Shown here one piece after another: positions 1-4,123 of a stretch of 4,123 bases of DNA. Position numbers and translations under genes: made by a program. Source of the stretch: a virus. Lineage: Duplodnaviria > Heunggongvirae > Uroviricota > Caudoviricetes. How positions within the stretch are numbered: the stretch's first letter is position 1; every line of letters starts with the position of its first letter. The notes beneath the pieces were generated by a model. That model saw nothing but the letters and a program-made list of their open reading frames with translations, did no database searches and was not told the origin of the DNA. Where the stretch lies: the IMG/VR virus record IMGVR_UViG_3300014970_000029. One strand, written 5' to 3'.

Positions 1-889
1 TGAAACCCAAATCAACGATCAACTGACTGGTTTCGGTCAGTGGGAATATGAATTCAAAGGCAACCGCGCTGAATCTCAAGGTTCTTCCAAAGACAAAACC
101 CGTCTTGCATTTGCAGGCCTGAAATTTGGTGATTACGGCTCAATCGATTACGGCCGTAACTACGGTGTAGCATACGACATCGGTGCGTGGACTGACGTCC
201 TGCCAGAATTCGGTGGTGATACCTGGACCCAAACAGATGTGTTCATGACTGGTCGCACTACTGGTGTTGCAACTTATCGTAACAACGACTTCTTTGGTCT
301 GGTCGATGGCCTGAACTTTGCTGCTCAGTATCAGGGTAAAAATGACCGCACTGACGTAACTGAAGCCAATGGTGATGGTTTCGGTTTCTCCACTACTTAT
401 GAGTATGAAGGATTCGGCGTGGGTGCAACCTATGCTAAATCAGATCGCACTGACGGTCAGGTCGCCTATGGTAAGAGCAAATTCAATGCCTCCGGCAAAA
501 ATGCGGAAGTATGGGCTGCAGGCCTGAAATATGATGCGAACAATATCTATCTGGCTACCACATATTCTGAAACTCAGAATATGACCGTTTTTGGTAATAA
601 CCATATTGCAAACAAAGCACAAAACTTTGAAGCAGTAGCACAATATCAGTTTGACTTCGGTCTGCGCCCATCTGTTGCTTACCTTCAGTCAAAAGGTAAA
701 GACCTTGGTGTTCATGGTGACCGAGACTTAGTCAAGTATGTCGATGTCGGTGCTACTTACTACTTTAATAAAAACATGTCCACTTTTGTTGATTACAAAA
801 TCAACTTAATTGACGATAGTAAGTTTACCAAAACAGCTGGTATTGATACTGATGATATCGTTGCTGTAGGTCTGGTTTACCAGTTCTAA
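1..889 (+). CDS. nmpC: Outer membrane porin, OmpC/OmpF/NmpC family, C-terminal ~296 codons (5' end lies outside the window). The reading frame is open from position 2 and ends at TAA 887-889.
   Basis: Seen in sequence: the frame starting at position 2 translates without stops as [88 protein letters not shown]... and ends ...[12 protein letters not shown]. Established knowledge: the aromatic-rich beta-strand pattern and the terminal VYQF with C-terminal Phe are the signature of enterobacterial general porins. Symbol nmpC is offered because of the adjacent Q gene (DLP12 nmpC / PA-2 lc arrangement, from memory); it could equally be annotated ompD/lc-like. Confidence 0.9.
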
Positions 890-898
890 TCTGATTAC

Positions 899-939
899 GA
901 AAAAGATATGTTGCGGGAGGCGTTGCCTCCCCAACATAT
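899..939 (-). terminator. Intrinsic terminator candidate for leftward (minus-strand) transcription: long GC-rich hairpin followed on the minus strand by a T-run. Possible tR'-like late terminator downstream of Q.
   Basis: Seen in sequence: 906-913 ATATGTTG / 932-939 CAACATAT and 915-921 GGGAGGC / 925-931 GCCTCCC form a ~15-bp stem (one bulged C at 914) with loop GTT. The plus-strand A-run at 900-904 is a T-run immediately 3' of the hairpin on the minus strand. On the plus strand no T-run follows the hairpin. Confidence 0.5.
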
Positions 940-961
940 AAGTGGCTCCCTCAAGCCACTT
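940..961. repeat. Second small perfect hairpin / inverted repeat (8-bp arms, 6-nt loop) immediately adjacent to the first.
   Basis: Seen in sequence: AAGTGGCT (940-947), loop ccctca, AGCCACTT (954-961). No flanking U-run, so function unknown (RNA stability element or protein site). Confidence 0.3.
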
Positions 962-1027
962 CCTTTAGGAGCACAACCTTGCTTCTAACTATATAAACCT
1001 TCTGTTATATATTACCCTTTATTTTTG

Positions 1028-1051
1028 GGGGCGTCTCAACGCCCCATTTTT
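1028..1051 (+). terminator. Rho-independent terminator for the porin transcript.
   Basis: Seen in sequence: stem GGGGCG (1028-1033) / CGCCCC (1040-1045), loop tctcaa, followed by TTTTT at 1047-1051 on the plus strand. Confidence 0.6.
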
Positions 1052-1078
1052 AATAATTTTTAGTAAACAATTGGCATA

Positions 1079-1462
1079 TTAATTAGAGTTATTAACAACG
1101 ATATCCATCTCTAACCGGATATCTAATGCCATTAACATCCCTTCAATTATGCCCTCAGCCTTTTGTAACCTTTTCCCGATATAACCATCAGAGCAGCAAT
1201 GCTTACCTGCCAGTGACATGAATGTCATACCGACTATATAATAATCTACTAATAAATCGTGCAAATCGCTGTTGTTCTTTTTCAGACGGGCCATGCACCC
1301 GCAAATGATCATCGCGTCATCGTCACAACATTGCGGGCGAGATTTTACTTTTGAAGGAATTAATCCCTTAAAACCGGCGGCAATGGACGACCAGGTCACA
1401 TCTTCATGATTATTAGCCGCCCACGCTCCCCAACGCTCAAGAACCATCTGAATATCACGCAT
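1079..1462 (-). CDS. quuD: Late-gene antitermination protein Q (phage 21 / DLP12 QuuD-like), 127 aa from the ATG at 1462. The ORF track's 1477 start is a TTG 5 codons upstream.
   Basis: Seen in sequence: ATG at 1462-1460 is preceded by GGAG with a 7-nt spacer on the minus strand. Translation [127 protein letters not shown]. From memory (not checked): this closely matches the E. coli DLP12 Q homolog in N-terminus and length; the Cys-rich centre is typical of this Q family. Position convergent with a porin gene matches the DLP12 / PA-2 layout. Confidence 0.85.
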
Positions 1463-1524
1463 CAACTTACTCCACAAAAATCAGACCAAAACGCCAATTA
1501 CAAGCAAAAATCAACAAAACAGTA

Positions 1525-1713
1525 TTAGTTGATTGTTATCTCTGACTTCATACTCCTGCTCCTGTCAGGGTTTTGGCGTAACTCTTCAGTATTCGGTACC
1601 TTTGCTTTGTTGTGAAGCCACTTATAGACGGCCTGCTGTGAAACTTCGCAAGCAGCGCCCAGTTTCTTTTGTGAACCAACGATATTGATCGCTGTTTTGA
1701 TAGCTGGGTTCAT
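1525..1713 (-). CDS. cro: Cro-like small HTH DNA-binding protein (Cro / YdaS-type), 62 aa.
   Basis: Seen in sequence: ATG at 1713 with GGAGG 5 nt upstream on the minus strand (plus-strand cctcc 1720-1724). Protein MNPAIKTAINIVGSQKKLGAACEVSQQAVYKWL... carries the G-[ST]-Q...LA...VS..AV..W helix-turn-helix pattern of P22 Cro / YdaS-type proteins (established family pattern, from memory). Divergent from a CI-like repressor across an operator-containing spacer. Confidence 0.7.
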   Translation of the reverse strand: MNPAIKTAINIVGSQKKLGAACEVSQQAVYKWLHNKAKVPNTEELRQNPDRSRSMKSEITIN

Positions 1714-1740
1714 AACAACCTCCGTGGTTAATTTGAATCA

Positions 1741-1769
1741 AGATTAAAACTATGGTTGTTTTTAGTCAA
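1741..1769 (-). promoter_or_regulatory. PR-like sigma70 promoter driving cro (and probably Q) leftward.
   Basis: Seen in sequence (minus-strand reading): -35 TTGACT (plus 1764-1769), 17-bp spacer, -10 TAATCT (plus 1741-1746). The predicted start leaves a ~20-nt leader with the GGAGG SD before the cro ATG. The palindromic operator overlaps the -35 and spacer. Not experimentally supported. Confidence 0.5.
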
Positions 1770-1776
1770 CAACCAT
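1752..1776. promoter_or_regulatory. Operator (OR-like): perfect 9-bp inverted repeat with 7-bp spacer, ATGGTTGTT-tttagtc-AACAACCAT.
   Basis: Seen in sequence: arms at 1752-1760 and 1768-1776 are exact reverse complements. Related half-sites occur at 1714-1720 (AACAACC) and 1801-1807 (GGTTGTA). The location between divergent repressor and cro genes is the canonical operator position. Confidence 0.6.
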
Positions 1777-1782
1777 TTTCGT

Positions 1783-1811
1783 TTGATGAAATAAAACCTT
1801 GGTTGTACATT
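1783..1811 (+). promoter_or_regulatory. PRM-like promoter candidate for leaderless cI transcription.
   Basis: Seen in sequence: -35 TTGATG (1783-1788), 17-bp spacer, -10 TACATT (1806-1811), placing a start at or near the cI ATG (1818). There is no SD before 1818, which fits a leaderless mRNA as in lambda cI (established for lambda; inference here). Weak hexamers, so speculative. Confidence 0.3.
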
Positions 1812-1817
1812 TGGACT

Positions 1818-2507
1818 ATGAAAACAACACTCTCAGAAAGACTTAAAGAAGCCAGATTAGCGCGAGGCCTTACACAAAAGGCGCTTGGGGATTTGGTCGG
1901 GGTTAGCCAGGCTGCTATTCAGAAAATCGAAACAGGGAAAGCTAATCAAACAACTAAAATCGTGGAGATCGCGAACGCTTTGGGTGTGCGCGCAGAATGG
2001 TTATCTTCTGGCGTTGGAAATATGTCAGACAGTACAGTGCAACCAATACAATCAACTGTCAGCCATTCCAAATACTTCAAGATTGACGTTCTTGATATAG
2101 AAGTCAGTGCTGGGCCGGGAGTCATAAACCGTGAGTTTGTAGAAGTTCTACGCTCGGTTGAGTACTCGTTTGACGATGCTCGTCACATGTTCGATGGTAG
2201 GAAGGCGGAAAATATCCGCATCATTAACGTGCGTGGTGACAGCATGTCAGGAACGATCGAACCAGGTGATCTGCTGTTCGTTGATATCACGGTTAAATCT
2301 TTCGACGGTGATGGTATCTATGCGTTTCTGTACGACGACACAGCCCATGTAAAGCGCCTGCAAATGATGAAGGATAAGCTGCTGGTTATCTCTGATAACA
2401 AGAGCTACTCACCGTGGGACCCGATCGAGAAAGACGAGATGAACCGGGTGTTCATATTCGGTAAGGTTATTGGGAGCATGCCCCAGACGTACAGGAAACA
2501 TGGATAA
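1818..2507 (+). CDS. cI: CI-type prophage repressor: N-terminal XRE-family HTH plus C-terminal S24 (LexA-like) autopeptidase domain, 229 aa. The ORF track's longer form starts at 1752.
   Basis: Seen in sequence: MKTTLSERLKEARLARGLTQKALGDLVGVSQAAIQKIETGKANQ... is a classic HTH_XRE. Ala98-Gly99 (gct ggg, 2109-2114) is a candidate self-cleavage site; the C-terminal domain has the GDSM serine motif and HVKRL lysine, as in LexA / lambda CI (established knowledge). Start 1818 is preferred because the upstream ATG at 1752 sits inside the operator palindrome and its 22-aa extension has no HTH character. Confidence 0.9.
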   Translation: MKTTLSERLKEARLARGLTQKALGDLVGVSQAAIQKIETGKANQTTKIVEIANALGVRAEWLSSGVGNMSDSTVQPIQSTVSHSKYFKIDVLDIEVSAGPGVINREFVEVLRSVEYSFDDARHMFDGRKAENIRIINVRGDSMSGTIEPGDLLFVDITVKSFDGDGIYAFLYDDTAHVKRLQMMKDKLLVISDNKSYSPWDPIEKDEMNRVFIFGKVIGSMPQTYRKHG

Positions 2508-2573
2508 TCAGTACTGTGCTGATGAGTCGTTTAGGGGATAGTAAATTTAATTAGAATTAGACGAGAGCGATTT

Positions 2574-3437
2574 ATGGATTGTGACGCTTTACAGGATATA
2601 AAAATCTCTCTTAGGTATGACGGAAAAGATGCTTTAAATCATGAAATAGATTTGAACTGCCTAGGAGAATCCCTAAAGGGTTTTTCTAAAGTTCTCTCAA
2701 CAGCAGCTTCTTTCTCTGTTACACAAAAATATAGTAAATACATTAATTATCAGGAAGTTAAGGTTTACGCACGCGAAGCAAAAGCTAACTGCTTTACTCT
2801 TGAAGCAGTTCTTAACTTCGCCACTCAGAACCAGTTGTTCTCGGGGATCGCCGCAACTATACTTGGCGCAATACTACAATATATTTTTGCGAGAAATTCT
2901 AACAAGAAAGATGAAATGAAAGCTTTGCAGCAGTCACTTGAAAAGGCCATAGAGGCACTAGGAAACAAGGATGCTGGAACCATTGATAAGTTGATCTCTT
3001 TGATTGACCGAATGGCTGTAGAGCTTCGCCCCTCTGTAAGGCAGGCAGTATCACCTATTGGTAATACTTGCGATCAGATAAGTGTTGCAACAAATGTTGA
3101 CGGCTGCCTTCTAAAAGTTAACGAGAGAGATAAAGCTGAAATTGATAGGCTTGATGATGATGAAGTTCTCGGTCTTCGTGAGTATCGTGCTTTTCTTACA
3201 GAATTTGATGCACAAAATATGACAGCTAAAATAATTTTAGATGGTGATGACTCAAAAAAGAGAATCACTGCTGAAATTAGCGATCCAGCTGCAGGAAAGA
3301 AGAATAACCCGTATATTAGAGCTCTTAGTGCATATATATCAACCAAAGGTGATCCATCTGCAGTATTCACTATAACCGCAAAGGCTACTGTTAAAAAAGG
3401 CCAGATAAACAGGTTATTTATTGTAGATGCGAAATGA
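2574..3437 (+). CDS. Uncharacterized 287-aa protein in the cI-downstream (rexAB-equivalent) slot. Candidate prophage accessory / phage-exclusion gene. No family recognised.
   Basis: Seen in sequence: long ORF with ATG 2574, a weak-to-moderate SD-like AGAG ~8 nt upstream, TGA at 3435-3437, immediately followed by an intrinsic terminator. Same strand as cI with a 66-bp gap and no hairpin terminator, so likely co-transcribed. Visibly AT-rich relative to its neighbours. One ~19-residue hydrophobic segment (about residues 88-106, [19 protein letters not shown]) and a charged helical-looking segment ([41 protein letters not shown]). The only competing ORF here is an antisense, low-complexity one. 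Confidence 0.75.
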
Positions 3438-3441
3438 TTTC

Positions 3442-3468
3442 CCCGGCCGTCGTGCCGGGTTTTCTTTT
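3442..3468 (+). terminator. Rho-independent terminator ending the cI / 287-aa ORF transcription unit.
   Basis: Seen in sequence: stem CCCGGC (3442-3447) / GCCGGG (3454-3459), 6-nt loop cgtcgt, then TTTTCTTTT (3460-3468), starting 5 bp after the stop codon. Confidence 0.7.
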
Positions 3469-3560
3469 GCCTCCCCTCATCACACAAACCGTTCAAAAAA
3501 CCACCACGACCTCGCTTCAGTTATCGCTGTGCGATGCAAGTCACAAAATAAATCCATCCT

Positions 3561-3660
3561 AAATACAACCAGTTATATCTAAAACAACCAATAAAACAAC
3601 TTTTGTTGTTGACGATAAAACAACTATAGTTTTAAATAAGTTCATCGCAACAACACAACG
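3561..3660. promoter_or_regulatory. OL-like operator/promoter region: cluster of AACAAC / GTTGTT motifs sharing the OR half-site, with promoter-like hexamers.
   Basis: Seen in sequence: TACAACC 3564-3570 (reverse complement of GGTTGTA at 1801-1807); AAAACAAC at 3581-3588, 3593-3600 and 3617-3624; AACAACCAAT 3583-3592 resembles the OR arm AACAACCAT; inverted pair AACAAC-tttt-GTTGTT 3595-3610; 10-bp perfect palindrome AACTATAGTT 3622-3631; CAACAACACAAC 3648-3659. Plus-strand -35-like TTGACG 3609-3614 with TTAAAT 3632-3637 after a 17-bp spacer. Direction and exact operator boundaries are unresolved. Confidence 0.35.
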
Positions 3661-3693
3661 ATACGGCAACTACCTGATTCACCGTTGCGATGA
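3642..3693. repeat. 10-bp perfect inverted repeat TCATCGCAAC ... GTTGCGATGA separated by 32 nt.
   Basis: Seen in sequence: arms at 3642-3651 and 3684-3693 are exact reverse complements. Could form a stem-loop in a leader RNA or be a protein-binding site. Confidence 0.3.
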
Positions 3694-3830
3694 CCGCTTA
3701 GATCCGCAGTTTGAATTTCAGCAGGCTTCGGGGAGTGCGAGGGGTGAAACGGACGCGTGAACGTCGGTGTGACCAGCTGAAATTAACTCAACATTTCATA
3801 CCTTAGTCGCTTCAACGAGGCGGCTTAGTT

Positions 3831-4121
3831 ATGACAACCGGCGGCCATCCACCGCCTGAATACGCGCAGAAGTCTCTATATGTTCAGCAGCCCAGCTTAC
3901 GGGCAGGAGTTTTTATGGTTCATCAACATTATGGAACGCAGACCGTTAATCGAGGTGCGGTCATGCCAGGAATGCTGGTCAAACACAAAGATGGTACCTG
4001 GACTGCATCAGCTAATTTACGCGGACGGCTTTATCTGCATCGCGGCATCGAGCGCACTTATACCCGTGATTTGCTCGTGGAAGTTTTTCTCGACGGACGC
4101 GGTAACGGCCTGAATCACTAA
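3831..4121 (+). CDS. Hypothetical protein, 96 aa, GC-rich. Function unknown.
   Basis: Seen in sequence: ATG at 3831 with GAGG 10 nt upstream and TAA at 4119-4121. I checked the minus strand by eye here and all three frames are interrupted by stops, so no competing antisense gene. No recognisable motif; not arginine-rich, so not an obvious N-type antiterminator. The overlapping alternative-frame ORF 3880-4113 is Cys/Trp-rich and less protein-like. Confidence 0.4.
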   Translation: MTTGGHPPPEYAQKSLYVQQPSLRAGVFMVHQHYGTQTVNRGAVMPGMLVKHKDGTWTASANLRGRLYLHRGIERTYTRDLLVEVFLDGRGNGLNH

Positions 4122-4123
4122 TC

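What the first reader, a model, noticed from the sequence alone, without database searches (positions are those of the whole stretch)
1079..1713. cro is followed directly by Q with no replication or nin genes: a deleted or minimal prophage regulatory circuit
Seen in sequence: only 62 bp separate the cro stop (1525) from the Q start (1462), with a good SD for Q and no hairpin terminator between them. Established knowledge: in lambdoid phages cro is normally followed by cII, O/P-type replication genes and the nin region before Q. Inference: either a large internal deletion fused the immunity region to the late regulator, giving a cryptic prophage that keeps repressor, accessory gene, Q and porin, or this is a naturally minimal circuit in which PR derepression expresses Q directly without an N-type cascade. 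The Cro-like protein's C-terminal 25 residues (VPNTEELRQNPDRSRSMKSEITIN) do not look like the usual Cro/YdaS tail as I remember it, which may mark a deletion junction.
Basis: partly seen in the sequence, partly recalled or inferred. Interest (0 to 1): 0.55.

Follow-up and report, generated by a model that had tools for sequence, protein, structure and literature searches.

The report
Deletion fusing cro to Q in prophage
In a decaying DLP12-site prophage of E. coli, a roughly 6–8 kb deletion removed the replication and nin genes and joined half of the cro gene to the DNA just upstream of the late regulator Q; this is ordinary prophage decay, not a naturally minimal phage circuit.

Summary
A 62-codon Cro-like ORF (1525–1713, −) lies 62 bp upstream of a 127-codon QuuD-type Q gene (1079–1462, −), and no terminator was found between them.

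The cause is a deletion, mapped to the base. Window 1–1598 is colinear with porin–Q–ylcG of intact lambdoid phages. Window 1597–4123 is colinear with their cro–cI–kil region. The two share a 2-bp 'TA' at 1597–1598.

The junction falls in codon 39 of cro, which is 76 codons when intact, and in codon 29/30 of ylcG. The odd Cro tail is the ylcG 3′ end and the spacer before Q, read out of frame.

Intact relatives (phage PhiR34_1; a prophage in strain QEC11-421) carry cII/YdaT, O, P, ren, nin genes, rusA and ylcG in the gap, spanning 6.7–8.3 kb.

The exact junction is in 2 of 5,426 complete E. coli genomes. Five near-identical genomes have the same Q-side endpoint and 28 bp less of cro. The junction is in no phage record or viral contig.

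The prophage has other, lineage-specific deletions. That Q is now controlled directly by CI through PR is inferred, not tested. Interest is low.

The parts
1..889 (+). 3′ 888 bases of the prophage porin gene (NmpC/OmpD/Lc-type; RefSeq calls it 'porin OmpC'). It converges on Q.
   Evidence: Pfam Porin_1, E = 1.1e-133. Annotated in L001 at 19807–20889. Same position and orientation in Perceval and PhiR34_1.
890..1078 (-). Region downstream of Q, where the Q-dependent late promoter and terminator are expected. Only hairpins were seen and no function was tested. A + strand terminator-like hairpin lies at 1028–1045.
   Evidence: Terminator-like site at 1028–1045 (+). The region is colinear with intact phages (window 1–1598 is 97.8% identical to Perceval). 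Its role as the late promoter region is inferred from position only.
1079..1462 (-). quuD-type antiterminator gene Q, intact, 127 aa.
   Evidence: PF06530 E = 1.2e-53, profile 1–118 of 118. PHROG 79 E = 1e-52. RefSeq WP_001204774.1 is identical in the three carrier genomes whose annotation was read.
1463..1547 (-). Native ylcG–Q intergenic spacer with the Q Shine-Dalgarno sequence. The chimeric ORF reads into part of it.
   Evidence: Colinear with Perceval L002 and PhiR34_1 L006. GGAG 7 nt before the ATG.
1548..1598 (-). Remnant of ylcG: its last 16 codons plus the stop, in the +1 frame relative to cro'.
   Evidence: Frame 1 reads YRILKSYAKTLTGAGV*, against YlcG …TDYRILKNYAKTLTGAGV* of PhiR34_1 and Perceval.
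1597..1598 (.). Deletion junction: a 2-bp 'TA' shared by both parental sequences.
   Evidence: Three-way base alignment. Parental sites AAAGGTA|TCCCC and CGATTA|CCGAA in PhiR34_1. Anchor mapping.
1599..1713 (-). Authentic 5′ half of cro, codons 1–38, holding the helix-turn-helix region.
   Evidence: Residues 1–39 are identical to the 76-aa Cro of PhiR34_1. Pfam YdaS/P22_Cro match to residues 5–42 only.
1525..1713 (-). Chimeric cro'–'ylcG (out-of-frame) ORF of 62 codons, produced by the deletion.
   Evidence: In the five genomes with the 28-bp shorter junction, RefSeq marks it as a pseudogene 'missing C-terminus'.
1714..1817 (.). Divergent cI–cro control region. Putative PR on the − strand: −35 TTGACT at 1769–1764, a 17-nt spacer, −10 TAATCT at 1746–1741. 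A 17-bp operator lies at 1746–1762.
   Evidence: The hexamers are read from the sequence, and the consensus scan did not list this promoter.
1818..2507 (+). CI-type repressor, intact: an HTH domain plus an S24 autocleavage domain.
   Evidence: HTH_3 E = 6.5e-13 and Peptidase_S24 E = 1.5e-18. PHROG 4 E = 8.7e-73. WP_000858975.1 is identical in the intact QEC11-421 prophage.
2574..3437 (+). Accessory gene downstream of cI, in the position of lambda rexAB. It encodes a DUF7946 + DUF7947 protein. A terminator-like hairpin follows at 3442–3459.
   Evidence: Pfam E = 3.8e-55 and 1.4e-18. Terminator-like site. Weak PADLOC match to PDC-S42, E = 1.5e-4.
3593..3633 (+). OL operators and a putative PL promoter pointing towards kil.
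   Evidence: Operator matches at 3593–3609 and 3617–3633. TTGACG at 3610–3615 lies between them.
3915..4121 (+). kil, a cell-division inhibitor gene.
   Evidence: PHROG 294 Kil, E = 1.3e-37. RefSeq annotation.

Best explanation
A single illegitimate-recombination deletion occurred in a lambdoid prophage at the argU/DLP12 site of one E. coli lineage. It used only a 2-bp TA microhomology.

The deletion removed everything from codon 39/40 of cro to codon 29/30 of ylcG. Lost were the cro 3′ half, cII/YdaT, replication genes O and P (and the origin, if it lies within O as in lambda), ren, accessory and nin genes, rusA and most of ylcG. The equivalent stretch is 6.7–8.3 kb in intact relatives. The prophage cannot replicate.

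The 'Cro' ORF is a chimera: 38 real Cro codons, one junction codon, and 23 codons of out-of-frame ylcG and spacer sequence.

Inferred consequences, not tested: PR is still flanked by CI operators and now sits about 280 nt from an intact Q gene with no intervening terminator. Q should therefore be repressed by CI in the lysogenic state and expressed directly when CI is cleaved after SOS induction, with no need for early antitermination. The truncated Cro probably no longer works as a dimeric repressor.
For: **Breakpoint and parental sequences**
- Sharp switch of homology at 1597/1598 in both E. coli genomes and phage records.
- Base-level three-way alignment and the TA overlap.
- Both parental sites are present and colinear in single intact elements, 8,310 bp apart in PhiR34_1 and 6,713 bp apart in the QEC11-421 prophage, with replication and nin genes between them.
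- In ten IMG/VR loci where both intact sites fall in one fetched stretch, they lie 5.6–7.2 kb apart.

**Truncated genes on both sides**
- The ylcG remnant is in a different frame from cro'.
- The Pfam Cro/YdaS match ends at the junction.
- Intact Cro aligns over residues 4–66 with solved Cro proteins 3bd1 and 5w8y.

**Distribution**
- The junction is in 2 genomes, with a 28-bp shorter derivative in 5.
- The two carrier lineages are 99.96–100% identical, with no mismatch in the junction block.
- The junction is absent from the viral contig collection, and no phage record holds at least 80% of the window in one place.

**Other decay in the same prophage**
- Partial rrrD, portal and gam genes, and no holin gene.

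**Transcription signals**
- No terminator or unusual structure between PR and Q.
- Operator motif shared by the PR and PL regions.
Against: Nothing found contradicts the deletion itself.

- The exact ancestor is not available, so the size (5.6–8.3 kb) and gene content of the lost segment come from relatives whose nin regions differ.
- No transcription, SOS response or protein activity was measured, so the functional consequences are untested.
- The proposed PR −10 hexamer (TAATCT) is too weak for the consensus scan to list.
- Order of events is inferred from parsimony: the 28-bp shorter junction could in principle be an independent deletion with the same Q-side endpoint.
Confidence: 0.95

Rival explanations
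1. A naturally minimal lambdoid circuit: a functional phage or satellite in which PR expresses Q directly, with replication functions encoded elsewhere or borrowed.
For: Q, CI, PR/OR, PL/OL, kil and integrase are intact. No terminator lies between PR and Q.
Against: - Both genes at the junction are truncated and fused out of frame.
- No O/P-type replication gene is annotated anywhere between intD and appY.
- Portal, rrrD and gam are fragments, and the holin gene is missing.
- No phage record holds at least 80% of the window in one place.
- Neither junction sequence is in any viral contig, while both undeleted sites occur in at least 120 viral contigs each.
Confidence: 0.01
2. A mosaic joint made by recombination between two different phages (module exchange), rather than an intramolecular deletion.
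For: Lambdoid phages are mosaics. The left part of the window best matches Bievrevirus-type phages at 97.8%, while the right part best matches PhiR34_1/PhiR5_1-type immunity regions.
Against: - Single elements carry both parts in the same order and orientation (PhiR34_1; QEC11-421 prophage; ten IMG/VR loci), so a simple deletion is enough.
- A productive module exchange would not be expected to truncate two genes and remove all replication functions.
- The joint has only 2 bp of homology.
Confidence: 0.03
3. An assembly or sequencing artefact that collapsed the region.
For: None found.
Against: - The junction is identical in two independent complete assemblies, 2017.11.01CC and PSS-10.
- It occurs in one metagenome contig.
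- A derived form is present in five further complete genomes from different hosts and countries.
Confidence: 0.01

Closest known systems
DLP12 defective lambdoid prophage of E. coli K-12 (argU site: intD … quuD, nmpC, essD, rrrD, rzpD … appY)
   Same: - Same chromosomal site: tRNA-Arg/intD on one side, appY–ompT–envY on the other.
- Same QuuD-type Q, a convergent porin gene, a lysis cassette and nohD.
- Also defective through internal deletions.
- The DLP12 lysis operon is reported to be under control of a Q-type antiterminator, among other factors (PMC7918800).
   Different: From my own knowledge, not tested here: K-12 DLP12 lacks the cI–cro immunity region but keeps ren, emrE, ybcK–ybcO, rusA and ylcG upstream of quuD. 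The element here keeps cI, the operators and half of cro, and has lost exactly that ren–ylcG segment together with O and P. It is therefore a different deletion allele of a related prophage.
Intact lambdoid phages PhiR34_1 (PV340559.1) and Perceval (Bievrevirus, OV696612.1), and the QEC11-421 prophage
   Same: - The cro–cI region and the region downstream of the accessory gene are 98.5–98.8% identical to PhiR34_1 (the DUF7946 gene itself is absent there), and window 1597–4123 is 99.9% identical to QEC11-421.
- The porin–Q–ylcG region is 97.8% identical to Perceval.
- Gene order is the same on either side of the junction.
   Different: They carry full-length cro (76 aa in PhiR34_1), cII/YdaT, O, P, ren, nin genes, rusA and full-length ylcG between cro and Q. 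All of this is missing here.
Cro proteins of the P22 Cro/YdaS and Xfaso 1 type (PDB 3bd1, 5w8y)
   Same: Residues 1–38 carry the N-terminal part, including the helix-turn-helix region. Pfam YdaS_toxin E = 2.6e-9 and P22_Cro E = 5.1e-5.
   Different: Only profile positions 1–36 of 60–65 are present. The intact relative aligns with solved Cro proteins over residues 4–66. The C-terminal half has been replaced by unrelated out-of-frame sequence.

Membership tests
Defective (cryptic) lambdoid prophage at the DLP12/argU site | Integrated next to tRNA-Arg (argU) with an intD-type integrase, and bounded on the other side by appY/ompT | tested here: met
   L001 annotation: intD, tRNA-Arg, fimZ on one side; appY, ompT, envY on the other.
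Defective (cryptic) lambdoid prophage at the DLP12/argU site | Lacks genes essential for lytic growth (replication, morphogenesis, lysis) | tested here: met
   No O/P genes are annotated. Portal, rrrD and gam are fragments, and there is no holin gene. The replication and nin segment is deleted relative to intact relatives.
Phage antitermination protein Q, QuuD type (Pfam PF06530) | Full-length match to the family profile above the curated cut-off | tested here: met
   180.4 bits against a cut-off of 26, profile 1–118 of 118. PHROG 79 E = 1e-52.
Phage antitermination protein Q, QuuD type (Pfam PF06530) | Antitermination activity at a late promoter and its Q-binding site downstream of Q | not testable with these tools
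   The region 890–1078 is colinear with intact phages (window 1–1598 is 97.8% identical to Perceval), but no activity can be measured here.
Cro repressor (P22_Cro / YdaS family) | Complete Cro domain of about 60–76 aa, including the C-terminal half | tested here: not met
   The Pfam matches cover only profile positions 1–36 of 65 and 3–36 of 60. P22_Cro scores 23.4 bits, below its cut-off of 30.2. The intact homologue is 76 aa, and identity ends at residue 39.
CI-type SOS-cleavable repressor | N-terminal HTH domain plus C-terminal S24 (LexA-like) autocleavage domain | tested here: met
   HTH_3 at 49 bits and Peptidase_S24 at 67 bits, both above their cut-offs. The protein has the same accession as in an intact-looking prophage.
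Naturally compact phage regulatory circuit (cro directly followed by Q in a viable phage) | The same adjacency present in intact phage genomes | tested here: not met
   No record among 50,697 phage records holds at least 80% of the window in one place. Neither junction 24-mer occurs in IMG/VR, while both undeleted sites occur in at least 120 contigs each.

The most novel reading that the evidence does not exclude
By accident, the deletion built a short SOS-triggered lysis circuit: CI cleavage, then PR, then Q, then the late promoter, then holin/endolysin/spanin. It has no phage replication, and particle assembly is probably also lost.

This circuit is complete in the five sister genomes that keep essD–rrrD–Rz. 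It could be retained as an SOS-dependent autolysis, vesicle-release or abortive-defence module. The 510-bp loss of essD/rrrD in the window's own genome could then be a later detoxifying step.
Probability: 0.07. Interest if true: 0.45.

Novelty: new member of a known kind. Interest (0 to 1): 0.13.

Why it matters
This matters little beyond annotation.

- It is a cleanly resolved example of stepwise prophage decay: one ancestral deletion with a 2-bp junction, followed by different secondary deletions in near-identical strains.
- The 62-aa 'transcriptional regulator' WP_229430185.1 is a fusion artefact of that deletion and should be treated as a pseudogene.
- The CI-controlled PR promoter is now wired directly to Q. 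This is a natural construct for anyone testing whether cryptic-prophage Q and lysis genes respond to the SOS signal.
- It does not reveal a new regulatory architecture.

Tried and rejected
- **put-like RNA antitermination (as in HK022).** No N ORF is visible between PL and kil, so I looked for a put-like RNA whose PR-side copy would have been deleted. Rfam gave only a chance miRNA hit. The PL leader folds only slightly better than shuffles (z = −1.2). The PL leader and the PR–cro–cII region of PhiR34_1 share no similarity above shuffled controls (score 20 against 18.9 ± 2.2). Dropped as unsupported.
- **New promoter created at the junction.** One weak − strand promoter-like match (TTCACA-17-AATACT, 1616..1588) spans the junction, but the number of such matches in the region equals the chance expectation. 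Not pursued.
- **Accessory protein as a known defence gene.** The DUF7946/7947 protein gave only a weak match to PADLOC candidate PDC-S42 (E = 1.5e-4, partial).
- **Literature.** Four full-text searches found no description of this junction, only general context on DLP12 and prophage decay.
- **Not used.** Structure prediction and the large protein searches would not change the conclusion.

Full report
**Where the window comes from.** The 4,123 bases are 100% identical to the chromosome of E. coli strain 2017.11.01CC (NZ_AP025220.2, 3,377,773–3,381,895) and to strain PSS-10. With 20 kb of flank on each side, the window lies inside a lambdoid prophage. On one side are intD, tRNA-Arg and fimZ; on the other are appY, ompT and envY. 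This is the DLP12 site.

**Gene content of the window**:
- The 3′ part of a porin gene, 1–889 (+).
- A QuuD-type Q gene, 1079–1462 (−), matching PF06530 at E = 1.2e-53.
- A 62-codon Cro-like ORF, 1525–1713 (−).
- A CI repressor with HTH and S24 domains, 1818–2507 (+).
- A DUF7946/DUF7947 accessory gene, 2574–3437 (+).
- kil, 3915–4121 (+).

Exactly 62 bp (1463–1524) separate the cro' stop codon from the Q ATG. A GGAG lies 7 nt before that ATG. The terminator scan finds nothing on the − strand between 1713 and 1462. The 291-nt PR-to-Q leader folds no better than shuffled sequence (z = −0.02).

**The breakpoint.** Megablast against phage records splits the window cleanly. Bases 1–1598 match the porin–Q–ylcG region of many lambdoid phages, for example Perceval at 97.8%. 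Bases 1597–4123 match the cro–cI–kil region of others, for example PhiR34_1 at about 98.8%. No phage record holds at least 80% of the window in one place. The same switch at position 1597 is seen in hundreds of E. coli genomes.

A three-way base alignment places the junction at window 1597–1598, a 'TA' present in both parental sequences. On the transcribed strand the parental sites are AAAGG**TA**TCCCC in cro and CGAT**TA**CCGAA in ylcG. The product is AAAGG**TA**CCGAA.

**What the junction does to the genes.** Intact Cro of PhiR34_1 is 76 aa. The window's ORF is identical to it through residue 39 and then reads PNTEELRQNPDRSRSMKSEITIN. Those 23 residues come from the last 16 codons of ylcG and part of the ylcG–Q spacer, read out of frame. 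The true ylcG frame (YRILKSYAKTLTGAGV*) is still visible in the +1 frame at 1598–1548.

The Pfam YdaS and P22_Cro matches end at residues 40–42, about halfway through the profiles. Intact Cro aligns over residues 4–66 with the solved Cro proteins 3bd1 and 5w8y. The chimera therefore lacks the whole C-terminal half and is probably inactive as a repressor. That last point is an inference.

**What was lost.** PhiR34_1 is a complete phage record that carries both parental sites in the same order. They are 8,310 bp apart there. Between them lie the cro 3′ half, cII, O, P, ren, an SMR transporter gene, ybcK, ybcL, ybcM, ybcN, ninE, ybcO, rusA and most of ylcG.

An intact-looking prophage in strain QEC11-421 encodes CI, DUF7946 and Kil proteins with the same accessions as the window's. 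Its two sites are 6,713 bp apart, again with a cII/YdaT-like gene, O, P, ren, nin genes, rusA and ylcG between them.

In ten IMG/VR loci where both undeleted sites fall in one fetched stretch, they lie 5.6–7.2 kb apart. The deletion therefore removed about 6–8 kb, including all replication functions.

**Distribution and history.** Of 5,426 complete E. coli genomes, 3,325 match one half or the other of the 200 bases around the junction. Only 7 have the halves adjacent.

Two genomes carry the exact junction. Five others (ECCWS199, ET896, PKF8, LR-27, E3) share the Q-side endpoint to the base but lack a further 28 bp of cro, again between TA dinucleotides. The loci of 2017.11.01CC and PKF8 are 99.96–100% identical over all shared host and prophage DNA. 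The 4.6-kb block holding the junction has no mismatch and only that single 28-bp gap. They also share the nfrA and nrfB pseudogenes.

The simplest history is one ancestral cro–ylcG deletion, then a 28-bp secondary deletion in one branch. Each branch then decayed further in its own way:
- The window's genome lost 510 bp covering most of essD and rrrD, and also lost bet and exo.
- PKF8 lost kil–gam and the terminase/portal segment, and its integrase is reduced to a fragment.

Neither junction 24-mer occurs in IMG/VR. One 2.8-kb metagenome contig has the window's form.

**How it most likely works now.** The cI–cro control region is intact. A 17-bp operator, AAAACAACYATAGTTTT, lies in the spacer of a putative PR promoter (TTGACT, 17 nt, TAATCT on the − strand, 1769–1741).

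CI is full length with an S24 autocleavage domain. I therefore infer that Q is silent while CI is bound. After SOS-induced cleavage of CI, PR transcripts should run through the translated 62-codon chimera and reach Q about 280 nt downstream, with no terminator to overcome. In the intact phage the same polymerase must cross 6–8 kb. None of this was measured.

In the window's own genome the downstream targets are already broken, because holin and most of the endolysin gene are deleted. In the five sister genomes essD, rrrD and the Rz-type spanin gene are intact, so the short circuit could be lethal on induction there.

**Comparison with what is known.** This is a DLP12-family defective prophage with a deletion allele different from the K-12 one. 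From my own knowledge, K-12 DLP12 lacks cI–cro but keeps the ren–ylcG segment. Deletional decay of prophages is well documented (for example the review PMC6379469). The DLP12 lysis operon is described as being under control of a Q-type antiterminator, among other factors (PMC7918800). I found no paper describing this junction.

**Verdict.** The alternative, a naturally minimal circuit, is refuted. It is an ordinary, if neatly resolved, case of prophage decay. Interest is 0.13.

Noticed in passing
window 2574-3437 (+): A 287-aa DUF7946 + DUF7947 protein sits directly after cI, in the position of lambda rexAB, and is followed by a terminator-like hairpin at 3442–3459. PhiR34_1 lacks it: window 2507–3441 has no match there. 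The QEC11-421 prophage has a protein with the same accession. It gives only a weak partial match to the PADLOC candidate PDC-S42 (E = 1.5e-4). It may be a lysogen-expressed defence moron.
   Followed up: partly
window 3634-3914 (+): No N-like ORF lies between the PL/OL operators and kil. The leader shows no Rfam match, its fold is not unusual (z = −1.2), and it has no similarity to the PR-side leader of PhiR34_1. How this phage group gets early transcription past terminators is unexplained here.
   Followed up: partly
L001 19203-19207 versus L004 17196-17705: The window's genome has a 510-bp deletion that removes most of the holin gene essD and the 5′ part of rrrD. The sister lineage (PKF8, ECCWS199) keeps both genes. 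The deletion disables the lysis cassette that Q would switch on.
   Followed up: partly
L004 20088-20114 and L005 3088-3114 (equivalent to window 1585-1639): Five genomes carry a junction 28 bp shorter than the window's, with the same Q-side endpoint and again flanked by TA. RefSeq marks cro as a pseudogene there, but in the window's genome it annotates the chimeric ORF as an ordinary 'transcriptional regulator' (WP_229430185.1).
   Followed up: yes
window 1752-1820 (+): The cI reading frame is open from an upstream ATG at 1752, giving 251 aa as annotated in PhiR34_1. RefSeq starts at the ATG at 1818, giving 229 aa. The upstream start lies inside the operator/PR region. The shorter form with a very short or absent leader, as for lambda cI from PRM, seems more likely. 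Not tested.
   Followed up: no
window 900-1078: Several hairpins lie between the porin stop and the Q stop: 907–940, 942–961, and the GC-rich hairpin at 1028–1045 with T-runs. In this family the late transcript from downstream of Q has to run antisense through the whole porin gene to reach the lysis genes. The late promoter and its terminator were not mapped.
   Followed up: no
L001 425-5621 and L004 1-3847: The host genes nrfB and nfrA (phage N4 adsorption) both carry internal stop codons in both carrier lineages. This supports a close clonal relationship between the carriers.
   Followed up: no

What the first reader, a model, noticed from the sequence alone, without database searches (positions are those of the whole stretch)
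2574..3437. Unassigned AT-rich 287-aa gene in the rexAB-equivalent slot of the immunity region: candidate novel prophage defense / exclusion gene
Seen in sequence: the ORF lies directly downstream of the CI repressor on the same strand (66-bp gap, no terminator between them). It ends at a strong intrinsic terminator (3442-3468) and is followed by an operator-like AACAAC array, so it is embedded in the immunity region as cI - X - terminator - OL. Established knowledge: in lambda that slot holds rexA-rexB (abortive infection / exclusion), and other lambdoid phages carry different exclusion cargo near their immunity region (sieB in P22, stk in 933W). It is therefore a recognised hotspot for lysogen-expressed anti-phage genes. 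Seen in sequence: the gene is visibly more AT-rich than cI and the downstream ORF, suggesting separate acquisition. The protein has no motif I can assign; it has an N-terminal ~85-aa region, a single ~19-aa hydrophobic segment and a charged helical-looking segment. Inference: a single-gene, repressor-co-expressed phage-exclusion or abortive-infection protein, possibly membrane-associated.
Basis: partly seen in the sequence, partly recalled or inferred. Interest (0 to 1): 0.85.

Follow-up and report, generated by a model that had tools for sequence, protein, structure and literature searches.

The report
Untested defence candidate beside prophage repressor
A 287-residue protein of unknown function sits as swappable cargo just after the repressor gene of an E. 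coli prophage; it is the counterpart of gene 40A of phage phi80 and a strong but still untested candidate for a gene that protects the lysogen from other phages.

Summary
ORF 2574-3437 is a real gene under strong purifying selection (dN/dS 0.06). It lies 66 bp after a CI/S24 repressor, with no terminator between them. It ends 4 nt before a GC-stem/U-tract terminator and is much more AT-rich than its neighbours (GC3 29.5% vs 50%).

It is not unassignable. It matches Pfam DUF7946 + DUF7947 and is 62% identical to phage phi80 gene 40A, which occupies the same cI-to-OL slot.

In 15 of 20 related loci outside E. coli, the family sits co-oriented just downstream of a repressor. Near-identical copies follow unrelated repressors. 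With an identical E. coli CI protein, the slot can be empty, hold two other small genes, or hold this gene.

The AlphaFold model (pLDDT 91.5) shows a novel alpha/beta-helical N-domain and a C-terminal OB fold. No solved structure matches the whole protein, and there is no RexA/RexB homology.

The exact protein is listed as an untested "predicted novel defense gene" by DefensePredictor (log-odds 6.3-7.5). Its N-terminus is distantly related to PADLOC candidate PDC-S42. Phi80 lysogens block T4, but the responsible gene is unmapped.

Verdict: a well-supported but unproven single-gene defence candidate. Membrane anchoring is doubtful.

The parts
1714..1817 (.). OR-like divergent control region between the cro-like gene and cI. 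It carries AACAACC half-sites and the palindrome ATGGTTGTT-N7-AACAACCAT (1752-1776).
   Evidence: Motif enrichment; palindrome picked up by the scan. Its role as an operator is inferred, not tested.
1818..2507 (+). CI-type repressor (HTH_3 + Peptidase_S24), identical to WP_000858975.1.
   Evidence: Pfam hits; RefSeq annotation. An allele covering at least 80% of the gene is present in 1520 of 5426 E. coli genomes.
2508..2573 (+). 66-bp cI-to-X spacer with a GAGAG Shine-Dalgarno-like motif. It contains no intrinsic terminator and no sigma-70 consensus promoter.
   Evidence: Two hairpins are predicted, neither followed by a U-tract; the second pairs with the SD-like region (weak, z = -2.2).
2537..3441 (+). 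Variable cargo cassette relative to prophages with the same CI. The left edge is 2504 against an empty slot and 2537 against the two-ORF cargo. The right edge is always 3441.
   Evidence: blastn of the window against L013, L014 and L015, with their annotations.
2574..3437 (+). Gene X, 287 aa, WP_000340376.1; a member of the phi80 gp40A family.
   Evidence: ORF; Pfam DUF7946 and DUF7947; phrog_5147 at 1.5e-178; 62% identity to phi80 40A; dN/dS 0.06.
2604..3146 (+). DUF7946 domain (residues 11-191). It consists of a three-stranded sheet, four long helices and a beta-hairpin. The conserved motif is RYDGxDAxxHxIxLxxLGxSLxG, with C73 (Cys or Ser), E114 and P161-I-G-x-x-C166 also conserved.
2835..2891 (+). 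Hydrophobic helix [19 protein letters not shown] (residues 88-106).
   Evidence: Kyte-Doolittle mean 1.85. It is the most hydrophobic window in 93 of 122 relatives, but only 66 of 122 reach 1.6. It follows a two-in-four hydrophobic pattern whose other positions are charged in distant relatives.
3174..3434 (+). DUF7947 domain (residues 201-287), an OB fold. Nearly invariant D237-P238, N245, Y247 and K270.
3442..3468 (+). Intrinsic terminator CCCGGC-CGTCGT-GCCGGG followed by TTTTCTTTT. It is shared by all slot variants, so it terminates the cI(-cargo) transcript.
   Evidence: It is also conserved next to X in Klebsiella.
3583..3650 (.). OL/PL-like region with AACAAC half-sites, including the palindrome AACAAC-TTTT-GTTGTT. 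A TTGACG hexamer with a possible -10 element faces kil.
   Evidence: and direct reading. The promoter assignment is inferred.
3915..4121 (+). Kil-family cell-division inhibitor, the first gene of the early-left operon. It marks the far side of the slot.
   Evidence: phrog_294 at 1.2e-38; RefSeq annotation.

Best explanation
Gene X is a mobile accessory gene (a moron) inserted between the prophage repressor gene and the repressor's own terminator. It is therefore made continuously in the lysogen from the cI maintenance transcript.

Its most likely job is to protect the lysogen, and with it the prophage, against other phages. It appears to act as a stand-alone single protein and is not related in sequence to RexA, RexB, SieB or BstA.

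Proposed working model (inferred, not shown):
- The C-terminal OB fold is the recognition module. Its invariant D237-P238, N245, Y247 and K270 would bind a phage-derived nucleic acid or protein.
- The N-terminal DUF7946 domain is the effector. It is built around an unusually hydrophobic helix and would act by a conformational change that leads to oligomerisation or membrane perturbation.
- The outcome would be exclusion or abortive infection.

Shown here: gene reality, operon position, cassette behaviour, family and fold. Inferred: expression, the anti-phage role and the mechanism.
For: 1. Operon position. The gap after cI is 66 bp with no terminator. Cassette homology resumes exactly at the terminator stem that all slot variants share.

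2. Slot variability. With an identical CI protein, the slot is empty in ST131, holds two small ORFs in other strains, or holds X. X is present in 77 of 5426 E. coli genomes, against 1520 that carry the cI allele.

3. Conserved position elsewhere. The same co-oriented position downstream of a repressor is found in phi80, Erwinia, Enterobacter, Neisseria, three Mannheimia loci, three Morganella loci, two Vitreoscilla loci and three Klebsiella loci.

4. Independence from the repressor. X copies that are 97-100% identical sit behind repressors that are at most 31% identical or cannot be aligned. The association is therefore with the position, not with a particular repressor.

5. Selection and retention. 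dN/dS is 0.06. All 77 copies are at least 99% identical, and 75 of them are uninterrupted (two carry IS1 insertions). The gene is retained in a prophage that has lost its replication and nin region.

6. Foreign composition. GC3 is 29.5% against about 50% in neighbouring genes.

7. Links to defence:
- The exact protein WP_000340376.1 is listed as a "Predicted novel defense gene", with log-odds 6.28 and 7.45 against a cut-off of 4, in the DefensePredictor supplement (PMC13092281).
- 38 of 122 family members hit PADLOC candidate PDC-S42, with a best E-value of 3.2e-8.
- Outside the cI slot, the neighbours include Abi_2 and SIR2_2 genes.
- In the same study, a transcription unit made of a CI repressor plus a hypothetical gene (DS-34) was validated as defensive.

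8. Phenotype of a relative. Lysogens of phi80, which carries the 62%-identical 40A in this slot, do not plate T4 and lower the P1 yield 10-fold. Lambda lysogens do neither (PMC2885432).

9. Architecture. The two-domain layout is fixed and never fused to other domains. The C-terminal domain is an OB fold.
Against: - No experiment on this gene or any relative was found. The gene was not among the 118 transcription units cloned in the DefensePredictor study.
- The phi80 T4 and P1 phenotypes are not mapped to 40A, and phi80 has other candidate accessory genes.
- PDC-S42 is itself only a computational candidate, and the match covers only about 110 N-terminal residues.
- No enzymatic or known effector motif was found, and no solved structure matches the whole protein. 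The mechanism is therefore a guess.
- Co-transcription with cI is inferred from sequence only.
- 5 of the 20 related loci outside E. coli are not next to a repressor (L004, L006, L012, L019 and L020).
Confidence: 0.55

Rival explanations
1. Membrane-anchored superinfection exclusion. Helix 88-106 would be a true transmembrane segment, and the protein would sit in the inner membrane and block DNA entry of incoming phages, as SieA, Sim or T4 Imm do. This is not an abortive, sensor-effector mechanism.
For: - The Kyte-Doolittle mean of 1.85 over 19 uncharged residues exceeds the usual transmembrane threshold. The segment is followed by R107 and K111-K112, which fits the positive-inside rule.
- About half of the family reaches 1.6.
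- Expression in the lysogen is what an exclusion function needs.
- Phi80 lysogens show a complete block of T4 plating.
Against: - In distant relatives the same helix carries charged residues at every second pair of positions, which is an amphipathic, bundle-type pattern.
- AlphaFold gives one compact model (pTM 0.75) in which strands on both sides of the helix have high confidence.
- An 87-residue N-terminal domain without a signal peptide would have to cross the membrane.
Confidence: 0.15
2. Accessory of the lysis-lysogeny switch or of prophage maintenance. The OB-fold protein would tune repressor function, RecA-dependent induction or early gene expression of its own phage, in the way reported for lambda RexA. 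It would not target foreign phages.
For: - The gene is co-transcribed with the repressor and sits inside the immunity region.
- OB folds often bind single-stranded DNA.
- Phi80 lysogens have unusually high spontaneous phage titres (PMC2885432).
Against: - Near-identical X copies follow unrelated repressors, and the identical CI works with an empty slot. A repressor-specific partner is therefore unlikely.
- X is kept under purifying selection in a prophage that can no longer replicate.
- X also occurs away from any repressor, next to Abi_2/AlpA.
Confidence: 0.12
3. A host-fitness moron unrelated to phages, for example stress tolerance, colonisation or an envelope function, as with bor, lom or the prophage porin in this same element.
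For: - Lambdoid prophages carry such cargo, and this window itself has a prophage porin.
- The protein has no recognisable defence domain.
Against: - The conserved placement in the repressor operon, the defence-type neighbours and the machine-learning prediction all point to phage conflict.
- The patchy distribution (1.4% of E. coli genomes) and cassette mobility are typical of defence genes.
Confidence: 0.1
4. An addiction or toxin-like element that stabilises the prophage, with no partner recognised so far.
For: - It is a single AT-rich gene of unknown function with a hydrophobic helix.
- Some non-cI contexts have a small co-oriented ORF directly downstream.
Against: - In the cI-linked loci the gene is followed directly by a terminator or PL, with no partner.
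- It is constitutively linked to the repressor, which fits poorly with an unneutralised toxin.
Confidence: 0.05

Closest known systems
Phage phi80 gene 40A (YP_007947967.1; NC_021190.1 33588-34454)
   Same: 62% identity over 99% of the length, with the same two Pfam domains. The slot is identical: cI, then 40A, then OL/PL. This is the nearest named relative, and gene X is a member of this family.
   Different: - The phi80 gap after cI is 136 bp rather than 66 bp.
- The phi80 repressor is only 24% identical.
- Phi80 has an N gene after PL, whereas this prophage has none before kil.
- 40A has no assigned function. Its record label "acetate kinase superfamily domain" is not borne out by Pfam or fold searches here.
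Lambda rexA-rexB
   Same: Same genomic slot and the same logic: cargo co-transcribed with cI, ending before OL, and expressed in the lysogen. Likely the same kind of benefit to the lysogen.
   Different: - Lambda has two genes (a sensor plus a membrane protein) where this element has one.
- There is no sequence relationship: hhalign probability is below 1% for both RexA and RexB.
- Lambda lysogens do not block wild-type T4, whereas phi80 lysogens do.
PADLOC phage defence candidate PDC-S42
   Same: Similar length (profile of 302 positions). The N-terminal ~110 residues are homologous: E = 1.5e-4 for X, and 38 of 122 relatives match, with a best E-value of 3.2e-8.
   Different: - Only the N-terminal module aligns, so the rest of the profile is not matched.
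- PDC-S42 is itself an unvalidated candidate with no description.
BstA (Salmonella prophage BTP1) and other single-gene defences found downstream of prophage repressors, such as DefensePredictor DS-34
   Same: A single gene of roughly 300 residues located next to the prophage repressor and expressed in lysogens. It is the same kind of system by position and by presumed role (PMC8585504; DS-34).
   Different: - X gives no hit to any PADLOC model other than PDC-S42, and it has no KilA-N/ANT-type domain.
- The fold is different: an OB fold at the C-terminus.

Membership tests
Pfam DUF7946/DUF7947 (phi80 gp40A family) | DUF7946 match above the gathering score | tested here: met
   187.2 bits against a cut-off of 27; residues 11-191 cover profile positions 1-183 of 183.
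Pfam DUF7946/DUF7947 (phi80 gp40A family) | DUF7947 match above the gathering score, placed C-terminal to DUF7946 | tested here: met
   67.1 bits against a cut-off of 27; residues 201-287. The same two-domain layout is seen in 9 of the 10 atypical relatives checked; the tenth (P0159) matched DUF7946 only.
Pfam DUF7946/DUF7947 (phi80 gp40A family) | Full-length similarity to phi80 40A | tested here: met
   tblastn gives 62% identity over residues 1-285, E = 2e-114.
Lambda Rex system (RexA + RexB) | Sequence homology to RexA or RexB | tested here: not met
   hhalign of the 122-sequence profile against lambda RexA and RexB gives probabilities of 0.3% and 0.1%.
Lambda Rex system (RexA + RexB) | Two-gene architecture with a polytopic membrane partner | tested here: not met
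   A single ORF lies between cI and the terminator.
Lambda Rex system (RexA + RexB) | Location between cI and OL on the cI strand | tested here: met
Lambda Rex system (RexA + RexB) | Exclusion of T4 rII and other phages through loss of membrane potential | not testable with these tools
   This needs plating and membrane-potential assays.
PADLOC PDC-S42 (defence candidate) | Full-length match to the PDC-S42 profile | tested here: inconclusive
   E = 1.5e-4, but only profile positions 4-113 of 302 are matched. A distant relative shows the same partial coverage. 38 of 122 relatives match.
BstA | BstA profile match, or a KilA-N/ANT-like N-terminal domain | tested here: not met
   X hit no PADLOC model other than PDC-S42 (whether that library holds a BstA profile was not checked), and no KilA-N or ANT domain in Pfam.
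SieB / other named superinfection-exclusion proteins | Match to a SieB-type family in Pfam or PHROGs | tested here: not met
   The only significant hits are DUF7946, DUF7947 and the unknown-function families phrog_5147, phrog_3243 and phrog_13337.
Integral membrane (single-pass) exclusion proteins | A conserved transmembrane helix | tested here: inconclusive
   The Kyte-Doolittle mean is 1.85 in X, and 66 of 122 relatives reach 1.6. Distant relatives carry charges in the helix, and the AlphaFold model is compact.
OB-fold domains | Five-stranded barrel that superimposes on known OB folds | tested here: met
Acetate kinase (ASKHA) superfamily, as labelled in the phi80 record | Acetate kinase / ASKHA domain or fold | tested here: not met

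The most novel reading that the evidence does not exclude
The DUF7946/DUF7947 proteins (the phi80 gp40A family) would be a new, widespread, single-polypeptide phage-exclusion system. They would be carried as a cassette behind the repressors of many temperate phages of Gamma- and Betaproteobacteria. An OB-fold sensor would be coupled to a novel effector domain built around a latent hydrophobic helix, making it functionally a one-protein counterpart of RexAB. It would also be the unmapped determinant of the resistance of phi80 lysogens to wild-type T4 and of their partial resistance to P1.
Probability: 0.2. Interest if true: 0.75.

Novelty: new variant of a known kind. Interest (0 to 1): 0.55.

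Why it matters
If the prediction holds, a protein family with no characterised relative and no matching solved fold would join the known anti-phage systems. The family comprises 495 clusters at 50% identity.

It would assign a function to a gene that has sat unexplained next to cI in the classical phage phi80 since the 1980s. It could also explain why phi80 lysogens resist T4.

The locus further shows, at base-pair resolution, that the stretch between a repressor gene and its terminator is a cargo site. Unrelated cassettes are exchanged there among prophages with different immunities. That site could be mined systematically for further lysogen-expressed genes.

Tried and rejected
- **Sequence search of PDB chains:** no hit at E up to 10.
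- **Rfam on the whole window:** one chance-level miRNA hit and nothing in the PL-kil gap.
- **Megablast of the gene against the phage collection:** no match. Only tblastn found phi80.
- **"Acetate kinase superfamily" label of phi80 40A:** rejected.
- **RexA/RexB homology:** rejected.
- **Other recently described prophage defences:** HepS is a HEPN protein, GiPD474 is an ATPase and SNIPE is a membrane nuclease. I judged these to be different proteins from the papers' descriptions only, not by sequence comparison.
- **Search for fused domains in atypical relatives:** none found; nine of the ten atypical relatives checked have the same two domains (the tenth matched DUF7946 only) and none carries any other domain.
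- **Genomic context of distant metagenomic relatives:** the contigs were too short to be informative.
- **Alternative cargo in the same slot (87 aa + 147 aa):** no Pfam or PADLOC assignment.
- **Literature:** no paper contains DUF7946, DUF7947 or PDC-S42. The phi80 genome paper (Rotman et al. 2012, PMC3510586) and Brenes & Laub 2025 are not held. I therefore could not check whether either says anything about 40A or this family.
- **First structure model:** the run with 23 close sequences was poor in the N-domain (pLDDT 72.8). It was replaced by the 122-sequence run.
- **Model coordinates:** they are not returned, so I could not measure the burial of helix 88-106 or the proximity of H23, C73 and C166.
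Full report
**What is in the window.** The 4123-bp window is 100% identical to part of a DLP12-like lambdoid prophage at the argU tRNA site of E. coli strain 2017.11.01CC. From left to right it holds:
- the 3' part of a prophage porin gene (1-889);
- a Q antiterminator on the minus strand (1079-1462);
- a cro/YdaS-like gene (1525-1713, minus strand);
- a CI repressor with HTH_3 and Peptidase_S24 domains (1818-2507);
- the ORF in question (2574-3437);
- an intrinsic terminator (3442-3468);
- an AACAAC-rich operator/promoter region (about 3583-3650);
- a Kil-family division inhibitor (3915-4121).

Compared with an intact relative (NZ_CP048821.1), about 6.7 kb between Q and cro is deleted. The missing stretch carries the nin region, P, O and ydaT. 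The prophage is therefore defective, yet it keeps cI and the ORF.

**Check of the observation.**
- The gap after cI is 66 bp.
- No terminator-like site lies between the two genes on the + strand.
- The only canonical terminator is CCCGGC-CGTCGT-GCCGGG followed by TTTTCTTTT, with a folding energy of -12.1 kcal/mol.
- AACAACY occurs 8 times against 1.5 expected, with 0 of 200 shuffles reaching 8. It clusters on both sides of the cI-X unit.
- The ORF has 38.4% GC and GC3 29.5%, against 46.7% / 50.4% for cI and about 50% GC for kil.
- Residues 88-106 form a 19-residue uncharged segment with a Kyte-Doolittle mean of 1.85.
- The ORF is a real gene. dN/dS against the Klebsiella ortholog is 0.06 at dS 0.88. 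A profile search of 1.84 billion cluster representatives finds 495 relatives at E ≤ 1e-3, and nearly all of the 150 best that were listed are 265-320 residues long.

**The gene is cargo inside the repressor operon.** The repressor allele occurs in 1520 of 5426 complete E. coli genomes. The ORF occurs in only 77, always at ≥99% identity, and 74 of those keep the same cI-X junction.

Prophages that encode the identical CI protein (WP_000858975.1) show three states of the slot:
- empty (ST131);
- two small unassigned ORFs of 87 and 147 aa;
- this gene.

blastn places the left edge of the variable segment at 2504 (against the empty slot) or 2537 (against the two-ORF cargo). The right edge is at 3441 in all three comparisons. 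Homology therefore resumes at the first base of the terminator stem. Different cargoes are thus swapped between the repressor's stop codon and the repressor's terminator. This is the sequence signature expected for genes expressed with cI in the lysogen. Co-transcription itself remains an inference.

**The position is conserved elsewhere.** tblastn finds phage phi80 gene 40A at 62% identity over 99% of the length. It lies in the same place: cI, then 40A, then the OL operators and PL, then nutL and N.

Among the further loci retrieved, a CI-type repressor lies co-oriented upstream in Erwinia, Enterobacter, Neisseria, three Mannheimia loci, three Morganella loci, two Vitreoscilla loci and three Klebsiella loci. 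The Klebsiella prophages are Rac-like. The gap from repressor to gene is 16-866 bp.

The X proteins in these loci are 43-100% identical to each other. Most of the adjacent repressors are 21-43% identical or cannot be aligned at all. The extreme cases are clear:
- In Mannheimia, X copies that are 97-99% identical follow repressors that are 24% identical or unalignable.
- In Morganella, X copies that are 100% identical follow repressors that are 25% identical.

The Klebsiella locus still carries a roughly 30-bp relic of the window-type cI 3' end upstream of X, and the same terminator downstream. This shows the cassette has moved by recombination through these flanks.

Five loci are not repressor-linked. 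One is a prophage labelled as from Helicobacter. One is a Rahnella locus with DinI-like neighbours. One is a Burkholderiaceae metagenome-assembled genome. The other two are Serratia islands in which X follows AlpA and lies next to an Abi_2 gene. In Vitreoscilla, a SIR2_2 gene follows X.

**What the protein is.** It matches Pfam DUF7946 (residues 11-191, 187 bits) and DUF7947 (residues 201-287, 67 bits). It also matches phrog_5147 over its full length. None of the ten atypical relatives checked carries any other domain, and nine of them have the same two domains.

With a 122-sequence alignment, AlphaFold2 gives pLDDT 91.5 and pTM 0.75. The model contains:
- a small three-stranded sheet (strands 9-16, 62-66 and 74-82);
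- long helices at 27-50, 87-108, 112-128 and 134-158;
- a beta-hairpin (168-182);
- a C-terminal beta-barrel domain.

The most conserved residues are G17, H23, S33, G36, P161, G163 and C166 in the N-domain, and D237, P238, N245, Y247 and K270 in the OB domain. Position 73 is Cys in 61% and Ser in 34% of relatives. No known catalytic signature is apparent.

The "acetate kinase superfamily" label in the phi80 record is not supported. There is no detectable relationship to lambda RexA or RexB.

**The hydrophobic helix.** It is the most hydrophobic segment in 93 of 122 relatives, but only 66 reach a transmembrane-grade score. Per-column analysis shows a pattern in which positions 88/89, 92/93, 96/97, 100/101 and 104/105 are hydrophobic. 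The positions in between are small residues in close relatives and are charged in 10-30% of distant ones. Together with the compact, confident model, this fits a core helix of a helical bundle better than an obligatory membrane span. A conditional membrane interaction cannot be excluded. I could not inspect model coordinates.

**Evidence that bears on function.**
- The exact protein WP_000340376.1 appears in Tables S5 and S10 of the DefensePredictor paper (PMC13092281) as a "Predicted novel defense gene". Its mean log-odds are 6.28 and 7.45, against the authors' strict cut-off of 4. It is absent from the table of 118 cloned transcription units, so it was predicted but not tested.
- That study did validate a different transcription unit made of a CI repressor plus a hypothetical gene (DS-34).
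- The N-terminal ~110 residues are distantly related to PADLOC's candidate PDC-S42. X matches at E = 1.5e-4, and 38 of 122 relatives match, with a best E-value of 3.2e-8.
- Lula/phi80 lysogens do not plate T4 and reduce the P1 yield ten-fold, whereas lambda lysogens do neither (PMC2885432). The gene responsible was not identified in that paper. The later genome paper is not in the library, and phi80 has other accessory genes. This link is therefore circumstantial.

**Most likely explanation.** The gene is a lysogen-expressed accessory cassette whose benefit is protection against other phages (confidence about 0.55).

Arguments for this reading:
- its fixed position in the repressor operon, whatever the repressor;
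- its patchy distribution and foreign composition;
- strong purifying selection, even in a dead prophage;
- defence-type neighbours where it occurs outside that slot;
- two independent computational defence predictions.

How it acts is inferred only. I propose the OB fold as the recognition module and the DUF7946 domain, with its hydrophobic helix, as the effector. This gives exclusion or abortive infection by a single protein.

The rivals are:
- true membrane-anchored injection blocking (0.15);
- a role in the phage's own switch (0.12), which is weakened by the repressor-independent association and by the empty-slot variants;
- a phage-unrelated fitness gene (0.10);
- an addiction element (0.05).

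**Novelty and verdict.** The kind of thing is well known: exclusion or defence cargo next to the prophage repressor, as with rexAB, BstA and DS-34. The protein family is not homologous to any characterised system, and the whole protein matches no solved fold. However, the family is already catalogued (Pfam DUFs, phi80 40A) and already published as a machine-learning prediction. I rate it a new variant of a known kind, with interest 0.55. It is a strong, cheap-to-test candidate rather than a surprise.

Noticed in passing
window 1525-1713 (junction at 1597/1598): The prophage is a deletion derivative. Window 1-1598 matches the porin-Q segment of an intact relative, and 1597-4123 matches its cro-cI-X-kil segment. 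About 6.7 kb is missing (rusA, nin region, ren, P, O, ydaT). The cro-like ORF is a fusion with a new C-terminus. Seven E. coli genomes share at least 94% of this arrangement.
   Followed up: partly
window 3651-3914: There is no N-like antiterminator ORF between the PL-like region and kil, unlike lambda and phi80. About 260 bp of apparently non-coding DNA has no Rfam match. The kil frame is also open from an upstream ATG at 3831 (96 aa, against the annotated 68 aa).
   Followed up: partly
L014 4272-4991 and L015 4273-4992 (same slot, identical CI): Alternative cargo in the same cI-terminator slot: two co-oriented ORFs of 87 and 147 aa (WP_000066829.1, WP_012565042.1) with no Pfam or PADLOC assignment. 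This is another untested candidate pair.
   Followed up: partly
L026 3925-4003 (Klebsiella Rac-like prophage): A roughly 30-bp relic of the window-type cI 3' end (encoding ...MPQTYRKHG*) survives upstream of X, behind an unrelated short RacR-like repressor. The same terminator follows X. This is a footprint of cassette transfer by recombination.
   Followed up: yes
L024 5661-7274 (Vitreoscilla) and L019 1446-2408 (Serratia): X has defence-type neighbours. A 537-aa SIR2_2 protein lies directly after X in a Vitreoscilla prophage. An Abi_2 family gene lies next to AlpA-X in a Serratia island.
   Followed up: no
L005 5188-5721 (Erwinia): A Tlde1-domain ORF (an L,D-transpeptidase-like toxin domain) and a 71-aa hydrophobic ORF lie between the repressor and X. 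The slot can therefore hold stacked cargo.
   Followed up: no
window 2508-2573: The cI-X spacer is predicted to fold so that GAGUCGUUU pairs with the SD-like AGACGAGAGC region just before the start codon (z = -2.2, weak). This is a possible translational control of X.
   Followed up: no
E. coli NZ_CP128594.1 and NZ_CP080146.1 (hits H21, H52): IS1 insertions interrupt gene X in two of the 77 E. coli genomes that carry it.
   Followed up: no
window 1752-1776: A perfect 9-bp inverted repeat, ATGGTTGTT-N7-AACAACCAT, overlaps the first possible start of the cI frame. The terminator scan picks it up on both strands. It is more likely an operator than a terminator.
   Followed up: partly

What the first reader, a model, noticed from the sequence alone, without database searches (positions are those of the whole stretch)
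3561..3660. Second cluster of the same GTTGTT/AACAAC half-site downstream of the 287-aa gene: a putative OL that brackets the cI-X module
Seen in sequence: at least five AACAAC-containing motifs within 100 bp, one matching the OR arm over 9 of 10 positions (AACAACCAAT versus AACAACCAT) and one exact reverse complement of the OR-proximal GGTTGTA half-site. There is also an inverted pair AACAAC-tttt-GTTGTT, a perfect palindrome AACTATAGTT and promoter-like hexamers on both strands. Inference: this is the left operator/promoter of the immunity region, so the unknown gene lies inside the repressor-controlled unit exactly as rexAB does in lambda. The spacing of the inverted pair differs from the OR palindrome, so it may not bind the same dimer geometry; direct repeats might instead bind a different regulator.
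Basis: partly seen in the sequence, partly recalled or inferred. Interest (0 to 1): 0.5.

Follow-up and report, generated by a model that had tools for sequence, protein, structure and literature searches.

The report
Left operator-promoter of a lambdoid prophage
The motif cluster is most likely the ordinary left operator and early promoter (OL/pL) of a common but uncharacterised E. coli lambda-like prophage: it carries the same 14-bp repressor sites as the right operator and would keep kil and the recombination genes off during lysogeny.

Summary
The window is a defective lambdoid prophage at the E. coli DLP12 site.

ACAAC/GTTGT occurs 7 times in 3561-3660, against 1.1 in shuffles. In 178 kb of the same genome only OR and OL reach that density.

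The real operator is a 14-bp palindrome, ACAAC-N4-GTTGT, like the phage 434 operator. The CI N-terminal domain's closest solved relative is the 434 repressor. Sites:
- OL2: 3596-3609, 10 of 10 specified positions.
- OL1: 3620-3633, which matches the reverse complement of OR1 at 13 of 14.
- OL3 candidate: 3565-3578, half-consensus only.

The -35 hexamer TTGACG (3609-3614) overlaps OL2. The -10 is A/T-rich and non-consensus (3632-3638). The predicted start is A3644, reading toward kil.

In 32 loci from 15 genera with the same recognition helix, the OL2/OL1 pair recurs 0.13-2.5 kb beyond cI. Phages with an identical CI C-terminal domain but another helix-turn-helix differ from the window only in a gap-free 95-bp island (3550-3644). 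That island carries their own OR motif.

The ACAAC copies at 3650 and 3655 belong to the shared leader, not the operator. This is a new member of a known kind and of low interest.

The parts
1818..2507 (+). cI repressor, 229 aa: an N-terminal HTH domain related to the 434 repressor, and an S24 (LexA-like) C-terminal domain.
   Evidence: Pfam HTH_3 and Peptidase_S24. The best solved relative of residues 5-68 is the 434 repressor, E 4.5e-9. RefSeq calls it an S24 family peptidase.
1746..1759 (.). OR1, AAAACTATGGTTGT. It lies in the spacer of pR, which is TTGACT 1769-1764 and TAATCT 1746-1741 on the - strand.
   Evidence: 9 of 10 to ACAAC-N4-GTTGT. It sits at -72 from the cI start in 17 of the 32 loci scanned (-75 to -69 in 6 more).
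1769..1782 (.). OR2, ACAACCATTTTCGT: consensus left half, weak right half. Its centre is 42.5 bp upstream of the cI ATG.
   Evidence: Conserved as A(C/A)AAC(C/T)AT(A/T)TTCGT across genera. It is 23 bp from OR1 and 24 bp from OR3.
1793..1806 (.). OR3, AAAACCTTGGTTGT. It touches the -10 of the putative pRM, which is TTGATG 1783-1788, 17 bp, TACATT 1806-1811. The cI ATG is at 1818, so the cI mRNA would be leaderless.
   Evidence: At -25 in 27 of the 32 loci (-28 to -22 in the other 5), often a perfect ACAACC-NN-GGTTGT.
2574..3437 (+). 287-aa DUF7946/DUF7947 gene, the cargo in the rexAB position.
   Evidence: Pfam hits. The slot holds other cargo in relatives.
3442..3467 (+). Intrinsic terminator that ends the cI-cargo unit.
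   Evidence: Terminator scan. It is kept in phages with other cargo or no cargo, and with other immunity.
3550..3644 (+). Immunity-specific OL/pL cassette.
   Evidence: This is the only stretch of 3438-3720 that differs between the window and heteroimmune phage 4A7. It has the same length in both, with no gaps.
3565..3578 (.). OL3 candidate, ACAACCAGTTATAT: consensus left half only. A further half-site ACAACC lies at 3584-3589.
   Evidence: A half-site 31 bp upstream of OL2 recurs in 8 representative loci. Others lie at -12, -21/-22 and -42.
3596..3609 (.). OL2, ACAACTTTTGTTGT, matching 10 of 10 specified positions.
   Evidence: It is paired with OL1 at 24 bp (23 bp in one locus) in the 15 loci where both sites reach 9 of 10.
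3609..3614 (+). pL -35 hexamer, TTGACG. Its first base overlaps OL2.
   Evidence: TTGAC is kept in 31 of 32 loci, even where OL2 is degenerate. It is in register with TTGATA of 4A7.
3620..3633 (.). OL1, ACAACTATAGTTTT, in the pL spacer.
   Evidence: 13 of 14 identical to the reverse complement of OR1 (I2, 67). Present in all 32 loci.
3632..3638 (+). pL -10 region: TTAAAT at 17 bp, or TAAATA at 18 bp.
   Evidence: TT(A/T)AAT is conserved. It is in register with the TATTAT -10 of 4A7. It was not picked up by the consensus scan.
3644..3644 (+). Predicted pL transcription start, the A of a conserved CAT.
   Evidence: CAT is conserved 6-8 bp after the -10. The cassette boundary with 4A7 falls here. 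This is an inference.
3645..3830 (+). pL leader shared with heteroimmune phages. It contains the ACAAC copies at 3650 and 3655.
   Evidence: Its fold is no better than shuffles.
3831..4121 (+). kil, the first gene downstream of pL. RefSeq starts it at 3915.
   Evidence: PHROG 294, Kil, E 1.2e-38. In the intact phages gam, bet and exo follow kil; in this prophage gam is an annotated partial pseudogene and bet and exo are absent.

Best explanation
Positions 3550-3644 are the left operator-promoter cassette (OL/pL) of the prophage's immunity region.

Dimers of the CI repressor encoded at 1818-2507 would bind two 14-bp palindromes of the form ACAAC-N4-GTTGT. These are OL2 (3596-3609) and OL1 (3620-3633), whose centres are 24 bp apart. 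OL2 touches the -35 hexamer TTGACG and OL1 fills the spacer, so bound CI would block RNA polymerase at pL.

When CI is lost, for example by RecA-stimulated self-cleavage of its S24 domain, pL would fire rightward from about A3644. The transcript would run through a 186-nt leader into kil, which gam, bet and exo follow in intact relatives.

A half-consensus site 31 bp upstream (3565-3578) and an extra half-site (3584-3589) are candidates for a weak OL3. They could also support cooperative or looping contacts with OR.

The cI gene, the 287-aa cargo gene and their terminator (3442-3467) sit between OR and OL, as cI-rexA-rexB does in lambda.

Shown here: the motif, its significance, its conservation, its co-variation with the DNA-binding domain, and the gene order. 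Inferred: CI (and Cro) binding, promoter activity and the start site, and co-transcription of the cargo gene from pRM.
For: 1. Enrichment. There are 7 ACAAC/GTTGT in 100 bp, and 0 of 5000 shuffles reach that. In 178 kb of the same genome only OR and OL show such density, and all five non-coincidental matches of at least 9 of 10 to the 14-mer lie there.

2. Similarity to pR. OL read on the + strand aligns with OR read on the - strand: GTTGTTGAC(G/T)A..AAAACAAC(T/C)ATAGTTTTAA. A 19-nt stretch is 95% complementary, and OL1 matches the reverse complement of OR1 at 13 of 14.

3. Conservation. In 32 loci from 15 genera whose CI has the recognition helix (V/I/L)(S/T)QAAIQKIE, matches of at least 9 of 10 fall almost only in two regions. 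One is OR, around -72 and -25 (often also -103). The other is downstream of cI, where OL1 scores in every locus and OL2 also reaches 9 of 10 at 24 bp (23 bp once) in 15. TTGAC, TT(A/T)AAT and CAT are conserved around that pair.

4. Co-variation. Phage 4A7 CI is 100% identical to the window's CI from residue 86 on, but has another HTH. Its DNA matches the window throughout 3438-3720 except a gap-free island at 3550-3644. That island carries AATAGCAAT motifs matching its own OR, and a good promoter (TTGATA-17-TATTAT) in exact register. No class-B or HK022 locus has an ACAAC-N4-GTTGT match in its OR or OL.

5. The motif travels with cI, not with the downstream genes. A Klebsiella phage has the same OL next to RexAB and unrelated early genes.

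6. In 10 relatives a boxA (nutL-like CGCTCTTTAAC) lies 37-60 bp downstream of OL1 on the same strand (165 bp in an eleventh). This is the classical pL-nutL order.

7. The closest solved relative of the CI N-terminal domain is the 434 repressor. That protein binds 14-bp operators of the form ACAAT-N4-ATTGT, three each in OR and OL (PMC1636474).

8. Co-occurrence. The OL cassette is found in 1509 of 5426 complete E. coli genomes and the OR-plus-cI-NTD segment in 1521.
Against: - No binding, footprint or transcript data exist for this immunity type in the literature I could search.
- The -10 is non-consensus. TTAAAT lacks the A at the second position of the hexamer (-11) and TAAATA lacks the T at the last (-7). 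The generic promoter scan did not call a + strand promoter here, and it did call a - strand one, TTGCGA-16-TATAGT.
- Only two full operators are evident, not three.
- The upstream half-sites are direct repeats, not inverted repeats, so their role is unclear.
- This prophage copy has lost most of its early-right region, so the circuit may be a remnant.
Confidence: 0.86

Rival explanations
1. The cluster binds CI but has no rightward promoter. It would serve only as a distal operator for OL-OR looping, or it would drive a leftward transcript antisense to the 287-aa gene from TTGCGA(3650-3645)-16-TATAGT(3628-3623).
For: The consensus scan found only the - strand candidate, at 9 of 12. The + strand -10 is non-consensus.
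Against: - The - strand -35 lies in the leader, which is unrelated in other class-A loci, so it is not conserved with the operators.
- TTGAC on the + strand is kept in 31 of 32 loci.
- The cassette is in register with a good + strand promoter in 4A7.
- kil (with gam, bet and exo in intact relatives) or a boxA follow on the + strand.
Confidence: 0.05
2. The same-orientation AAAACAAC(C) repeats upstream of OL2 (3565-3589, plus the left halves of OL2 and OL1) are read by something other than a CI dimer. Candidates are Cro, a host nucleoid protein, or no protein at all. In the last case the phased A-tracts would act as curved, UP-like DNA that stimulates pL.
For: - Upstream half-sites all point the same way and sit at -12, -21/-22, -31/-32 and -42 from OL2, roughly one helical turn apart.
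- They have no inverted partner.
- They are A-tract rich.
Against: - They share the exact half-site that CI would read in OL1, OL2 and OR.
- OR2 is also a site with one consensus half.
- They vanish together with OL1 and OL2 in class-B cassettes, so they are immunity-specific and not a generic promoter feature.
- This reading adds to the OL model and does not replace it.
Confidence: 0.12
3. The cluster is a chance product of AT-rich intergenic composition, or is replication-type iterons, with no regulatory role.
For: The region is 28% GC and contains direct repeats with 12-bp and 24-bp spacing (D7).
Against: - 0 of 5000 composition-matched shuffles reach the observed count.
- AT-rich windows elsewhere in the genome hold at most 2 copies.
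- The inverted N4 spacing is invariant across 15 genera.
- The motif switches with the repressor's HTH.
Confidence: 0.01

Closest known systems
Phage 434 immunity region (434 repressor and Cro, with OR and OL)
   Same: - The CI N-terminal domain is homologous to the 434 repressor DNA-binding domain (E 4.5e-9).
- The operators are 14-bp two-fold symmetric sites with outer ACAA/TTGT and four central bases. 434 has ACAAT-N4-ATTGT, with three sites each in OR and OL (PMC1636474).
- The operators overlap divergent early promoters.
   Different: - Position 5 is C/G here (ACAAC...GTTGT).
- The recognition helix is SQAAIQK here, against TQQSIEQ in 434, so the specificity is not imm434.
- The C-terminal domain is of the HK022 type: 41% identity to HK022 CI across nearly the whole protein.
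- Only two full OL sites are seen.
Phage lambda OL/pL and the cI-rexA-rexB-OL layout
   Same: - The order is the same: OR, cI, a lysogeny-expressed cargo gene, a terminator, then OL/pL reading away from cI.
- Adjacent operators are spaced 23-24 bp centre to centre.
- OR2 is centred about 42 bp upstream of a probably leaderless cI start (the lambda values are from my own knowledge).
- The region between cI and N is a known mosaic hotspot that holds rexAB in lambda and bstA in BTP1 (PMC8585504).
   Different: - Operators are 14 bp here, not 17 bp, and the sequences are unrelated.
- There is no N gene and no boxA in the leader. pL runs straight into kil.
- The cargo is a DUF7946/DUF7947 protein.
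HK022-type CI repressors (class B here: phages 4A7, S149 and Fraca, and an O55:H7 prophage)
   Same: - The S24 C-terminal domain is identical or near-identical.
- The flanks around OL are the same, and the promoter register is the same.
   Different: - The HTH is different (VAQPTIWRLTSG).
- The operator motif is different (AATAGCAAT type) at both OR and OL.

Membership tests
Lambdoid left operator-promoter (OL/pL) | It lies beyond cI (and any cI-linked cargo and terminator) and faces away from cI toward the early-left genes. | tested here: met
   The order is cI 1818-2507, cargo 2574-3437, terminator 3442-3467, cluster, kil. In intact relatives gam, bet and exo follow kil; here gam is a partial pseudogene and bet and exo are absent.
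Lambdoid left operator-promoter (OL/pL) | It carries several copies of the same operator sequence as OR. | tested here: met
   OL2 matches 10 of 10 and OL1 9 of 10 to ACAAC-N4-GTTGT. OL1 matches the reverse complement of OR1 at 13 of 14.
Lambdoid left operator-promoter (OL/pL) | The operator sequence changes together with the repressor's DNA-binding domain (immunity specificity). | tested here: met
   Class-A and class-B CI share a C-terminal domain but differ in the HTH. OL differs only in the 95-bp island 3550-3644, which carries each class's own OR motif.
Lambdoid left operator-promoter (OL/pL) | The operators overlap a sigma-70 promoter. | tested here: inconclusive
   The -35 TTGACG is conserved and overlapped by OL2. 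The -10 (TTAAAT or TAAATA) is non-consensus and was not called by the scan.
Lambdoid left operator-promoter (OL/pL) | Three operators (OL1 to OL3). | tested here: inconclusive
   There are two full sites. The third is only a half-consensus site 31 bp upstream, although that spacing recurs in 8 representative loci.
Lambdoid left operator-promoter (OL/pL) | Repressor and Cro physically bind it and repress transcription. | not testable with these tools
   This needs EMSA or footprinting and reporter assays. No published data were found.
434-type repressor-operator system | The HTH domain is homologous to the 434 repressor. | tested here: met
   PDB 1per and 1r69, E 4.5e-9, residues 5-68.
434-type repressor-operator system | The operator is a 14-bp symmetric site with outer ACAA...TTGT. 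| tested here: met
   ACAAC-N4-GTTGT is the same as ACAA-N6-TTGT. The 434 reference site is ACAATNNNNATTGT.
434-type repressor-operator system | Same immunity specificity as 434. | tested here: not met
   The recognition helix differs at 4 of 7 positions, and the operator differs at position 5.
Direct-repeat operators (P2 C type) or iterons | The sites are direct repeats with no inverted partner. | tested here: not met
   The conserved core units are inverted pairs with an invariant N4 spacing. Direct repeats occur only as the extra upstream half-sites.

The most novel reading that the evidence does not exclude
OL may be more than a pair of classical operators. It could include a ramp of same-orientation half-sites, phased about one helical turn apart upstream of OL2, that loads extra CI subunits or pre-bends the DNA for an OL-OR loop.

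Separately, two immunity classes share a 100% identical CI C-terminal domain. CI from co-resident heteroimmune prophages could therefore form mixed dimers or mixed cooperative assemblies. That would couple, or poison, two otherwise independent lysogeny switches.
Probability: 0.1. Interest if true: 0.55.

Novelty: new member of a known kind. Interest (0 to 1): 0.25.

Why it matters
The result defines the operator code (ACAAC-N4-GTTGT), the pL/OL cassette and the immunity boundaries of an immunity type carried by about 28% of complete E. coli genomes. That type also occurs in 15 genera of Enterobacterales (Escherichia included), and the cassette is unannotated in RefSeq.

It also fixes the cI-to-OL interval as a cargo slot inside the immunity region. 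That slot holds DUF7946/DUF7947, a HipA-like pair, SIR2, RexAB or nothing. This is useful for annotating prophages, predicting heteroimmunity and looking for lysogeny-expressed defence genes.

The biology itself is textbook lambdoid regulation.

Tried and rejected
- A 17-bp lambda-style operator model (AAAAC-N7-GTTTT) fitted the E. coli copy. I dropped it when other genera showed that only the N4 pairing is conserved.
- The 25-bp OR palindrome as a single site was rejected. Its spacing differs between OR (N9 between pentamers) and OL (N10), while N4 never varies.
- Rfam gave nothing relevant in the window.
- I tested whether the N-less leader 3645-3830 is a put-like antiterminator RNA. It has no similarity to the HK022 pL-putL region, and its fold is no better than shuffles (z = -0.79).
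- Literature searches for the operator strings, for DUF7946 and for the PhiR phages found no characterisation of this immunity type.
- The leftward promoter candidate was rejected for lack of conservation.

Full report
**What the window is.** The 4123 bases are 100% identical to E. coli strain 2017.11.01CC (NZ_AP025220.2). They lie in a lambdoid prophage next to intD and tRNA-Arg, which is the DLP12 site. The gene order in the window is:
- a phage porin gene (1-889, +);
- quuD, a Q antiterminator (1079-1462, -);
- a cro-like gene (1525-1713, -);
- cI (1818-2507, +; HTH_3 plus Peptidase_S24);
- a 287-aa DUF7946/DUF7947 gene (2574-3437, +);
- an intrinsic terminator (3442-3467);
- a 360-bp intergenic stretch that contains the finding;
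- kil (3831 or 3915 to 4121; PHROG 294).

In the intact phages gam, bet and exo follow kil. In this prophage gam is an annotated partial pseudogene and bet and exo are absent. Homology to intact phages breaks at about 1597, so this copy has lost cII-O-P-nin and is defective. The immunity region itself is the same as in the phages PhiR34_1, PhiR5_1 and PhiR26_1. Phages of that PhiR series are used as a plaque-forming panel of lambda relatives (10.1101/2025.11.03.685801).

**Checking the observation.** ACAAC/GTTGT occurs 7 times in 3561-3660. Dinucleotide-preserving shuffles of the same 100 bp give a mean of 1.1 and a maximum of 5, so 0 of 5000 reach 7. In the 28-kb prophage locus only two places have 4 or more per 100 bp, namely OR and this cluster. 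In 150 kb taken from three other parts of the same chromosome, the 4,468 windows with GC at most 35% never hold more than 2.

**What the operator really is.** Read on the + strand, the cluster aligns with OR read on the - strand. The shared sequence is GTTGTTGAC(G/T)A..AAAACAAC(T/C)ATAGTTTTAA, including a 19-nt stretch that is 95% complementary.

To find the true site geometry I collected loci encoding relatives of the CI N-terminal domain from one genome per species. Thirty of them have the recognition helix (V/I/L)(S/T)QAAIQKIE. They come from Kosakonia, Enterobacter, Pectobacterium, Samsonia, Brenneria, Klebsiella, Izhakiella, Symbiopectobacterium, Pantoea, Erwinia, Providencia, Serratia, Morganella, Enterobacillus, Photorhabdus and Xenorhabdus.

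Their OR regions show that the conserved unit is a 14-bp palindrome, ACAAC-N4-GTTGT. An example is ACAACCTAGGTTGT next to the cI start. In the window the sites are as follows.

| Site | Coordinates | Sequence |
|---|---|---|
| OR1 | 1746-1759 | AAAACTATGGTTGT |
| OR2 | 1769-1782 | ACAACCATTTTCGT (weak right half) |
| OR3 | 1793-1806 | AAAACCTTGGTTGT |
| OL2 | 3596-3609 | ACAACTTTTGTTGT (10 of 10) |
| OL1 | 3620-3633 | ACAACTATAGTTTT (13 of 14 to the reverse complement of OR1) |

Centre-to-centre spacings are 23 and 24 bp in OR and 24 bp in OL.

The closest solved relative of the CI N-terminal domain is the 434 repressor (E 4.5e-9). That protein binds 14-bp sites of the form ACAAT-N4-ATTGT, three in OR and three in OL (PMC1636474). 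The geometry therefore has direct precedent. The specificity is different, because both position 5 of the operator and the recognition helix differ.

**Conservation.** I scanned the 32 class-A loci (about 240 kb) for matches of at least 9 of 10 to ACAACNNNNGTTGT. The hits fall in these places:
- around -72 (23 loci, -75 to -69) and -25 (all 32, -28 to -22) relative to the cI start, which are OR1 and OR3;
- often at -103, over the cro ribosome-binding site;
- downstream of cI, where OL1 scores in every locus and OL2 also reaches 9 of 10 at 24 bp (23 bp in one locus) in 15;
- at +132 inside cI in the 13 Pectobacterium, Samsonia and related loci, a conserved coding match;
- about ten scattered singletons, close to the roughly 7 expected by chance.

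The distance from the cI stop codon to OL2 ranges from 134 to 2537 bp, so the cI-to-OL interval is a variable cargo slot.

Around the OL pair three further elements are conserved. TTGAC(A/T/G) starts on the last base of OL2, even in Pectobacterium where OL2 is degenerate. TT(A/T)AAT lies just after OL1. A CAT lies 6-8 bp further on. This gives pL as TTGACG (3609-3614), then 17 bp, then TTAAAT (3632-3637), or alternatively TAAATA at 18 bp, with a predicted start at A3644. The -10 is not consensus and the generic scan missed it. This is the weakest link in the model.

**Co-variation with the repressor.** Phage 4A7 and an O55:H7 prophage carry a CI that is 81% identical overall. It is 100% identical from residue 86 on, but has another HTH (VAQPTIWRLTSG against VSQAAIQKIETG). 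Salmonella phage S149 (75%) and phage Fraca (67%) have that same HTH and a near-identical C-terminal domain.

Aligned with 4A7, window 3438-3720 is nearly identical apart from one gap-free island of 95 bp, 3550-3644. Inside the island 4A7 has AATAGCAAT-type motifs that match its own OR. It also has a good promoter, TTGATA-17-TATTAT, in exact register with the window's TTGACG-17-TTAAAT. The island ends at the predicted start site.

No class-B locus, and not HK022 either, has an ACAAC-N4-GTTGT match in its OR or OL; the only 9-of-10 match in those loci is a singleton 2.5 kb downstream of cI in Fraca. In the opposite direction, Klebsiella phage ST101-KPC2phi6.1 has a class-A CI, the same OR, and the same OL2/OL1/pL core. 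There the core sits next to RexA and RexB and unrelated downstream genes.

So the cluster travels with the DNA-binding domain, not with its neighbours. In complete E. coli genomes the OL cassette occurs in 1509 of 5426 and the OR-plus-cI-NTD segment in 1521. The cassette is never annotated.

**Direction and downstream context.** In 10 of the 32 relatives a boxA sequence (CGCTCTTTAAC) lies 37-60 bp downstream of OL1 on the same strand, and 165 bp downstream in an eleventh. It is usually the only boxA in the locus. This is the classical pL-nutL order. S149 has a P22-type boxA, boxB and gene 24 there.

The E. coli version has no N gene and no boxA. Its 186-nt leader is shared with heteroimmune phages and runs into kil. 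The ACAAC copies at 3650 and 3655 sit in this shared leader and are not operator sequence. The - strand promoter candidate (TTGCGA-16-TATAGT) has its -35 in the leader and is not conserved among class-A loci.

**Mechanism proposed.** CI dimers would occupy OL1 and OL2 cooperatively and so occlude the -35 and spacer of pL. Loss of CI would release rightward transcription of kil and, in intact relatives, gam, bet and exo.

At OR, OR1 fills the pR spacer (TTGACT-17-TAATCT on the - strand). OR2 is centred 42.5 bp upstream of the cI ATG. That ATG lies 7 bp after a TACATT -10, so the cI mRNA is probably leaderless. OR3 touches that -10. This layout is very close to lambda's; the lambda values are from my own knowledge.

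The 287-aa gene lies between cI and the terminator with no terminator in between. Co-transcription from pRM is plausible but unproven. The slot is a known mosaic hotspot that holds rexAB in lambda and bstA in BTP1 (PMC8585504).

**What remains open.**
- Whether OL has a third site is unresolved. A half-consensus site, ACAACCAGTTATAT (3565-3578), lies 31 bp upstream of OL2. A half-site at that offset recurs in 8 representative loci, and further same-orientation half-sites lie at -12, -21/-22 and -42.
- The exact -10 and the start site are not settled.
- Binding by CI and Cro has not been shown.

**Verdict.** It needs three corrections: the operator geometry, the promoter direction, and the status of two of the motifs. 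This is a new member of a known kind: a 434-like operator system in a lambda-like layout, previously undescribed but common. Interest is low (0.25).

Noticed in passing
window 1590-1600: Homology to intact phages breaks at about 1597. The 5' part of cro is fused to DNA next to quuD, and cII, O, P, ren and the nin region are missing. This prophage copy is therefore defective but keeps cI, OR, OL and kil.
   Followed up: partly
window 1818-2507 compared with L004 1307-1996: The CI of the window and the CI of phage 4A7 are 100% identical from residue 86 on, but have different HTH domains. This is a natural swap of the DNA-binding domain. Mixed dimers could form in double lysogens.
   Followed up: partly
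window 1715-1728: An operator-like 14-mer, ACAACCTCCGTGGT, lies over the cro Shine-Dalgarno sequence, 31 bp from OR1. It scores at least 9 of 10 in 14 of the 32 loci across several genera. It could be a fourth site, or a coincidence of the ribosome-binding site and start context.
   Followed up: no
window 3545-3553: An AAAATAAAT motif upstream of OL is kept in class-A loci of many genera, in class-B phages, and directly after the cI stop codon in HK022. Its function is unknown.
   Followed up: no
window 2508-3441; L002, L003, L005, L006: The interval between cI and the terminator is a cargo slot. It holds the DUF7946/DUF7947 protein here (weak PADLOC candidate PDC-S42, E 1.5e-4), a HipA-like pair in PhiR5_1, SIR2 in an O55:H7 prophage, RexAB in a Klebsiella phage, and nothing in PhiR34_1.
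   Followed up: partly
window 3645-3830: The pL leader has no N gene and no boxA, yet it is about 96% conserved among heteroimmune E. coli phages. It contains a possible hairpin, ATCGCAAC...GTTGCGAT (3644-3691), and another hairpin just before the kil ATG. Its overall fold is no better than shuffles, and it shows no similarity to HK022 putL.
   Followed up: partly
window 3831-4121: The kil start is annotated differently. Phage records start it at 3831 (96 aa) and RefSeq at 3915 (68 aa).
   Followed up: no
L005 3249-3452 and L007 5467-5670: In the Klebsiella phage and in Salmonella phage S149, a small gene on the - strand (about 67 aa) sits between the cI-operon terminator and OL. It is absent from the window.
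   Followed up: no
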